A stretch of 64,000 nucleotides of DNA from NCBI GenBank assembly GCA_964445575.1, contig CAYULB010000007.1, positions 3,039-67,038 on the forward strand, written 5' to 3'. The stretch is from an uncultured Eubacteriales bacterium. Its GTDB lineage: Bacteria > Acidobacteriota > Aminicenantia > Aminicenantales > Aminicenantaceae. Made by a program: the position numbers and the translations under genes. The notes beneath the pieces were generated by a model that was given only the letters and a program-made list of their open reading frames with translations, was not told the origin of the DNA and ran no database searches. Positions 1-64,000 of the stretch are shown here, in pieces. How positions within the stretch are numbered: the first letter of the stretch is position 1; each line of letters opens with the position of its first letter.

Positions 1-3000
1 GTTCATAAAGATATTGACAAAGCTACGGAAAAGGCAACTTCTCTTATAAAAGCAGCCATAAACAGAGTCGCACTTCAGCAGCCTCTCAAACCAGTAAAAG
101 TCGATGTCAATCCAGACACCTTAATTGTCGGTGCAGGAATCGCCGGAATCCAGGCTGCACTAGAGATTGCTGAATCAGGAAGCCGAGTCTATCTGGTGGA
201 AAAAGAATCCACTATCGGTGGCAAAATGGCGAAATTTGATAAAACTTTCCCCACTCTTGATTGCTCTGCTTGCATTCTGACTCCCAAGATGGTTTCTGTA
301 GCTCAAAACAAGAACATTGAACTCCTCAGCTTCAGCGAAGTGGAAGAAGTGGAAGGAGCCATCGGTAATTTTAAAGTCAAAGTAAGAAAGAAAGCCCGCT
401 TCGTCAAAGATGACTGTACTTCCTGTGGAGAATGTTCTGAAGTATGTCCCATAAGGATCCCCAATCCTTTTGAAGAAAATCAGTCATCCCGTTCAGCTAT
501 CTATAAAACTTTCCCTCAGGCAATTCCCAATACCTATGTGATCGATAAAGCCGACCGCCCTCCCTGCCGGGAGACCTGCCCCATTGACCAGGAAGCAGCT
601 GGCTACGTAACGCTCATCTCAAAGGGGCGCTATGAAGAAGCTGCCAGTCTTATAAGGAAGCAGAACGCACTTCCCAGTGTTTGCGGACGTGTCTGCTACC
701 ATCCCTGTGAATCAGAATGCAGCCGAAAATTTGTGGATAATGCCGTTTCCATAAAAAATCTCAAGAGATTTGCTATTGACTGGGAGCTTGAAAATAAGGG
801 AGCTCCCCAACCTCCCAAGACAGAAGAAAAAAAAGAACAGAAGATAGCCATAGTAGGTTCCGGCCCCTCAGGTCTTGTTTGCGGACATGATTTAGCTCTC
901 AAGGGTTATCAGGTCACCATCTATGAACAGCTTCCCGTGGAAGGAGGAATGCTCTCGGTCGGCATCCCTGAATACAGGCTTCCCAAAAAAATCCTTAAAA
1001 GGGATATCGATTACATAAAAAAACTGGGAGTTGAGATAAAGACAAATAAAGCCCTTGGAAAAGACTTTGATATAGACAGCCTCAAAAAAGACGGATTTGA
1101 TGCCATTTATGTTGCTACCGGGGCTCACAGCAGTAGAAAAATGAATATTCTTGGTGAAGATGAATATGAAGGTGTCTATCACGGAGTTGATTTCCTTAGA
1201 AACATAAATCTCAACAAACCTCAGCCTGTAGGAAAAAATGTCGCCATAATCGGAGGAGGAAACACAGCTATAGATGCTGCCCGAACCGCTCTGCGCATGG
1301 ATGCGGATGAAGTGACCATCCTTTACAGAAGGACCAGAAAAGAGATGCCCGCTGAAGAAGCTGAAATCAAAGCTGCTGAGGAAGAAGGAATCAAAGTCAA
1401 GTATTTAACAGCTCCTGTGGAAGTCTTGGGAAAATCCAAAAAAGTTACCGGAATGAAATGCATCAAAATGGAACTTGGAGAACCTGACTCAAGCGGCCGA
1501 AGGAGACCCATCCCTATAGAAGGCAGCGAGTATGAGCTGGATATTGATACCATCATCATCGCGGTCAGCCAGTCTCCAGAAATTGATTATGCAGAAAAAG
1601 AAGAACATCTCAAACTCACCAAATGGAACACCATTGTAGTCAATTCCGAATCCATGGAAACCGAAATTGAAGGAGTCTTTGCAGGAGGAGATGTGGTTCG
1701 GGGGCCAGATGCCGTCATCACCGCTATGGGAGACGGTAAGCGGGCTGCTGAATCAATTGATAAGTACCTTAAGGGAGAACCTTTAAAGGACTTCAAAACA
1801 AGAAGATGTCCTCCACTGCCAGAAAGAAATGAAAACGACCGTCCCCATCCGTATTCACCTCCTTTTAAAGATATCGCCAAACAAGAGCGGACTAAAATGA
1901 AGGAACTTGACCCCGAACAGCGCAAAAAATCATTTGATGAGGTCGAACTGGGATACTCTGAAGAGGAGGTTAAAAAAGAAGCTTCCCGATGCTTAAACTG
2001 CGGATTATGCGTAGAGTGTCATGTTTGCGAAACAGTTTGTGAGGCAAATGCCATAAATCATGATATGAAAGACGAAATCAAAGAGATCAATGTTGGCCAG
2101 GTCCTTGTTACGACAGGTTTCCAGACCATCAATTCCGATGCCCTGACTCCCTATGGTTATGGAGAGTTTGAAAATGTCTACACCAGCCTGGAGTTCGAAA
2201 GAATTGTAAGTTCCACAGGTCCCACTCAGGGAAAAATTGTGATGAAAAACGGCCAAGAGCCCCAATCCATTGGAATCATACACTGTGTGGGCTCTAGAGA
2301 CATAAACTTCCATCCTTACTGCTCGCGTGTCTGCTGCATGTATGCTCTGAAATTCGCCCATCTGATAAAGGATCGAACCAATGCTGAAGTCTATCAATTC
2401 TACATTGATATGCGCTCCTTTGGAAAAGGATATGAAGAATTTTATTCCAGGATACTGGATGAAGATGTCAATATTATTCGGGGAAAAGTATCTGAAGTGA
2501 TTCGCTCCAGCCACAGTCATAACGGTGATTCACCCTTGATAATCAAATGCGAAGATACTCTGATAAAAAAATACCGAGCAATTCCTGTAGATATGGTCAT
2601 CGTCTGCAATGCCATGGAACCCCAATCTGACGTAGAAAATATAGGAAGACTTTTCTCCATCAGTCAAAGCCCGGATGGCTTCTTTTTAGAGAAACATCCA
2701 AAACTTGACCCGACCAGCACATCTACAGACGGAGTCTATATTGCCGGGTGCTGTCAAGGACCTAAAGATATTCCGGATACTGTAGCCCAAGCAAATTCAG
2801 CTGCAGCGAGAATCCTTTCCAATATTTCTAAAGGCGAAATTGAACTTGAACCCATACAAGCTGAAATCGACCCAGAGCTCTGCTCAGGCTGCAGACTCTG
2901 TAACAATCTGTGTCCCTACGGAGCGATAACTTTTGACGAAGAAAAAAATATATCTGTAGTAAACGAAGCACTCTGCAAAGGATGTGGAACTTGTGTGGCA

Positions 3001-3084
3001 GCCTGTCCTTCCTCAGCTTCTTCGGCCAACCATTTCTCTGATACCCAGATCATTGCAGAAATAGAGGGCAATTTACGAGAATAG
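1..3084 (+). CDS. HdrA-like flavoprotein with an inserted GltD/NfnB-like NAD(P)H-binding module ('HdrL'-type); 5' end lies outside the window
   Basis: Frame 1 is open from nt 1. The N-terminus has the dinucleotide-binding motif (IVGAGIAGIQAALEIAESG) and the HdrA core motifs (FPTLDCSACILTPKM; CVGSRD...YCSRVCCMYALK). An internal GltD-type segment follows (ALPSVCGRVCYHPCESECSR; IAIVGSGPSGL; GVFAGGDVVRG). The C-terminus carries 2x[4Fe-4S] ferredoxin motifs (CSGCRLCNNLCP, CKGCGTCVAACP). Confidence 0.85.
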   Translation, partial: VHKDIDKATEKATSLIKAAINRVALQQPLKPVKVDVNPDTLIVGAGIAGIQAALEIAESGSRVYLVEKESTIGGKMAKFDKTFPTLDCSACILTPKMVSVAQNKNIELLSFSEVEEVEGAIGNFKVKVRKKARFVKDDCTSCGECSEVCPIRIPNPFEENQSSRSAIYKTFPQAIPNTYVIDKADRPPCRETCPIDQEAAGYVTLISKGRYEEAASLIRKQNALPSVCGRVCYHPCESECSRKFVDNAVSIKNLKRFAIDWELENKGAPQPPKTEEKKEQKIAIVGSGPSGLVCGHDLALKGYQVTIYEQLPVEGGMLSVGIPEYRLPKKILKRDIDYIKKLGVEIKTNKALGKDFDIDSLKKDGFDAIYVATGAHSSRKMNILGEDEYEGVYHGVDFLRNINLNKPQPVGKNVAIIGGGNTAIDAARTALRMDADEVTILYRRTRKEMPAEEAEIKAAEEEGIKVKYLTAPVEVLGKSKKVTGMKCIKMELGEPDSSGRRRPIPIEGSEYELDIDTIIIAVSQSPEIDYAEKEEHLKLTKWNTIVVNSESMETEIEGVFAGGDVVRGPDAVITAMGDGKRAAESIDKYLKGEPLKDFKTRRCPPLPERNENDRPHPYSPPFKDIAKQERTKMKELDPEQRKKSFDEVELGYSEEEVKKEASRCLNCGLCVECHVCETVCEANAINHDMKDEIKEINVGQVLVTTGFQTINSDALTPYGYGEFENVYTSLEFERIVSSTGPTQGKIVMKNGQEPQSIGIIHCVGSRDINFHPYCSRVCCMYALKFAHLIKDRTNAEVYQFYIDMRSFGKGYEEFYSRILDEDVNIIRGKVSEVIRSSHSHNGDSPLIIKCEDTLIKKYRAIPVDMVIVCNAMEPQSDVENIGRLFSISQSPDGFFLEKHPKLDPTSTSTDGVYIAGCCQGPKDIPDTVAQANSAAARILSNISKGEIELEPIQAEIDPELCSGCRLCNNLCPYGAITFDEEKNISVVNEALCKGCGTCVAACPSSASSANHFSDTQIIAEIEGNLRE

Positions 3085-3160
3085 ATTTTGAAAAAATATA
3101 GCTCTGGACAACAGGGCTTTAACTCGTATAAACTAGTATTAATCGATTGAAAGAAAAATC

Positions 3161-4273
3161 ATGGAAGAAAACAAAAATTCTGTAGTCATTATAGATGATG
3201 AAGAATCAATGAGGGATTCCTGCCGTATGATACTGGAAAAAGATGGGTTCCTGACCGAAACAGCAGAGAACGGAGAAAAAGGTCTTGATAAAATCAAAGA
3301 AATGAAACCTGATATTGCACTGGTCGACTTGAAAATGCCTGGCATTGGAGGCTTGGATGTGTTAGAAAAAATAAACGAGATATCCCCCAATACCATACCC
3401 ATTGTTATCACAGGCTATGCCACAGTGGAATCTGCTGTTGAAGCCATGAAAAAAGGGGCCTATGACTTTCTCCCCAAACCATTCACACCGGAACAGCTGA
3501 GGGTCATCATAAAAAGAGGATTGGAAAAAATAAAGCTGTCAAGGGAAGCTGAAACACTGAGGAACGAAAAAAAACTCATAGAAGAAAATTTTATCACAAT
3601 GGTTTCCCATCAGCTCAGAAGTCCCCTGGTGGCCATTGCACAGTATTTCGAAGTCATGCTTTCTGGTTCAGTGGGAGAAATGTCAAAGCAGCATAAAGAG
3701 ATGCTGACCAAAGCCAGAGACCGGGTTGAAAGCCTATTAAACCTTATTAATGACTGGCTGGATGCAGCTCGCATCGACAAAGGACAGCTGGTAGAAAAAT
3801 TCAAACCCGTCTCTCTCTTTGAAATTTTAAAAAATCAAGTGGAATTCATAAAACCTCTTGCAGAAAAAAATAATATATCCCTTAATGTCGAGCCTCCCTC
3901 AGGGAGCACCACGGTAATGGGAGACAAAGAAACTCTGGAACAGGCATTTTCAAATTTGCTCAGCAACGCCGTTAAATACAATCAACCAAATGGATCGGTC
4001 ACTGTTACCTTCCAGGAAAATGACGACAAGATCACTACTGAAATCAAAGATACCGGCATCGGAATAGAAAAAAAGCACCTGCCCCATTTATTCAATCAAT
4101 TTTTCCGCGTCAGCCGAAGCGAAGACAAAAAGGGGAAAGGCTCTGGATTGGGACTTTCAATATGCAAAAAAATAGTCGATGCTCACTCTGGTACTATAGA
4201 TGTCTCCAGTGTCCCAGGAGAAGGAACCACTTTTTCAGTGTCTCTTCCTAAACAAGAGGAAAAAGAAAGCTGA
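3161..4273 (+). CDS. Response-regulator receiver domain fused to a histidine kinase (REC-HisKA-HATPase_c) with no recognisable sensor domain
   Basis: REC motifs (VVIIDDE, DIALVDLKMPG, LPKPF), H-box (MVSHQLRSPL) and the N/G1/G2 boxes (NAVKYN, DTGIGI, GSGLGLSI). Confidence 0.9.
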   Translation: MEENKNSVVIIDDEESMRDSCRMILEKDGFLTETAENGEKGLDKIKEMKPDIALVDLKMPGIGGLDVLEKINEISPNTIPIVITGYATVESAVEAMKKGAYDFLPKPFTPEQLRVIIKRGLEKIKLSREAETLRNEKKLIEENFITMVSHQLRSPLVAIAQYFEVMLSGSVGEMSKQHKEMLTKARDRVESLLNLINDWLDAARIDKGQLVEKFKPVSLFEILKNQVEFIKPLAEKNNISLNVEPPSGSTTVMGDKETLEQAFSNLLSNAVKYNQPNGSVTVTFQENDDKITTEIKDTGIGIEKKHLPHLFNQFFRVSRSEDKKGKGSGLGLSICKKIVDAHSGTIDVSSVPGEGTTFSVSLPKQEEKES

Positions 4274-4339
4274 GCCGGCATTCGATAGTTAATCTTCTGC
4301 AGATTAAATCTAAAATGTAAAGGGAAGCAGAGAAGCATC

Positions 4340-4828
4340 ATGACAAAAACCCTTGTTCTTGGCTTAGGAAATGAACTATACGGTGATGATGGTATAGGTA
4401 TCTACATCATCCAGCACATAAACGAAAAAACAGACTTAAAAAATGAATTAACCTCTTTTTGTGAATCAGTGGAATTTAAACCGTGCAGTCAAACCGGGCT
4501 TTCACTCTTAGATGTCATCATAGGATACGACTCCTTGGTCATCATAGATACCATAAAAAAAGCAAATCCATGTACTGGAAAAATCCATGTGATGGAAGGA
4601 AATGAACTCAGATACATACCTGGTCCCTCCCCTCATTATGTATCCATTCCTCAGTCCATAGAAATCGGGAAAAAACTGGGGCTAAAAGTCCCATCCAGCA
4701 TAAAAATCATAGCCATTGAAGCTAAAAATATGTACAATCTTGGAGAAATTTTGACGGAAGAAATGAAAAAGAAAGTGCCAGAGATATTAATAATATTGAA
4801 ATCTTTGTTAAAAGAGATATCAAAATGA
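4340..4828 (+). CDS. [NiFe]-hydrogenase maturation endopeptidase (HycI/HyaD/HoxM family)
   Basis: N-terminal LVLGLGNELYGDDGIG motif typical of the family, about 160 aa, and located next to hypB/hypA. Confidence 0.8.
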   Translation: MTKTLVLGLGNELYGDDGIGIYIIQHINEKTDLKNELTSFCESVEFKPCSQTGLSLLDVIIGYDSLVIIDTIKKANPCTGKIHVMEGNELRYIPGPSPHYVSIPQSIEIGKKLGLKVPSSIKIIAIEAKNMYNLGEILTEEMKKKVPEILIILKSLLKEISK

Positions 4829-5496
4829 AAAAACAAGAAATCATGGTCCTTCAAGACCTGCTCGGTTCAAACAAAAAAATAGCCGGAGAAATTCGGAAAA
4901 AGCTCTCAGAAAAGGGAATTCTGGCTGTCAATTTGCTCAGTTCCCCTGGAGCCGGCAAGACTGCACTGCTGGAAAAACTTTCAGAGATTTTAAGTCCAGA
5001 TTATAAAATGGCGGTCATAGAAGGAGACATTGAAACAGAAAGAGATGCAGAAAGAATACGGGCTAAAGGAATTCCAGCATGGCAGATATCTACTGGGGGA
5101 GCCTGCCATCTGGATGCTAAAATGATAGGCAAATTGTTCTCTGAAATCCCTCCTGATTTGGATTTTCTGTTTATAGAAAATGTGGGCAATCTGGTTTGTC
5201 CTGCCAGTTTTGACCTTGGGGAAAGCCTCAGGTGCGTCCTTCTCTCCATTCCTGAAGGAGATGACAAACCCAAAAAGTACCCCAAAGCATTCATAACGTC
5301 AGATGTTCTTATCATAAGCAAAACAGACCTTTTGAATAAACTGCCTTTTGATATAGAGCGGGCTCAAAAAGAAGGCTTGGAAGTGAACCCAAAAATAAAA
5401 ATATTTAGGACCAGTGCTGTTGAGGGGACCGGAATCCCAGATTTTGCAGACTTCCTTATTAAAAACTTAAAAAAACTGAAGCATTCAAATGCATGA
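4825..5496 (+). CDS. hypB: Hydrogenase nickel-incorporation GTPase HypB
   Basis: P-loop SSPGAGKT, the ENVGNLVCPASFDLGE motif, and ISKTDL (NKxD-like). The start overlaps the upstream stop (ATGA). Confidence 0.9.
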   Translation: MKKQEIMVLQDLLGSNKKIAGEIRKKLSEKGILAVNLLSSPGAGKTALLEKLSEILSPDYKMAVIEGDIETERDAERIRAKGIPAWQISTGGACHLDAKMIGKLFSEIPPDLDFLFIENVGNLVCPASFDLGESLRCVLLSIPEGDDKPKKYPKAFITSDVLIISKTDLLNKLPFDIERAQKEGLEVNPKIKIFRTSAVEGTGIPDFADFLIKNLKKLKHSNA

Positions 5497-5836
5497 ACTT
5501 TCTCTAGTGGCTAACCTTTTTGAAATCATGGAACAGAAGGCAAAGCAAGAAAATGCCCAAAAAATCACCTATGTTAAACTTAAAGTGGGAGTAGTGTCTG
5601 GAGCTGTTCCAGAACTTTTGAAGACCGCTTTTGATATCTACAAAAAAGATACTATTGCCTCAGACGCAAAGCTTGAAATCGAAAAAGTCCCTCTCAAACT
5701 CAAATGCAAAAAATGCGGATCAGTGACAACAAAAGATGACCTGGTGCTGAACTGCAGCCAATGCAGCTCCACTGACCTTGAAACCTTGGCCGGGACAGAT
5801 TTATATCTGGAAAAAATGGAGCTCGAAATTGAATAA
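5489..5836 (+). CDS. hypA: Hydrogenase nickel-insertion protein HypA
   Basis: MHELSL N-terminus, two CxxC pairs (CKKCGS ... CSQCSS), 115 aa. Confidence 0.9.
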   Translation: MHELSLVANLFEIMEQKAKQENAQKITYVKLKVGVVSGAVPELLKTAFDIYKKDTIASDAKLEIEKVPLKLKCKKCGSVTTKDDLVLNCSQCSSTDLETLAGTDLYLEKMELEIE

Positions 5837-5873
5837 AAGGGGTCAGCTTTTTAGAAAAAATTATTTATTTAGG

Positions 5874-5902
5874 TATTTATTTTTTCAAAAAAATGCTATA
5901 AT
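5874..5902 (+). promoter_or_regulatory. Putative sigma70 extended -10 promoter (TGcTATAAT at 5894-5902) for the cold-shock gene, leaving a ~120-nt 5' UTR
   Basis: Perfect TATAAT preceded by TGn. A long leader containing a hairpin (about 5919-5940) is typical of csp genes. Confidence 0.5.
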
Positions 5903-6027
5903 ACTATTAATCAGTAAAGGTCTGTCTTTAGGGACAGGCCGGTTTCGTTCTGTAGGAGAGGACCATTTTTATAAGTGGCATCCTCCAGTTTGGAACCTTG
6001 AGTACTTTAGGAAAGGAGAATGCCACA

Positions 6028-6228
6028 ATGGCTAACGGAACTGTTAAATGGTTCAATAGCAGCAAAGGTTACGGCTTCATTGAGCAGGAAGACGGACCTG
6101 ATGTGTTTGTTCATCATTCAGCGATCAACGCATCGGGTTTCAAGTCGCTCAAAGAAGGCGATAAGGTGACCTTTGAGATCGAACAGGGTCCCAAAGGGCC
6201 TGCGGCGAAAAACGTAACCGTAGTCTAG
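6028..6228 (+). CDS. Cold-shock protein, CspA family
   Basis: [18 protein letters not shown] (RNP1) and VFVHHSAI (RNP2). GGAGA RBS about 8 nt upstream of ATG 6028. The longer ORF starting at 5998 is probably an over-extension. Confidence 0.92.
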
Positions 6229-6250
6229 CTCGAAACCATTAAAACACTAA

Positions 6251-6288
6251 AAGGGCGTTCTCTTCATCGAGAATGCCCTTTTTATTTA
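6251..6288 (+). terminator. Rho-independent terminator downstream of csp
   Basis: 12-bp stem AAGGGCGTTCTC / GAGAATGCCCTT (one G:U pair), 6-nt loop, followed by a T-run. Confidence 0.8.
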
Positions 6289-6346
6289 TACTAACTTTCC
6301 ATTAACAAATACCTAGAGTGAGCTGATTCGAAATTCATACAACCTG

Positions 6347-6510
6347 GATTTGTGAATAATCAAGATCAAACAAAAAAAATAGAACCGTCACCTAGCCTGG
6401 ATTATTCACGAGTCAAGGTTGCGGCAGATGCGAGGCACAGGGCATGAAGCCGTGGTCCTTCACTGCGAATGCCCTGCAACGAAGCAGATGCCGTGAGATC
6501 GGCTCGCCTG
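6347..6510 (+). ncRNA. Candidate structured RNA or element: a 15-bp hairpin followed by a GC-rich (~60% GC) nested-stem island in an otherwise AT-rich spacer
   Basis: 6347-6361 pairs with 6400-6414; the two non-Watson-Crick positions are G:U only if the + strand is the RNA. CAGGGCAT (6438-6445) pairs with ATGCCCTG (6469-6476), enclosed by GTTG/CAAC. GCAGATGC occurs twice. I could not match it to any family. Confidence 0.3.
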
Positions 6511-6522
6511 AAAGGTAAAAAA

Positions 6523-6642
6523 ATGGCGATTAAAATAGAAAATTCAAAGAGGGAAAATGTTCAAGACATTGTTCTTGAAAAAATCTTGTATATCGCTGAA
6601 AATAAGTTGATAATGAAAACATCGCCATTTTTTTATGAATAG
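6523..6642 (+). CDS. Possible 39-aa small ORF (MAIKIENSKRENVQDIVLEKILYIAENKLIMKTSPFFYE) lying largely inside repeat copy A
   Basis: ATG with an AAAGG 7 nt upstream. The equivalent frame in repeat copy B has no start codon and an early TAG, so this is weakly supported. Confidence 0.15.
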   Translation: MAIKIENSKRENVQDIVLEKILYIAENKLIMKTSPFFYE

Positions 6643-6650
6643 GTCAGGTT
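6541..6650 (+). repeat. Copy A of a ~110-bp imperfect direct repeat (partner at 10141-10250), with promoter-like blocks and a vestigial ATG-AAT-AGG-TCA-GGT-TAG
   Basis: An ungapped hand alignment at an offset of exactly 3600 bp gives about 87/110 identities. Conserved blocks are TTCTTGAAAAAATCTTGT, GCTGAAAATAA and ATTTTTTTATGAAT. Confidence 0.75.
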
Positions 6651-6674
6651 AGTTTAGTTTAAAATAAATTCAAT

Positions 6675-9600
6675 ATGCGTTTTATAAGTGACCTTCACAT
6701 CCATTCTCACTTCTCTCGGGCTACCAGCAAGCAGCTAGTGCCGGAATTTATTGACTACTGGGCAAGACTCAAAGGGATCTCTGCAGTGGGCACAGGGGAC
6801 TTCACTCATCCTGGCTGGCTCAACGAACTTAAAGAAAAATTAGAACCAGTAGAAGATGGTCTGTTTGAACTTAAAAAAAAATTCAAAAAAAACCTAGACA
6901 TCCCTAAGCCAAAAAATCTTTGTTCTGAAGTGAGATTTATCTTGTCCACAGAGATAAGCAGTATTTACAAAAAAAATAGTAAAGTCAGAAAAGTGCACAA
7001 TGTCATTTTGTCTCCAGACTTTGCCACAGCTGAAAAAATTCAGAAATCCCTTCTGAAGATCGGTGGAAATATTACATCTGATGGGAGGCCGATTTTAGGT
7101 CTTGATTCCAAAGATCTGCTGGAAATGACCCTAGAGGCTTCTGATAAGACATTCTTTATCCCCGCTCATATTTGGACTCCATGGTTTTCTGTGCTCGGTT
7201 CAAAATCAGGATTTGATTCTATAGAAGAGTGTTTTGAAGACCTAACCCCATTAATATCTGCGGTTGAGACAGGCCTTTCTACAGATGCTCCCATGCACTG
7301 GATGTGTACGTTTCTGGACAGATTCAATTTGGTATCAAATTCCGATGCACACTCTTCTGAAAAACTGGGCCGCAATGCCAACATTTTTAACACAGAACTG
7401 ACATACTCACACATCATCAAAGCCCTGGAATCAGGGGACCCAGATAAATTTAAAGGAACCATAGACCTATTCCCTCAAGAAGGAAAATACCACTATGACG
7501 GACACAGAAAATGCGGAATAAGATGGAACCCAGTTCAAACCCTTCAAAACAAAAAAATCTGTCCTCAATGTGGGAAAAAAGTCACCATAGGGGTGATGCA
7601 TAGAGTGGTGGAACTATCAGACCGGGAAGATCTTGATGAACGTCCCAACAAGCTTCCTTTCATCTCCATAATCCCCTTAAAAGAAATTCTATCTGAAATA
7701 ACAGGGGTCGGCTCCACATCAAAAGCAGTTGATTCAGAATATTTTTCCCTGATCCGGAGCTGCGGTCCTGAACTGCACATCCTTCTTGACCTTCCTCCTG
7801 AAGAGCTTAATAAAAGAGGATTTGAAGTTTTAGCCGAAGCTGTGAAAAGAATGCGCAACAGGCAGGTTATTATCCAAGAAGGTTTTGATGGTGAGTATGG
7901 AAGAATTCGCGTCTTTAATCACAAGAAATCATTCACCAGGGAAAGTCAAAAAAATCTTTTTCACAAAAAAACAGAAGCCCCTTCTGTTGTGCCGAAACGA
8001 AAAATCATTAATTTTGACCTCAAGGATTATAGAAAGCTTCAGAAAAAAATTCCCCCCGCCCCTTCTCAACTTTTACTTGAAGCAAAGGAAAACCAGACAG
8101 AAAAACAAAAAGAACTGCTGTCAGTGAAACATCTTAATACAGAGCAAAAACAAGCTGTGGAGCATAACAAAGGTCCGGCAGCTGTCATTGCTGGCCCAGG
8201 AACCGGTAAAACACATACTCTCTGCTGCAGAATGGCCTATATAATCCAAAGGAATAAAACACCTCCTGGAAATATCCTTGCTGTCACCTTTACAAATAAG
8301 GCCGCAGGAGAGATGAAGAACAGACTTAATGACATGGTTGGCCACAAATCAAAACTCACTGGAATCCGTGTGGCAACCTTTCATGCCTTTGGATATGAAA
8401 TACTCAAAAAACACTGTGAACTTCTGAACAGAAGTAAAAACTTTTCAATTATAAGCGAGGAAGAGAGAACTGACTTTCTTCAAGATATATTCGGCTTCAA
8501 ACATCAAAAAGCAACCGCGACCGCCAAAGTTATTAAAGAGGCCAAACAAAACCTGAGAATGCTCGAAGAGGCCAAAGAGTCTCCTCTTTGTTCTCTTCTT
8601 ACATCATATGAAGAAAAACTCATAGAATCTGATCTGTTTGATATTGACGACTGTATATATCAGCCCCTGTTTCTTTTCTCCAACTTTCCTTCCCTGTTAA
8701 TTCAATACAGAAAAAGTATTTCCTGCATGCTCGTAGATGAGTTCCAGGATATAAACTGTGTTCAATATGAGATAATGAGAAAAATTATGCCTGAACAGGA
8801 TGCTTCTCTTTATATCATTGGAGATCCGGACCAATCCATATACGGATTTCGGGGAGCAGGCCCCCGTTTTCTGAATGATTTTCTAAAAGACTATCCCAAA
8901 GCATCCATCTACAGACTAAAACAGAGTTATAGGTGCTCCGATCTTATTCTCAGAGCTTCAGGAAAACTAGTCCAAAAAAATGAGTTTGAAAGAGACCATT
9001 TGAAAGGTCTTTTCAGGGGAGTGAAAGTCAACCTCGTTTCAAACGCAACTGAGAAGAGTGAAGCAGAATTTGTAGCCCGCAGAATAGAGGATATTATCGG
9101 AGGAGTGCGTTTTTTTTCAATTGATTCTGAAATAAGCGAAGGTGAAGAAAAAGAAGGGATAAACAGTTTTTCTGATTTTGCAGTATTGTGCCGAACAAAA
9201 GAACAAATGAAACCCATTGAAAAAGCTTTTAACGACCACAGCATCCCCTTTCAAAAAGTAGGGGAAACTCCTTTTTTCCGTGAAGAGCCCCTAAAATCAG
9301 TCCTAAATGTCTATAGGCTCAGCCTTCATCAAGAAAATGCTTTTCTCAAACAAAGCTTAATCAGAAAAAAAACCATTAAGGCTGGATATATCTCTGGTCT
9401 TCCTGATCTAACAGAAAACAAGCCGGTCAGAGAAGGACTTACCAGCATCATCAACCATTTCTTTTCCCGAGAAAAAAAGTCGGCCGAGGATTCTATCAAG
9501 AAACTTTTGGATCTGGCCGAAGATTATAAAAACAATACAGAAGAATTTTTAAAGCACATCTCTCTAGGTTCAGGTGCTGACACCCATGATTCTTCTCTTG

Positions 9601-9929
9601 AAAGCATAGCTTTAATGACACTTCATGCTGCCAAAGGGCTGGAATTCACCTGTGTTTTTATCACAGGATGTGAAGAGGGCATTCTCCCGTACTCTCTTTT
9701 CCCGGGGCATAAAGCAGACCGAGAAGAAGAAAGACGAATTTTGTATGTAGGCATGACCCGAGCTAAAAAACATCTCTATTTAACTTACGCAAAAAGGAGA
9801 TTTATTCAAGGAAAATGCTTTGAGTTAAAAAGAAGCAGTTTCTTGGATGATATTGAAGCCGCTTTTATAAAAAGCACGGTTTCTCCATTCCAACGAAAAA
9901 AAACTCCCCAGATGAAGCTATTCTCTTAA
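6675..9929 (+). CDS. Fusion protein: N-terminal EndoQ-like PHP-domain endonuclease with a Zn-ribbon, and a C-terminal UvrD/PcrA-type SF1 DNA helicase
   Basis: Residues 1 to ~415 carry DLHIHSHFSRATS, GTGDFTHPGW, NSDAHS, CPQCGKK and GFDGEYGRIRVF, which matches the EndoQ layout as I remember it. Residues ~490-1084 carry helicase motifs I (AGPGTGKT), Ia (TFTNKAAGEM), II (VDEFQD), III (GDPDQSIYGFRGA) and VI (YVGMTRAKKHLYL). Confidence 0.85.
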   Translation: MRFISDLHIHSHFSRATSKQLVPEFIDYWARLKGISAVGTGDFTHPGWLNELKEKLEPVEDGLFELKKKFKKNLDIPKPKNLCSEVRFILSTEISSIYKKNSKVRKVHNVILSPDFATAEKIQKSLLKIGGNITSDGRPILGLDSKDLLEMTLEASDKTFFIPAHIWTPWFSVLGSKSGFDSIEECFEDLTPLISAVETGLSTDAPMHWMCTFLDRFNLVSNSDAHSSEKLGRNANIFNTELTYSHIIKALESGDPDKFKGTIDLFPQEGKYHYDGHRKCGIRWNPVQTLQNKKICPQCGKKVTIGVMHRVVELSDREDLDERPNKLPFISIIPLKEILSEITGVGSTSKAVDSEYFSLIRSCGPELHILLDLPPEELNKRGFEVLAEAVKRMRNRQVIIQEGFDGEYGRIRVFNHKKSFTRESQKNLFHKKTEAPSVVPKRKIINFDLKDYRKLQKKIPPAPSQLLLEAKENQTEKQKELLSVKHLNTEQKQAVEHNKGPAAVIAGPGTGKTHTLCCRMAYIIQRNKTPPGNILAVTFTNKAAGEMKNRLNDMVGHKSKLTGIRVATFHAFGYEILKKHCELLNRSKNFSIISEEERTDFLQDIFGFKHQKATATAKVIKEAKQNLRMLEEAKESPLCSLLTSYEEKLIESDLFDIDDCIYQPLFLFSNFPSLLIQYRKSISCMLVDEFQDINCVQYEIMRKIMPEQDASLYIIGDPDQSIYGFRGAGPRFLNDFLKDYPKASIYRLKQSYRCSDLILRASGKLVQKNEFERDHLKGLFRGVKVNLVSNATEKSEAEFVARRIEDIIGGVRFFSIDSEISEGEEKEGINSFSDFAVLCRTKEQMKPIEKAFNDHSIPFQKVGETPFFREEPLKSVLNVYRLSLHQENAFLKQSLIRKKTIKAGYISGLPDLTENKPVREGLTSIINHFFSREKKSAEDSIKKLLDLAEDYKNNTEEFLKHISLGSGADTHDSSLESIALMTLHAAKGLEFTCVFITGCEEGILPYSLFPGHKADREEERRILYVGMTRAKKHLYLTYAKRRFIQGKCFELKRSSFLDDIEAAFIKSTVSPFQRKKTPQMKLFS

Positions 9930-9993
9930 ACCCAACAAAAATATCATGGAAGAATCTTTCATTCCGTGATATGCATACACATTGTCTTTTGAC

Positions 9994-10050
9994 GGGAGAG
10001 AGATTCCTCGCTGGGGAATCGAACGGGTGACGAATCCCATGCCTTCTCCC
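9994..10050 (+). other. GC-rich stem-loop cluster downstream of the helicase gene
   Basis: GGGAGA (9994-9999) pairs with TCTCCC (10045-10050), enclosing GATTCC (10002-10007) / GGAATC (10015-10020). There is no trailing T-run, so it is not a canonical terminator. Confidence 0.25.
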
Positions 10051-10140
10051 CTCATAATGGTGTTGAAGATTCTCACAAATCTTATTCAAAGTTTGACAAC
10101 CTTTCTCAAGAGTGCTAAAAAGCTTTCAAGTTAGGTAAAA

Positions 10141-10250
10141 AATACAAACAAGAAAAATGCTTAGGTCATTATTCTTGAAAAAATCTTGTGCATTGCTGAA
10201 AATAAAATAATAATAAACTCATCACAATTTTTTTATGAATGGATCAGGTA
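10141..10250 (+). repeat. Copy B of the ~110-bp direct repeat; contains the start codon and first five codons of the methyltransferase gene
   Basis: See copy A. Here the ATG at 10235 opens a 312-aa ORF. Confidence 0.75.
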
Positions 10251-11173
10251 AATTGAAGATACCCCTAAACAAGCACTTTTTTTTCACCAGAACAGAATGT
10301 CCTGTCTGTTCAAGCCCCAATATCAAACCATTCAGAAAAAGAAATGTTTCCTATAAAGACTTTAATCACAACCAGATTAAAATCACTGACAGTGACTATG
10401 GAAAAATTTGGGACCTAAGCCGATGCTTTGACTGCACCCATATCTTTGCAAATCCCTGTCCCACTTCAGAATACATTCAATCCCTATACAAAAAAATAAA
10501 AGATCCTTCCTATGAAGAAGAGACAGCGGGACGCAAAAAAAATTTTTTTCCTATCCTTTGGAACACCCATGAAATCCTTCCAGGACGGGGGAATATATTT
10601 GATGTGGGAGCTGCCACAGGAATTTTCTTAAACCTGGCCCAAAAATATGGGTGGAATCCTGATGGTATTGAAGCCAGCACATGGGCGGTTGATAGAGCAA
10701 GAGAAAAATACAATCTTAATATTCAAAAGGGCACCTTTGAATCAGCCGAACTTAAAAAGGATCACTACCAAGCTGTCACTATGATCGATTTTATTGAACA
10801 CATTCCCCATCCCTTTAAAGCTGTCCTCAAAGCACAAGAAATTTTAAGACCTGGAGGGCTGCTGTGCCTGGTCACCCCAAACCAGCACAGTCTAGCTGCT
10901 AAATTATCAGGCAGAAAATGGTGGCATTTCAGGCCAGCACACATTCACTATTTCACAAAAAAAAGCCTTCAGATTCTTATGCAGAATGCAGGATTTAAAA
11001 CAGTCAAAATAAGAAGTTACTACTGGACTTTTTCTGCTCACTATCTTATCTCAAGGTTTAACATTCTGAGCTTTTTAATAGACAATCACATTCTTTCTTC
11101 TTTTTTCAAAAAAATTCCGATAAAATTGGCTCTAGGTGATTCAATAGAGCTTTATGCTCAAAAAATAGATTGA
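10235..11173 (+). CDS. Class I SAM-dependent methyltransferase with an N-terminal Cys4 zinc ribbon
   Basis: CPVCSS...CFDCTH, then the SAM motif I region FDVGAATGIF and the post-I/II pattern (VTMIDFIEHIPHP, LRPGGLLCLVTPN). Confidence 0.8.
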   Translation: MNGSGKLKIPLNKHFFFTRTECPVCSSPNIKPFRKRNVSYKDFNHNQIKITDSDYGKIWDLSRCFDCTHIFANPCPTSEYIQSLYKKIKDPSYEEETAGRKKNFFPILWNTHEILPGRGNIFDVGAATGIFLNLAQKYGWNPDGIEASTWAVDRAREKYNLNIQKGTFESAELKKDHYQAVTMIDFIEHIPHPFKAVLKAQEILRPGGLLCLVTPNQHSLAAKLSGRKWWHFRPAHIHYFTKKSLQILMQNAGFKTVKIRSYYWTFSAHYLISRFNILSFLIDNHILSSFFKKIPIKLALGDSIELYAQKID

Positions 11174-11174
11174 C

Positions 11175-12083
11175 ATGAACTCCTATCTAAAAGCAGCTCG
11201 ACCTGAAAGATGGCCCAGAAGCCTTGCTATCTTTGTGGGAACTGCCTCCTTCTTTCTGCTTAACAGAGAGCAGAGTGCTGCCTTAAGTCTCAACATGATT
11301 CTATTGAGGTCCCTGTTTATTTTCCTCCTGACATGGGCTATCTCCACAGCTAATTATATCATTAATGAGATAGTGGACGCTCCTTTTGACATTCACCACC
11401 CTACTAAAAAGAACCGCCCCTTAATCCGAGGAGAGATCAGAAAGTTTCCGTTTCTCTTTTTGGGACTGATACTTTCTCTAAGCAGCCTTACAGCAGCCTT
11501 TTTGTTCTTTAATAAAGCTTTCTTTTTCTCTTTGCTGGCACTGTTGGTGGCAGGATTTATTTACAATCTAAAACCCATTAGAACCAAAGACATTCCTTTT
11601 CTTGATTCCATATCTGAATCGGCCAACAATCCTATCCGTTTTTTTATTGGATGGTATGCTTTTGCACAAACTGAAAATTTTCCTCCTCTGTCTCTCATAG
11701 TGAGCTGGTGGGCTTTTGGAAATTTTCTTATGGTCGCCAAAAGACTCTCGGAATTCAGGTTCCTTAAAGAAAATGCTGGGAATTACAGGGCTTCGTTAAA
11801 AAGATACTCCAAAATATCACTTATTCTAGGGATGGTCATAAGTGTGTTGTTCTTTTTTGCAGCATTCTTTTATTTTGCCCTATCCTTTAAGCTCCAATCC
11901 TTCTGTTATCTTTCTCCCCTGCTGTTTATATACTTTATTATTTTTTTCAAACACACACTGCAAAAAAAAGAAGTTATGGAAGAACCAGAAAGACTGCTTA
12001 AAAATCCTTGGTTTGCCGGCTACACCCTGTTTTTGATATTGATTTTTTTCACTTCTTTTCTTATGGACAAAATGGGGCATTAG
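11175..12083 (+). CDS. UbiA-family prenyltransferase resembling polyprenyl-phosphate 5-phosphoribosyltransferase (DPPR synthase, Rv3806c-like)
   Basis: Multi-TM protein of 302 aa. It carries ARPERWPRS, NYIINEIVDAPFDIHHPTKKNRPLIRGEI (NxxxDxxxD + HPxKxxRP), and later MVAKR and YRASLKRYS blocks that parallel Rv3806c as I recall it. Confidence 0.65.
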   Translation: MNSYLKAARPERWPRSLAIFVGTASFFLLNREQSAALSLNMILLRSLFIFLLTWAISTANYIINEIVDAPFDIHHPTKKNRPLIRGEIRKFPFLFLGLILSLSSLTAAFLFFNKAFFFSLLALLVAGFIYNLKPIRTKDIPFLDSISESANNPIRFFIGWYAFAQTENFPPLSLIVSWWAFGNFLMVAKRLSEFRFLKENAGNYRASLKRYSKISLILGMVISVLFFFAAFFYFALSFKLQSFCYLSPLLFIYFIIFFKHTLQKKEVMEEPERLLKNPWFAGYTLFLILIFFTSFLMDKMGH

Positions 12084-12123
12084 CAAGAAGGATTCCTACT
12101 CTGAGTTTATTCATAAGTTGACA

Positions 12124-12158
12124 AAAACAGTACCGCCTTACCTGTTTACCTTGTTTTT
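12124..12158 (+). repeat. 35-nt intergenic motif AAAACAGTACCGCCTTACCTGTTTACCTTGTTTTT (second copy at 37276-37310)
   Basis: 32/35 identical to 37276-37310 in the same orientation. A 12-nt core, TTACCTTGTTTT, also occurs at 31047-31058. Confidence 0.6.
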
Positions 12159-12249
12159 CTGCCGAGTCTATTGGGATTAATTTTCTTGTTCTTGTTTTTA
12201 TCCTGCAGCTTATGATAAATTAATATTGACTTTTTGAAAGGGAATAGTG

Positions 12250-12897
12250 ATGCAAACAGCAGAAGTGATATTAAAACTTTTACTGGCCACTGCTTTAGGG
12301 GGACTCATCGGCTTGGAAAGAGAATCCAGCCGAAAACCAGCAGGGCTTAGAACGAATATCCTTATATGTCTTGGCTCAACCATGGTGATGATCTTGTCAG
12401 GGCTTCTTCTTGAGGGGAAAGAGACATCCATGGGAGACCTGACTCGGATAGCCGCTGGAGTCATAACAGGGATCGGTTTTATTGGGGCAGGCACCATAAT
12501 CCAGTCTAAAGGTATGGTCATCGGGCTCACCACTGCGGCTGGAATCTGGGCTGTCTCTGTGCTGGGACTTGTTATTGGATCTGGGTATTATCTCTTTGCT
12601 GTTATTTTCACGGTTATTGTCATCCTAAATCTTTTTATTCTAGGAAAAATTGAAAAAGAGCACATAAAGAAAGGAACATACCGCTACACTGTCAAATCTG
12701 AATCTTCCAAAAAAATATTACTGGATATTAAGAAAATCGCTCTTCATGAAGGCATAAAATTCAAAGAAATTTCCCATAAAAAAGAAGGAGCCCTTACCAT
12801 CATCTCCTTTGCCTTTGAGGCCCCCGATGAAAACGAACAATGTTTCTACAAGAGCCTTACAGATCTAAAAGAAATCAAAGAACTTAATATTGATTAA
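12250..12897 (+). CDS. MgtC/SapB family membrane protein
   Basis: LLLATALGGLIGLERE signature, 4-5 TM helices and a soluble C-terminal domain. ATG 12250 is preferred over GTG 12247 because of the GGGA RBS. Confidence 0.85.
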   Translation: MQTAEVILKLLLATALGGLIGLERESSRKPAGLRTNILICLGSTMVMILSGLLLEGKETSMGDLTRIAAGVITGIGFIGAGTIIQSKGMVIGLTTAAGIWAVSVLGLVIGSGYYLFAVIFTVIVILNLFILGKIEKEHIKKGTYRYTVKSESSKKILLDIKKIALHEGIKFKEISHKKEGALTIISFAFEAPDENEQCFYKSLTDLKEIKELNID

Positions 12898-13489
12898 AAA
12901 AAAGCTTCTTCTCGCAACCACTAATCAAGGAAAAGTAAATGAGATACAAAACTTTCTCTCATCCTTTCCTTTAGAAATCATCTCTATTAAGGATATAAGT
13001 TCTGCCTACTTGTTCATAGAGACCGGAAAAACTTTTATGGAAAATGCAGCGGGAAAAGCTCTTTTTTACAGTCGAATATGGCCGGGATTAACTCTGGGAG
13101 AAGATTCAGGGCTTGAAATAGAAAAATTGGCTGGAGCTCCCGGAGTATTATCCGCTAGGTATTCAGGAAACCATGCCACAGATGAAAAGAATATAGAAAA
13201 AGTACTGCATCAATTAAGAGGAGTTCCTGAAGAAAAAAGAAGAGCAAGATTTGTATGCTGTATGGTGTTAGCTGAAAAGGATAAGATAATACATAAAATC
13301 AAGGAACACACCTCAGGATATATCCTTACCCAAAAAAAAGGAAATCATGGGTTTGGTTATGATCCCATATTTTTTTGCTCTCCCTTAAACAAGACCTTTG
13401 CCCAGCTCACCCCTGAAGAAAAAAATTCAGTCAGCCACAGGGGAAAAGCTTTAAAAAAATTAAAGGCTTTTCTCCAGCAATATCTCTAA
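12890..13489 (+). CDS. rdgB: Non-canonical purine NTP pyrophosphatase (dITP/XTP pyrophosphatase), RdgB/HAM1 family
   Basis: LLLATTNQGKVNEI, EDSGLEI, FGYDPIF and SHRGKA motifs. TTG start overlapping the mgtC stop. Confidence 0.88.
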   Translation: MIKKKLLLATTNQGKVNEIQNFLSSFPLEIISIKDISSAYLFIETGKTFMENAAGKALFYSRIWPGLTLGEDSGLEIEKLAGAPGVLSARYSGNHATDEKNIEKVLHQLRGVPEEKRRARFVCCMVLAEKDKIIHKIKEHTSGYILTQKKGNHGFGYDPIFFCSPLNKTFAQLTPEEKNSVSHRGKALKKLKAFLQQYL

Positions 13490-13658
13490 ACAAAAATTAT
13501 CCCTATGCCAACCTAAGTAGATAGAAAACAGAAGCAAAAGTTAACCTCAGCTTACACTTACAAATAACTCTCTCCTCTAAATTACTGATATGTCTAGGTT
13601 TATCAAATTCTCCCTTTTGGCCTGGATTTTGCTTTTACTAAATTGAAAGGAGGTTTAA

Positions 13659-13967
13659 ATGAAAAATTTAACCATTAAAAGCTTGACTGCTGGATTGGTC
13701 ATTGTCTTGGCATTCACAACAGGCTTAGCAGCAGTGGGGGGGATTCATCCGGGACAGGAGGCTGAAAAGATCAATATCAATACAGCTTCTCTGGCCGAAC
13801 TCCAGAAACTGCCCCGTATAGGAGAAGTTGTGGCTCAAAGAATCATTGATTATAGGGAGAAAAACGGAAAGTTCACCAAGATCGAAGAAATAATGAAGGT
13901 GAGGGGAATCGGAGAAAAAACATTTGAAAGCTTTAAAGACCTGATCACGGTGGGATCAAAGAATTAA
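13659..13967 (+). CDS. comEA: ComEA-family helix-hairpin-helix DNA-binding protein with an N-terminal signal or anchor
   Basis: [35 protein letters not shown]...GIGEKTF (two HhH motifs). GGAGG RBS. Confidence 0.85.
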
Positions 13968-13968
13968 A

Positions 13969-13999
13969 AGAAGAGAGGGGCCTTCCCTCTCTTCTTTTT
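13969..13999. terminator. Bidirectional rho-independent terminator between the convergent comEA and xerC genes
   Basis: 11-bp perfect stem AGAAGAGAGGG / CCCTCTCTTCT, 5-nt loop, with A-run and T-run flanks. Confidence 0.8.
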
Positions 14000-14003
14000 C
14001 TGT

Positions 14004-14888
14004 TTAAGACCGAGGATGACTTTTTTTATAGACTTCCAGAAGTCTCTTCAAATCGAGATGAGTGTACTTTTGAGTGGTGGCCAGGCTTTCATGCCCTAAA
14101 AGTTCCTGTATCACCCGCAGGTCTGCCCCTCGGCTCAGCAAATGGGAAGCAAATGAATGACGCAGGGAATGAGGACTGAGCTTTCTTTTGATTGCTGATT
14201 TTTTGAAATATTCATCCACGATTCGCTGGACCGATCTGGGAGTCAGCCTCCCGCCTCTGTAATTTAAAAACACGGGGTTTTTATCAATATCCCCTTTGTG
14301 AATAAGAAATCTCTTTTGTAGGTACTGTCTGAGTTTTTTCTCAGCCACAGTTCCAAAAGGAACTATGCGTTCTTTTTTTCCTTTGCCACGGACCCGGACT
14401 AGTCTCTCCTCAAAGTTTACATCGACAAGGTCTATTCCCACTAATTCACTGACCCTCAGGCCAGTGGCATAAAGCAACTCAAGCATAGCTCTATCTCTCA
14501 TATCCAGCGGCTTTTCAGAGTCAGGAAGGTCTAGAAACAAGGCCATCTCTTCTTCAGACAAAAAAGAAGGGACATTTTTTTCCTGCTTGGGAGTACTGAC
14601 CATCTTAGCAGGATTTTCTTTTATCCAATTCCTGTGAACACAGTACTGATAAAATGAGCGTACCGCAGCCAATTTGCGCGCCGCACTCGATTTTTTTATA
14701 TTATTTTGATACAGAAAAGCTAAGAAGCTTCTGATAAGAATATTATCCGCGTGCTTGTATTTTATTTTTTTGGAATGGATAAAAGATAAATACTGCTCAA
14801 TATCCCGTCTGTAAGCTGATACGGTATGCTTGGAGAAATTTTTTTCATACTTAAAATAATCTAGAAACTGCTCTAACTCTTTAATCAC
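14004..14888 (-). CDS. xerC: Tyrosine site-specific recombinase XerC/XerD
   Basis: N-terminal SAM-like domain, ATGLRVSEL, HSLRHSFASHL and LGHESLATTQKYTH catalytic motifs. The dprA-topA-xerC order is common. Confidence 0.88.
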   Translation of the reverse strand: MIKELEQFLDYFKYEKNFSKHTVSAYRRDIEQYLSFIHSKKIKYKHADNILIRSFLAFLYQNNIKKSSAARKLAAVRSFYQYCVHRNWIKENPAKMVSTPKQEKNVPSFLSEEEMALFLDLPDSEKPLDMRDRAMLELLYATGLRVSELVGIDLVDVNFEERLVRVRGKGKKERIVPFGTVAEKKLRQYLQKRFLIHKGDIDKNPVFLNYRGGRLTPRSVQRIVDEYFKKSAIKRKLSPHSLRHSFASHLLSRGADLRVIQELLGHESLATTQKYTHLDLKRLLEVYKKSHPRS

Positions 14889-17137
14889 TCTGAGTCAGCC
14901 TTGTTATCCCTGCTTTTCTCCCATATTTTATCTTTATCAATAAACTTCTTATAACCACATCCGTCCTGACTACAATATAAATAGGGTTTTCCTTTAATCA
15001 AATTTTTTTTGAATATTATTTTTCTTCCGCATTCCGGACAAGACCGGGAGACCGGCTCATCCCATGAAGCAAATTTACATTTAGGAAAATTGCTGCACCC
15101 ATAAAAAATTTTACCCTTTCTTGTTTTTTTTATCACCAAAGAACCACTGCATTCTGGACAATCAATCCCGGTATCCTTTTTCTCCTTTTTAATATATTTG
15201 CATTTTGGATAATTGGAACAAGCAATAAAAGAACCGTAGCGGCCTTGACGCACCACCATCTGGGAACCGCATTGGGGACATTTCTCATCCACTGGCTTGG
15301 CTTCCTTTTTATTAAGGCTTTTTTTAAAACGACATTCAGGAAACCCTGAACAGGCTTTGAATTTTCCATATCTTCCCGACTTTATAACCAGGGGTCGTCC
15401 GCATTCTGGACAATTTTCTTCAGAAGGAATGCCTTTGGTTTTCACTCCTTCTTTCCTGCTTGCTCTCTCCAAGTCTTTTTCAAGAAGCTCATTATAAGAT
15501 TTTATATACTCCAGCCAGCTCTTTTCGCCCTCGCTAATAAGGTCGAGGGCCTCTTCAAGCTGAGCAGTAAACTCATACTGCATTAAATCAGAAAAATTTT
15601 TAATCAAATAACTATTAACAAAAATTCCAACCTCAGTAGGGATAAACCTTCCTTTCCTCTTCAACACATAATCTCTGTCTTGGATGGTCGAGATAATGGG
15701 AGCGTAAGTACTGGGACGGCCTATTCCTCTGAACTCTAGCTCCTTAACGAGTGTTCCCTCTGAATAACGAGGAGGAGGTTGTGTGAATTTTTGTTCGCTG
15801 TCAAGTTTTTCCAGTTTAAGCTTTTCACCCTTTTCTGCTGACGGGAGTCTGACATCTTTGCTTTTTATATTGGGATAGGCAGCAAGAAATCCTTTAAATT
15901 TCATGACCTCTCCTTTAGCTCGAAAATGATAGCTCCCGGCTTTTATTTCAAACACAGTCTCTTCCACTTTGGCAACGCTCATTTGAGAAGCAATGAATCG
16001 ATCCCATATCATTGAATAGATCTTGAGCTCATCTTTGTTCAAATACTGTTTTACTTTTTCTGGAGGAAGGTCAAAACAAGTGGGCCGTATAGCTTCATGT
16101 GCGTCTTGTGCTTTTTTCTTATTTTTAAACCTTCGGGGAGTTTTTGAGAGGTAATCCTTTGAATATTTTCTTTCTATATAGGCTCTTCCCCCTTTAATAG
16201 CTTGTTCTGAAATCCGAACAGAATCGGTTCTCATGTAAGTGATGAGTCCCACCAATCCTCTCTCCCCTATTTCCAAACCTTCATAGAGTTTTTGAGCAAT
16301 CATCATGGTCTTTTTTACAGGAAACTTGTTTATACGGAAACTGTCCTGCTGAAGGGTGCTTGTTATGTAGGGAGGATAGGGATTCTTTCTTTTTAACTTG
16401 ACTTTCAAGTCTTGGAGATAAAAGTGAGCTTTCTTCAGATCAGATAAAATCTTCTCAGCTGTCTGGCCGTCTTGAATCTTTGCTTTTTTTTCCTTTATTT
16501 TTACCAGGTCTGCGGTAAATGCAGGAGGTGATGAAGCTTTGAGGTGAGCGGTTATATTCCAGAATTCTTTAGGAACAAAATCATTTATTTCTTTCTCTCG
16601 TTCACAAATCAACCGAAGCGTTATGGACTGCACTCTTCCTGCACTCAAGCCTTTCCCTATCTTCTTCCATAAAAGGGGACTTATCCTGTAACCCACTAAC
16701 CTATCCAGAATCCTTCTTGCCTGTTGAGCTTTTATTTTATCTTCATCCAAAGAAAGGACTTTCTTAAAAGCATCTTCCACTGCATTCTTTGTTATTTCAT
16801 GGAAAAGGACCCGGTGGATGTTGCTGTTGTGGTCTTTTAAAACCTCTGATAAATGCCAGCAAATGGCCTCTCCTTCTCTATCCGGATCAGCAGCTAATAA
16901 TATGGAGTCATTCTTTTCAGCTTCCTTCTTAAGTTGAGAGACAACCTTTTTCTTTTCTGGGATTATTAGGAATTCGGGAGTAAAGTCTTTTTCCATATCA
17001 ACTCCCATCCTGTTTTTAGGGAGGTCTCGGATATGTCCCAGGGAAGCCCTGACTTCATAATCCGAACCTAGATATCGACTTAAGGTCTTTGCTTTTGCTG
17101 GAGATTCAACTATGACTAATTTTTTATCCATTACCAT
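14885..17137 (-). CDS. topA: DNA topoisomerase I
   Basis: TOPRIM LVIVESPAKAKT, DPDREGE, the active-site region YITYMRTDS, and four C-terminal CxxC...CxxC zinc ribbons. The start could instead be ATG 17131 (TAATG overlap). Confidence 0.95.
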   Translation of the reverse strand: MVMDKKLVIVESPAKAKTLSRYLGSDYEVRASLGHIRDLPKNRMGVDMEKDFTPEFLIIPEKKKVVSQLKKEAEKNDSILLAADPDREGEAICWHLSEVLKDHNSNIHRVLFHEITKNAVEDAFKKVLSLDEDKIKAQQARRILDRLVGYRISPLLWKKIGKGLSAGRVQSITLRLICEREKEINDFVPKEFWNITAHLKASSPPAFTADLVKIKEKKAKIQDGQTAEKILSDLKKAHFYLQDLKVKLKRKNPYPPYITSTLQQDSFRINKFPVKKTMMIAQKLYEGLEIGERGLVGLITYMRTDSVRISEQAIKGGRAYIERKYSKDYLSKTPRRFKNKKKAQDAHEAIRPTCFDLPPEKVKQYLNKDELKIYSMIWDRFIASQMSVAKVEETVFEIKAGSYHFRAKGEVMKFKGFLAAYPNIKSKDVRLPSAEKGEKLKLEKLDSEQKFTQPPPRYSEGTLVKELEFRGIGRPSTYAPIISTIQDRDYVLKRKGRFIPTEVGIFVNSYLIKNFSDLMQYEFTAQLEEALDLISEGEKSWLEYIKSYNELLEKDLERASRKEGVKTKGIPSEENCPECGRPLVIKSGRYGKFKACSGFPECRFKKSLNKKEAKPVDEKCPQCGSQMVVRQGRYGSFIACSNYPKCKYIKKEKKDTGIDCPECSGSLVIKKTRKGKIFYGCSNFPKCKFASWDEPVSRSCPECGRKIIFKKNLIKGKPYLYCSQDGCGYKKFIDKDKIWEKSRDNKADSE

Positions 17138-18231
17138 TTCCTCTGAAAAAATTTACCTGGACTTTGAGTTATCAATCCCTTGAGTTCTAGTTTCAAAAGA
17201 ACTGATAATACTTCGGATACACTCTTGCCCGTTTTTTTGACTATAAAATCTACATGAGTTAGAGAATCATCCCTGAGATTCTTGATGATATCTCTTTCAA
17301 GAGAATCCAATTTAATTTTTTCTTTTCTCAGGGCTGAAGGCTCAGGGATCATATTTTCTTGGACATAAGGGGGCAATTCCTCTATCACGTCCTCCCATTT
17401 TTCAACAAGCTTGGCTCCATTTTTTATTAACCAGTTGGTTCCCTTGCTCAAAGGAGAAGTAATGTTCCCCGGCACAGCCATGACCTCTCTATTCTGTTCC
17501 AAAGCAAGCTTGGCTGATATGAGTGAACCGCTCCTCTCAGTTGCTTCAGTCACTATTACAGCCAAACTCAACCCACTGATAATCCTATTCCTTAATGGAA
17601 AGTGGAATCCCAGCGGCTTTGACTTCAGAGGGTATTCTGTTATTACCAATCCGGATTCAGTCATCTTTTTAAAAAGCCCTTTGTTGTCTCTGGGATAAAT
17701 GAAATCCAGCCCAGAGCCCAATACAGCCACAGTATGTCCTCCTTTCAAAGCTCCCCAGTGAGCTGCAGAGTCGATTCCAACAGCCATCCCGCTGACGATC
17801 ACAATCCCACGGGAAGCTAACTCAAATGCCAGTTTTTCAGCTACGGCTCTTCCGTAAGGGGACGACCTTCGAGCCCCTACTATCGAGACGGCAGGGACTT
17901 TGAGTAAATCTAAATTCCCTACACAATAGAGGACGTAAGGTGGATCAAAAATTTCTCTTAAACATTCAGGATATTTTTCATCCTCTACGGTTAGGACTGT
18001 ATATCCCTTTTTATTTATTCTGTCAAGTTCCCTTAAAGCTCTTTCTAATGTTCGGGGAGCCTTTATGGAATCAATGGTCTCTTTTTTGAGGTTTAAACCA
18101 TCAAAATCATTCTTATTGGCTTTGAATATCTCTTTAACATTAGAGAATCTTTGAAAAATCTTCTTCGCAGAGCCTAAGTCTTCAGCAAATAAAAGATTAA
18201 AAGCTATCCAATATTTAAGATTTTCTTCCAA
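17131..18231 (-). CDS. dprA: DNA-processing protein DprA (Smf)
   Basis: Rossmann-like core (VSIVGARRSSPYG, VSGMAVGIDSAAH, GSGLDFIYP) plus a C-terminal winged-helix-like tail. Confidence 0.9.
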   Translation of the reverse strand: MEENLKYWIAFNLLFAEDLGSAKKIFQRFSNVKEIFKANKNDFDGLNLKKETIDSIKAPRTLERALRELDRINKKGYTVLTVEDEKYPECLREIFDPPYVLYCVGNLDLLKVPAVSIVGARRSSPYGRAVAEKLAFELASRGIVIVSGMAVGIDSAAHWGALKGGHTVAVLGSGLDFIYPRDNKGLFKKMTESGLVITEYPLKSKPLGFHFPLRNRIISGLSLAVIVTEATERSGSLISAKLALEQNREVMAVPGNITSPLSKGTNWLIKNGAKLVEKWEDVIEELPPYVQENMIPEPSALRKEKIKLDSLERDIIKNLRDDSLTHVDFIVKKTGKSVSEVLSVLLKLELKGLITQSPGKFFQRKW

Positions 18232-18296
18232 CTTCTCCGTTTTTTAAAAAAATTATTTTATCAAGAATTAATGAAAACGCAAGTCACAATGCCTAT

Positions 18297-18790
18297 TCAG
18301 AGGCCATTTAAGAGTAAGGAACCAGATGAGTAAAAAACTCCTGCCCCTGCTCCTGTCATGAGACAAGCCGGAGTAGCCGCAAGCAAAGCCCGAAGGCCGA
18401 TTCTGGAAAGGTCTTTCATTCTTTTTGGTGCCAAAGCACTGATTCCTCCAATAAAGATGGCCAGTGATGCAAAATGGGCAAAGCCGCAGAGTGCATAAGA
18501 AGCAATGATGGCAGACCTAGGGTGTCTCAGAGTGTTTTCAGCCAATAGTTTTGCTAAATTCTTATAAGAGACCACTTCTGTAGCCACTGTCCTTTCTCCA
18601 AGAAGCTTAGCGATTTCAAATGCATCACTGGGTGGAACTCCCAATACAATGGCAAAAGGATAAAAAATATACCCCAGAATCGACCTCATGGACCCATTGA
18701 AATCAATGTTAAAAAGATTGTTAACTTGGCCTCCTAACTACCCAAAATCAGACCTAAAAGGGCAACCAAACCTAAAAAATACTGCGGGTA
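18297..18790 (-). pseudogene. Remnant of a concentrative nucleoside transporter (NupC/CNT family); only the C-terminal third survives
   Basis: The 130-aa ORF aligns to the CNT C-terminus (SILGYIFYPFA..., CGFAHFASLAIFIGGISALAPKR, GLRALLAA). Upstream, an in-frame TAG and a frameshifted TM-like stretch (FLGLVALLGLILGS) are visible. Only about 170 nt separate it from the next gene, so roughly 250 N-terminal codons are missing. Confidence 0.6.
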
Positions 18791-18862
18791 CTCTTTATTT
18801 AAAAATTATTCTCCAACATATAAAAAGACTCTCTAATAAAAGAATCTGTCTCATTTTACTGG

Positions 18863-19087
18863 TTATTTGTCCTTTATCTCAATAATTTTTTTTCTGCTGG
18901 CAAAACCTCTAACAATGCTGACCCGGGCTTTTGGAACATCAAAATAATCAGCCACTCTTTCCACAAGTTCCTTGTTTGCTTTTCCCTTTTCTGGAGGGGC
19001 TTTTATTTTTATTTTAAAATTTCTTTCTCCCACTTCTTTTATTTCTGATTCAGTTGAACCCGGGGTGACCTTCACAGAAATGCGCAC
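18863..19087 (-). CDS. DUF167 (YggU) family protein
   Basis: VKVTPGS...IKAPPEKGKAN.ELV......V.IV.G..SR.K motif pattern. GTG start with a GGAGA RBS, downstream of yggT as in many bacteria. Confidence 0.8.
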   Translation of the reverse strand: MRISVKVTPGSTESEIKEVGERNFKIKIKAPPEKGKANKELVERVADYFDVPKARVSIVRGFASRKKIIEIKDK

Positions 19088-19130
19088 CTACTGTCTCCTC
19101 TATCCTCTATCAAAATGATACGGGTCATAA

Positions 19131-19454
19131 CTAGAAGGAATAAGTCCGGGGTCCCAGCAGCTGAAGAGCGTATTGAGAAAGTGAATTAACCACAACAGTG
19201 TCTATTAAAAAAATCAACACAAAAGCAATGATAGGGCTGATATCCAATCCCCCAAACTTATAAGGGGGCACAAATCTTCTAATGGGAGCTAAAACAGGCT
19301 CTGTTAATCTATAGAGAACTAATCTGACTTTATATAAAGAAGGAGTTCTGATCCAGGAGAGAATAACATGAGCAAAGATGACCCATATATATATATTGAG
19401 AATCACATGAGTGATCCTTGATAAGCCATACAATAAATTTGCAAATAGAGTCAT
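19131..19454 (-). CDS. YggT family membrane protein
   Basis: About 100 aa, with 2-3 TM helices and the ILSWI and PIRR..P..GG(L)D.SP pattern. Confidence 0.8.
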   Translation of the reverse strand: MTLFANLLYGLSRITHVILNIYIWVIFAHVILSWIRTPSLYKVRLVLYRLTEPVLAPIRRFVPPYKFGGLDISPIIAFVLIFLIDTVVVNSLSQYALQLLGPRTYSF

Positions 19455-20242
19455 ACTTCCACCTTTGATTTATTCCTGATCACGTGTTTGTATTTTTCAA
19501 AAAGCTCTTTGAGCTGCCTTTCAGTAATAATGTATCCCCTTATATAGAAGGAAAGATTTGGCCTTAAAGGGTCATTCGTTTTTAAAAGAACATATTCTCT
19601 TAGGGAACCTGTTTTATCAGAAGAACTTATTTCAATTACAACTTTTCTTTGACCGTTGGATGGGATTTTTAGGGACTTCTTCAACTCTTTTCCTTGAGTA
19701 AAAAAACGCGCAGCTTTATGGGAAAATGTCACTTCCAATTCCAGCTCGCCGGTATTTCTTACCACCGCTTCGCAACTGATATCCTCCCCCTGGAGAATCA
19801 ACCCGATATCCATGCTGGTCTTTTCAAGCCTGATTTTAGGACCCGGCGGAACCTCTACATTTGCAGAAACAGAGAGGACACTCCGAGACTCTTTTGGGTC
19901 ATTGGAATAGACATAGATATATTTGGAGACATTTCCACTATATCCTCTGGTGTTAAAGGTGACTTTAAGACTCCCTTTTTCCCCTGGCTCCAGATTCTTC
20001 TTGGAAGCGAGCACCGCGGTGCATCCACAAGAAGTCTTGATGTCTTTTATAATAAGGAGTGAATTCCCCGCGTTCTCAAACATAAAATTATGGGTCAGAA
20101 TTTCTCCCCCCTTGACTTTTCCAAAGTTAATTTTTTTGCTGTCAAATTTTATATCCGGAGAATCCAAAGCACTCAGATAACCAGACAAGACCCCTAAAAA
20201 CAGAACAAAAAATAAAACAGCTGTCTTTTTTCCTCTCATCAT
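19451..20242 (-). CDS. Secreted DUF1573 domain protein (two Ig-like repeats)
   Basis: Signal peptide, then FGKVKGGEILTHNFMFENAGNSLLIIKDIKTSCGCT, the hallmark of DUF1573, followed by a second degenerate repeat. Confidence 0.75.
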   Translation of the reverse strand: MMRGKKTAVLFFVLFLGVLSGYLSALDSPDIKFDSKKINFGKVKGGEILTHNFMFENAGNSLLIIKDIKTSCGCTAVLASKKNLEPGEKGSLKVTFNTRGYSGNVSKYIYVYSNDPKESRSVLSVSANVEVPPGPKIRLEKTSMDIGLILQGEDISCEAVVRNTGELELEVTFSHKAARFFTQGKELKKSLKIPSNGQRKVVIEISSSDKTGSLREYVLLKTNDPLRPNLSFYIRGYIITERQLKELFEKYKHVIRNKSKVEV

Positions 20243-20317
20243 TCACTCCCTTCTTTAAAGTGCTATTATGATAACATTTTTTATGAGCTCTGTTAAAGGT
20301 TTACTCCACTATGTTTC

Positions 20318-20346
20318 TTGACAGTTAAATTACCCTTCTCTATAAT
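20318..20346 (+). promoter_or_regulatory. Consensus sigma70 promoter: TTGACA, 17 nt, TATAAT
   Basis: Perfect -35 (20318-20323) and -10 (20341-20346) with a 17-nt spacer, 22 nt upstream of GTG 20368. Confidence 0.7.
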
Positions 20347-20367
20347 TCCCTTCAAAGGACGGCTCAA

Positions 20368-21555
20368 GTGAAAAAAATAAAAAAGAAAAGTAATTTTATA
20401 TTATTGTTATTCTCAATTCAATTTATCCTTTTCTCTCATTTCTACGGATTTCCTCAGGATGAACAAGCAACGCTCAAAGTCGTCACTGAACTTGCAAACA
20501 TTCGGGCTGAACCTGATATAGGAAGCCCCATTATCCATCTGGCAAGCCAGGGGACACTTATGGAAATTCTCGGACAGGAAGGACCGTGGTTCCATGTTAA
20601 AATCTTAATTGATGAGCAAAAGAAAATTGAAGGGTATGTGCATGAAAGTTTAGTGGAAAAAATTCTTCCTGAGATGCCTGAAGAAGAAAGGGAAATCAGA
20701 AAAGAACCAGAAAAAGAAACTGCTGAGACTCCCAAAATTGAAGCGCAAACTACAGTAAGAAAAAAGCCTTATTTTTTGAGAGATTCTCAGGTTTATGTCA
20801 GTCTCTCAGGAGGCGCTCATTACGCCTTAGTGGGAGACTTAAACAAAGGAACCCAAGGGTTTGCAGATTACTACCAAAGCATTCTTAAAACCGAACAAAC
20901 CGGCAATGTGGAACCACTTCATCTGAATTCTGTATTGGGAGGAGAAGTAGGGATTCATTTAGGACAAGGATTTCATCTGGGAATAGGAGCTGACTTTTGT
21001 CGAGGCCAAAAAGAAAGTTCAGTGGAATTCACTCAACCTGCCTTTTTAAACGTTCAAACCCAATCTGAAATAAAATTTATTCCCATCCGCCTCGTTCTTT
21101 CCTATCATATAACTCCTGAATTCTTTATTAAGGGGGGGCTTGAATACACTCTGGCTGAATGCAGATATTTTTACAAAATCACAGAAAGCAATGCCTGGAC
21201 GGAATGGAACGGGAACGCTGACTCCAGTCAATTGGGAGGAGTCATGAGCCTTGGATATGTTCATGACTTAAGTAGAAATCTCAGTATGTTTATAGAAGCT
21301 TCCGGACGTTACGCAAAAGTCAAGAACCTCAAAGGAGAGGGAACCTATAAAGACTCAGATGACCTGGAGTACACAGAAAAAGGATATATGTACATATATC
21401 AAGGAGAAGCCTCAGGCCAAGAATCTTTTTCCCTTTTGTTCATTAGGGATAAAATGCCCTCAGGATATGGAGTCTCAAATCCTGAAAAAGCATCTCTTGA
21501 TTTATCCGGCTTTTCCCTCAAAGCCGGAATTAAAATAAGGTTTGACCTTTTTTAG
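20368..21555 (+). CDS. Secreted protein with an N-terminal bacterial SH3 domain and a C-terminal outer-membrane beta-barrel-like domain
   Basis: Signal peptide, an SH3_3-like segment (ANIRAEPDIGSPIIHLASQGTLMEILGQEGPWFHVKI), an E/K-rich linker, alternating beta-strand patterning, and a terminal ...IKIRFDLF (aromatic C-terminus). Confidence 0.6.
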   Translation: MKKIKKKSNFILLLFSIQFILFSHFYGFPQDEQATLKVVTELANIRAEPDIGSPIIHLASQGTLMEILGQEGPWFHVKILIDEQKKIEGYVHESLVEKILPEMPEEEREIRKEPEKETAETPKIEAQTTVRKKPYFLRDSQVYVSLSGGAHYALVGDLNKGTQGFADYYQSILKTEQTGNVEPLHLNSVLGGEVGIHLGQGFHLGIGADFCRGQKESSVEFTQPAFLNVQTQSEIKFIPIRLVLSYHITPEFFIKGGLEYTLAECRYFYKITESNAWTEWNGNADSSQLGGVMSLGYVHDLSRNLSMFIEASGRYAKVKNLKGEGTYKDSDDLEYTEKGYMYIYQGEASGQESFSLLFIRDKMPSGYGVSNPEKASLDLSGFSLKAGIKIRFDLF

Positions 21556-22191
21556 CAGAGCAATATGCTGGGAATGTACCCCTCTGAATAAGGGAGTTAT
21601 CTTTTTTATGCGAAATCCTGATTTTTCTGCTTCCTGAATAAATTCTTTTTTGGATATCATGTTTATATTTGTCCTGCTCTTTCCTCCCATTTTTCTAATC
21701 TTTCTCTGAAGTCTGTGCAGAATATTCAGGCGGTAAAAAGAAACCATCACCCAATCAGATGTGACACGGAAAAATTCCTTTAGAATTTGAATGCGCTGGT
21801 TTTTTTCATGGACATGGTGAAAAAACCTCATACAAAAGACTCCCTCCAATGCTTCATCCTCAAACGGCAGCCCTTCCGCCGCATCACATGCTACCCCGAT
21901 TCCCCCGTTCATCTCTAAAAAAATACGCCTTTGTACGGCTCTTTTGACCATAGAAAAAGAGACATCCCCGCTAATAAACCACTGGCTTTTTTGGGCAAGC
22001 AATCCTGAAAACCTCCCAAAACCGCAGGGCAGGTCAAGAATCCTGGCCCTTTCTTTGTCTCTTTCCCCAAACAGGCTGTTTATGACTCTCCTTTCCTTCC
22101 AGTCGACTATCTTCTGGTCAAAACCGTGGTATCTTTTTTTCTCATAATCAAGGACTTCATGGGTATTAAAAGTGGTTCTTTTTTTTCTCAC
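21502..22191 (-). CDS. Class I SAM-dependent methyltransferase
   Basis: Motif I ILDLPCGFGRFSG and a downstream acidic/aromatic pattern (VFCMRFFHHV). Its 3' end overlaps the convergent gene by 54 nt. Confidence 0.75.
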   Translation of the reverse strand: MRKKRTTFNTHEVLDYEKKRYHGFDQKIVDWKERRVINSLFGERDKERARILDLPCGFGRFSGLLAQKSQWFISGDVSFSMVKRAVQRRIFLEMNGGIGVACDAAEGLPFEDEALEGVFCMRFFHHVHEKNQRIQILKEFFRVTSDWVMVSFYRLNILHRLQRKIRKMGGKSRTNINMISKKEFIQEAEKSGFRIKKITPLFRGVHSQHIALLKKVKPYFNSGFEGKAG

Positions 22192-22238
22192 CTCGACTCC
22201 TTTTCAACTGATATCAATGCTGATTTCTTAAGAGTCAA

Positions 22239-23528
22239 TCACTCATCTGATTTAAAATAAATATATACAGGCTTTTCTGTTAACAGGACCTTCTGGCCCC
22301 AAAAATCAGCTTCTTTCCCATCTCTATCAAATGCTTTTAAGATCTGTTTCGAAAAGGTATGGGTCAAACTCCCTTTCGGGGTCCAACAAACCGCAAAGAT
22401 ATCTAAGTCTTTCCTAAACATAAATATCTCCGCAGCAGAGTTTGGTTCCTTTTTTATAAACACACTTTTGCTTAATTTATCTACAACGGTTTTCAAAGCA
22501 AAAAAAGAAGGCCTTTTTCTCCACCGTCCCCCTAGGTTATCAATGAGTCCATAACCTGGAGCCGCAAGCTGCCACCAGTATATCCTCTTTATCAGTCCTG
22601 GAGTCAAAGCCAACATAGAGTAGCGGACAAGAAAGTTTGCCTGCTGCTCCTCAGTTACATTGGGATTTCCTGAAGCAGGAGAATATTTTCCCGTCCCTTT
22701 TATAGGCCAGTTGTATTCAGTGATCCACAGTTCCTTTCCCTTAAAGCTGCATTTATCTACCACTGCCTTCAGTAAAGCTATTTTTTTTGTAAGGTCCCAT
22801 CCGAATTGACTGTTTTCAGGAGCTCCTACCCTGTCAACGTATAAAAGAGAAGTAATCCTATCAAAAAAGAGATGTTTTAAAACAGGGGGGTAAAGGTGAA
22901 ACTCAAAATCAATTACCGCAGGGCCCAGCAATTTTATACCGAATTTTTTTGCCATCCTGAAACCAGGCTCTGCAAGCTCTAAATACTCCTTATAATTCCA
23001 TAATCCCCATTTTGTCCGGTTCCAAGCGTGGCCTATTTCAAAAAATCTGCACCTCCCTGAAAAACGTGAAAAAACATGTTCCAGAAAATCAACCCATTTC
23101 TTCTGATCAATCACATCCTCGCGCTGCTGAATCAATGCAATCACCACATCCATTCCTTTTTCTTTCAGCAAGTCCACAAAGACCTCATATTCTGAGAGAC
23201 TCTTTCTCTCCCAAGAAGGGATCCGGACCAGAGTGTTTTTGACTCCAATCTGTCTTAATGAATCCAGGATTTCACTCTGGTTGTTTTTTAATAGAGAAAC
23301 GGAAACTCCAAAAGGGTCTTTAATGTGGATAGGATTTTTATAGAGTGATTTCATGTGCTTTCTGTAGCAGGTCAGGATGGGAATCAACTTCTGCAGGTTT
23401 GACACTATCATTTTTAAGTAACTCCCCGTGTATCGGAAGTGGTGTTTGAAACGCTCTGAGCGCGAAGCAACATTATGAGGTTGATCCGCATAGGGATTCC
23501 ATCTAAAATTATTAGGAGCTACTTTCAT
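22239..23528 (-). CDS. TIM-barrel glycoside-hydrolase-like protein (clan GH-A-like), function unknown
   Basis: ELWITEYNWP resembles the nucleophile strand of clan GH-A enzymes, and FEIGHAWN resembles an acid/base strand. I cannot assign a family by eye. Confidence 0.45.
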   Translation of the reverse strand: MKVAPNNFRWNPYADQPHNVASRSERFKHHFRYTGSYLKMIVSNLQKLIPILTCYRKHMKSLYKNPIHIKDPFGVSVSLLKNNQSEILDSLRQIGVKNTLVRIPSWERKSLSEYEVFVDLLKEKGMDVVIALIQQREDVIDQKKWVDFLEHVFSRFSGRCRFFEIGHAWNRTKWGLWNYKEYLELAEPGFRMAKKFGIKLLGPAVIDFEFHLYPPVLKHLFFDRITSLLYVDRVGAPENSQFGWDLTKKIALLKAVVDKCSFKGKELWITEYNWPIKGTGKYSPASGNPNVTEEQQANFLVRYSMLALTPGLIKRIYWWQLAAPGYGLIDNLGGRWRKRPSFFALKTVVDKLSKSVFIKKEPNSAAEIFMFRKDLDIFAVCWTPKGSLTHTFSKQILKAFDRDGKEADFWGQKVLLTEKPVYIYFKSDE

Positions 23529-23531
23529 TTT

Positions 23532-24422
23532 CTATTGAATCCTTAAAGCCTCGGCTATCTTTTTAATGCCGAGTTTTTTCTTAATGTGAAGATATCCGGA
23601 AAAAATTTTCTTATTCAATCTATACCATTTCCAGTAAAAACCCTTGAGGGATACAGGAGTTAAATAGAGTTTAAGAAAATATCTCTGATAATGAAAAGGT
23701 ATACCAAGACGGATGAGGCTTTTCAAGCTTCGTAAGAGCGAAAAAAACCTTATCTCTTTTACCCGGTTGGTATCAATAAGAAACAGTCTATATCCTCCTT
23801 TACGGCGGCAAACCAGGACATTCCCATCTGACAAGTCCCGGTGAAGGATCTTTCTCTTCCTTACACGAGAAAGCAGCCCAGCTAATTCTTTAAGCAGATT
23901 CTCGGTTTCTTCCTCCGGCAGACTCTGGAACAAATTTCTTATTTCCTGAGCTCCCTTTACTCTTTCTGAAAAAAAATAACATTCTGTAACCATTCTCCTC
24001 TTTCTCTTCTCTAAAAAAGCGATCGGGAATGGAGTGGGAATATCATTTCTGCTCAGAAGACTGCTTCCATACCAAGCCTTTTTGGCTTTAGATGGGACGA
24101 TCGCGCTTTTTATTCTGTTGATGCCTCTAGTGCGAAAAGATTTAATGACCACTTGATGCATTTTCCCCTTTAATTTTACATCCAAAGCTCCCACCCGATT
24201 TCTAGAGTCCAGCAGAATCCTTATGGAAGGCCTCTGCCATAAACTTTCAGGACAGGCTAGCATCTTGAGGAAACCTTCCTGATGAAATCCAGGGCTTACC
24301 TTTCCCTGGTAACCTTGTTTAGAAATGGAAATCCCAAATTCTTTTTTTTTCAATGTACAGCCTATGTCTCTCTTAGCTGACCTAACAGCATAAAAATGAT
24401 GACAGTCAATTTCTTTTTTCAC
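23532..24422 (-). CDS. Lipopolysaccharide kinase (Kdo/WaaP/InaA) family protein-kinase-like protein
   Basis: The catalytic loop ILHRDLSDGNVLV and a following FLIDTNR (DxD/N-like) are typical of LPS core kinases. GTG start. Confidence 0.7.
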   Translation of the reverse strand: MKKEIDCHHFYAVRSAKRDIGCTLKKKEFGISISKQGYQGKVSPGFHQEGFLKMLACPESLWQRPSIRILLDSRNRVGALDVKLKGKMHQVVIKSFRTRGINRIKSAIVPSKAKKAWYGSSLLSRNDIPTPFPIAFLEKRKRRMVTECYFFSERVKGAQEIRNLFQSLPEEETENLLKELAGLLSRVRKRKILHRDLSDGNVLVCRRKGGYRLFLIDTNRVKEIRFFSLLRSLKSLIRLGIPFHYQRYFLKLYLTPVSLKGFYWKWYRLNKKIFSGYLHIKKKLGIKKIAEALRIQ

Positions 24423-24508
24423 TATTATAAACTCTCTTCAGATGTTTTGAAACATTCAAGGTGAATTCCTTATTTATTTCTAAAAAGATAGCCTCTCTCC
24501 ATTGAAAC

Positions 24509-24554
24509 CCAAGGGGGATAATCCCGGATTCATCATTATGGTAAAGCCCCTTGG
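24509..24554. other. Nested inverted repeat in a divergent promoter region (CCAAGGGG...CCCCTTGG enclosing the palindrome AATCCcGGATT)
   Basis: 8-bp perfect outer arms (24509-24516 / 24547-24554) and an internal 11-bp palindrome at 24520-24530. The segment is locally GC-rich. Confidence 0.35.
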
Positions 24555-24687
24555 CTGATGCTTCTGAACGAGTACAGTTCATTGATTTATTCCTACAAAT
24601 ATGGTATAAATGTATTGAAATAATAACTTTTATATTCATAAACAATATTTATGTTTTCCCCAGTTGTTCGAAGCAAAGGAAGGGGAA

Positions 24688-26253
24688 ATGAGAAAAATTG
24701 CACTCATAATATTCTTCATTTTTCTAGGCAGCTTGTCTGCCCTGTCTATTCAGGAAGAAAAGCCGTTTTCTTTCAGGAACATTAAAAACGATCAAGACTC
24801 TTCTGGCTTGGAGTTGTTTTCTCTGGCTCCTGTTTATAACAACACAAAAATCTCCCCAGCGTTTCCTCCTGCTGTATCAACTTCCCCAACACTATCCTGT
24901 GAAAAAACAGAACCCTCGCCTTTAAAAACTATCAGCAAAGAATTCAGTCTTCACCAAAACAATTCTGCTCCATTCAACTTTACCCTTCCCCGTTATGAAC
25001 TGTCGTATCTTGATGGAACAGCGTCTTATTCCACTGCTTTCATGGAAATAAGTGGTATTAACCTTGCAGTTTGGTCTTTTGATAAATTCATCCTCAAAAA
25101 AACGTGGGCTCAGATATCAGTTGGCTCTATCTACAACAATCTTAACAACGGATTTGAATGGGACAATGGAACCTTTATAAGCAACCAATTTGCCCACCCC
25201 TATCATGGAGCTATGTATTTCTCTGCAGCCCGGCTGAACGGTCTGGATTTCATGGAATCCGTTTTATTTACTACTTCTGGAAGCTTGATGTGGGAGCTGT
25301 TCTTTGAGTCAAACTATCCTTCAATCAATGACACAGTCATGACAACTCTGGGAGGAGTGGTCCTGGGAGGTCCTCTTTTTCAAATCGCTGGAATGCTGAT
25401 GAGCCAACAGCAGGCTGGCATCAAAGGTATCTTTCAGAAATCTTTGATGACTCTCATCAATCCCTATTTTGGCTACAGCTCATTATCAGGTAAAAACTCT
25501 GGGTTAAATTTTTTTACTGAAGACCATCACTATAGTTTTCATTTGCCCTTAGGTACTTACTGGTCTTCAACCAACATCCAAAAATATCTGGTAGGAATCT
25601 GTATTGAAAATAAAGATTTTAGGGAAAAAGACCTCATCAAAATCAAACCCTATGACTGGTTTCTCCTTGACTTTCAGCTGGGGATCAGCAGGGAAGGTCC
25701 CTGGGACAAAGAAATCTCAACTACAGTCTTACTCAGTGGAGCAAAAACAGAATTCGGACTCAGCGGTCTGTTTGGAGTCTATGATTACATAGACACTCAG
25801 ATCATTGACAGGGTCTCAGCAGCCGGAGTGGGAATCGGAGCGGTCTCAACTTTTCATTCTGAACCGGACTTCTTTACTGACACTTCCGGGGTGGTATCCT
25901 TTATTTTTGGGGGTTCCAGTCCCTCACTGGATACTGAAAGATGCCATTTCGGCCAAGTAGACCAAAAACCTTATTATTTTGGACCGGGTATGATGTCCAG
26001 GTTTAGAATAGAAACAGGGAAAAAAGGATTTGGCAGCATTCTTGCTAAATTTTCGCACTACTGGATCAACTCGCTCTTTTCTGAAGCTAAAGAGTCTTTA
26101 TCTATTTCTTCATTTAACCTGAAGTTCGCCGTAACCAAAAATTCATATGTCAATCTGGGATATGACTGCTACATCAGACAGGGTACAATCATGAAAAAAA
26201 ACGAAGCTTCCTTCCATGGAGCCATGAAGGTTTTCTTTGTCCATAAATTTTAA
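24688..26253 (+). CDS. Secreted or membrane protein, DUF3943-like
   Basis: Signal peptide MRKIALIIFFIFLGSLSALS after an AGGAAGGGG RBS. The motif WDNGTFISNQFAHPYHGAMYF is what I associate with DUF3943. The family call is from memory. Confidence 0.55.
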   Translation: MRKIALIIFFIFLGSLSALSIQEEKPFSFRNIKNDQDSSGLELFSLAPVYNNTKISPAFPPAVSTSPTLSCEKTEPSPLKTISKEFSLHQNNSAPFNFTLPRYELSYLDGTASYSTAFMEISGINLAVWSFDKFILKKTWAQISVGSIYNNLNNGFEWDNGTFISNQFAHPYHGAMYFSAARLNGLDFMESVLFTTSGSLMWELFFESNYPSINDTVMTTLGGVVLGGPLFQIAGMLMSQQQAGIKGIFQKSLMTLINPYFGYSSLSGKNSGLNFFTEDHHYSFHLPLGTYWSSTNIQKYLVGICIENKDFREKDLIKIKPYDWFLLDFQLGISREGPWDKEISTTVLLSGAKTEFGLSGLFGVYDYIDTQIIDRVSAAGVGIGAVSTFHSEPDFFTDTSGVVSFIFGGSSPSLDTERCHFGQVDQKPYYFGPGMMSRFRIETGKKGFGSILAKFSHYWINSLFSEAKESLSISSFNLKFAVTKNSYVNLGYDCYIRQGTIMKKNEASFHGAMKVFFVHKF

Positions 26254-26308
26254 CTTTCAGCAGGAATTTTTTCTTTTAAGCACTCCTAAATCAAAAAGAA
26301 TTTAATGA

Positions 26309-26337
26309 TTGCCAAAATCCCCTTTGTTGTATATAGT
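26309..26337 (+). promoter_or_regulatory. Putative sigma70 promoter: TTGCCA, 17 nt, TATAGT
   Basis: Hexamers at 26309-26314 and 26332-26337, upstream of the BNR-repeat gene. Confidence 0.45.
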
Positions 26338-26383
26338 TCTATAAATTAAGGAGATTCAAATCGAATTCTAAAAGGAGGAACCC

Positions 26384-29300
26384 ATGAAAAAAAGAACATT
26401 TACATCGACCTGGTTGATTTTAACTTTGCTCTTCTGTTTTCCTTTTTTGAGTTATTCAGAGACAAATACATCTGAAGACAATGGCAACTTAGATTTACTG
26501 AATTCTCTTTCCCTTTCTGCTTTTAAATTAAGGTCTATCGGGCCTGCACTGACCTCCGGAAGGATATCTGATTTTGCCATGAATCCAGAAAATCCGAGCG
26601 AATTTTATGTAGCCTCTTCATCAGGGGGGGTATGGAAAACCATCAACGCAGGAACTACCTTCACTCCCATCTTCGACCATCAAGGGTCCTATTCCATAGG
26701 ATGCATCACTATGGACCCCAATAATTTTAATATCATTTGGGTGGGTACAGGGGAAAACAACAATCAAAGAAGCGTTGGCTATGGAGACGGCATATACAAA
26801 TCTTTAGACGGAGGAGCTTCCTGGAAGCATATGGGACTTAAAAATTCAGAACACATTGGAATGATCACGGTAGACCCCCGGGATTCCAACGTGGTCTATG
26901 TGGCTGCTTATGGTCCCCTATGGAGTGCCGGTGGAGACAGAGGCCTTTACAAAAGTACAGATGGGGGAGAAACCTGGACTCCTATTCTCACCATAAGCGA
27001 ACACACCGGTATAAATGAAGCCCATCTTGATCCCAGGAATCCAGACATAATCTATGCAGCCGCACATCAGCGCCGAAGGCATGTTTTTACACTTATTGAC
27101 GGAGGACCGGAATCAGGACTTTATAAATCCGTTGATGCTGGAAAAACCTGGGAAAAAATCAACAAAGGACTTCCCTCCGGAGACAAAGGAAGGATAGGAC
27201 TTGCTGTTTCACCGGCTGACCCCGATTATATTTATGCTATTGTTGAGGCAAAAACTGGACAGGGAGGCTTCTTTCGAAGTTTAAACGGAGGTGCCTCCTG
27301 GGAGAAAAGGAGCAGCTATTCCTCTTCTGGAAATTACTACCAGGAAATCATTTGTGACCCCAAGGATAAAAACCGCGTCTACTCCATGGATACCTTTCTT
27401 CAGGTAACTGACGACGGTGGAAAAACATGGACAGCTCTAGGAGACCGCAGCAAACACTGGGACAGCCACGCCCTGTGGATCAATCCCAGAAATCCTCGTT
27501 ACTACCTTAACGGTAATGATGGAGGTGTGTATGAATCTTTTGACAGGGGAGATACGTGGAAATATATGCCCAATCTTCCTGTCACCCAATTTTATAAAAT
27601 CGCTGTTGATTATGACGAACCTTTTTACAACGTCTATGGAGGCACCCAGGACAACTACAGTCTGGGCGGTCCTTCCCGGACCACCAGCGCTCATGGGATT
27701 GTCAATGCAGACTGGTATACTACCCAAGGAGGGGATGGGTTTGAGTCCCAGGTAGACCCTGAAAATCCGAACATAGTCTATGCCCAGTCCCAGTATGGGA
27801 ATCTAATCCGCTTTGATAAGAAAAGCGGAGAAAAAATGGGAATTCAGCCCAAACCCAGAAAAGGAGAAAACGAATACCGATGGAATTGGGACGCTCCTCT
27901 TCTTATAAGCCCTCACTCACAGACCCGTTTGTACTTTGCAGCAAACAAATTATTCCGGAGTGATGACAGAGGAAACACCTGGAAAGTGATCAGCCCTGAC
28001 TTAACCAGACAGATCGACCGAAACAAACTTGAAGTGATGGGAAGAATCTGGCCCATGGATGCAGTAGCTAAGAATGCCTCGACTTCCCCCTATGGGACTA
28101 TTGTGGCTCTAGATGAATCTCCAGTGCAGGAGGACATGGTGTATGTGGGCACGGACGACGGACGGATTCAAGTGACTGAGGACGGAGGCAAAAATTGGAG
28201 AAAGATAGATAAGTTTCCCGGAGTCCCTGAGAGAACCTATGTGAACGACATCATCGCCTCCCATCATGATCGAAACACCGTCTACGCAGCCTTTAATAAC
28301 CATAAAAACGGAGACTTTAAACCGTATGTTCTCAAGAGCAGTGATGCGGGAAAAACCTGGACTTCTCTTGCTTCAGATCTTCCGGAACGGGGTTCTGTTT
28401 ATGCTTTAGCCGAAGACCACATCAACAAAAACCTTCTCTTTGCTGGTACTGAATTTGGAGTTTTTGCCTCTTTGGATGGAGGAATGAGCTGGAAGCAGCT
28501 CAAAAACGGTCTGCCAACCATTGCAGTCCGGGATATCGCGATACAAAAAAGAGAAAATGACTTGGGCTTGGCCACCTTTGGCCGCGGGATCTACATCCTG
28601 GATGATTATTCTCCTATGCGGTCTCTGACCGAAGACCTACTCAAAAAAGAAGGGCATATATTTCCCATAAAAGACGCTCTCATGTTTGTTGAAAAAACTC
28701 CCCTAGGCACACTTGGTTCCAGGAGCAAAGGTTTTCAGGGCGAAAACTACTTCACAGCTCCAAATCCTCCTGTAGCCGCCACCTTTACTTATTACCTTAA
28801 AGAGAACATCCAAACATTGAGGGAAAAGAGAAAACAAGAAGAAAGAGAAAAATTCCAAAAGAACCAGCCGGTGTATTATCCTTCTTATGAACAGATGAAA
28901 GCAGAAGAAGAGGAGCTGGCACCCTACCTTATTTTTACCATCATGGATGAAGAGGACCAGGTAGTAAGATACCTAAGGGCGCCTGCAGGAAAAGGACTGC
29001 ACCGCATAAACTGGGACCTCCGTTATCCAGACCTCAGCCCAACCAATACGGGAGAAGCCGACCCAACCTCCTCAGGCTCTTCGTCCACCTTTGTTCTGCC
29101 TGGTACGTACAAAGTATTTATGTCCCAGTGTGTCCAGGGAGAAATCATCCAACTAACGGATTCTGTGGTCTTTGAAGCGAAAACTCTCGGAAACGCCTCC
29201 CTTCCCGCGGAAGGCAAAGCAGCTTTAGTGGAATTTCAAAGAAAAGTCCGCCGGCTCAGCCATTCTGTAAACGCAGCTTCTCGAGTACTGAGAGACCTGA

Positions 29301-29683
29301 ACACCCGCATTACTCTTTATAAAGCCGCTTTAAAGAGTGTCACAGTCCCCCATAAAGAATTGTTTTCTCAAATCATAGACCTAGAGAAAAAACTGGCAGA
29401 AATCCAGCGCCGGATGTATGGAGATTCTCTAAAAAGAAGACTTGACCTTGATGCAGAACCGGGACTGGCAAGGCGGATCAGTTCCATCATCTACGAACAG
29501 TGGAAATCAACATCCGCTCCCACTCAAACTCAAAAAGACAATTATCAAATCGTGGAGGAAGAATTTACGCCCATTTACCAGGAAATAAAGAAAATCATGG
29601 AAGAAGAAGTAAAAAACATCGAGCAGAAACTCAATGAAATAGGAGCTCCTTACACACCCGGACGACTCCCTGACTGGAAATGA
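26384..29683 (+). CDS. Secreted BNR/Asp-box repeat protein (sortilin/VPS10-like double beta-propeller), 1099 aa
   Basis: Signal peptide and at least 10 SxDxGxTW Asp-boxes (SLDGGASWKH, STDGGETWT, SVDAGKTWEK, SSDAGKTWTS ...). Strong AAGGAGG RBS. Confidence 0.85.
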   Translation: MKKRTFTSTWLILTLLFCFPFLSYSETNTSEDNGNLDLLNSLSLSAFKLRSIGPALTSGRISDFAMNPENPSEFYVASSSGGVWKTINAGTTFTPIFDHQGSYSIGCITMDPNNFNIIWVGTGENNNQRSVGYGDGIYKSLDGGASWKHMGLKNSEHIGMITVDPRDSNVVYVAAYGPLWSAGGDRGLYKSTDGGETWTPILTISEHTGINEAHLDPRNPDIIYAAAHQRRRHVFTLIDGGPESGLYKSVDAGKTWEKINKGLPSGDKGRIGLAVSPADPDYIYAIVEAKTGQGGFFRSLNGGASWEKRSSYSSSGNYYQEIICDPKDKNRVYSMDTFLQVTDDGGKTWTALGDRSKHWDSHALWINPRNPRYYLNGNDGGVYESFDRGDTWKYMPNLPVTQFYKIAVDYDEPFYNVYGGTQDNYSLGGPSRTTSAHGIVNADWYTTQGGDGFESQVDPENPNIVYAQSQYGNLIRFDKKSGEKMGIQPKPRKGENEYRWNWDAPLLISPHSQTRLYFAANKLFRSDDRGNTWKVISPDLTRQIDRNKLEVMGRIWPMDAVAKNASTSPYGTIVALDESPVQEDMVYVGTDDGRIQVTEDGGKNWRKIDKFPGVPERTYVNDIIASHHDRNTVYAAFNNHKNGDFKPYVLKSSDAGKTWTSLASDLPERGSVYALAEDHINKNLLFAGTEFGVFASLDGGMSWKQLKNGLPTIAVRDIAIQKRENDLGLATFGRGIYILDDYSPMRSLTEDLLKKEGHIFPIKDALMFVEKTPLGTLGSRSKGFQGENYFTAPNPPVAATFTYYLKENIQTLREKRKQEEREKFQKNQPVYYPSYEQMKAEEEELAPYLIFTIMDEEDQVVRYLRAPAGKGLHRINWDLRYPDLSPTNTGEADPTSSGSSSTFVLPGTYKVFMSQCVQGEIIQLTDSVVFEAKTLGNASLPAEGKAALVEFQRKVRRLSHSVNAASRVLRDLNTRITLYKAALKSVTVPHKELFSQIIDLEKKLAEIQRRMYGDSLKRRLDLDAEPGLARRISSIIYEQWKSTSAPTQTQKDNYQIVEEEFTPIYQEIKKIMEEEVKNIEQKLNEIGAPYTPGRLPDWK

Positions 29684-29721
29684 AAAAATAAAGGCACTTA
29701 AAAAGAAGACATGCCCGGCGC

Positions 29722-29750
29722 TTGATAAATAGAAGAGGGTGTTATATCAT
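29722..29750 (+). promoter_or_regulatory. Putative sigma70 promoter: TTGATA, 17 nt, TATCAT
   Basis: Hexamers at 29722-29727 and 29745-29750, upstream of the Trm112-like gene. Confidence 0.4.
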
Positions 29751-29770
29751 AATTTTTTGGAGAAAAAAAT

Positions 29771-29959
29771 ATGAGTATAGATCCCCACTTGCTTGAAATC
29801 CTGGCTTGCCCAATCTGCAAAACAGAGGTGAAGCTGACTTCAGATGAACAAGGACTCAAATGCGTCAAATGCCATAGGATCTACCCCATAAAAGATGAAA
29901 TCCCAGTTATGCTCATTGATGAGGCCACCATTGAGCCGGAAAGACCGACCAAGGATTGA
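29771..29959 (+). CDS. Trm112/YcaR (UPF0434) family zinc-ribbon protein
   Basis: LLEILACPICK...LKCVKCHRIYPIKDEIPVML, about 60 aa. Confidence 0.85.
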   Translation: MSIDPHLLEILACPICKTEVKLTSDEQGLKCVKCHRIYPIKDEIPVMLIDEATIEPERPTKD

Positions 29960-30995
29960 CCCAGGAAAAATCAGAAACGTCCTTTTAGTGAGGCTGAGGA
30001 GGATGGGAGACGTCATCATGACTACTCCTGCGGTCTCAGTCCTAAAAAAAAATTTCCCGGCTGCATCTTTATCCTATGTGATAGAAAAACCCTATTCAGA
30101 CCTTATTGAAGGAAATCCTCATATAAACCAAACCATTGTCCTTCCCTCTCATTCCAATTCTAAATATTTTTTTTCTTTGCTCAAAAAAATAAGAGAGGAA
30201 AAATATGACACTGTGATCGACTTCCACGGAGGCCCCAGAGCTTCTCTCATCACTCTTTTTTCAGGAGCAGAATTAAAAATCGGATACAGAATAAAATACA
30301 AACACTTCATTTATCACATAAAACAGCCCCGAAGCTCTGAGACAGGCTATATTCATTCTGTTGAAAACCACGTTAATTTAGTGAAATCACTGGGGATAAA
30401 ATCAGGAGCCATCCCTCCTCTTTATATCCCGCTTTCTACTCAGGATGAAAAGGAGAAAATCTCTCAAATACTTTCCCAATACAAACTTTCCGCTTCGAAA
30501 ACAATCTCTATCCATATTGGAGCCGGGAATAGATTTAGAGACTGGGGAGTGAAAAATCATATTAAATTATGCCGCCTTCTTACTAAAATTCCTGAGGTAA
30601 AAATTGTTCTCCTGGGAGCAGAACAAGACAGAGCATCTGCTGAGTCAATCTCAGCCCAAACCGGGCCCAGATCTATCTCTTTAGCAGGGGACTTAAAGCT
30701 GAGAGAGGTCAGAGATATCATTTCTCATTCATTGCTTTTCATAGGTCCGGACAGCGGCCCCATGCACATCGCCGCTTCCACCAGAACTCCTATTGTGGCA
30801 CTTTTCGGCCCAACTCTGCCTGATAATTTCGGCCCATGGCGGGCTACTTATAAAATTATCCAGAAACAATTTGACTGCCGACCCTGCAGACAAAAAGAGT
30901 GTATTCATAAAGACTTTCCATGCCTCCAGCAAATCACCCCAGAGCAAGTGTATAAAGAAAGTATGGGATTTTTAACCAGGCAGTCTATCACATAG
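29895..30995 (+). CDS. Glycosyltransferase family 9 (LPS heptosyltransferase)
   Basis: KIRNVLLVRLRRMGDVIMTTPA N-terminal signature and the C-terminal GPDSGPMHIAAS...P.VALFGPT. The start is uncertain (ATG 29895 or 29919), and either one overlaps the Trm112 gene. Confidence 0.85.
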   Translation: MKSQLCSLMRPPLSRKDRPRIDPGKIRNVLLVRLRRMGDVIMTTPAVSVLKKNFPAASLSYVIEKPYSDLIEGNPHINQTIVLPSHSNSKYFFSLLKKIREEKYDTVIDFHGGPRASLITLFSGAELKIGYRIKYKHFIYHIKQPRSSETGYIHSVENHVNLVKSLGIKSGAIPPLYIPLSTQDEKEKISQILSQYKLSASKTISIHIGAGNRFRDWGVKNHIKLCRLLTKIPEVKIVLLGAEQDRASAESISAQTGPRSISLAGDLKLREVRDIISHSLLFIGPDSGPMHIAASTRTPIVALFGPTLPDNFGPWRATYKIIQKQFDCRPCRQKECIHKDFPCLQQITPEQVYKESMGFLTRQSIT

Positions 30996-31129
30996 ATAAC
31001 TTTTTCTAAAAAAATCCTCCTGCCTCCTTTATTAACCCAGAAGGGGTTACCTTGTTTTCATATTTATATTTGTTTATGCCATCATTGATTTGAAGTGGGA
31101 ACCGTGATAGATATAGAAGGAGGCTTTAG

Positions 31130-31870
31130 ATGGAAAAGATTCATACCACAGAAAACATGGTTCATACCTATGAAGCAGATTTTAAGGGAAAAGCCCATTT
31201 TCATTCCCTGCTCAATTACCTACAGGAAGCTGCTGCCCAACAGGCTGATGCCCTAGGATTCGGGTTTAAAGACCTCATACAGAGTAAACTCTGCTGGCTT
31301 CTATCCCGGTATCACATCAAAGTCCTTGGTTATCCACGCCTGGGAGACAGACTCCTGGTTTCAACGTGGCCATCAGGAATGCAGGGAACTTTTGCTTTAA
31401 GAGATTTCATAATCAGCGACCAAAAAGGGCATCCACTCCTGCTGGCCACTTCTTCCTGGGTTCTCTGGGACCTACAAAAAAAGAAGCCTTCTTCCTTAGA
31501 AAGCTTGCTTTCAGAAAACCAAATCCTTGAAAGAAGAGCTTTGGAAGACTTTTTTCAGCCTCTTCCCCCACTCACCAAGCCACATCATGAAGCCAGCTTC
31601 AGAGTAATGGTAAAAGACTTGGATGTAAACAAACATGTAAACAATGTTGTTTACATCCAGTGGGCACTTGAATCTGTACCCAAAGATGTTCTGCTAAAAA
31701 AACACCCTCTTGAAATTGAAGCCGCTTATAAAGCTGAGGCCTTCTTTGGAGAAAAAGTTATATCAAGAGTGCAGCCGATAGACAGAGAAGGCAGCCATAG
31801 CTATCGGCACCAGATAATAAATAAAAAGAAAGGAAAAGAGCTTGCTCGCCTCATAAGTGTTTGGGAATAA
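31130..31870 (+). CDS. Acyl-ACP thioesterase
   Basis: Double hot-dog layout. N-terminal Y.V...E.D..G......LL.YLQEAA pattern, and the second half has DLDVNKHVNNVVYIQW. GAAGGAGG RBS. Confidence 0.8.
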   Translation: MEKIHTTENMVHTYEADFKGKAHFHSLLNYLQEAAAQQADALGFGFKDLIQSKLCWLLSRYHIKVLGYPRLGDRLLVSTWPSGMQGTFALRDFIISDQKGHPLLLATSSWVLWDLQKKKPSSLESLLSENQILERRALEDFFQPLPPLTKPHHEASFRVMVKDLDVNKHVNNVVYIQWALESVPKDVLLKKHPLEIEAAYKAEAFFGEKVISRVQPIDREGSHSYRHQIINKKKGKELARLISVWE

Positions 31871-32011
31871 AGAATCAAAACCCATACAAAGCCGCATGAC
31901 TTTACTTCTGCTTTCTTAAAATCAAAGGTAAAAAACTTTTGAGCCAGCAGCAAAATCATAATCTGAAACAAAATAGAGTTTCTTCTGATCAAAATTCAGT
32001 GACAAATCATT

Positions 32012-32452
32012 TTGAATATCTGGATGGATGGTACAAGAAAGAACTGGATGAAAAAGGATGACCTTGAAGATTTCTTCCGACTCTGTCAAAAAATAGAAGC
32101 AGGAATGAGACAAGAAAACAGAGAAGGAGGGAAAACTGAGTTCTTGCTGTTTGAAAAGCCCAAGCTGCCCTATTGTAAGGAGACACTTAGAAGAAAAAGG
32201 AGAAAGCCCTTCCTATCAAAAACCTCCTTTTTTTCTTCATTGGGTGAACAAACTGTTTTTCAGGATACCTGGCCGGATATACCGGGCTATCAAGAAATGA
32301 TTTTATCCCAGATGCTTCCAGCACACCACGCCGGAACAAGGATAAAGAGAAAGAGCATCTCTGGACTAACTCCTGTGACCTTTTTTTGGAAATTTGAAGT
32401 TTTTTTATTTCTGTTATATCATCTTTTTATTCTTACAAAAGAGTTGCCATGA
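32012..32452 (+). CDS. Hypothetical K/R-rich ORF (146 aa), doubtful
   Basis: It is the only ORF above 100 aa in a 580-bp gap, with no recognisable motif and no convincing RBS. Confidence 0.2.
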   Translation: MNIWMDGTRKNWMKKDDLEDFFRLCQKIEAGMRQENREGGKTEFLLFEKPKLPYCKETLRRKRRKPFLSKTSFFSSLGEQTVFQDTWPDIPGYQEMILSQMLPAHHAGTRIKRKSISGLTPVTFFWKFEVFLFLLYHLFILTKELP

Positions 32453-32453
32453 A

Positions 32454-33608
32454 ATGAAAATATCACATCTTATCCCCGCAGCTGTTGCCTTGTATCTGCT
32501 TTTCTCAATGATCTCTATTTCAGTCAGCCAAGCCATGCTGGGGATTGCTTTTATTCTCTGGGTCATTCATTTAATCAAGACAAAACAGAAAATCGAATTC
32601 CCTGGATTTTTCTGGGCTCTCCTTGCTTACAGTTTTCTCTCTCTTATCGCTTGTGTTTTTTCTGACAATCCCGAGGTAAGTTTTACCGAAAGTCGTGAAC
32701 TTCTCCTTTTTCTCATTATCCCCATTGTCTATACCGGCTTTCAAAGGGTCAAAGACATTAAAACAGCGAATCTAGCTCTTTTGGCTTCGGGATTGGTCAG
32801 TGTCTTGTTTTCATTTCTTATCTTTATATTCAAGCAGGAACCCGGAGAGAGAATTTCTGGGTTCATGGGGCATTATATGACTCAGGCCGGAGTGCTTCTT
32901 TTGTTTGCTACCCTGGCACTCAGTATGCTTCTCTTTTCCCGCACCTACATAAAGTATATCTGGGGGGGTGCTTTTGTTATTTCTTCAATAGCTCTGGTAC
33001 TCACCCTTACCAGAAATGCATGGATCGGCCTGGTGGTTTCAGTTGTTGTGCTGCTTCTTCTCTACAAGCCCAAACTTGTGGCTGTGATTCCGGCCGTTCT
33101 TGCCCTGACGTTTCTCATAAGCCCAAAAAACATTAAACAAAGAGCTTTGAGTGTTTTCAGCCTGAAGAGCTATTCAAACGCCATAAGGATAGAATATCTC
33201 AAAACAGGTTGGGAAATCATCAAAGAATATCCCCTCTTCGGCACCGGACCTGACACCGTGGATGTGATATTTCAAAATCCTAAATACAACCTCTCACATG
33301 ATGCCCGTAATAATGTCCATCTCCACAATAACATCATCCAAATCGCAGCTGAAAGGGGACTATTCACACTTCTGAGCTGGATGGTCTTTATGGCCTGGGC
33401 TTTTCTCTCTTTATTGAAACGAATCAAGAATCGACATCCCTCTCTCTTTCCTTTGACAGCTGCAGCTTTAGCCAACCTGCTGGCTCTATTCACAGCAGGA
33501 CTTTTCGAATACAACTTCGGTGATTCTGAGGTTTTAACCCTGTTTCTCTATTTAATAACCATGCCTTTCGCCGCAGAAAGAGCACTGAATCCAGAAGAAA
33601 CGCAATAG
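32454..33608 (+). CDS. O-antigen ligase (Wzy_C/WaaL) family membrane protein
   Basis: About 10 TM helices, LTLTRNAWIG (the family's loop motif), and a periplasmic loop with HLHNNIIQIAAERG. ATG 32454 is preferred over the upstream TTG. Confidence 0.8.
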   Translation: MKISHLIPAAVALYLLFSMISISVSQAMLGIAFILWVIHLIKTKQKIEFPGFFWALLAYSFLSLIACVFSDNPEVSFTESRELLLFLIIPIVYTGFQRVKDIKTANLALLASGLVSVLFSFLIFIFKQEPGERISGFMGHYMTQAGVLLLFATLALSMLLFSRTYIKYIWGGAFVISSIALVLTLTRNAWIGLVVSVVVLLLLYKPKLVAVIPAVLALTFLISPKNIKQRALSVFSLKSYSNAIRIEYLKTGWEIIKEYPLFGTGPDTVDVIFQNPKYNLSHDARNNVHLHNNIIQIAAERGLFTLLSWMVFMAWAFLSLLKRIKNRHPSLFPLTAAALANLLALFTAGLFEYNFGDSEVLTLFLYLITMPFAAERALNPEETQ

Positions 33609-33610
33609 GA

Positions 33611-34747
33611 ATGGCAAAAATTCGGAAAAAATTATCTGGTCTTCTCCTTGTTCTGTTATTTTTTTATTTTCTCTGGCTGACTTTCCAAATCCTCAGTTTC
33701 AGAAATTATAAGGAATCCAAAGAACCATCATTTTCTAAAGAAATAATGGGAGCCTATCACATCCACTCCACTTTTTCTGACGGCAAAAAAAGCCTCCCAA
33801 AAATCGCAGAGTATGCATCCAAGTCTTCTCTTGATTTCTGCATTCTGACAGACCATGGAAATCCAAATTTTGAAAGCCTGGAAAGCCAAGGCTGGGAAAA
33901 AGGGGTACTAGTTCTGGCAGGAAGTGAACTTTCGGTCAACAGGGGCCACCTGGTAGCCCTCGGTTTTGACTATCCCCAAAATAAATTTTCTCAAGAGGCA
34001 GAATCTGCAGCTTATCAGATAGCTGAACTCAATGGGTTCTCCATCATTGCGCATCCTTATTCAAAAACAAAGTGGACATGGGGGGAATATGCGGGTTATT
34101 CAGGAATAGAAATCATCAATGCAGATGCAATGGCCAGAAGAAATTCTGTCCATTTGCTGCCTTACCTTCCAGCTCTGCTGGTAAAGCCTGAACTCCCTAT
34201 TCTGAAAACAATTAAGAACCCAACTCCAAATCTCATGAAATGGGATTGGCTCAATAAAGATTTTACAGTTTATGGCTACTACAGCACAGACGCCCATATG
34301 CTCTACAGCCCTTTATTTTCTCTTTTAAGAATCCACCTCCTTCTCGAAGAAAACCTATCCTTGGTTTTTGAAAAAGCAAAGAATCAAGTTTTCCATGCTC
34401 TTGAAAACGGCCGCTTCTTTAACAGCATTGATGCAGCGGCTCCAGCCACAGGTTTTAGGTTCTGGGGAGAAACAGAAAATAACAAAATTTTTATGGGCGA
34501 ATCCTTATTGTTTAACAAAAAAGTTTCTTTTTTTGTCAAAACACCGGATTCTTTATCTTGTAAAACAGTTCTCATCCATAACGGAAAGCCTATCCTGACA
34601 GAAACAAAAGAGCTGGTCTCATTCACTCCCACTGAACCGGGAGTATACCGAGTGGAAGTTTTCCTTCTTGAAAAAACACCCCTGGACAAATCATGTCCCT
34701 GGATCCTTTCCAATCCAATTTTTCTAAGGGAAAAAGCAGATGATTGA
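33611..34747 (+). CDS. Membrane-anchored PHP-family (CehA/McbA-like) metallophosphoesterase
   Basis: N-terminal TM helix, then HIHSTFSDG, ILTDHGN and IAHP motifs of the PHP fold. Confidence 0.75.
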   Translation: MAKIRKKLSGLLLVLLFFYFLWLTFQILSFRNYKESKEPSFSKEIMGAYHIHSTFSDGKKSLPKIAEYASKSSLDFCILTDHGNPNFESLESQGWEKGVLVLAGSELSVNRGHLVALGFDYPQNKFSQEAESAAYQIAELNGFSIIAHPYSKTKWTWGEYAGYSGIEIINADAMARRNSVHLLPYLPALLVKPELPILKTIKNPTPNLMKWDWLNKDFTVYGYYSTDAHMLYSPLFSLLRIHLLLEENLSLVFEKAKNQVFHALENGRFFNSIDAAAPATGFRFWGETENNKIFMGESLLFNKKVSFFVKTPDSLSCKTVLIHNGKPILTETKELVSFTPTEPGVYRVEVFLLEKTPLDKSCPWILSNPIFLREKADD

Positions 34748-35723
34748 AGCAAACAAAAAAAATTTAGAAACCATCATAAACAAATTCAGAGGACGGCGAC
34801 TCCTGGTCCTCGGTGACATCATGTTTGACAGATACATATGGGGGAAAGTCGAAAGAATCTCCCCTGAAGCTCCTGTTCCTGTGGTTCAGGTGAATAGAGA
34901 CACACTCTGTCTGGGAGGAGCGGGAAATGTGTACCAAAACCTAAAAAGCCTGGGGGCTTTCCCTATTCTATTAGGGACAGTGGGAAATGATGAAGAGGGA
35001 AAATGGATTAAGAAGAACCTTGACTATAAAAAAGGCATTTTTACTTCCCAAAACCGGCCTACTACCACCAAAACAAGAATCATTGCTCATCAGCAGCAGG
35101 TTGTCAGGGTAGATAAAGAAGGAAAGGAACCTCTATCTCAAAAAATAAATGAAAAAATTCTAGATTTCATCCAAAAAGAAACCTACGAAGGCATATTAAT
35201 ATCCGACTATAATAAAGGAGTGGTCAATTCAAGTCTTATGAATGATCTCCTCTCTTTTACCCAGAAGAAAAAAATACCCGTATTTGTAGACCCAAAAAAA
35301 GAAAATATCACTCATTTCTCTCCGATAACTCTTCTTACTCCCAACCACCATGAAGCATCTTCTATAGTCAACCATCCTTGCGAAGAAGACCCAGAAACAG
35401 AAAATGCAGGGATTGAGATCCTTTCTCTTATTGATACAAAATACCTGATTATAAAGCGGGGTAAAAAAGGAATGACTGTATTTGATAAAAACAAGCATCC
35501 CATCCATATACCTACCACAGCCCAGGAAGTCTATGATATCACTGGTGCGGGAGATACAGTCATTGCCACAGCAAGCCTGTCCCTTCTTTCGGGTGCTTCC
35601 CTTCAGGAATCCGCTTTTCTGGCAAATACAGCCGCAGGAATTGTAGTCGGTAAAATGGGAACAGCAGCTGTTACCTCCCAGGAACTTATAAACCTGCTGA
35701 AAAAATCACAAACCAAGAAATAA
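34740..35723 (+). CDS. D-glycero-beta-D-manno-heptose-7-phosphate kinase (HldE/RfaE domain I only; PfkB family)
   Basis: LVLGDIMFDRYIWGKVERISPEAPVPVV and the C-terminal DITGAGDTV. At 327 aa there is no room for the adenylyltransferase domain. Confidence 0.85.
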   Translation: MIEANKKNLETIINKFRGRRLLVLGDIMFDRYIWGKVERISPEAPVPVVQVNRDTLCLGGAGNVYQNLKSLGAFPILLGTVGNDEEGKWIKKNLDYKKGIFTSQNRPTTTKTRIIAHQQQVVRVDKEGKEPLSQKINEKILDFIQKETYEGILISDYNKGVVNSSLMNDLLSFTQKKKIPVFVDPKKENITHFSPITLLTPNHHEASSIVNHPCEEDPETENAGIEILSLIDTKYLIIKRGKKGMTVFDKNKHPIHIPTTAQEVYDITGAGDTVIATASLSLLSGASLQESAFLANTAAGIVVGKMGTAAVTSQELINLLKKSQTKK

Positions 35724-35728
35724 AAAAG

Positions 35729-37198
35729 CTATATGTTGAGCTCCAGCTGTCCCTTTTGGGCATCTTTTCTCTCTTTCTCTATTTGATCCAAGATATCTGA
35801 GGTTATGTCTCCAGTGGGATAGATTCCATCAAAACAGGCTCCGCAAAATTCAGTAAGCTCTTTATTCTCCCTATGAACCGCTTTTTTTAAGGATTCCAGG
35901 GGCTGATAGATCACTTTATCCGCGTTTATTTCTTTGGCCACCTGGTCCTCATTTAAATTCCCGGCAATAAATTCAGTGTGGGTCTGCATATCAATCCCAT
36001 AGACACAGGGATATCTCAAGGGAGGAGAGTAGGAAGCAAAATACACCTTTTTTGCTCCACAGGCTCTCGCCATTTCAATAATGGAGCGGGAGGTATTTCC
36101 CCTTACTATGCTGTCATCAACGATCAGTACATTTTTATTTTTAAATTCGGAAAGTATGGGATTGAGTTTCTGTTTAATGGAAGTCCTTCGTGATTTTTCA
36201 GAGGGCATGATAAAGGTCCTCCCGATATAACGATTTTTTACCAGGGCTTCCCTATATTTGAGGTTGAGTTTGCGGGAAATCTCAATGGCAGCATCCCGGG
36301 CTGAGTCAGGAACTGGAATGACTACATCTATCTTTAAACCTTTCTTTTTTATCTCCTCAGCCAGAAAGCGGCCCAAATTGATGCGGCTTTTATAAACATT
36401 GACTCCGTCAATAATAGAATCCGGCCGAGCAAAGTAAACCCATTCAAAAAGGCAGGGAGTGTGACGCTTTGTTTGAAATTTTCGGGCATGAAGCCTTCCT
36501 TTGTTATCTATGAACAAGACTTCCCCTGGTTTTATGTCTTTGATCTTTGTGAAATTGGTCAAGTTTAAGCTGACGCTCTCTGAAGCAAAAGCAAAAGACT
36601 TGAAAAGACCTTGCTTTCGTTCACCAAAGACCAGGGGTTTTATACCAAAAGGGTCTCTAAAAGCCAGCATCCCTTGTTCCGCAATATAAGCGACCACTGA
36701 AAAGCTGCCCTTTACCTTGCCAAACACTCCCTTAACTGCCTTAAAAATATGTTCTGGCTTGAGTGCTTTTATTTTTTGTCTTTCTAACTCACTCGCAAAT
36801 GTATTCAGAATGATTTCCACATCATTGTCTGAACTTAAAATCCGGCGGTATTTTTCAAAAAGTTCTTTTTTTAATCCGGAATAATTTACTACATTCCCGT
36901 TATGGGCCATCATGATGCCAAAGGGTGAATTCACAAAAAAAGGCTGGGCATCTTCACCTCTTCCCCCTCCTATGGTGGGATAGCGGGTATGACCAATCCC
37001 TATGTGTCCGGTCAATCTTCGGGCATTTTCCTGGTTAAAGATATCATTCACCAGACCGTTTCCTTTTTTGGTATGGAAACGGCCATCATAAGTCATAATT
37101 CCTGCTGAATCCTGACCCCTGTGCTGAATGGCCAGCATCCCCTTGTATAAATCTTCAAACACATCCTCGGACCCGTAGATCCCGATGATTCCGCACAT
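35729..37198 (-). CDS. purF: Amidophosphoribosyltransferase
   Basis: MCGIIGIYG Ntn-glutaminase N-terminus, a PRTase motif (VLIVDDSIVRGNT), and C-terminal Cys residues for the Fe-S cluster. Confidence 0.95.
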   Translation of the reverse strand: MCGIIGIYGSEDVFEDLYKGMLAIQHRGQDSAGIMTYDGRFHTKKGNGLVNDIFNQENARRLTGHIGIGHTRYPTIGGGRGEDAQPFFVNSPFGIMMAHNGNVVNYSGLKKELFEKYRRILSSDNDVEIILNTFASELERQKIKALKPEHIFKAVKGVFGKVKGSFSVVAYIAEQGMLAFRDPFGIKPLVFGERKQGLFKSFAFASESVSLNLTNFTKIKDIKPGEVLFIDNKGRLHARKFQTKRHTPCLFEWVYFARPDSIIDGVNVYKSRINLGRFLAEEIKKKGLKIDVVIPVPDSARDAAIEISRKLNLKYREALVKNRYIGRTFIMPSEKSRRTSIKQKLNPILSEFKNKNVLIVDDSIVRGNTSRSIIEMARACGAKKVYFASYSPPLRYPCVYGIDMQTHTEFIAGNLNEDQVAKEINADKVIYQPLESLKKAVHRENKELTEFCGACFDGIYPTGDITSDILDQIEKERKDAQKGQLELNI

Positions 37199-37275
37199 TG
37201 GCTCACTCCATTAAAATCTAACTTTGTATTATAACTTATAATTACATTTTCGGGAAATTCATCCCTGTTTTTTCC

Positions 37276-37310
37276 AAAACAGTGCCGTCATACCTGTTTA
37301 CCTTGTTTTT
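37276..37310 (+). repeat. Second copy of the 35-nt intergenic motif (AAAACAGTGCCGTCATACCTGTTTACCTTGTTTTT)
   Basis: 32/35 identical to 12124-12158. Lies in the 197-nt spacer between two minus-strand genes. Confidence 0.6.
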
Positions 37311-37395
37311 TCGTCTATTTTGTCTATTCAGTTCGTTTAGTGTGATAGGAACGAAACGGGTAAGCGGTTAATGAGGAATAGGATGTTGGCTTTTT

Positions 37396-38346
37396 TTATG
37401 AATGATACACGCCCCGCCAGTATTGGAGTAAATCCTCCAAAGTCTTCTCAATCGGGATCTCTGGGGTCCAAAAAATTTCCTCTCTTATTTTCTGGTTGTT
37501 CCCCACTAACACAGGAATATCAACTTTTCTCATTTTAGCTTCATCTGTCTCCACATCTATTTTTACTTCCGAATTTTTCAAAAGAATATCCAGTATTTTT
37601 TTAAGAGAAATAGACTTTCCGAAGGATACATTATAGACTTGACCTTTTCTCCCTTTTTTTATCAGAGAATAATAAGCCTTAACCACATCTCTAACATCCA
37701 CAAAATCTCTCTCAACTTGTATATTCCCCACCTTTATTAGAGGAGGAGACAGTCCTTTCTCGATTCTTGCGATCTGACTGGCCCAGTCAGAACAAACAAA
37801 ATCAGGACTCTGGCCGGGTCCTGTGTGTGGAAAAGACCTGGCAATAACAATGTCCAAATCTTCAATTTTTATGTAGTAGCGGCACAGCTCTTCTCCGCTC
37901 AATTTAGTAAAGGCATAAGGGCTTAAAGAACGAACCGGATCCGTCTCACTCAACAACTTAGAGTTAGGCTTTAAGGAACCATAGACCTCTGAAGAACTGA
38001 CAAAAAGAGTCCTGGCATCTGGGCTGAATTTTCTTACCGCCTCAAATAGATTTAGGGTGCCGATTATATTGACTTCAAAGGTCTCTTTTCTCCTCTTCCA
38101 AGACTGCCCCACATTAGATACCGCCGCAAAATGAAAGACAGACTCAGGCTTAGAAATCTTAATGATTTCTTCAAGTCTTTTCTCAGAACAAATATCTGCT
38201 TTTTTTATGTAACATTTTGGATGATTGAGACTCTGTCCAGGCTCATCCGGATAACATATTCCATAAATCTCGGCACCGGTCTTTTTCAAAAATTCAATAA
38301 AATGGCTCCCTACAAATCCGGTAGCACCTGTTACAAATACCCTCAA
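37396..38346 (-). CDS. Extended SDR, NAD-dependent sugar-nucleotide epimerase/dehydratase/reductase (GDP-mannose dehydratase / Rmd-like family)
   Basis: VTGATGFVGSH, YxxxK (YAFTKLSGE), and NHTGP-like FPHTGPGQ...VGNIQVERDFVDVRDV. TTG start. Confidence 0.75.
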   Translation of the reverse strand: MRVFVTGATGFVGSHFIEFLKKTGAEIYGICYPDEPGQSLNHPKCYIKKADICSEKRLEEIIKISKPESVFHFAAVSNVGQSWKRRKETFEVNIIGTLNLFEAVRKFSPDARTLFVSSSEVYGSLKPNSKLLSETDPVRSLSPYAFTKLSGEELCRYYIKIEDLDIVIARSFPHTGPGQSPDFVCSDWASQIARIEKGLSPPLIKVGNIQVERDFVDVRDVVKAYYSLIKKGRKGQVYNVSFGKSISLKKILDILLKNSEVKIDVETDEAKMRKVDIPVLVGNNQKIREEIFWTPEIPIEKTLEDLLQYWRGVYHS

Positions 38347-38348
38347 TG

Positions 38349-39308
38349 TTAAACTCTATCCCTCCAGTAATCCAGCAGGTCTCTTAAAGATTGGTTGAAC
38401 GGGATTTTCGGTTCCCAGCCAGTGATCTTTCGAAACTTGGTGCTGTCAGACAGAAGGATCGGAACATCAGAGGGCCTCAGCCGGTCTGGATCTACTTTGA
38501 CTTCTACATCATCACCAGCAAGGGAAAGGAGCCTATCAAGAATTTCTTTGATCTGATAAGCTTTTCCTGTTCCAATGTTGTAAACCTCTCCTTTCCTGCC
38601 CTTTTCCAAGCTCAACCAATAGGCGCGTACCATATCTCTTACATCCGTGAAATCCCTTTTAGCGTCAAGATTTCCTACATATATCACGGGTTCCTGCTTT
38701 TTCTTCTCAATCATGGCGATCTGCTTGGCAAAATTAGAACAAATAAAAACTTCTCCCCTCCGGGGTCCGGTATGATTAAAACCCCTGGTCCTCACCACAT
38801 CCAAACCATAACTTTTAAAATACTGGTACGCAAGAAAGTCTTGAGCTACTTTACTCACCGCATAGGGACTTAATGGTCTTAAGTGATTGTCCTCCTTCAT
38901 AGGCACTTCATCAGGGTGAACCAGGCCATATTCTTCGCTGGACCCGGCAATCTGGATCCGTGGGTTTATTCCCAAACTCAACACAGCTTCAAACAAATTT
39001 ATTTCTCCCACCGCATTGATAGAAAAGGTTTCGGCAGGACATTTCCATGAAGTGGGAACAAAGCTCTGAGCTGCCAGATGAAATATGCGATCCGGTTTAA
39101 TCTGGTAAAGTGCCTTCTCCAGAGAAACTATATCTTTTAAGTCAGCCTCATAAAGATGTATTTTGTCCAACACATGATTGATATTATCCATCCGGCTTCT
39201 CCACCGTATGAATCCATAGACTTCCACATCTTTATGCTCTGACAATATGTAATCCGTAAGATGACTCCCAGCAAATCCTGTTATCCCGGTGATCAGAACT
39301 CTCATCAT
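38349..39308 (-). CDS. Extended SDR, GDP-mannose 4,6-dehydratase / Rmd-like family (a paralog of the downstream gene)
   Basis: ITGITGFAGSHL, YAVSKVAQD, FNHTGPRRG and VGNLDAKRDFTDVRDM. Confidence 0.75.
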   Translation of the reverse strand: MMRVLITGITGFAGSHLTDYILSEHKDVEVYGFIRWRSRMDNINHVLDKIHLYEADLKDIVSLEKALYQIKPDRIFHLAAQSFVPTSWKCPAETFSINAVGEINLFEAVLSLGINPRIQIAGSSEEYGLVHPDEVPMKEDNHLRPLSPYAVSKVAQDFLAYQYFKSYGLDVVRTRGFNHTGPRRGEVFICSNFAKQIAMIEKKKQEPVIYVGNLDAKRDFTDVRDMVRAYWLSLEKGRKGEVYNIGTGKAYQIKEILDRLLSLAGDDVEVKVDPDRLRPSDVPILLSDSTKFRKITGWEPKIPFNQSLRDLLDYWRDRV

Positions 39309-40360
39309 TCCTCCTTTTTATAATCCTCTGAGTTTCTGCTCTTGTAATATTTTCTATAAAAATCCTTAAACTCTGGTTTTTTTTGTTTGATTTCCCTCCA
39401 CCACTCCTCATTCTGTTTGTACCAATACACAGTTTCCTCTAAACCCTCCTCGAATTTTTTTTCAGGCTTCCAGCCCAAAGACTGAATTTTCTGGCAGTCA
39501 AGAGAATACCGCCTATCATGACCTGGTCTATCTTTCACAAGCCTTATCAGACTTCTTGGTTTGCCCAGAAAGTCTAGAATTTTTTCAGCCACTTCAATGT
39601 TTTTTTTCTCACAACCGGCTCCGATATTATAATCTTCGCCAATCCTACCCTTTCTAAGAACACAATCCATTGCCCGGCAGTTATCCCGGACAAAAAGCCA
39701 ATCCCTCTGGTTCTCACCCCTTCCGTACAAGGGAAGCTCTTTATCATCCAAAGCATTGGTAATAAAAAGTGGAATGAATTTTTCAGGAAACTGATAAGGA
39801 CCATAATTGTTACTGGGCCTCACAATCATAACCGGTGCACCATAGGTAATATGATAAGAGTTAACAAGATGGTCTGCTCCTGCTTTGGATGCAGCATAAG
39901 GAGAAGACGGATTAAAGGCAACACTTTCCTTAAAAAACCCTTTATCAGAACTTCCGTAAACTTCATCTGTGGAAACATAAAGGAAGACCTCTATTTCAGA
40001 TTTTTTTTGCGCATCCAGCAGGATAAAGGTGCCGAAAACATCAGTTAGCACGAATTCTCCTGCAGACAAAATGGAACGATCAACATGAGTCTCTGCTGCC
40101 AAATGCACCACAATGTGAACTTTTTTAAAGACCTCCTCGACCAGCTTCTTATCCCTTATGTCTCCTTTAATGAATTCATAGCGGGGATTATTTCGAATGT
40201 CCTTAAGATTATCAAGGTTTCCCGCATAGGTAAGACAGTCCAAATTAACAATCCTACAGTGGTCATATTTCTCCAGCAAAAAATGAATTAAGTTGCTTCC
40301 AATAAAGCCTGCCCCACCTGTAACCAGGATGGTCTTATCATTAAGAGACCGATCATCCAT
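39305..40360 (-). CDS. rfbB: dTDP-glucose 4,6-dehydratase
   Basis: VTGGAGFIGSN, STDEVYG, YAASKAGADHL, and the C-terminal DRPGHDRRY. The start is set at ATG 40360 (GGAGAAGAAAGG RBS, 8-nt overlap with rfbC) rather than the over-extended ORF start at 40453. Confidence 0.9.
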   Translation of the reverse strand: MDDRSLNDKTILVTGGAGFIGSNLIHFLLEKYDHCRIVNLDCLTYAGNLDNLKDIRNNPRYEFIKGDIRDKKLVEEVFKKVHIVVHLAAETHVDRSILSAGEFVLTDVFGTFILLDAQKKSEIEVFLYVSTDEVYGSSDKGFFKESVAFNPSSPYAASKAGADHLVNSYHITYGAPVMIVRPSNNYGPYQFPEKFIPLFITNALDDKELPLYGRGENQRDWLFVRDNCRAMDCVLRKGRIGEDYNIGAGCEKKNIEVAEKILDFLGKPRSLIRLVKDRPGHDRRYSLDCQKIQSLGWKPEKKFEEGLEETVYWYKQNEEWWREIKQKKPEFKDFYRKYYKSRNSEDYKKEE

Positions 40361-40808
40361 CCTTTCTTCTCCACTGAAAAGGTATTTCATCGGTATGAGC
40401 ATCAAGCCTGTACTCATCAGGATTCTTATAGTTATAAAGATCTGTGGGTGCATTGACCACCACAGCTTCTTTCTGACTCACGCACATCCATCCATGATAC
40501 ACTCCGGGTGGAATTTGAATAAGTATAGGATTGTGTTCGCCCATATAAAACTGATTGATTTCGCCGAAGGTTGGGGATTCCTCTCTGCTGTCATATAGAG
40601 CAATTTTGAGCAATCCGCAAATGCAGGCTACATTATCAGTCTGCTTCTTGTGCAAATGCCATGCTTTCACAACATTCGGATAAGTGGTGGTCACATAAAC
40701 TTGACCAAACTGAATGAAAATGTCGTCATCTGATCTCAGAATCTCCATAAGACGCCCTCTTTCGTCAGGGATAACTTTTAATTTTTTTATCCTCACTCCT
40801 TTGATCAT
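40353..40808 (-). CDS. rfbC: dTDP-4-dehydrorhamnose 3,5-epimerase family cupin (short form)
   Basis: DERGRLMEI..., VKAWHLHKKQTD, and the cupin fold length (151 aa). Sits between rfbA and rfbB. Confidence 0.7.
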   Translation of the reverse strand: MIKGVRIKKLKVIPDERGRLMEILRSDDDIFIQFGQVYVTTTYPNVVKAWHLHKKQTDNVACICGLLKIALYDSREESPTFGEINQFYMGEHNPILIQIPPGVYHGWMCVSQKEAVVVNAPTDLYNYKNPDEYRLDAHTDEIPFQWRRKDG

Positions 40809-40857
40809 GTTTTTCTCCTAATCTATATGATTCCTCATTAAAATTTCTCTTGAATCC

Positions 40858-41922
40858 TTATCGGATCTCTATCTCACTCTGATCCCCCACTGTAAACCTG
40901 AACACTGAAGGCTTTGCAGGGCACTTATACAACTTTACTTTTTTGCCAATAAGACTTCTGTCTATCCTGCTTCCGATGTCTGTAATTTCACTTTTTTCCA
41001 AGACTATACTGTGTTCGATCTCGGTTCCTACAATCCTGCAGTCGTTTTGAATGGAGGTAAAAGGTCCAATATAGGAATCATGTATCAAGGTATTGCTCCC
41101 GATTATGGCAGGACCCCGGATTTCACTATCTTTCACTACAGCTCCCTTTTCCAGTACAATCCGGCCTTTTAGGTTTGACTTCTTATCAACTCTTCCCAGA
41201 ATACAGGTAGAAATTGACTCTAATATCAATCGATTAGCATCCAAAATGTCATCAATTTTCCCCGTATCCTTCCACCAATCCTGCACAGTATGAGACTCAA
41301 CTCTAAATCCTTTATCAATCAGATACTGAATGGCATCGGTTATCTCAAGCTCATTCCTCCATGAGGGGTTAATTGATTTTACTGCTTCAAAAATATTTGA
41401 ATCAAACATATACACTCCCACCAGCGCCAGATTGGTGGAAGGATTTTTCGGTTTTTCAACCAGTTTAACCACTCTCCCTTTGTCAAGTTCAGCAACTCCA
41501 AACATCTGAGGATTCGGAACTTCAGTCAGCAATATCATTGAATTCGGCCTACTTTGATTGAATTTATTCACTAACGAATCAAGACTGTCTTTAAGAATAT
41601 TGTCACCGAGATACATCACAAAATTATCTTTTTTTATGAAGTCCTCTGAGATTTTAACAGCGTGGGCCAAGCCAAGGGGACTTTCTTGTTCTATATAAGA
41701 AATGTTTACTCGCCATTTCGAGCCATCCCCCACAGCATCCATGATTTCATTCTTTGTTTCTCCGACTACTATTCCTATTTCATTAATCCCGGCACATTTT
41801 AACGATTCAATCCCGTAGAACAACACCGGTTTATTTGCGACAGGCACCAGCTGTTTAGCCCGTGTAAAAGTCAACGGCCGAAGCCTGGTGCCCTTTCCTC
41901 CACTTAATATGAGTCCTTTCAT
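40858..41922 (-). CDS. rfbA: Glucose-1-phosphate thymidylyltransferase, long form with a C-terminal left-handed beta-helix
   Basis: MKGLILSGGKGTRLRPLT..AKQL.PVANKP N-terminus, 354 aa, with hexapeptide repeats in the C-terminal third. Confidence 0.85.
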   Translation of the reverse strand: MKGLILSGGKGTRLRPLTFTRAKQLVPVANKPVLFYGIESLKCAGINEIGIVVGETKNEIMDAVGDGSKWRVNISYIEQESPLGLAHAVKISEDFIKKDNFVMYLGDNILKDSLDSLVNKFNQSRPNSMILLTEVPNPQMFGVAELDKGRVVKLVEKPKNPSTNLALVGVYMFDSNIFEAVKSINPSWRNELEITDAIQYLIDKGFRVESHTVQDWWKDTGKIDDILDANRLILESISTCILGRVDKKSNLKGRIVLEKGAVVKDSEIRGPAIIGSNTLIHDSYIGPFTSIQNDCRIVGTEIEHSIVLEKSEITDIGSRIDRSLIGKKVKLYKCPAKPSVFRFTVGDQSEIEIR

Positions 41923-41951
41923 TATTATCTCTCTTTACCTTAGACTGATTC

Positions 41952-44093
41952 TTAAAATCCAAATCCCCCCAGAAAATTTCCTGTTTTCCCAATATTTCCC
42001 AGCCCTAATGAAAAGCCAAATTGAATTTCTGGTTTATCCCGAAAATAAAACACCCGAAAATCTGCTGCAAAGTCAAGACACTGATAATGGTATACTAAAG
42101 AAGCCGCAGAATAAAGCAGCTTTTTTTCCTGCAGATTGTAATCAATTTGAGACCTTGCCTCTAAAGAAAGGGCAGGAATTTTCCATCCTCCGTACACACT
42201 GATCTGATGTCTTTCCCATAAGGATTCTTCTCTGTATGGATTAACACTTTTATACCAATTTAATCTCAAAAACCAATCGTCACTGGGATTGCCCAGGTTT
42301 GCTCCCGCTCTTATTCTTGAGAGCGTCCCATAATAAGGATTCCAAGAAACAGAAGCATCCAGGCTGTATTTTTCAACAGGATAGAACCTGAGATTTCCAT
42401 TTATATCAGAAAATTCAGGAATTTCTCCATTGACCTGATAAATCCTCAGAGGACTGTCCTCAGGACTCAAATAGAAAGACTGGCTTAAGCCCAATGACAA
42501 GATTTCCCGGGGCATATTATTTTTTTTTATCAGAAAACGATTTGTCAGGCCGTATCTGACATAGTGGTTGGTGTAAAAATAAGTCGCTGTGATGATCCTC
42601 TCAGAATGGGCAACCGGACTGTCAAATCGATAAGTCAGTGACGGTTCAATGATGTGCTTTAATTTAGGACTGCCCGTTGAATCAAAAAAGACTCGATTGA
42701 AAACAGGACCTAAAAATTCCATGTTTATTGTCTGGCTGTTTACAAAAAGAGGCTCATTCACCACTTCTTCTGTTCCTTGTTTATAACTCTGGAAATAATA
42801 GATTGAACTGGAAGAAACCTCTGAATTTAAAGTAAACCAAGGCACACGGTTAAAGGGAAGACTTAATTTTGGATAAAATGATAAATGCTGGGATTTTTTC
42901 TGCGTTCCGCTCTCATAGGCAGAGTCCCACCCATATTCCCAAGCTTTAAATTCAGCATTAAAAGATAAATAAAGAGGAGAAAATATCTTGATTTTAGATG
43001 AACTAAAAGATACTTCCGGAACGCTGTGTTTTATTATAGACCTATCCTCCTCGGGAAAATAGGTTTCAAAACGAGAAACGCGTGCATTGAAATTAAAATA
43101 AGACCATGACCGGCTCAAGTAAACCTCTGACCGCTTATTCGCCACCACTGCTCTTTGAAAATTATTATCAAACTCTCTTAAAAAATCAAAAGAGCTCTGA
43201 TAATCAACATCTGCCGTGAGATTGAAATTTAAAGGAAGGGGATTGGAATGCTTCAGTCGGAAAATATAAGCATTTTCTTCTACCTGCTTATATTCAGGAT
43301 TGTTTGACCTGAAATAAAACAAATCCATCTGGCCTCGAGAATCATTAGAAAAAATATATCTGTACTGAAGCCCTCCCCCAAATCCCCGAGCAGAATAATA
43401 ATTAAAATGAGCCGTGGCATCCATATTTCTTTTTATAGCCCAGTAAAATCCCTGTTCAAAAGTCATCCCTTTGCTTCCTGAGTAACCAATGTTGGGCATT
43501 AAAAAGCCTGTGGACCTTTCTTCTCCCACTGGATATCTCATATAAGGCAGGTAAAAAACAGGAATTTTCTTTATGGAAAATACAGAATTCCACATCTCAA
43601 TATAATCATCTTGTTTATAATTTGCTTTTGAACAGGAAAATTTCCACCTTGGGACGACTTGAGTGCACGAGGTAAACCAGGCTTTCTTCAATCGATAAAA
43701 TACCTCGTTTTCTCTTTCCACAGTTTCCGCTTCATAAGTAATGTCGGGTTTTGATATTCCATGGACTTGTTTGAGTTCTCCTCTAGAAGTATTCAGATCG
43801 ATCTGTACCTGTTCCATACTTATGACTTCCCCGGGCAGATGAACTGAAACATTCCCTTTCGCTATAACATTATTTGTTTTGATGTCCAACTCCGCCCAAT
43901 CCGCAAAAATTTTAGTGTCTTTATAATGGATCTCAACATTTCCGGATGCAATCACTTTACCGTTGGCTTTTTCTTTATACTGAGCAATGACCTTAACCAC
44001 AGATGGGTCCTCTTCCTGCGCTAAACTCACAGCAGCTATGAGAGGGATGAAGAGAATTATAAGGTATAAACAAGTTGTTTTTTTTTCATACAT
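41952..44093 (-). CDS. lptD: LPS-assembly outer-membrane protein LptD
   Basis: Signal peptide, an OstA-like N-terminal domain (ASGNVEIHYKDTKIFADWAELDIKTNNVIAKGNV), a large beta-barrel, and an aromatic C-terminus (...GGFGF). Confidence 0.85.
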   Translation of the reverse strand: MYEKKTTCLYLIILFIPLIAAVSLAQEEDPSVVKVIAQYKEKANGKVIASGNVEIHYKDTKIFADWAELDIKTNNVIAKGNVSVHLPGEVISMEQVQIDLNTSRGELKQVHGISKPDITYEAETVERENEVFYRLKKAWFTSCTQVVPRWKFSCSKANYKQDDYIEMWNSVFSIKKIPVFYLPYMRYPVGEERSTGFLMPNIGYSGSKGMTFEQGFYWAIKRNMDATAHFNYYSARGFGGGLQYRYIFSNDSRGQMDLFYFRSNNPEYKQVEENAYIFRLKHSNPLPLNFNLTADVDYQSSFDFLREFDNNFQRAVVANKRSEVYLSRSWSYFNFNARVSRFETYFPEEDRSIIKHSVPEVSFSSSKIKIFSPLYLSFNAEFKAWEYGWDSAYESGTQKKSQHLSFYPKLSLPFNRVPWFTLNSEVSSSSIYYFQSYKQGTEEVVNEPLFVNSQTINMEFLGPVFNRVFFDSTGSPKLKHIIEPSLTYRFDSPVAHSERIITATYFYTNHYVRYGLTNRFLIKKNNMPREILSLGLSQSFYLSPEDSPLRIYQVNGEIPEFSDINGNLRFYPVEKYSLDASVSWNPYYGTLSRIRAGANLGNPSDDWFLRLNWYKSVNPYREESLWERHQISVYGGWKIPALSLEARSQIDYNLQEKKLLYSAASLVYHYQCLDFAADFRVFYFRDKPEIQFGFSLGLGNIGKTGNFLGGFGF

Positions 44094-44141
44094 TCAGAAT
44101 AGAATTTAACACAACCCCCTATTGAAATCAATACAGCGAAC

Positions 44142-44170
44142 TTGACACACGCAGGGATTCGAAAGATAAT
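44142..44170 (+). promoter_or_regulatory. Putative sigma70 promoter: TTGACA, 17 nt, GATAAT, for the atp genes
   Basis: Hexamers at 44142-44147 and 44165-44170, about 60 nt upstream of atpZ. Confidence 0.55.
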
Positions 44171-44228
44171 AATAAAAAGTCAAATCCAAAAAAAATATTC
44201 TTAAAATAAATCAAACTGAAAAATTTTT

Positions 44229-44462
44229 ATGCAACAAAAGAAATCCTCCCAATCAAAAAAAGAGAATTTCCGCAATATCATAGAACTCAGCTCCATCGGC
44301 CTCGCTCTTCCTTCTTCTATAGCCATAGGGCTTTTTTTTGGTTACTACCTGGATAAATTATTTGGAACTCACCCCTGGCTTCTGATTGTTTTCCTTTTAT
44401 TTGGTATTGCTTCAGGTATAATATCCCTTATCAGAGGAATAAACAAATACAAAGAAGATTAG
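44229..44462 (+). CDS. atpZ: AtpZ/AtpI-family small membrane protein (F0F1 ATPase-associated)
   Basis: 77 aa with two TM helices and the motif G..FGYYLDK.FGT.PW. First gene of the atp cluster. Confidence 0.7.
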   Translation: MQQKKSSQSKKENFRNIIELSSIGLALPSSIAIGLFFGYYLDKLFGTHPWLLIVFLLFGIASGIISLIRGINKYKED

Positions 44463-44490
44463 CCTGAAATAAAATATCCAGGGGATCCAA

Positions 44491-44889
44491 ATGGACTGGA
44501 ACAACCAAAACATCGACGAAAAGATACTCAAGCGTATTCCAGAAGAAATCATTGTTTCTTCCTTTATTCTTTCTCTGGGAGCTTATCTCCTCTTTGACCT
44601 TCTGACTGCAGCGATTCTGCTGTTAGGCGGAATGACGGCTGTGGTCAGTTTTGTTTGGCTGAAACACTCTATAACTAAAATTCTGTTTCTTGAGAAAAAG
44701 AAAGCTATAAAATCAGCAGCTTTTTTTTACGCACTCAGGCTTATATTGATTATTACGTTAATATTTATTATAATTTTTCTTTTCAAGAACAAAATTTTAG
44801 CCTTTGCGGCCGGCTTTTCGACTATAATGGTTGCCTTCTTGATGGAAGGTGTGGCTGCCGTTTCGAAAACAATAAAATGGAAGAGCTAG
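44491..44889 (+). CDS. atpI: ATP synthase protein I-like membrane protein
   Basis: 132 aa with 4 TM helices, positioned immediately before atpB. Assigned mainly from context. Confidence 0.5.
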   Translation: MDWNNQNIDEKILKRIPEEIIVSSFILSLGAYLLFDLLTAAILLLGGMTAVVSFVWLKHSITKILFLEKKKAIKSAAFFYALRLILIITLIFIIIFLFKNKILAFAAGFSTIMVAFLMEGVAAVSKTIKWKS

Positions 44890-45623
44890 AACACAGCCTG
44901 TACATCGTAGACCTATTTAACAAAATATTCAGTAAGCCTGCGTCCTGGGTTCTGTCTTTTTTCGGAATCCAAATCAAAAATCCAGAACATTTCATCCCTG
45001 ATTATGTGGTGATGAGTATCCTTGCCGCAGGGGTACTTATCCTTTTTTTCTATCTTGCCTCGAAAAATTTAAGCCTCATTCCTTCCAAACTCCAGAGCTT
45101 TCTGGAATTATTGATCAATACTTTTGAAAACCAGCTGGTTGAGATTATTGGAGAAAAGGGAAAGAAATATGTCCCCTTGGTCGCCACTATTGGAATATTC
45201 ATCTTTACCAGTAATATACTCGGCCTTATACCCGGACTTATGTCTCCCACCAGCAACCTGAATGTAACAGTGGCCTGTGCTCTGGTTGTTTTTGTCTATT
45301 ACCATCTGCAGGGGATAAAAAGCCAAGGCTTTTTTAGATACCTCAAACATTTTATAGGCCCCATCCCTTTTCTTGCTCCCTTAATGCTGCCCATAGAAAT
45401 AATCAGCCACTTTTCCAGGGTCGTCTCTTTGTCTATACGTCTTTTTGGAAACATATTTGCCGAAGAGCTTTTAATCGTTGTTATGATTTCTATAATTCCA
45501 TTCTTTCTCCCTCTCCCATTTATGGTGGTAGCTATTTTTACCGCCCTTATACAAGCTTTCGTATTTGTCATGCTGACATGCATTTATCTGGCAGGAGCCG
45601 TAGCTCAGGAGGAAGAACATTAA
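44877..45623 (+). CDS. atpB: F0F1 ATP synthase subunit a
   Basis: Conserved SLSIRLFGNIFAEE (essential Arg) and the C-terminal AFVFVMLT.IY helix. Confidence 0.9.
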   Translation: MEELEHSLYIVDLFNKIFSKPASWVLSFFGIQIKNPEHFIPDYVVMSILAAGVLILFFYLASKNLSLIPSKLQSFLELLINTFENQLVEIIGEKGKKYVPLVATIGIFIFTSNILGLIPGLMSPTSNLNVTVACALVVFVYYHLQGIKSQGFFRYLKHFIGPIPFLAPLMLPIEIISHFSRVVSLSIRLFGNIFAEELLIVVMISIIPFFLPLPFMVVAIFTALIQAFVFVMLTCIYLAGAVAQEEEH

Positions 45624-45640
45624 ACTAAAAGGAGAAAAAA

Positions 45641-45985
45641 ATGATTAAAAATTTAAAACCCTTGATTTTACTGTTATTCTTTTTAATGGTGATGAGTGCT
45701 CCCCTACTTGCCCAAGAAGCTGAACTTTCCAATAACAGAGCTTCTCTCTTTAAACTATCCTTGATCATAGGAGCAGCTGTCATTACTCTCGCCGCAGCAG
45801 CTGGTATCTTTGGACAGGCTAAAGCTATAAGCAGTGCCTGCGAGGGAATCTCCAGAAATCCAAATTCCGGCCCTCATATAAGATTCCTGTTGATCTTCGG
45901 TCTTGTTCTCATCGAAACTCTTGTTATCTACGCTCTTCTTATTTCCATCATCATCCTCATGGTAAAGTGGGGCCAGTACGTATAA
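45641..45985 (+). CDS. atpE: F0F1 ATP synthase subunit c with an N-terminal signal-peptide-like extension
   Basis: Hairpin GIFGQAKAISSACEGISRNPN...FGLVLIETLVIYALL. Strong AAGGAG RBS 7 nt before ATG 45641, so the ~30-aa extension is probably translated. Confidence 0.85.
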   Translation: MIKNLKPLILLLFFLMVMSAPLLAQEAELSNNRASLFKLSLIIGAAVITLAAAAGIFGQAKAISSACEGISRNPNSGPHIRFLLIFGLVLIETLVIYALLISIIILMVKWGQYV

Positions 45986-46010
45986 ACAAAAATCCCAAAC
46001 AATCGGGAAA

Positions 46011-46880
46011 ATGCACCTCTCTGTCTTCAGCCTTATTAAAACAACTTTTAAAAGATTCAGTGAAGACAGATGTGGAAATTTTTCTATAATTATCTCTTAT
46101 TTCACTTTACTCTGTGCCATACCCCTGGTTGCACTTTTTGCTTTCGTAACCACTAAAGTTCTGGGAAGCGCTGAACTTGCTTTTCGAAGTCTCAATATTC
46201 TCTCCGATGAATTTTTTGCCCAGTTCGATCCCCTCTTTTTTGAGCGGGTACAAGCTATATCTCAAAACATAGAAAATCTGGGCTGGTTTGGCCTAGCAGG
46301 ATCTTTCATAGCCGCCAGCTTTCTGTTTTCCAAACTTATTTATTCAATCAATTTTATTTTCAAAGCAAACTATCAGAAATCCTTTTTCTACAACCGTCTT
46401 ATGGAATACCTGATCATGTTTGTTCTGGGGGTGATAATGCTTATCTCTCTTTCTATAACTGCTATATGGACTGCGCTTCACAGGACCCTGAAAGAAAGCG
46501 ACATCATAGCCAAGCACATCAATCCCAAGGTAGTTTCTCTCGCAAACAATTTTTTTCTGCAATATCTTATCCCCCTAACTCTAACTTTTGTGGTATTTTT
46601 CATTCTTTATAAATTCATTCCTGAAGTAAAAGTCCACACCAAAGCAGCAGTCATAGCGGCTGCAATCAGCACTTTGCTATGGGAAGTCTTTAAGCGCCTC
46701 TTTGTTTTTTATGTGGCCCATCTTTCTGCAATAGGAATAGTCTTATCAAAACTGCTCCAAGGGACTCTGACTTCCATAATATTTTTTCTTCTTTGGATAT
46801 CCTTTTCCCTGATGATTTTATTCTGGGGCGCAGAACTGGCAGCTGTGCTGAATGAGAGGATCCATGAAAAAAAAGCCTGA
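46011..46880 (+). CDS. YihY/BrkB (formerly 'RNase BN') family membrane protein
   Basis: N-terminal F.....C...A..ISYF.L..IPL pattern, 6 TM helices, 289 aa. Confidence 0.75.
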
Positions 46881-47919
46881 TAAACTTGTTCCCCCTTTTA
46901 CGGTCAGTCAACTCGCCGAGTATTTGAACTGTCCCTATGAGGGAGAGGAAAAAACCATCATCAAGGGAGTCTCCAATTTAGAAAAAGCAGAAAAAGGAGA
47001 CTTGGTTTTTTTCTCTCAAAAAAAATTCAGGAAATCCCTGGAGTCAACTCAAGCTTCTTGTGCCATCGTCCCCCCTGATGAAAAATTCAGCCGGATACCT
47101 ACCATTAAATCAGATAATCCCCACTTAAGCTTTATCAAGGTCATTGAACTTTTCTACTCTCCTGAATTTCCTGAACCAGGAATTCATCCCAGTGCTTTTG
47201 TATCCCAGACCGCCCGGATTGGGTCTGATGTCTCTGTAGGAGCTTTTACTTCTATAGGCGACCGTGTTGTCGTGGGAGACAAAACCATTATCTATCCTCT
47301 GGTTGCTGTTTATCCAAATGTAAAGATTGGTAAAAATTGTATCATACATTCAAATGTTTCAATTCGGAGTTCCACTGAAATTGGGAATGGCGTCATCATT
47401 CATAATGGAGTCACCCTTGGTTCTGACGGCTTTGGATATGTTAAGAAAAAAGATCAGGCCTACACCAAAGTCCCCCAGATCGGCAGGCTGATCATAAAAG
47501 ACAACGTAGAAATTGGCTCGAACACAGCTGTAGACAGAGCTTCCTTAGAAAGCACCATCATTCACAAAGGAGTTAAAATAGATAATCTGGTTCAGATAGC
47601 CCACAATGTGGAAATAGGGGAAAATTCAATCATTGCTGGACAAACCGGTATAAGCGGCAGTGTAAAAATAGGGAAAAATGTAATCATGGGAGGCCAAGTC
47701 GGAATCGCAGACCACATAGAAATAGGCGATAACACAATCATAGCCGCTAAAACCGGTGTTTCCGGGAACCTCCAATCCAATTCCATTGTGGCAGGCTATC
47801 CTCATCAAGACATGAGGACCTGGAGAAAGATTTGGGCCTCTTTATCCCAACTCCGACCTATGATCAAAGAGGTAAACCGGCTTAAAAAACGGATAGAAAA
47901 TTTGGAGAAAGAAAAATAA
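46864..47919 (+). CDS. lpxD: UDP-3-O-acylglucosamine N-acyltransferase
   Basis: N-terminal uridine-binding domain ([10 protein letters not shown]), a long hexapeptide LbH with the catalytic region GSDGFGY, and a C-terminal helix. ATG 46864 is preferred. Confidence 0.9.
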
Positions 47920-47951
47920 AACTCCAAGCCTGAATAATTCCTTATTTAGAT

Positions 47952-48887
47952 TTATTGTTTATTTTGTTCAATATACTCGTTTACAGCAAGACCTGCCTCA
48001 ACTCCGGCTCCTACGGCAGTGGCAACCTGATTGCTGCAGGAATCGGTCACATCCCCTGCAGCAAATATCCCAGGTTCTGAAGTCGCCATATCTTTCCTGA
48101 CTTTGATTTCTCCATCTTCATTTAAATCCACCAGGCTCTTAATCACAGCTGTATTGGGAACCATGCCTATGGAAACAAACATGCCGTCTAGTTTCAATTC
48201 CCACTGCTTATCTTCTTTGAGGTTAAAGATTTTTGCCGCTTGTATTTTCTGGTCTCCCTTAATTTCCTTGACTACGGAATTCAAGATAAACTCTATTTTG
48301 CGGTTTTCTTTAGCTCTTTTTTGAAGCAATTTTTCTGCTCTAAATTGTTCCCTCCGATGAATGATAGTCACCTTTCTTGCAAACTTAGTCAAAAACAGGG
48401 CTTCTGTTAAAGCATAGCTTCCTCCACCAACAACCGCCACTCTCTTCTCTCTAAAAAAAGCTCCATCACAGGTAGCACAATAAGACACTCCTTTCCCTGT
48501 GAACTGTGCTTCACCCGGTACGTTTAATTTTCTGTGACTCGACCCCGTGGCAATAATAACACATCTGGTCGGATATTCTTTTTCATCTGTGAATACCCTC
48601 AAAACTTTTTCCTTTCTCTTAACACTCTTAACCTCATTCTGTTTGATGTAGCATCCAAATTTTAAGGCCTGAGACCTGAACCTCTCTGCCAGTGAATAGG
48701 TATCGATACCCTCAGGAAAACCCGGGTAATTCTCTATTCTGTCTGTCAATAAGATCTGACCTCCGGGCATGCCTTTATCTAAAATAAGAGTCTTCAGCAA
48801 AGCTCGTCCTGTATAAATTCCTGCTGACAAACCAGCTGGGCCGGCTCCGACAATGACCACATCATAGATTTGCTTCATAAAACTCAT
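47952..48887 (-). CDS. trxB: Thioredoxin-disulfide reductase
   Basis: VVIVGAGPAGLSA, the redox-active CATCDG, and the NADPH motif VVGGGSYA. Confidence 0.95.
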   Translation of the reverse strand: MSFMKQIYDVVIVGAGPAGLSAGIYTGRALLKTLILDKGMPGGQILLTDRIENYPGFPEGIDTYSLAERFRSQALKFGCYIKQNEVKSVKRKEKVLRVFTDEKEYPTRCVIIATGSSHRKLNVPGEAQFTGKGVSYCATCDGAFFREKRVAVVGGGSYALTEALFLTKFARKVTIIHRREQFRAEKLLQKRAKENRKIEFILNSVVKEIKGDQKIQAAKIFNLKEDKQWELKLDGMFVSIGMVPNTAVIKSLVDLNEDGEIKVRKDMATSEPGIFAAGDVTDSCSNQVATAVGAGVEAGLAVNEYIEQNKQ

Positions 48888-48904
48888 CCTTTCTGAATTG
48901 TTTT

Positions 48905-49750
48905 CTACCCCCAGCCCAATTTTTCTTGAACAAGGTCAAAATAGTTCCGTTTGGGGGAGGAAATTAAAGAAAGAGCAAAGTTGCTGCTCTTTATCCTCAC
49001 CTCCTCGTTTTTCTTTATTAAATTCCCTCTCTGCCCATCAAGGGTAAGGTAAGTTTTTTCTCCGCCAGAAAAAATCTTTATAAAGACTTTTGATTCCGAG
49101 GAGATGACCATAGGGCGGAATGTAAGGGTATGAGGACAGATAGGAGAAATGATCAAAGCTGGAATATGAGGCTGGATAATGGGTCCTCCTGCAGAAAGGG
49201 AATAAGCCGTGGAACCTGTGGGGGTAGATATGATAATTCCGTCTACCCGCGGAATCGCTATCTGCTTCTGATTTATCCATATCTCACAGCTTATCATCCT
49301 TGCCAAAGCCCCTTTATTGATCACCACATCATTCAAACAGAGAAATGTTCTTTCCCTGTGAAAAACCTCCAACATCTGCCTGTGGCTGACAATGGAATCA
49401 TTTCCGTTTAGATATTCCTCTAAGGTTAAAATCATTTCATCAAGAGGGACTTCAGTTAAAAAACCAAGGCTTCCCATATTCACTCCCATTACCGGCACTC
49501 CTGACTCAGCCGCTAGATGAGCTACACTCAAAAGAGTCCCATCTCCTCCCAACACTACTACTAAATCAACCTTTCCCGGAATTTTTTCTCTAGATAATCC
49601 TTTATTGTTCTTCATTTTATCTGCAGCGAACTTTTCCAGGACACATTCAATTCCCTTTTTCTGAAAGTAGAAAACCAGCTCTTTTAATACCTTTTCAATA
49701 TTAGGAGCATGAGGCTTTATAATAAATCCCACTCTTTTAATTTCTCTCAT
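48905..49750 (-). CDS. nadK: NAD+ kinase
   Basis: GGDGTLL, the NDVVI region, and STPTGSTAYSLSAGGPI. Confidence 0.92.
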   Translation of the reverse strand: MREIKRVGFIIKPHAPNIEKVLKELVFYFQKKGIECVLEKFAADKMKNNKGLSREKIPGKVDLVVVLGGDGTLLSVAHLAAESGVPVMGVNMGSLGFLTEVPLDEMILTLEEYLNGNDSIVSHRQMLEVFHRERTFLCLNDVVINKGALARMISCEIWINQKQIAIPRVDGIIISTPTGSTAYSLSAGGPIIQPHIPALIISPICPHTLTFRPMVISSESKVFIKIFSGGEKTYLTLDGQRGNLIKKNEEVRIKSSNFALSLISSPKRNYFDLVQEKLGWG

Positions 49751-50525
49751 TCCAAACAGCCTCCTTTATCATTATCCTTAATTCCTGGGAACTAAGGCCG
49801 TCCCCGCTTACAGAACACAATAAAAAAAATTCTCTGTTTCCTTTTTGCCCTCTAACCGGGCTTTCTATTAAACCTTGGACTTTCAGACCTAACTTAAGGA
49901 CTTGCTCTGCGGTTCTGTTCAGTACCTCTTCATGAACATTGGAGTCCTTAATGATTCCGTTCTTTCCTACCAGATTTTTCTCTGCTTCAAACTGAGGCTT
50001 AATCAAGGAGATAATCTTCCCTTTGTTTAATATATTTTGAACAGCTGGGAGAACCTTTAAAATTGAGATAAAGGAAAGATCCATAGTCACAAGCTGAATT
50101 TCTTCTTTAAAGTCTGATTTTTTCAAATATCTTGCGTTCTTTCTTATGAGAATAACCCTGGGATCGTTCCTCAGCTTCCACTCGATCTGCCTGGTATCCA
50201 CATCAACGGCGTAAATTCTTTTTGCTCCTCTCTGAAGCATACAATCTGTAAACCCACCTGTAGATGCTCCCAAGTCCGCAACTGTCATCCCTCTTACATC
50301 CAAACCAAATTCATCTAGAGCTTTCTCTAATTTAAACCCACCGCGCCCTACATAAGGAAGAGTTCTTTCTACAAAAAAGTCTGTTTCCCTATCAATGAAA
50401 TCGCCTGGTTTTTCCACCCTTTTTCCTGAAGCCCTGACCAGTCCAGCCATGATCAATGCTTTTGCCTTTGTTCGATTTTTGACAAATCCCTTATCCACAA
50501 GGAGTTTATCAGCCCTTTCCTTCAT
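49737..50525 (-). CDS. tlyA: TlyA-family rRNA (cytidine-2'-O)-methyltransferase
   Basis: S4 domain N-terminus (ERADKLLVDKGF..SR.KA), FtsJ-like DLGASTGGFTD, and DLSFIS. Confidence 0.9.
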   Translation of the reverse strand: MKERADKLLVDKGFVKNRTKAKALIMAGLVRASGKRVEKPGDFIDRETDFFVERTLPYVGRGGFKLEKALDEFGLDVRGMTVADLGASTGGFTDCMLQRGAKRIYAVDVDTRQIEWKLRNDPRVILIRKNARYLKKSDFKEEIQLVTMDLSFISILKVLPAVQNILNKGKIISLIKPQFEAEKNLVGKNGIIKDSNVHEEVLNRTAEQVLKLGLKVQGLIESPVRGQKGNREFFLLCSVSGDGLSSQELRIMIKEAVWNERN

Positions 50526-50531
50526 TTTAAG

Positions 50532-52418
50532 TCATGTTTTTTGGTTCTTATACAAACTTCTTATATGCTCAACAATACCGTTCGCATCCAACCCAAACAT
50601 TTTTCTTATCTGCTCTGCCTTTCCTACAGGGTATATCTCTGTTGGAATGGCTATTCTTTTAAACTTAACATCAAATCTATTCCTGCTGTCCAATAACTCC
50701 CGGACCGCACTTCCGAATCCCCCTGATACAATGCCTTCTTCTGCGGTGACAATGGCATTCCCTTTTTTTGCAAAACTAAGAATCATATCCTCATCCAGAG
50801 GCCTGGCAAATCTTGCGTTCATAACAGCAAGACTTATTCCCTCTGTCTCAAGCTTTTCCGCTGCTTCCACACAGGAATAAACCATATGACCATAGGCAAT
50901 AAGGAGGTCTTTCCCTTCCTTTAAAAGTTCTCCTTTCCCAATGGGGATATCTTTAAATCCTTTATCCATAGGGACTCCAAATGCTTTCCCCTTAGGGAAT
51001 CGTATAGCAACCGGATGGTTATAAGAAAAAGAAGAACTCAACATATGGCGCAGCTCATTTTCATCTTTAGGTGCCATAACAATCATATTAGGAAGATGCC
51101 TTAGATAGACAATATCATTGATTCCCTGATGGGTGGGACCATCATCAGGGACAATCCCAGCTCGGTCTAACGCAAAAACTAGGGGAATATCCATCAAGCC
51201 CACATCGTGATAAAGCTGGTCATAGGCTCTTTGGAGAAATGATGAATAGATAGCCACCACAGGCTTGAATCCATTCAACGCTAAGGCAGCAGAAAAATCA
51301 ACCGCATGCTGTTCAGCAATACCCACATCAAAAAAACGATCAGGAAATCTATTGGTAAAATTCTTAAGTCCTGTCCCCTCGGGCATTGCAGCTGTAACAG
51401 CCATGATTCTTTCATCTTTTTCCGCCAGTTCTTCGAGGGCCTTGCCAAAAACAGATGAAAATGTGGGACGAGGGTCCTTGTTTTCCATTTGACCTGTCTT
51501 GATGTCAAAGGGATGAGCACTATGGAACTTTGAAGGGTCACTTTGAGCAGGAAGATAACCCTTTCCTTTCTGAGTTGCACACAAGACAATTACCGGCCCA
51601 TCATAATGCTTGGCTTCCTCAAAGGCTTCTATCAAAGACCTGATGCTGTGCCCTTCCACCGCCCCAATATAACGGATTCCCAGTTCCTCAAACACCAAAC
51701 CAGGAAAAAAAGTCTTTTTTATCGCTTCTTCAAAAGCTCTTCCTGCTTTTATCAACGGCCACCCAATCACTGGAATGGCTTTAAGAAAAGTTTTTGCATG
51801 GTCTTTCAGTCTTAAATAATGCTGACCGGAGACAAGATACGTGAGATATTTAGATAAGGCTCCCACGTTCGGGGAAATGGACATCTCATTGTAATTGAGA
51901 ACGATCACTATCTGTTCTCTATGGTGGCCTATCTGGTTCAGAGCTTCCCATGCCATCCCTCCAGTAAGGCCTCCATCTCCAACCACAGCGATTATATTAT
52001 GGTTCTGCTTTTTTCTGTTTCTGGCCACCGCCATTCCCATAGCAGCTGATAGGGCTGTCGAAGCATGTCCTGTATTAAAGACATCATGTCTGCTTTCTTC
52101 TCTGACTGGGAATCCGGAAATGCCGTCCATGGTTCTGAGCTTATAAAATCTATCCTTCCGGCCCGTGATTATTTTATGAGTGTAGCACTGATGTCCCACA
52201 TCCCATATTATTTTATCTTTTGGAGAATCGAACACATAATTCAAAGCTAATGTCAATTCAACTACACCCAGATTAGGAGAAAGGTGCCCTCCGTTCTTTG
52301 ACACAACCTTAATGATCAGATTCCTAATTTCTCCAGCAAGAAGATAAAGCTCCTTTATGGAAAGTGACTTTAAATCACGAGGGTGATTTATTCGGTCAAG
52401 GATATTTTGATTACCCAT
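50532..52418 (-). CDS. dxs: 1-deoxy-D-xylulose-5-phosphate synthase
   Basis: GGHLSPNLGVVELT, GHQCYTHKIITGR, the TPP motif VVGDGGLTGGMAWEALN, and DRAGIVPDDGPTHQG. Confidence 0.95.
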   Translation of the reverse strand: MGNQNILDRINHPRDLKSLSIKELYLLAGEIRNLIIKVVSKNGGHLSPNLGVVELTLALNYVFDSPKDKIIWDVGHQCYTHKIITGRKDRFYKLRTMDGISGFPVREESRHDVFNTGHASTALSAAMGMAVARNRKKQNHNIIAVVGDGGLTGGMAWEALNQIGHHREQIVIVLNYNEMSISPNVGALSKYLTYLVSGQHYLRLKDHAKTFLKAIPVIGWPLIKAGRAFEEAIKKTFFPGLVFEELGIRYIGAVEGHSIRSLIEAFEEAKHYDGPVIVLCATQKGKGYLPAQSDPSKFHSAHPFDIKTGQMENKDPRPTFSSVFGKALEELAEKDERIMAVTAAMPEGTGLKNFTNRFPDRFFDVGIAEQHAVDFSAALALNGFKPVVAIYSSFLQRAYDQLYHDVGLMDIPLVFALDRAGIVPDDGPTHQGINDIVYLRHLPNMIVMAPKDENELRHMLSSSFSYNHPVAIRFPKGKAFGVPMDKGFKDIPIGKGELLKEGKDLLIAYGHMVYSCVEAAEKLETEGISLAVMNARFARPLDEDMILSFAKKGNAIVTAEEGIVSGGFGSAVRELLDSRNRFDVKFKRIAIPTEIYPVGKAEQIRKMFGLDANGIVEHIRSLYKNQKT

Positions 52419-53274
52419 TATGACTGTTGACCTCCAAAAGCTTTAATGCCAAGTATTTCAGTTCACCAGACTTTATGGAACTTTTATCTAAAGCTTTTAC
52501 CGCTGAATTAACACATTGAAAAAGCTTTTTCCTGGCTTTGCTGCGGCCGTAAAAAAAGAGTGTATTGGGACTAAACAGCTCTCCTTTCTGAATGTCTTCC
52601 TTGGAATCAAGGATATCATCTCTTATTTGAAATGCAAACCCGAGATTCTCTGCATACTCTTTTAAGGCCTTCTTCTCATCAGAAGAAGCTTTTCCCAGAA
52701 TGGCTCCGGTCATCACCGATGCTAAGATAAGACTTCCTGTCTTTTTATAAACCAACGATTGATAGTCCTCCCATTTGAAATTATCTGAAGAGGCCTTGAT
52801 GTCTAGATATTGGCCGCCTACCATACCTGAAATCCCAGCAGAGTAGCTGATCTCCTTTGTGGCTTCAACTTTTTCTGGAAGGTCCTGGGCTTCAACACAA
52901 GCCCTCGAAAGAATCTCAAAAGCTAATGTCAGCAAAGCGTCTCCGGAAAGAATAGCCACATCTTCTCCAAATGCTTTGTGACAGGAAGGCTTCCCCCGTC
53001 TAAAATCATCATCATCCATTGCCGGGAGGTCATCGTGTATCAAGGAATAATTATGAATAAGCTCAATGGCACAGGCAAAAGGAAGGGCTTTTTCACTCCC
53101 ACATCCGAAATATTCCCCTGTGGCCAATACCAGGATTGGCCTGAATCTTTTCCCCCCTGAAAAAACTGAATACTTCATAGAATCTTCCAGTTCTCCTTGA
53201 TAACCCTGGAATATTTCCTTCAGCCGGCTCTCAATCAAACTTCTTTTGCTTTGAATCTTCTCTTCTATTTTCAT
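52411..53274 (-). CDS. ispA: (2E,6E)-farnesyl diphosphate synthase / polyprenyl synthetase
   Basis: First DDxxD motif (LIHDDLPAMDDDDFRRGKP) and second (FQIRDDILD). Confidence 0.88.
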   Translation of the reverse strand: MKIEEKIQSKRSLIESRLKEIFQGYQGELEDSMKYSVFSGGKRFRPILVLATGEYFGCGSEKALPFACAIELIHNYSLIHDDLPAMDDDDFRRGKPSCHKAFGEDVAILSGDALLTLAFEILSRACVEAQDLPEKVEATKEISYSAGISGMVGGQYLDIKASSDNFKWEDYQSLVYKKTGSLILASVMTGAILGKASSDEKKALKEYAENLGFAFQIRDDILDSKEDIQKGELFSPNTLFFYGRSKARKKLFQCVNSAVKALDKSSIKSGELKYLALKLLEVNSHNG

Positions 53275-53277
53275 TTT

Positions 53278-53580
53278 TTAAAACGGGAGGGGTTCATCAT
53301 CCCCATCATCTGGATCTTCTTCATCCTTGTTCTCTTCTGAAGAATCCTTTTCCACTTCCTCTATATCAAAAGGCTTAGCCGAAACATTCCCTTCTTCGTC
53401 TTTAAGAAGGATCTCAACTTTTTTTTCAGCTTTTTTGAGTTCATTTCTTAAAAACTTAGCCAGCTTCACTCCTTTTTCAAATAGTTTTAAAGACTCATCC
53501 AAAGACAGATTTCCCTGCTCTAATTTCTCTACAGTTGTTTCTAAATCCTTGAGTGCTTTCTCAAAATTAAGCTCTTTCAT
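53278..53580 (-). CDS. xseB: Exodeoxyribonuclease VII small subunit, with an acidic C-terminal tail
   Basis: FEKALKDLE..V.KLE.G.LSLDESLKLFE.G..L, located next to xseA. Confidence 0.88.
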   Translation of the reverse strand: MKELNFEKALKDLETTVEKLEQGNLSLDESLKLFEKGVKLAKFLRNELKKAEKKVEILLKDEEGNVSAKPFDIEEVEKDSSEENKDEEDPDDGDDEPLPF

Positions 53581-53604
53581 TGTTGTCTCCTAATACACGT
53601 TAAA

Positions 53605-54942
53605 TTATTTTTTCTTGTATCTGTCTTCAATCCCTTTTTGCTTGTCCACTGAATCCACCTTACAGCTAAACTCTCCTTTAAAAAAAGAAACAGTCATTTT
53701 TTTTCCTTTCTCAACCTCATCAACAGTCTGGACCAGTTTATCTTTTCCGCTTTCCCAGCACAAGGTATATCCCTTTTTCAATATATTCAAAGGGCTCAGA
53801 CTGTGCAATTGGGAAGCCAGCATCTCCCATCTGCTTTGGAGGCGGCCCATTTTTTCTCTAATGAGAGAGGTCATTTTTTCTTCTGCCAGTCTTACATCTG
53901 ACCTGTATTCAGCCATTTTTTTCTGCTCGTCCTGGATAAAATCAAAAGCTCTTATCTCCAGGTCATCGACAAGCTGCGATAAATGATACAGACGTTCTTT
54001 GAACCTTTGGAAAGCCCGATGTCTAATCATCTCCATGACCCTATTTTTTCTTTCCTGGGTCATATACCTCATTTGGTGCTGCATTCTCCTTTCCAAACTC
54101 TCAATCCTCTCCGCAAAAGCCTGCTCCTTTTCTATAAGAATTTCTGCTGCTGCTGAAGGTGTGGAGGCTCGCTTGTCAGCAACAAAGTCTGCGATGGTGA
54201 AATCAATCTCGTGGCCCACCGCTGAAATTATGGGAACAAGACACCGGGATATGGCTCTGGCAACCTTTTCTTCATTAAACGCCCATAAATCTTCTATAGA
54301 GCCTCCTCCTCTCCCCACAATAATGACATCTATATCCGGAACCTCCCCCAAGTAATCCAAAGCCTCTACTATCTCCTCTGCCGCCCCTTCTCCCTGGACT
54401 CTTACGGGAAAAATCATAATGTGGAGCTTTGCAAATCTTCTCTCAATTGTCTGAAGGATATCAATTATGGCTGCTCCTCTTGGAGAAGTTATCACTCCAA
54501 CCTTTTTGGGAAGCAGAGGAATTTTTCTCTTTTTTTCGGATTTAAAAAGCCCTTCTTCTTCCAGCTTCTTCTTCAACTGCTCAAAAGCAAGTTGAAGAGC
54601 TCCTTTCCCTTTAGGTTCCACTGCCTCTACCTGGATCTGGTATTGACCTCTCTGTGAATACACACTGATAGGTCCTTTACAAATAACCTGTATTCCATCC
54701 TTCATTTCAAAAGGTATTTTTGCAGCATTGGAGCGCCACATAACAGCTCGCAGCTGAGCCTTTTCATCTTTCAAATCAAAATATAGATGCTGGGAATGAG
54801 CACGCTTAAAATTAGACACTTCTCCTTCTACCCAAACCAACGGGAATTTGCTTTCCAGCTCATTTTTAATGAGACGAGTGATTTCCGAAACCGAGTAGAC
54901 TTTTATTTTTTCTGGAATGCTGTTATTCTTCACCTTCCCCAC
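53605..54942 (-). CDS. xseA: Exodeoxyribonuclease VII large subunit
   Basis: OB-fold N-terminus (VYSVSEIT..IK..LE..F..VWVEGEVSNF), GVITSPRGAAI, GRGGGSIEDLW.FN, and a coiled-coil C-terminus. Confidence 0.92.
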   Translation of the reverse strand: MGKVKNNSIPEKIKVYSVSEITRLIKNELESKFPLVWVEGEVSNFKRAHSQHLYFDLKDEKAQLRAVMWRSNAAKIPFEMKDGIQVICKGPISVYSQRGQYQIQVEAVEPKGKGALQLAFEQLKKKLEEEGLFKSEKKRKIPLLPKKVGVITSPRGAAIIDILQTIERRFAKLHIMIFPVRVQGEGAAEEIVEALDYLGEVPDIDVIIVGRGGGSIEDLWAFNEEKVARAISRCLVPIISAVGHEIDFTIADFVADKRASTPSAAAEILIEKEQAFAERIESLERRMQHQMRYMTQERKNRVMEMIRHRAFQRFKERLYHLSQLVDDLEIRAFDFIQDEQKKMAEYRSDVRLAEEKMTSLIREKMGRLQSRWEMLASQLHSLSPLNILKKGYTLCWESGKDKLVQTVDEVEKGKKMTVSFFKGEFSCKVDSVDKQKGIEDRYKKK

Positions 54943-55723
54943 CCATTTTCACTCTTTCAATCCATAAAGTCTTTCCAGTTGGGAGGTCAACCTCCAGGTA
55001 GACGGCATTGAGGATAAATCCTTCCTTTGAGGGTCCAAATCTCTGAGGACGAAAAGTGAGGAATCTGTCCACAGCCTGCTCTTTTTTAATGCCAATGACC
55101 GACTGATATCCCCCCACCATTCCTACATCTGTAATGTACCCTGTCCCTTGGGGAAGGATTCTTTCGTCTGCTGTGGCCACATGAGTGTGAGTGCCAAGTA
55201 CGGCAGAAACTCTTCCATCAAGATACCAACCTAAAGCCTGTTTCTCAGAAGTTGCTTCGGCGTGAAAATCCACAAGAATAACAGAAGTCTTTTTTTCTAA
55301 GATTTCAATCTGCTGATCAGCTATTCTAAAGGGACAATCAATGGGTTCCATAAACACCCTTCCCTGCAGGTTTAAAAAAGCCACTTTTCTGCCTTTAGGG
55401 TCCTCCACGGTACAGGCTCCTCTTCCTGGACACGGAGGTGGATAATTCGCAGGCCTGATGAGCCGGGGTTCCTGGTCTAAATAATCCAGTGCTTCCTTTT
55501 TATCCCAAACATGATTGCCTGAAGTCAAAACATCAACACTTGAAAAAAGTTCTTTCCCGACTTTTTCTGTAACGCCGATTCCCCCTGCAGAGTTCTCCCC
55601 ATTTCCAGCAATGAGCGAAGGTTGGTACTTCTCCTTTAAATAAGAAAGACATCTTTTTAAGCCATTTCTCCCGGGCCTTCCTATAATATCACCGAAAAAC
55701 AACAGCTTTAGTTTATCTTGCAT
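54923..55723 (-). CDS. ymdB: YmdB-like metallophosphoesterase (TIGR00282 family, 2',3'-cyclic-nucleotide phosphodiesterase)
   Basis: [26 protein letters not shown] and [10 protein letters not shown]. Sits downstream of rny, as in Bacillus. Confidence 0.88.
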
Positions 55724-57290
55724 ACTCCACTGCTCTCATTTCCCGGATAACCGTCACCTTTATTTGGCCTGGATAATCCAGCTCATCTTTTATCTTTCTG
55801 GCAATGTCTTTAGCAACCGATGAAGCTTGTTCATCAGAAATCCTCTGGCTCTCAACGATAATCCTTATTTCACGGCCCGCCTGAAGAGCAAACGCTTTCG
55901 CCACTCCCTTAAAAGAATTAGCGATCTCTTCAAGCTTTTCCAGCCTCTTAATGTATGTCTCCAAAAGCTCTCTTCTTGCTCCTGGCCGAGCAGCTGAAAG
56001 TGTGTCAGCAGCCTGGACCAGCACCGCTTCTACAGAAGGAAATTCAATGTCCCTATGATGAGAAGCAATGGCGTCACAGACTTCTCTGGACTCTCCATAT
56101 TTCTTAGTTAAGGACACACTGAGTTCGGTGTGGGTTCCTTCTACTTCCCTGTCGACAGCTTTTCCTATATCGTGCAGTAATCCAGCTCTTAAGGAAACTT
56201 TCTCATTAGCTCCCAATTCTTTAGCCATCAAGGCTGAAAGATAAGCCACTTCTTTGGAATGCTGGAGAACATTCTGACCAAAACTGGTTCTGTACTTCAA
56301 TTTGCCCAGTATTTTTATCAGCTCGGGATGCAGATCTTGAATCCTAAGTCCTAAGGCTACTGATTCTCCTTCCTGTTTGATCTTCTCATCTAATTCCTTT
56401 TTTACTTTCTCAACCACATCTTCAATCCTGGCGGGATGTATCCGGCCGTCAACAATAAGTTTTTCAATCGCCAACCGGGCTGTTTCTCTGCGGATAGGAT
56501 CAAAACTCGAAAGAATCACGGCCTCCGGAGTATCATCTACAATGATATCCACCCCTGTGGCCATTTCTAAAGATCGGATATTTCTTCCTTCTCTTCCGAT
56601 AATTCGGCCTTTCATATCATCAGAAGGAAGGTCAACCACAGACACAGTGGTTTCAACAACATGTTCAGCGGCAGATCTCTGAATAGCCTGACTAATGATA
56701 TCTCTGGCTATGTTTTGGCACTTTTCTTTTGTTTCCTCCTCAATCTCCTTCACTATTTGTACAGATTCAAGTTTCGCCTCATCTTCTATGTGCTTAATCA
56801 GCTCCCTTTTTGCTTCTTCTTGGGTAAAATTCCCTACTCTTTCCAATTCAGCAATAGCTTTCTGTCTCAATTCTTGGTTTTCTTTTTCCTTCCCCTCCAG
56901 GTCACGCTCCCGGGCATACAACATCTGCTCCTTATTTGAATTGTTTCTTTCTTTTCGCTCCAAATTTTTAAACTTCCTTTCTAAATTTTCCTCCTTTTGG
57001 ACAAGCCTCCTCTCCATGTCACTGAGTTTCCTGCGCTTGTTTCTCGTTTGATTCTCAAACTCAGACTTTAAATTGAGAAATTTTTCCTTAGCCTCTATGG
57101 AAGCTTCCCTCTTGATCTTTTCTGCTTCCTCCTGAGCCTTTTCGATTATTTCTTTTGCTTCTTCCTTAGCCCTTAAAACTGACTGGACTCCTGACTTTTT
57201 CTTTATCAAAAAAAACACCAGGAACCCATTTAAGAGCCCGAAAAAAACAAAAGCGATGATTACGCCCAAATTCACTTCTATCACCTCCAA
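55713..57290 (-). CDS. rny: Ribonuclease Y
   Basis: N-terminal TM helix, a K/E coiled coil, a KH domain ([12 protein letters not shown]) and an HD domain (LLHDIGKA). The real start may be GTG 57275, which has GGAGG 8 nt upstream. Confidence 0.93.
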
Positions 57291-57441
57291 CTACCGGGCG
57301 ACAGAGGAGACAAAAGTTAGGAGGTATGTTTAAATCAAAAAAGAGAATCAACAGTTGGTAATGAACTAAGCATCAATAACTTTAACACCTTTTTCCCTAA
57401 AAAATATTTCATTTATTTACTCTATTCCCATTATTCAAAAT

Positions 57442-57771
57442 TTATTTTCTTGCACGTTCCTCTTCTTTATGTTCAATTATATTTTTTGAAATATGATCCT
57501 CCAAGCTTTCAATTTCTCTCTCCATGTGCCCTATAGCTTCATTTAATTTATCTAACTTCTTTTGTGAAAGAAAAAATTCATCTGCAATGTTTAAAGCGGC
57601 CAGCACCGCTATTTTTAAAGTGTCTTTTGATTTAGACTTCATCGCCACCTTACGCATTTTCTTGTCTACATATGAAGTAAGGTGACTGACATACTTTTCA
57701 TCCTCAGCTCCTTTTACTTTTATTCTAAATTTCTGGTCAAATATTTCGATTTCAATAACTTTATCAATCAT
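57442..57771 (-). CDS. zapA: Cell division protein ZapA
   Basis: VIEIEIFDQKFRIK...AVLAALNIADEF pattern, about 100 aa, with a coiled-coil tail. Confidence 0.8.
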   Translation of the reverse strand: MIDKVIEIEIFDQKFRIKVKGAEDEKYVSHLTSYVDKKMRKVAMKSKSKDTLKIAVLAALNIADEFFLSQKKLDKLNEAIGHMEREIESLEDHISKNIIEHKEEERARK

Positions 57772-58028
57772 ATCCCGATTTTATCGATTTTACCAATTAT
57801 CGACTCTATCCTTTTCTTAATCTCTTCTCTCTCATTTTGGAAAGACTTTAGATTTTCACCTAACTTCCCCGCTTCTTTGGCTTTAAGAGCCAGCTCTTTC
57901 TTCTCCCTTTTCAACTCATCTAATTCCTGATTCATCCTTTCATTCTCAGCAGAAAGCTCATTGATGTAATCGAGAATCTTTCCGATTTTCCCTTCTAGGA
58001 TTTTAATCCTTTCCAGTTCGCTTGTCAA
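57768..58028 (-). CDS. Coiled-coil cell-division protein, ZapB-like
   Basis: 86-aa heptad-repeat protein (LE.KI..ILDYI..L..EN..) directly upstream of zapA and translationally coupled to it. Confidence 0.5.
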   Translation of the reverse strand: MTSELERIKILEGKIGKILDYINELSAENERMNQELDELKREKKELALKAKEAGKLGENLKSFQNEREEIKKRIESIIGKIDKIGI

Positions 58029-60079
58029 TCTTGGCCTCCTCCCCTTAAATTTAACCCGAATTCTGTATTCAAAGCCTTAATAATTTTTTCTTGAAACGTG
58101 TCTGCTTCTTCCGCAAGAAGGGTCCTTTCAGGATGACGAAAAACAAAACGAAAAGACAAACTCACCTTATCTTTAGGTATTCCCTTCCCTTTAAATCGAT
58201 CATACAAAATATAATCTTCAAGGTAAGGTATTTTCAGCTTTTCAATACAGTCCTTTATCCCCTGATAACTTACAGCCTGGTCAGAAAGAAAAGAAATATC
58301 CCGGACTATCCCAGGATAACGGCTAACCGGGGAGTATTTAAAAGATTTGGGCTGTTTTTCGAGCAGGCTCCCCAGGTTTATCTCTGCAGCCCATACTGGT
58401 TCTTCAATAGAATAGGCATCAACGATAGACTTTTTTAAGCCCCCCATGACTCCAATTTTTTCTCCCTTATAGTATAAACTGAGGGAATAGTTTTCTTCAA
58501 AAAAAGGACCCTCTTCTTTTTTAAAAGAAAAGTCATCAAACTTGAGATGATGAAACAGTTCTTCGCAAGTTCCTTTCAAATGGAAAAAATCTGACCTCTC
58601 CGGCTCCTTCTGCCAAAAATCAATATCCAACTGTCCCATGGTGGCAAAGGCAAGAGAATATCTTTCAAAACACTCTTCATCTTTTTTAAAAAATATATTG
58701 CCAATCTCAAAAACATGAACTCCTTCAGCTCCTCTGTTTATGTTCCAGGCTGTATTCACAAGAAGTCCTTCCAGTATAGTGGTCCTTAATAAAGAGGCTT
58801 TTGATGAAACCGGATTTCTTATTTCAACGGCATCCAATCCTGTTTTGAACAGTTTTTCTTTCTCTGAGTCCATAAAGCTGTAGTTAACAACTTCGTCAAA
58901 TCCTTTATGGAGAAAAACTTCTCTAACATTGTCTTCAAATTCTTTCCTTTTATTGAATTCTAAATTAATCCCCCGCCATACGGGAAGATGGGAGGGAATA
59001 TTGTCGTATCCGTAAAAACGAGCTATTTCTTCTATCAAATCAGCTTCCCGCGATATATCCACTCTAAAAGAAGGGACTTGTACCCTCCATATCCCTTCCC
59101 TCTGCTTTTCAAATTGAAATCCGATCCTTTTTAAAAAATCAATGATAAAATCTTCTTCAATTTCAATCCCCAAGAGCTCTGAAACGCGGTGATGACGCAG
59201 CACCACAGTCCTGATTTTTCTGGGTTTAGGATAGACATCGACCATGCCGTGAAGGGCTTTTCCTCCCGTCTGTGTTAATAACGACGCCACCATACGCGCA
59301 GCTTCTGGGGGGAAAGAAATATCAGTTCCCCTCTCAAAACGATACGAAGCATCTGTTTGGAGACCTATTTTTTTCCATGTTTTGCGAATAGATACTGGAT
59401 CAAAACAAGCACTTTCAATAAATATATCCCGGCTTTCTTCTGTAACAGCGGTGTCTTCTCCCCCTACTACTCCTGCAATAGCTACAGGTCTTTGCTCATC
59501 CGCAATGACCAGCATATCATTAGTCAGAGCAATCTTCTCTCCTCCCAGAATTTTAATTTCTTCTCCTTTCCTGGCCTTCCTCACGATGATTTTATTTCCT
59601 TTGAGTTTATCCAAATCAAAAGCATGAATAGGCTGGGCAGTAGAAAACAAAACATAATTGGTCACATCCACAACATTGTTCACGGGAGATAATCCCATGG
59701 ACTGAATCCTCTTTTTCAACCATGAAGGAGAATGGCCTCCTTGGACTTCTTTCACAATCATCCCACAGTACCGGGGACAAAGGTCCTCTTCCAGTACCTG
59801 AACATCAAACACATCCGTTATCTTCTCCGTACCCTCCACCAATGGAAATTTTCGTTCCTTCAGGGAAGTCCCCCGACTGGCAGCAATTTCCCTGGCAACC
59901 CCCAAATGACCGAGAGTATCGGGTCGGTTTGCATAGGTCTCAACCTCAAGAATAGCATCTCCATCCCGCTCTTCCCAATGGTCCACCAACAGACCAATAT
60001 TATTCATTTCTTCGACCAGTTCTTCAGGGAATATTTTCAAATCCAGATATTCCTTTAACCAGCTTATGCTTATCTTCAT
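58025..60079 (-). CDS. pheT: Phenylalanine--tRNA ligase beta subunit (short form lacking the OB-fold tRNA-binding B2 domain)
   Basis: MKISISWLKEYL N-terminus, B3/4 (CPRYCG..., VVDVTNYVL...QP.HAFD), B5 (ADLIEEIARFYGYDNIP) and a C-terminal FDX-ACB domain. 684 aa. Confidence 0.92.
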   Translation of the reverse strand: MKISISWLKEYLDLKIFPEELVEEMNNIGLLVDHWEERDGDAILEVETYANRPDTLGHLGVAREIAASRGTSLKERKFPLVEGTEKITDVFDVQVLEEDLCPRYCGMIVKEVQGGHSPSWLKKRIQSMGLSPVNNVVDVTNYVLFSTAQPIHAFDLDKLKGNKIIVRKARKGEEIKILGGEKIALTNDMLVIADEQRPVAIAGVVGGEDTAVTEESRDIFIESACFDPVSIRKTWKKIGLQTDASYRFERGTDISFPPEAARMVASLLTQTGGKALHGMVDVYPKPRKIRTVVLRHHRVSELLGIEIEEDFIIDFLKRIGFQFEKQREGIWRVQVPSFRVDISREADLIEEIARFYGYDNIPSHLPVWRGINLEFNKRKEFEDNVREVFLHKGFDEVVNYSFMDSEKEKLFKTGLDAVEIRNPVSSKASLLRTTILEGLLVNTAWNINRGAEGVHVFEIGNIFFKKDEECFERYSLAFATMGQLDIDFWQKEPERSDFFHLKGTCEELFHHLKFDDFSFKKEEGPFFEENYSLSLYYKGEKIGVMGGLKKSIVDAYSIEEPVWAAEINLGSLLEKQPKSFKYSPVSRYPGIVRDISFLSDQAVSYQGIKDCIEKLKIPYLEDYILYDRFKGKGIPKDKVSLSFRFVFRHPERTLLAEEADTFQEKIIKALNTEFGLNLRGGGQD

Positions 60080-60080
60080 T

Positions 60081-61109
60081 TTAAGAAAACTGCCTTATAA
60101 ATCTTAAGTCGTTCTCATAAAAATTCCTTAAATCAGGAATCCTGAAAGAAAACATGGCGGTTCTATCAATACCCATTCCAAAAGCGAATCCGGAATACTT
60201 TTCAGGATCAATATTGACATTCTTTAAAACCTGAGGATCGACCATGCCCGCTCCGAGAATTTCTATCCATCCCGCTCCATTGCACACCCGGCAGTTTTTG
60301 TCTTCGCCGCGGCAGACCGTACAGCCGATATCTACTTCAGCAGAGGGCTCAGTAAAAGGAAAGAAACTGGGTCTGAATCTTATCTTGATTTTTTCATGAT
60401 AAAGTGCTTTCAGGAAATATTCCAGAGTTCCTTTTAAGTGAGCAAAGGTTATCCCTAAGTCAACCACTAAACCTTCCACTTGAAAAAACATAGGGATATG
60501 AGTGGGATCGGGAGTTTCCCTACGATACACTTTGCCTGGATTTATCATTCTTATGGGAGGCTTCTTTTTTTCCATAACTCTTATCTGTACAGGAGAAGTA
60601 TGAGTTCTCAGGAGCAGGTCATCGCTTAAATAAAGGGTGTCCCAATCATCCCTGGCCGGATGATGGGGGGGGAAATTTAATGCTTCAAAATTATAATAAT
60701 CAGTTTCTATTTCCGGTCCATCTTCAATAGTAAATCCCATGTGTAAAAATATCTGTTCAATCCTTTTTTTATACTTCAGGATAGGATGAGGAGCCCCTCT
60801 ATACCTCCTTTTCCCTGGAAGAGTCAGGTCTGTCTCAGACCCAATGTATTCAGTATCTTGAATCTCTATGGAATATTCTTCAAGCTTCTGCTGAACATAA
60901 GTTTTGAATTCATTAATCATTTTCCCGACTTCAGGCTTATCATCAGGAGAAACATCTTTCAACTCTTTCAACAGGAGTGTTATCCGGCCCTTTTTCCGGC
61001 TTAAGTAAGTGTTCCGCAGCTTCTCGAGAGACTCTTTATCCTTTACCTGGCTCAGCATCTCATCAAAACTGCTCCACAGTACTTTGATTTTGCTTTTTAA
61101 ATCGACCAT
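60081..61109 (-). CDS. pheS: Phenylalanine--tRNA ligase alpha subunit
   Basis: Class II motifs: HP..., FPPHHPARD, FRPSFFPFTEPSAEVD and GFAFGMGIDR. Confidence 0.95.
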   Translation of the reverse strand: MVDLKSKIKVLWSSFDEMLSQVKDKESLEKLRNTYLSRKKGRITLLLKELKDVSPDDKPEVGKMINEFKTYVQQKLEEYSIEIQDTEYIGSETDLTLPGKRRYRGAPHPILKYKKRIEQIFLHMGFTIEDGPEIETDYYNFEALNFPPHHPARDDWDTLYLSDDLLLRTHTSPVQIRVMEKKKPPIRMINPGKVYRRETPDPTHIPMFFQVEGLVVDLGITFAHLKGTLEYFLKALYHEKIKIRFRPSFFPFTEPSAEVDIGCTVCRGEDKNCRVCNGAGWIEILGAGMVDPQVLKNVNIDPEKYSGFAFGMGIDRTAMFSFRIPDLRNFYENDLRFIRQFS

Positions 61110-61130
61110 TTCAAGCTGACTTTTCTTATT

Positions 61131-61481
61131 TTAAGCTTTCTTTGCCTCTTTGACAATCTGAGAAAATGTATCCGGAGAATTGACCGCAAGTTCTGCTAAT
61201 ATTTTTCTGTCTAATTCTATACCCTGCTTTTTTAATCCCTTTATGAATCGACTATAAGAAATTCCATGATTGTTCGCTGCTGCCTTGATCCGGGTAATCC
61301 ATAAACGCCTGAAGTCCCTTTTCCGGTTTCTTCGGTCTCTGTAAGAATACTGGAGCGCTCTTTCCACAGCTTCTTTTGCTGTTTTGTAATTATGACTTCT
61401 TGCTCCCCAATATCCTTTAGCTTGTTTGAGTATTTTTGATCTTCTTTTTCTTCTTTTTGTTCCTCTTTTAACTCTTGGCAT
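61131..61481 (-). CDS. rplT: 50S ribosomal protein L20
   Basis: [22 protein letters not shown]. Confidence 0.97.
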
Positions 61482-61565
61482 TTTTATCTCCCTCTGGAAA
61501 AAAGTTTAATTCTCTTGGTTTTCCACAAGCCTTAATCAAATCCAGCCAGCAGATGCTTATCTTTA

Positions 61566-61766
61566 TTAAAAATCGTAAGGCAGCATCCTTTTGATACGCT
61601 GGCGGTCAACAGATTTTATCTGGCCGGGCTTTCTCAAACCTCTTTTTCGTTTTGCTGACTTCTTAGTGAGTATGTGTCCTCTGTTAGCTTTGCTGTAGAG
61701 GACTTTCTTATTTTTAGTTATCTTAAATCTTTTTTTTGCGCCTTTATGCGTTTTCAGTTTTGGCAT
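61566..61766 (-). CDS. rpmI: 50S ribosomal protein L35
   Basis: MPKLKTHKGAKKRFK.T..GK, 66 aa. Confidence 0.95.
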   Translation of the reverse strand: MPKLKTHKGAKKRFKITKNKKVLYSKANRGHILTKKSAKRKRGLRKPGQIKSVDRQRIKRMLPYDF

Positions 61767-62319
61767 CTCTCTCTCCTGGTTTAATGGGACTCAGTAGCGT
61801 GGAAACAGCCCATGGCTGCCTCCTGACCTTTCCATCTTTTTTTCCTAAGTCTTTGACGTCTTCAAAAACTCTGTCTATCAGACTGTATGCAAGTTCAGGT
61901 TTTGCTTTCTCTCGTCCCCTCAACATGACAGTCACTTTCACTTTATTCCCCTCTTTGAGAAATCTTTCAATATGCTTTACCTTAAAACTGTAGTCATGAA
62001 TACTGATTTTTGGCCTGAACTTAATTTCTTTGGTTTGGACTTGTTTCTGGTGCTTTTTGGCTTCCTGTTCCCTTTTATGCAAATCATAAAGATATTTACC
62101 ATAATCGAGAACTCGGCACACCGGAGGTTTGGCATCAGGAGCTACTTCCACTAAATCTAATTCTTTTTCTTTAGCCATTGACAGCGCTTCTTCAATAGGG
62201 ACTATCCCCACCTGGTTTTTATTCTCATCTATCAATCTCACTTTTTTAGCCGTTATCATTTCATTTGTCCTGTGAGGCTTTTTCTTTCTCCTTCTTGAAT
62301 AAAACTTGGGTGTTACGAT
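61744..62319 (-). CDS. infC: Translation initiation factor IF-3, probably initiated at a non-canonical AUC codon
   Basis: IF3 N- and C-domains (VRLIDENKNQVGIV..., KEIKFRP.I..HD...K). Homology (HRTNEMITAKKVRL versus E. coli NRINGEIRAQEVRL) extends upstream of the first ATG (62259). The upstream in-frame stretch contains only ATC ATC as possible starts, 3-6 nt after AGGAGG. Confidence 0.8.
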   Translation of the reverse strand: MVTPKFYSRRRKKKPHRTNEMITAKKVRLIDENKNQVGIVPIEEALSMAKEKELDLVEVAPDAKPPVCRVLDYGKYLYDLHKREQEAKKHQKQVQTKEIKFRPKISIHDYSFKVKHIERFLKEGNKVKVTVMLRGREKAKPELAYSLIDRVFEDVKDLGKKDGKVRRQPWAVSTLLSPIKPGERDAKTENA

Positions 62320-62331
62320 GATAAACCTCCT

Positions 62332-64000
62332 TTAAAGATTAATTTCTAAATCCTTATTTTCATTTAATTCCAATATTTTTTCAAGAAACTCTTTGAAATT
62401 AAACTGGCCCTTGTCTCCTTCTGTATGGATTCGTACCGATACGCCTTCCTTTTCAACCTCTCTATCACCCACTACCAAGATGAGAGGCGCTTTATTCTTC
62501 TCCGCGTCTCTTATCTTATATCCAACCTTCTCCCTCCGGATATCAACTTCTGTTCTCAGGTTCACTTTCTTTAGTTCCTGCCTCAATTTTTCTGCATACG
62601 GATTGTGCCTGTCAGCAATAGGAATGATTATAATCTGAACAGGAGCCAGCCACAAAGGAAAATTCCCGTTATAATGTTCTATCAATATGCCAAAAAACCT
62701 TTCTAATGAACCAAGGAGAGCCCGGTGAATCATAAAAGGCCTGTGAAATTCACCATCTTCTCCCACATAGTTTAGGTCAAATTTTTCTGATAAATTGAAA
62801 TCCAGCTGAATGGTGGTGCACTGCCAAGACCTTTTTAGAGCGTCTTTGATTTTTATATCAATTTTAGGCCCATAAAAGACCCCCTCTCCTTCGTCCACAC
62901 TGAAATCAATTTTCTCGGCTTTAAGAGCTCTTTCCAAGGCTTTCGTTGCCTCATCCCAATCATTCACAGATCCGCTGAATTTCTCGGGTCTGGTTGAGAG
63001 AAAAACATCAAAGTCCTCGAAGCCAAAAGTCCTAAGTACTCTCAGAGCCATGGAAATCGTCCTTCTTATCTCCTCTTCCAACTGATCTGGGCGGCAGAAA
63101 ATATGAGCGTCATCCTGGGTAAACCCTCTGACTCTGAGAAGGCCGTGCAGCACACCCCCTCGTTCATATCGATAGACCGTACCTAACTCAGCCCATCTTA
63201 AAGGAAGCTCTCGATAGCTCCTTTGTGCTGACTGATAAACCATGATATGAAAAGGGCAGTTCATGGGTTTCAATTGATACTTTACATTGTCACTGATTAA
63301 AGAAGGGTAAAGAGCATCATAAAACTCAGTATGTCCGCTTGTTTCCCACACCTTGAGTTTGGCTATATGAGGAGAGTAAATAAGGTCATATCCTTCTTTA
63401 AAATGTTCTTTTCTCCAATAATCCTCTATCACAGCTCTGACCGCAGCTCCCTTAGGATGCCAGAGGATCAGACCTCCTCCTAAATTTTCATCCGTGCTGA
63501 AAAGATCCAATTCAGGACCCAGTTTCCGGTGGTCTCTTTTCTTGGCTTCCTCCAGCATATGAAGATAATCCTTAAGCTCTTTCTTATTAAAAAATGCAGT
63601 GCCGTAAACCCTCTGGAGCTGCTGGCTGCTTTCATCCCCTTTCCAATACGCCCCCGAAACAGAAAGCAATTTAAAATGCTTGATAGCTCCGGTAGATGGG
63701 ATATGAGGCCCCAAACAGAAATCCACAAAATCTCCCTGTCTGTAACAAGAAACCTCTTTGTCCCCCTTTTCTTTGATCAGCTCAACCTTTAAATCCTGGC
63801 CTAATTTCTCAAACAGCTCAATGGCTTCTTGCTTAGTGCAGGTGAATTTTTCTAAAGGAATATCCTGGTCTGAAATCTCTCTCATCCTCTTTTCTATGGA
63901 TTCTAAATCTTCTGGTGTGAAGGGTTTATCCCTTAAGAAATCATAATAAAAACCGTCTTCAACTGCTGGGCCCACTCCAGTCTTGGTGCCTGGAAAGAGG
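62332..64000 (-). CDS. thrS: Threonine--tRNA ligase; N-terminus lies beyond the window
   Basis: The frame stays open to nt 64000. GPAVEDGFYYDF, class II motifs (FRRE.SG.LHGL.RVRGFTQDDAHIF; GS.ERF), and an anticodon-binding C-terminus. Confidence 0.95.
   Translation of the reverse strand, partial: LFPGTKTGVGPAVEDGFYYDFLRDKPFTPEDLESIEKRMREISDQDIPLEKFTCTKQEAIELFEKLGQDLKVELIKEKGDKEVSCYRQGDFVDFCLGPHIPSTGAIKHFKLLSVSGAYWKGDESSQQLQRVYGTAFFNKKELKDYLHMLEEAKKRDHRKLGPELDLFSTDENLGGGLILWHPKGAAVRAVIEDYWRKEHFKEGYDLIYSPHIAKLKVWETSGHTEFYDALYPSLISDNVKYQLKPMNCPFHIMVYQSAQRSYRELPLRWAELGTVYRYERGGVLHGLLRVRGFTQDDAHIFCRPDQLEEEIRRTISMALRVLRTFGFEDFDVFLSTRPEKFSGSVNDWDEATKALERALKAEKIDFSVDEGEGVFYGPKIDIKIKDALKRSWQCTTIQLDFNLSEKFDLNYVGEDGEFHRPFMIHRALLGSLERFFGILIEHYNGNFPLWLAPVQIIIIPIADRHNPYAEKLRQELKKVNLRTEVDIRREKVGYKIRDAEKNKAPLILVVGDREVEKEGVSVRIHTEGDKGQFNFKEFLEKILELNENKDLEINL

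Follow-up and report, generated by a model that had tools for sequence, protein, structure and literature searches.

A widespread bacterial fusion of an EndoQ-family endonuclease module and a UvrD-like helicase, a candidate clamp-tethered enzyme for nick-and-unwind repair

Can nicking at a deaminated base and unwinding of the nicked strand be carried out by one bacterial polypeptide? The question is raised by a gene at positions 6675..9929 of the 64,000-nucleotide stretch of DNA that was analysed (the window), in which a first-pass annotation had recognised an EndoQ-like PHP endonuclease joined to a UvrD-type helicase. The gene, like every feature described below, lies on the + strand. As the annotation had read it, it is a single uninterrupted ORF of 1084 aa, with zero internal stops, composed of an EndoQ module, a linker, a UvrD-like helicase and a putative clamp-binding tail.

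The annotation had itself raised the fear that two separate genes had been joined by error. Full-length homologues of the fusion were found at 36-72% identity, and the same EndoQ-helicase architecture is present in at least 599 species genomes belonging to more than 12 phyla. Among the best 80 related loci, 76 carry full-length ORFs of this architecture in different assemblies, closed genomes among them (complete chromosomes with the full-length fusion include Desulfonema magnum and a member of the Caldilineaceae). The fusion proteins fall into more than 120 clusters of 1024-1139 aa, one cluster, with an intein, reaching 1451 aa, and among 50%-identity representatives of the EndoQ half, 148 of the best 150 run past the EndoQ module. 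Both the architecture and the length are stable over many phyla, and the linker motif and the tail are conserved among homologues. Because the architecture recurs in so many species genomes, complete ones included, the fusion is not an assembly artefact; the joining of neighbouring genes by an assembly or sequencing error was rejected as an explanation, its probability being negligible. We conclude that the EndoQ-UvrD fusion is real and ancient. The helicase-fused form is common, and probably accounts for a large share of the EndoQ family as a whole. The first-pass annotation was silent on how common the fusion is. A literature search found no paper describing an EndoQ-UvrD fusion, and in databases these proteins are named only "UvrD-helicase domain-containing protein".

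The N-terminal half was compared with known families and structures. In a phmmer search against the PDB, residues 5-413 aligned end to end with chain 5-382 of PfuEndoQ (PDB 5zb8/7k30; E 3.9e-56). The only NCBIfam match of this half was TIGR00375, covered over positions 3-374 of its 374 (E 7e-53), with a score of 176-180 bits, that is, below the curated equivalog cut-off of 326.6 bits. In a profile search, generic PHP Pfam families gave no match to the fusion protein at E<=0.01. The AlphaFold model of the fusion is of moderate quality (pLDDT 73, pTM 0.52), and the packing of its domains is not reliably readable; its EndoQ module matched 5zb8 in Foldseek with a TM-score of 0.83 (target-length normalised), an rmsd of 3.6 A and 33% identity. 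All the motifs on which the EndoQ layout had been proposed are present: DLHIHSHFSRATS (aa 6-18), GTGDFTHPGW (39-48), NSDAHS (222-227), CPQCGKK (296-302) and GFDGEYGRIRVF (403-414). From these matches, we assign the N-terminal half to the EndoQ family as a true member, and not to generic or Pol-X PHP domains; within that family it is classed as a divergent subfamily, not as a TIGR00375 equivalog. Because its score lies below the equivalog cut-off, its specificity could differ from that of archaeal EndoQ.

[quoted passage not shown] In PfuEndoQ, mutagenesis and structures have identified the metal ligands His8, His10, Glu76, His84, His139 and Asp193 (+His195) (PMC5961232, PMC8307549). By alignment, their counterparts are H8, H10, E93, H108, H165 and D224 (+H226), so that none of the His/Asp ligands, whose comparison the annotation had proposed, is missing. 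Conservation was counted, here and below, in an alignment of 77 family members, down to 36% identity: these seven residues are invariant in 72-77 of the 77, the shortfalls being alignment gaps and not substitutions. The PfuEndoQ pocket formed by His139, Gly169 and Ser171 keeps out T and A and admits U and Hx (PMC8307549, PMC5961232). The corresponding H165, G200 and S202 (G200-L201-S202 being the GLS motif) and the candidate wedge residue W170, equivalent to Trp144, are found in 77/77 members. In one homologue, an intein is placed exactly after the GLS motif of the base pocket. As for zinc, PfuEndoQ has a C4 site made of Cys249, Cys252, Cys268 and Cys271, with a CPxCG motif (PMC5961232). The fusion has CPQCG, and H277 occupies the position of Cys249; the predicted ligands H277, C280, C296 and C299 would form a plausible HC3 site, the first position being H in 75 and C in 2 of the 77 members, and the remaining three Cys being present in all.

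These comparisons bear on a reading in which the EndoQ-like module has drifted (for instance to AP sites alone, to ribonucleotides or mismatches, or to structure-specific nicking), so that the protein would be a MutH+UvrD-like unit that nicks and unwinds a strand, rather than a deaminated-base enzyme. The score under the trusted cut-off, the His now found as first zinc ligand, two small insertions relative to PfuEndoQ (aa 67-83 and 96-102) and an identity of only 33% to the characterised enzyme all go in this direction. Against them stands the invariance of the three base-pocket residues and of the Trp144 equivalent, and we hold such a drift to be very unlikely.

With archaeal EndoQ (PfuEndoQ PF1551, TkoEndoQ TK0887; 5zb8, 7k30-7k33; TIGR00375/COG1379), the fusion shares its layout in three domains from end to end, the six or seven metal ligands, the GLS/His pocket, the Trp, a predicted zinc ribbon and a putative clamp-interaction motif shortly past the last strand. 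It differs by the attached helicase of ~600 aa, the His in place of Cys as first zinc ligand, a bacterial beta-clamp-type motif instead of a PIP box, the two insertions and the sub-equivalog score; it also belongs to a mesophile-type bacterium rather than to a euryarchaeon. Stand-alone bacterial EndoQs (B. pumilus / B. subtilis; Brevibacillus laterosporus WP_031414379.1, an 'endonuclease Q family protein') belong to the same family as the N-terminal half. The Brevibacillus protein is nevertheless further from the fusion than the archaeal enzyme is, because the two share only 28% identity over 254 aa; it has four Cys, lacks a helicase and shares its operon with a NUDIX hydrolase, and no QxxLF was seen in its tail.

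The second half of the protein contains a UvrD/PcrA-like SF1A helicase core (aa 484-1066, 8124..9872), defined by Pfam, PDB and Foldseek matches. The complete UvrD-type helicase of the annotation is borne out by PF00580 (1.2e-68) and PF13361 (9e-45) and by the presence of all motifs: the Q motif LNTEQKQAV, I AGPGTGKT (nt 8193-8213), Ia TFTNKAA, II DEFQD, III GDPDQSIYGFRGA, IV YR, V TLHAAKGLEF and VI YVGMTRAK, the core residues of which are invariant in 76-77 of the 77 members. The closest solved structures are those of D. radiodurans UvrD, PcrA, E. coli UvrD and Rep (E 1e-74 to 1e-65), and the predicted helicase superposes on DrUvrD (4c30) with a TM-score of 0.73 (target-length normalised), in a 1A/1B/2A/2B fold. 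With UvrD, PcrA and Rep (4c2u, 1pjr, 2is1, 1uaa) it has in common all helicase motifs, the four subdomains and 27-31% identity.

The differences from these helicases are of three kinds. First, a conserved, family-specific insert of 14 aa is present in 2A (aa 809-822, GGVRFFSIDSEISE, 9099..9140), where the DrUvrD and PcrA alignments have a gap; it is of low pLDDT, and G809, G810 and D817 are found in 76, 77 and 73 of the 77 members, respectively. Second, the 2B subdomain (~aa 870-970, 9282..9584) is ~50-60 aa shorter than its PcrA and DrUvrD counterparts: between aligned blocks, residues 410-459 of the helicase half match PcrA 408-509, and the model places a helical bundle at 873-964 in 2B. Third, the C-terminal extension of PcrA/UvrD (PcrA ~650-724) is absent, with the putative clamp-binding tail in its place. 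Because the helicase half scores 262-368 bits, far under the PcrA, UvrD and Rep NCBIfam equivalog cut-offs of 911 to 1168 bits (~40% of them), we class it as a distinct, paralogous UvrD-like subfamily and not as an orthologue of PcrA, UvrD or Rep. AddA, RecB and AdnB, which rank 27-50 in Foldseek, likewise combine a nuclease with a UvrD-like motor on the same chain. Their nuclease, however, is a C-terminal PD-(D/E)xK domain, they act on double-strand ends and they form hetero-oligomers, whereas the nuclease of the fusion would be an N-terminal, lesion-specific PHP nickase.

Between the two halves, the linker described in the annotation as K/E-rich and ~70 aa long was located at aa 415-483 (7917..8123). 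In the predicted model it is disordered (pLDDT <50) at 415-438 and 461-481, with a single short helix at 449-458. Within it, 11 residues past the EndoQ module, lies QKNLF (aa 425-429, 7947..7961), a putative internal clamp-binding-type motif. Its Qxx[LM]F pattern is partly conserved in the family (Q in only 46/77, L in 65/77, F in 70/77). This is the site where archaeal EndoQ bears its PIP box, through which PCNA binds it and stimulates cleavage, and where beta-clamp motifs have been noted in stand-alone bacterial EndoQs (PMC4858679). A second putative beta-clamp-binding motif, QMKLF (aa 1079-1083, 9909..9923), is placed one residue ahead of the stop, in a tail predicted to be disordered (pLDDT <50). 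Here Q is found in 75/77, L/M in 72/77, L in 70/77 and F in 71/77 members, the rest of the tail being variable, and the family consensus, QL[SKED]LF, can be set beside the beta-clamp-binding consensus QL[S/D]LF / QxxLF (PMC12309361). Both conserved motifs were absent from the first-pass annotation. As a sequence argument, the two putative clamp motifs are the strongest one that we have for a role in chromosomal replication or repair over one in defence.

Defence has nevertheless to be weighed, in the form of an anti-phage or anti-plasmid nuclease-helicase acting on foreign DNA that contains uracil, hypoxanthine or other non-canonical bases, on the model of single-protein nuclease-ATPase systems such as the PHP-ATPase 'Wukong' or the nuclease-helicase Nhi. 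Ppl of Gao et al. 2020 is said to be a single-protein PHP-ATPase defence nuclease. 'Wukong', reported as a single-protein defence DNase of ~1026 aa, resembles the fusion by its N-terminal PHP nuclease, its C-terminal ATPase and its length of ~1000 aa, but its description as a non-specific DNase inside type I-C CRISPR loci sets it apart (bioRxiv 10.1101/2024.12.27.630466). An antiviral role has also been suggested for Bacillus EndoQ (PMC8307549). The helicase half matches the PADLOC GajB models at 3e-84, a result which reflects generic UvrD-fold similarity, while the N-terminal half (aa 1-479) matches 0 of 5027 PADLOC v2 models, even at E<=1. Searches of 50,697 phage records and of 2.9 million viral contigs turned up no relative, and the only one in 72,556 plasmids is a stand-alone EndoQ.

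The locus itself has the appearance of a housekeeping region. The window contains hyp genes, csp, rdgB, xerC, topA, dprA, LPS genes and pheT, and its GC content is flat. The fusion gene reads as its own transcription unit in the window, because a strong terminator-like hairpin of 14 pairs followed by a T run (6249..6282) lies behind the upstream cold-shock gene. Two copies of a 139-nt repeat flank it: the upstream one (6516..6654) has 15-nt terminal inverted repeats and a promoter-like TTGAAA-17-GAAAAT at 6575-6603, and the downstream one (10116..10254, 76% identity) lies directly 5' of a methyltransferase ORF, overlapping its start. This methyltransferase is of the Methyltransf_23 type and is followed by a UbiA prenyltransferase; the annotation had taken it for a small-molecule type. 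The annotation had also pointed to rdgB as a neighbour. The gene is indeed present at 12890-13489 (Ham1, E 1e-58), but a single one of the 80 related loci, that of the syntenic nearest relative, has it near the fusion, which leaves the argument from this neighbour unsupported. The survey of neighbours that the annotation had proposed confirmed the recurrence of the fusion, but yielded no conserved partner gene among these 80 loci. In ~10 Desulfobacterales loci the fusion gene is divergent from rdgC-like, dnaN and gyrB genes. The recurrent neighbours of the fusion loci are housekeeping genes, and neither cas, restriction-modification or integrase genes nor any others with a defence function were found among them. 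With this context, and with conserved beta-clamp motifs of a kind typical of replication and repair proteins and an architecture stable in length over many phyla, a defence function appears improbable.

The reading that we favour, and think rather probable, is that the fusion serves the alternative excision repair of the bacterial chromosome as an enzyme of one chain, tethered to the sliding clamp and acting by nick-then-unwind on dU, dI, dX and AP sites. DnaN would first concentrate the protein on DNA, as PCNA does for archaeal EndoQ. The EndoQ module would then flip out the lesion and cut immediately 5' of it, leaving a 3'-OH and a lesion-bearing 5'-phosphate. At the distorted nick, the tethered helicase would load on the undamaged strand and travel 3'->5', peeling away the lesion-bearing 5' end and also releasing the tightly product-bound nuclease. 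A clamp-bound polymerase would extend the 3'-OH, a 5' nuclease would cut off the displaced flap, and the nick would be ligated. Precedents exist for the helicase step: PcrA unwinds RepD-nicked plasmids, and UvrD works after UvrC or MutH nicks. As for the archaeal enzyme, PfuEndoQ remains on the product that it has nicked, and one branch of EndoQ repair has already been proposed to depend on a helicase (PMC5961232, PMC4357722).

Within chromosomal repair, the helicase could instead be an ATP-driven translocase that scans for lesions, possibly following the fork together with the clamp, or only a factor that releases the nuclease from its nicked product, repair being finished by Pol I nick translation. 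PfuEndoQ cuts both ssDNA and dsDNA (PMC8307549, PMC5961232) and keeps hold of its product, two clamp motifs suggest closeness to the replisome, and the shortened 2B may alter the way in which the helicase engages duplex DNA. The sequence gives no distinction between this possibility and the main model; relatives of UvrD and PcrA are, however, classically loaded at nicks for strand displacement, and we regard a scanning or release role as unlikely. The nick-and-unwind repair module is our best reading of the mechanism, its enzymology being deduced from that of the relatives.

Both domains, and the logic of a nickase followed by a UvrD-type helicase, were already known, and no new principle is involved. 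In the literature, EndoQ passes for a chiefly archaeal enzyme that has 'only a few' bacterial homologues, and what follows its incision is still unsettled. The presence of the fusion in at least 599 bacterial species suggests a concrete answer for the later steps, namely that a helicase works at the clamp, right where EndoQ has nicked. Combined on one polypeptide, nicking at dU/dI and subsequent unwinding could also make a useful reagent. Repair of deaminated bases by glycosylase-independent incision may reach far wider in bacteria than assumed. It is conceivable, with a confidence that stops a little short of even, that the form fused to a helicase and tethered twice to the clamp is the main EndoQ of bacteria, possibly even the most abundant version of the enzyme, and that it provides for uracil and hypoxanthine a 'nick, unwind, resynthesise' pathway which is self-contained and needs no glycosylase. 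If so, this pathway would operate in numerous phyla, anaerobic for the most part (among them Bacteroidota, Desulfobacterota, Spirochaetota, Acidobacteriota/Aminicenantes, Chloroflexota and Verrucomicrobiota), and the Rosetta-stone prediction would be that, at the sliding clamp, a separate SF1/SF2 helicase takes over the nick made by the stand-alone EndoQ of archaea and Bacilli.

The ORF at 6675-9929 on the plus strand runs through 1084 codons without interruption, as the first-pass annotation had read it, and all the sequence blocks quoted there were found in place. The assignment of its N-terminal half to endonuclease Q (EndoQ) was borne out by profile searches. TIGR00375 was the sole NCBIfam match of the N-terminal 430 residues, over model positions 3-374 of 374 (E 7e-53), with a score of 180 bits that lies under the curated equivalog cut-off of 326.6 bits. 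A generic PHP or Pol-X PHP identity was rejected, as no such Pfam or NCBIfam family was matched at E<=0.01. In a PDB-wide sequence search, the only matches of this half were the Pyrococcus furiosus EndoQ (PfuEndoQ) entries 5zb8 and 7k30-7k33, residues 5-413 aligning with 5-382 of the PfuEndoQ chain (E 3.9e-56). The second half had been described as a complete UvrD-type helicase, and residues 484-1066 indeed matched PF00580 (1.2e-68) and PF13361 (9e-45); its closest solved relatives are Deinococcus radiodurans UvrD (DrUvrD), PcrA, E. coli UvrD, M. tuberculosis UvrD1 and Rep. In an AlphaFold2 model built from 26 homologues (mean pLDDT 73, pTM 0.52), the N-terminal half superposed on PfuEndoQ with a TM-score of 0.83 and 33% identity, and the C-terminal half on DrUvrD with a TM-score of 0.73, both normalised to target length. 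Public databases name the fusion only 'UvrD-helicase domain-containing protein' or 'TIGR00375 family'.

The roles of PfuEndoQ residues are known from mutagenesis and crystal structures (PMC5961232; PMC8307549), and were transferred to the fusion protein via the PDB sequence alignment. The metal ligands His8, His10, Glu76, His84, His139, Asp193 and His195 correspond to H8, H10, E93, H108, H165, D224 and H226, the pocket residues that exclude T and A (His139, Gly169, Ser171) to H165, G200 and S202, and Trp144 to W170. The zinc site Cys249, Cys252, Cys268 and Cys271 becomes H277, C280, C296 and C299. In an alignment of 77 fusion sequences, with identities down to 36%, all these residues are invariant apart from position 277 (His in 75, Cys in 2) and from gaps, found in 5 sequences at H8/H10 and in one at E93 and H108. 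The metal ligands are kept, their only shortfalls being gaps. An altered nuclease specificity, which would give the N-terminal half a role other than that of EndoQ, appears improbable beside this pocket. For every sequence and structure feature tested, this half agrees with the EndoQ family, with two exceptions: the NCBIfam trusted cut-off is missed, and the first zinc ligand is His instead of Cys. It scores 194 bits over its full length against archaeal EndoQ, and 84 bits over 254 aa against the stand-alone EndoQ of Bacillales; judged by these scores, it is closer to the archaeal enzyme than to the Bacillales one. In one homologue of 1451 aa (P0094), a ~357-aa insertion splits the EndoQ module exactly after the GLS motif of the base pocket, at the residue equivalent to S202, and carries a LAGLIDADG homing-endonuclease domain (PF14528). 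The insertion resembles an intein placed within the active site, a position typical of inteins in conserved replication and repair proteins.

On the helicase side, motifs Q, I (AGPGTGKT), Ia, II (DE[FY]QD), III, IV, V and VI are invariant in the 77 sequences. Compared to PcrA and DrUvrD, the fusion helicase carries ~14 additional, conserved residues in domain 2A (GGxxFFSxDS), its 2B subdomain is ~50-60 aa shorter, and it is devoid of the C-terminal extension past PcrA residue ~650. The GGxxFFSxDS loop (9099-9140, aa 809-822) is family-specific and modelled with low confidence. Against the equivalog models of PcrA, UvrD and Rep, this half scores ~40% of the cut-offs; it therefore forms a UvrD-like subfamily of its own, rather than being the cellular PcrA or UvrD to which a domain was added. 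We conclude that it belongs to the UvrD-like SF1A superfamily, without orthology to PcrA, UvrD or Rep. The linker contains a short helix-forming motif, INFDLxxY (8007-8030, aa 445-452), which is kept in the closer relatives (F447 is invariant in an alignment of 26 sequences), but not family-wide.

How often the fusion occurs was then surveyed. The best 120 protein clusters all matched with E = 0, at 50-72% identity and 81-100% query coverage, with lengths of 1024-1139 aa, the single exception being the intein-containing protein. A scan of 185,579 species, with one genome per species, returned at least 600 matching stretches, of which at least 599 were confirmed. Among the 80 best loci, 76 had a full-length ORF of 926-1243 aa with identical domain order, some of them on closed chromosomes (Desulfonema magnum 4be13, NZ_CP061800.1, and two Caldilineaceae). 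Carriers, as named in the records, belong to Acidobacteriota/Aminicenantes, Bacteroidota, Spirochaetota, Desulfobacterota/Thermodesulfobacteriota, Chloroflexota, Verrucomicrobiota, Gemmatimonadota, Fibrobacterota, Planctomycetota, Elusimicrobiota, Cloacimonadota, KSB1, Aerophobetes and Melainabacteria. The recurrence of full-length clusters and loci, closed genomes included, excludes an assembly artefact, and the chance that the ORF is artefactual is negligible. Searched exhaustively with HMMER, the EndoQ half by itself gave 1006 representatives (50% identity) at E<=1e-30. Among the best 150 of them, 148 are longer than the EndoQ module, and are therefore fusions, or contig-end fragments of fusions. 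As a lower bound, derived from the best 150 of the 1006, the fused form accounts for a large share of the EndoQ family as a whole. The fusion is a real and widespread domain architecture, experimentally uncharacterised, and a variant built from two well-known kinds of protein.

A role of the fusion in defence, as a nuclease-helicase pair, is improbable, although slightly less so than a change of specificity. The N-terminal half matched none of the 5027 PADLOC models, even at E<=1, and the PADLOC matches were confined to the C-terminal half, where GajB reflects generic UvrD-fold similarity. No cas, restriction-modification, integrase or known defence genes were found among the recurrent neighbours in the 80 loci. 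Gene context and PADLOC results also argue against a possible kinship with Wukong, a PHP-ATPase defence nuclease described as a single protein (bioRxiv 10.1101/2024.12.27.630466). The EndoQ half had no relative in 50,697 phage genomes (INPHARED), nor in 2.9 million viral contigs (IMG/VR). In 72,556 plasmids it had one, a stand-alone protein annotated 'endonuclease Q family protein'. The 733-kb Brevibacillus replicon that encodes it carries spoIIM, fur, xerD and deoB, and looks chromosomal. A link to mobile elements was rejected on these grounds. In Brevibacillus laterosporus (NZ_CP011075.1; positions 5982-7729 of locus L081), the stand-alone gene begins 3 nt past the stop of a NUDIX hydrolase gene, suggesting that in Bacillales EndoQ and nucleotide-pool sanitation share an operon. 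In this single stand-alone bacterial locus, the partner is the NUDIX gene and no helicase gene was present.

Within the window the fusion gene stands alone, the next ORF beginning 306 nt past its stop. The genes around it are of an ordinary chromosomal kind: hycI/hypB/hypA, a Methyltransf_23 methyltransferase, a UbiA prenyltransferase, mgtC, rdgB, a comEA-like gene, xerC, topA, dprA, LPS genes and pheT. The first-pass annotation had pointed to rdgB as a functionally related neighbour. The gene does lie 3 kb downstream, but the functional link did not hold: when all ten window neighbours were searched by tblastn against the 80 related loci, rdgB was near the fusion only in L001, the syntenic nearest relative, and its adjacency thus carries no weight. 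Nor was a conserved operon partner found by all-against-all clustering of 886 neighbouring ORFs, the top neighbour being present in 13 of the 80 loci; the survey revealed no family-wide conserved neighbour. The commonest ones, mostly in loci of Desulfobacterales/Thermodesulfobacteriota type, are dnaN, gyrB, an RdgC-like gene and two unknowns; others are housekeeping genes (tRNA synthetase, DHDPS, ABC transporter and similar). In ~10 loci named Desulfobacterales, Thermodesulfobacteriota or Deltaproteobacteria (L033, L037, L053, L065, L066, L068, L078, L080 and others), the fusion gene is divergent from an upstream block made of the RdgC-like gene, a 196-aa unknown protein, dnaN and gyrB, so that an enzyme bearing candidate clamp motifs (see below) adjoins the clamp gene.

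GC content is flat (0.39-0.42), giving no signal of horizontal transfer, and a search of the whole window gave no Rfam match at or above gathering score. The 840 nt before the fusion gene, seemingly empty at first, hold a CspA-type cold-shock gene (~6028-6228, plus strand) followed by a strong terminator with a 14-bp stem (6249-6282). The fusion gene is bracketed by two direct repeats of 139 nt, at 6516-6654, with perfect 15-nt terminal inverted repeats, and at 10116-10254, overlapping the start of the methyltransferase ORF. The copies are 76% identical, spaced by exactly 3600 nt, and both carry a promoter-like TTGAAA-17-GAAAAT. The repeat, possibly a MITE-like element or else a promoter that was duplicated, is absent from L001, where the spacer between rdgB and comEA has only a partial match of 34 nt. 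Past rdgB and the comEA-like HHH gene, xerC, topA and dprA form a row on the minus strand (14004-18231), a cluster of DNA-processing and competence-related genes that is, as far as tested, unrelated to the fusion. At the other end (196-3084, plus strand), a 962-aa protein with a pyridine-nucleotide-disulphide oxidoreductase domain and several 4Fe-4S domains is followed by a response-regulator/histidine-kinase hybrid, then by hycI, hypB and hypA. The hydrogenase maturation genes and the 962-aa protein indicate an anaerobic, hydrogen-metabolising host.

Two candidate sliding-clamp motifs had been overlooked in the first-pass annotation. The C-terminal tail, disordered and otherwise variable, ends with QMKLF-S, and the family consensus QL[SKED]LF lies at the end or a few residues before it (Q in 75, L/M in 72, L in 70 and F in 71 of 77 sequences). 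This putative motif matches the bacterial clamp-binding consensus, QL[S/D]LF or QxxLF (PMC12309361). A second putative motif, QKNLF (aa 425-429), is found 11 residues past the last EndoQ strand (L 65/77, F 70/77, Q 46/77). In archaeal EndoQ the equivalent position is occupied by a PIP box, which binds PCNA with a KD of 55 nM, and this binding stimulates cleavage; in stand-alone bacterial EndoQ homologues, the same authors noted beta-clamp motifs in the C-terminal region (PMC4858679). Most simply, a bacterial EndoQ able to bind the clamp would have been fused to a UvrD-like helicase, whose own end also carries a putative clamp motif.

The proposal of a nick-and-unwind module stands as far as anatomy goes, both halves being intact and fused; for the mechanism, which we infer from the biochemistry of both families, a clamp-anchored version is the reading we moderately favour. 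UvrD and PcrA motors travel along single strands in the 3'->5' direction, and their classical loading sites are nicks made by a protein, UvrC or MutH for UvrD and RepD for PcrA. EndoQ cuts immediately 5' of dU, dI, dX and AP sites, leaving a 3'-OH and a lesion-bearing 5'-phosphate, bends DNA sharply and remains on its product (PMC4357722, PMC5961232, PMC8307549). The motor could serve only for lesion scanning or product release, a rather unlikely alternative in our estimate. Under nick-and-unwind repair, the lesion would be removed once the tethered helicase had loaded at the distorted nick, on the undamaged strand, and travelled along this strand in the 3'->5' direction. Its movement would displace the damaged 5' end and release the nuclease. 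Synthesis from the 3'-OH by a polymerase bound to the clamp would follow, and repair would be completed by a 5' nuclease and a ligase. A helicase-dependent branch of EndoQ repair was already sketched in 2015 (PMC4357722), and the fusion would be this branch hard-wired in one chain and anchored to DnaN. Searches of a full-text collection with few subscription-journal papers found no description of an EndoQ-helicase fusion. The fusion runs counter to the view that EndoQ is essentially archaeal, and it offers a hypothesis, open to direct testing, of what follows incision in EndoQ repair.
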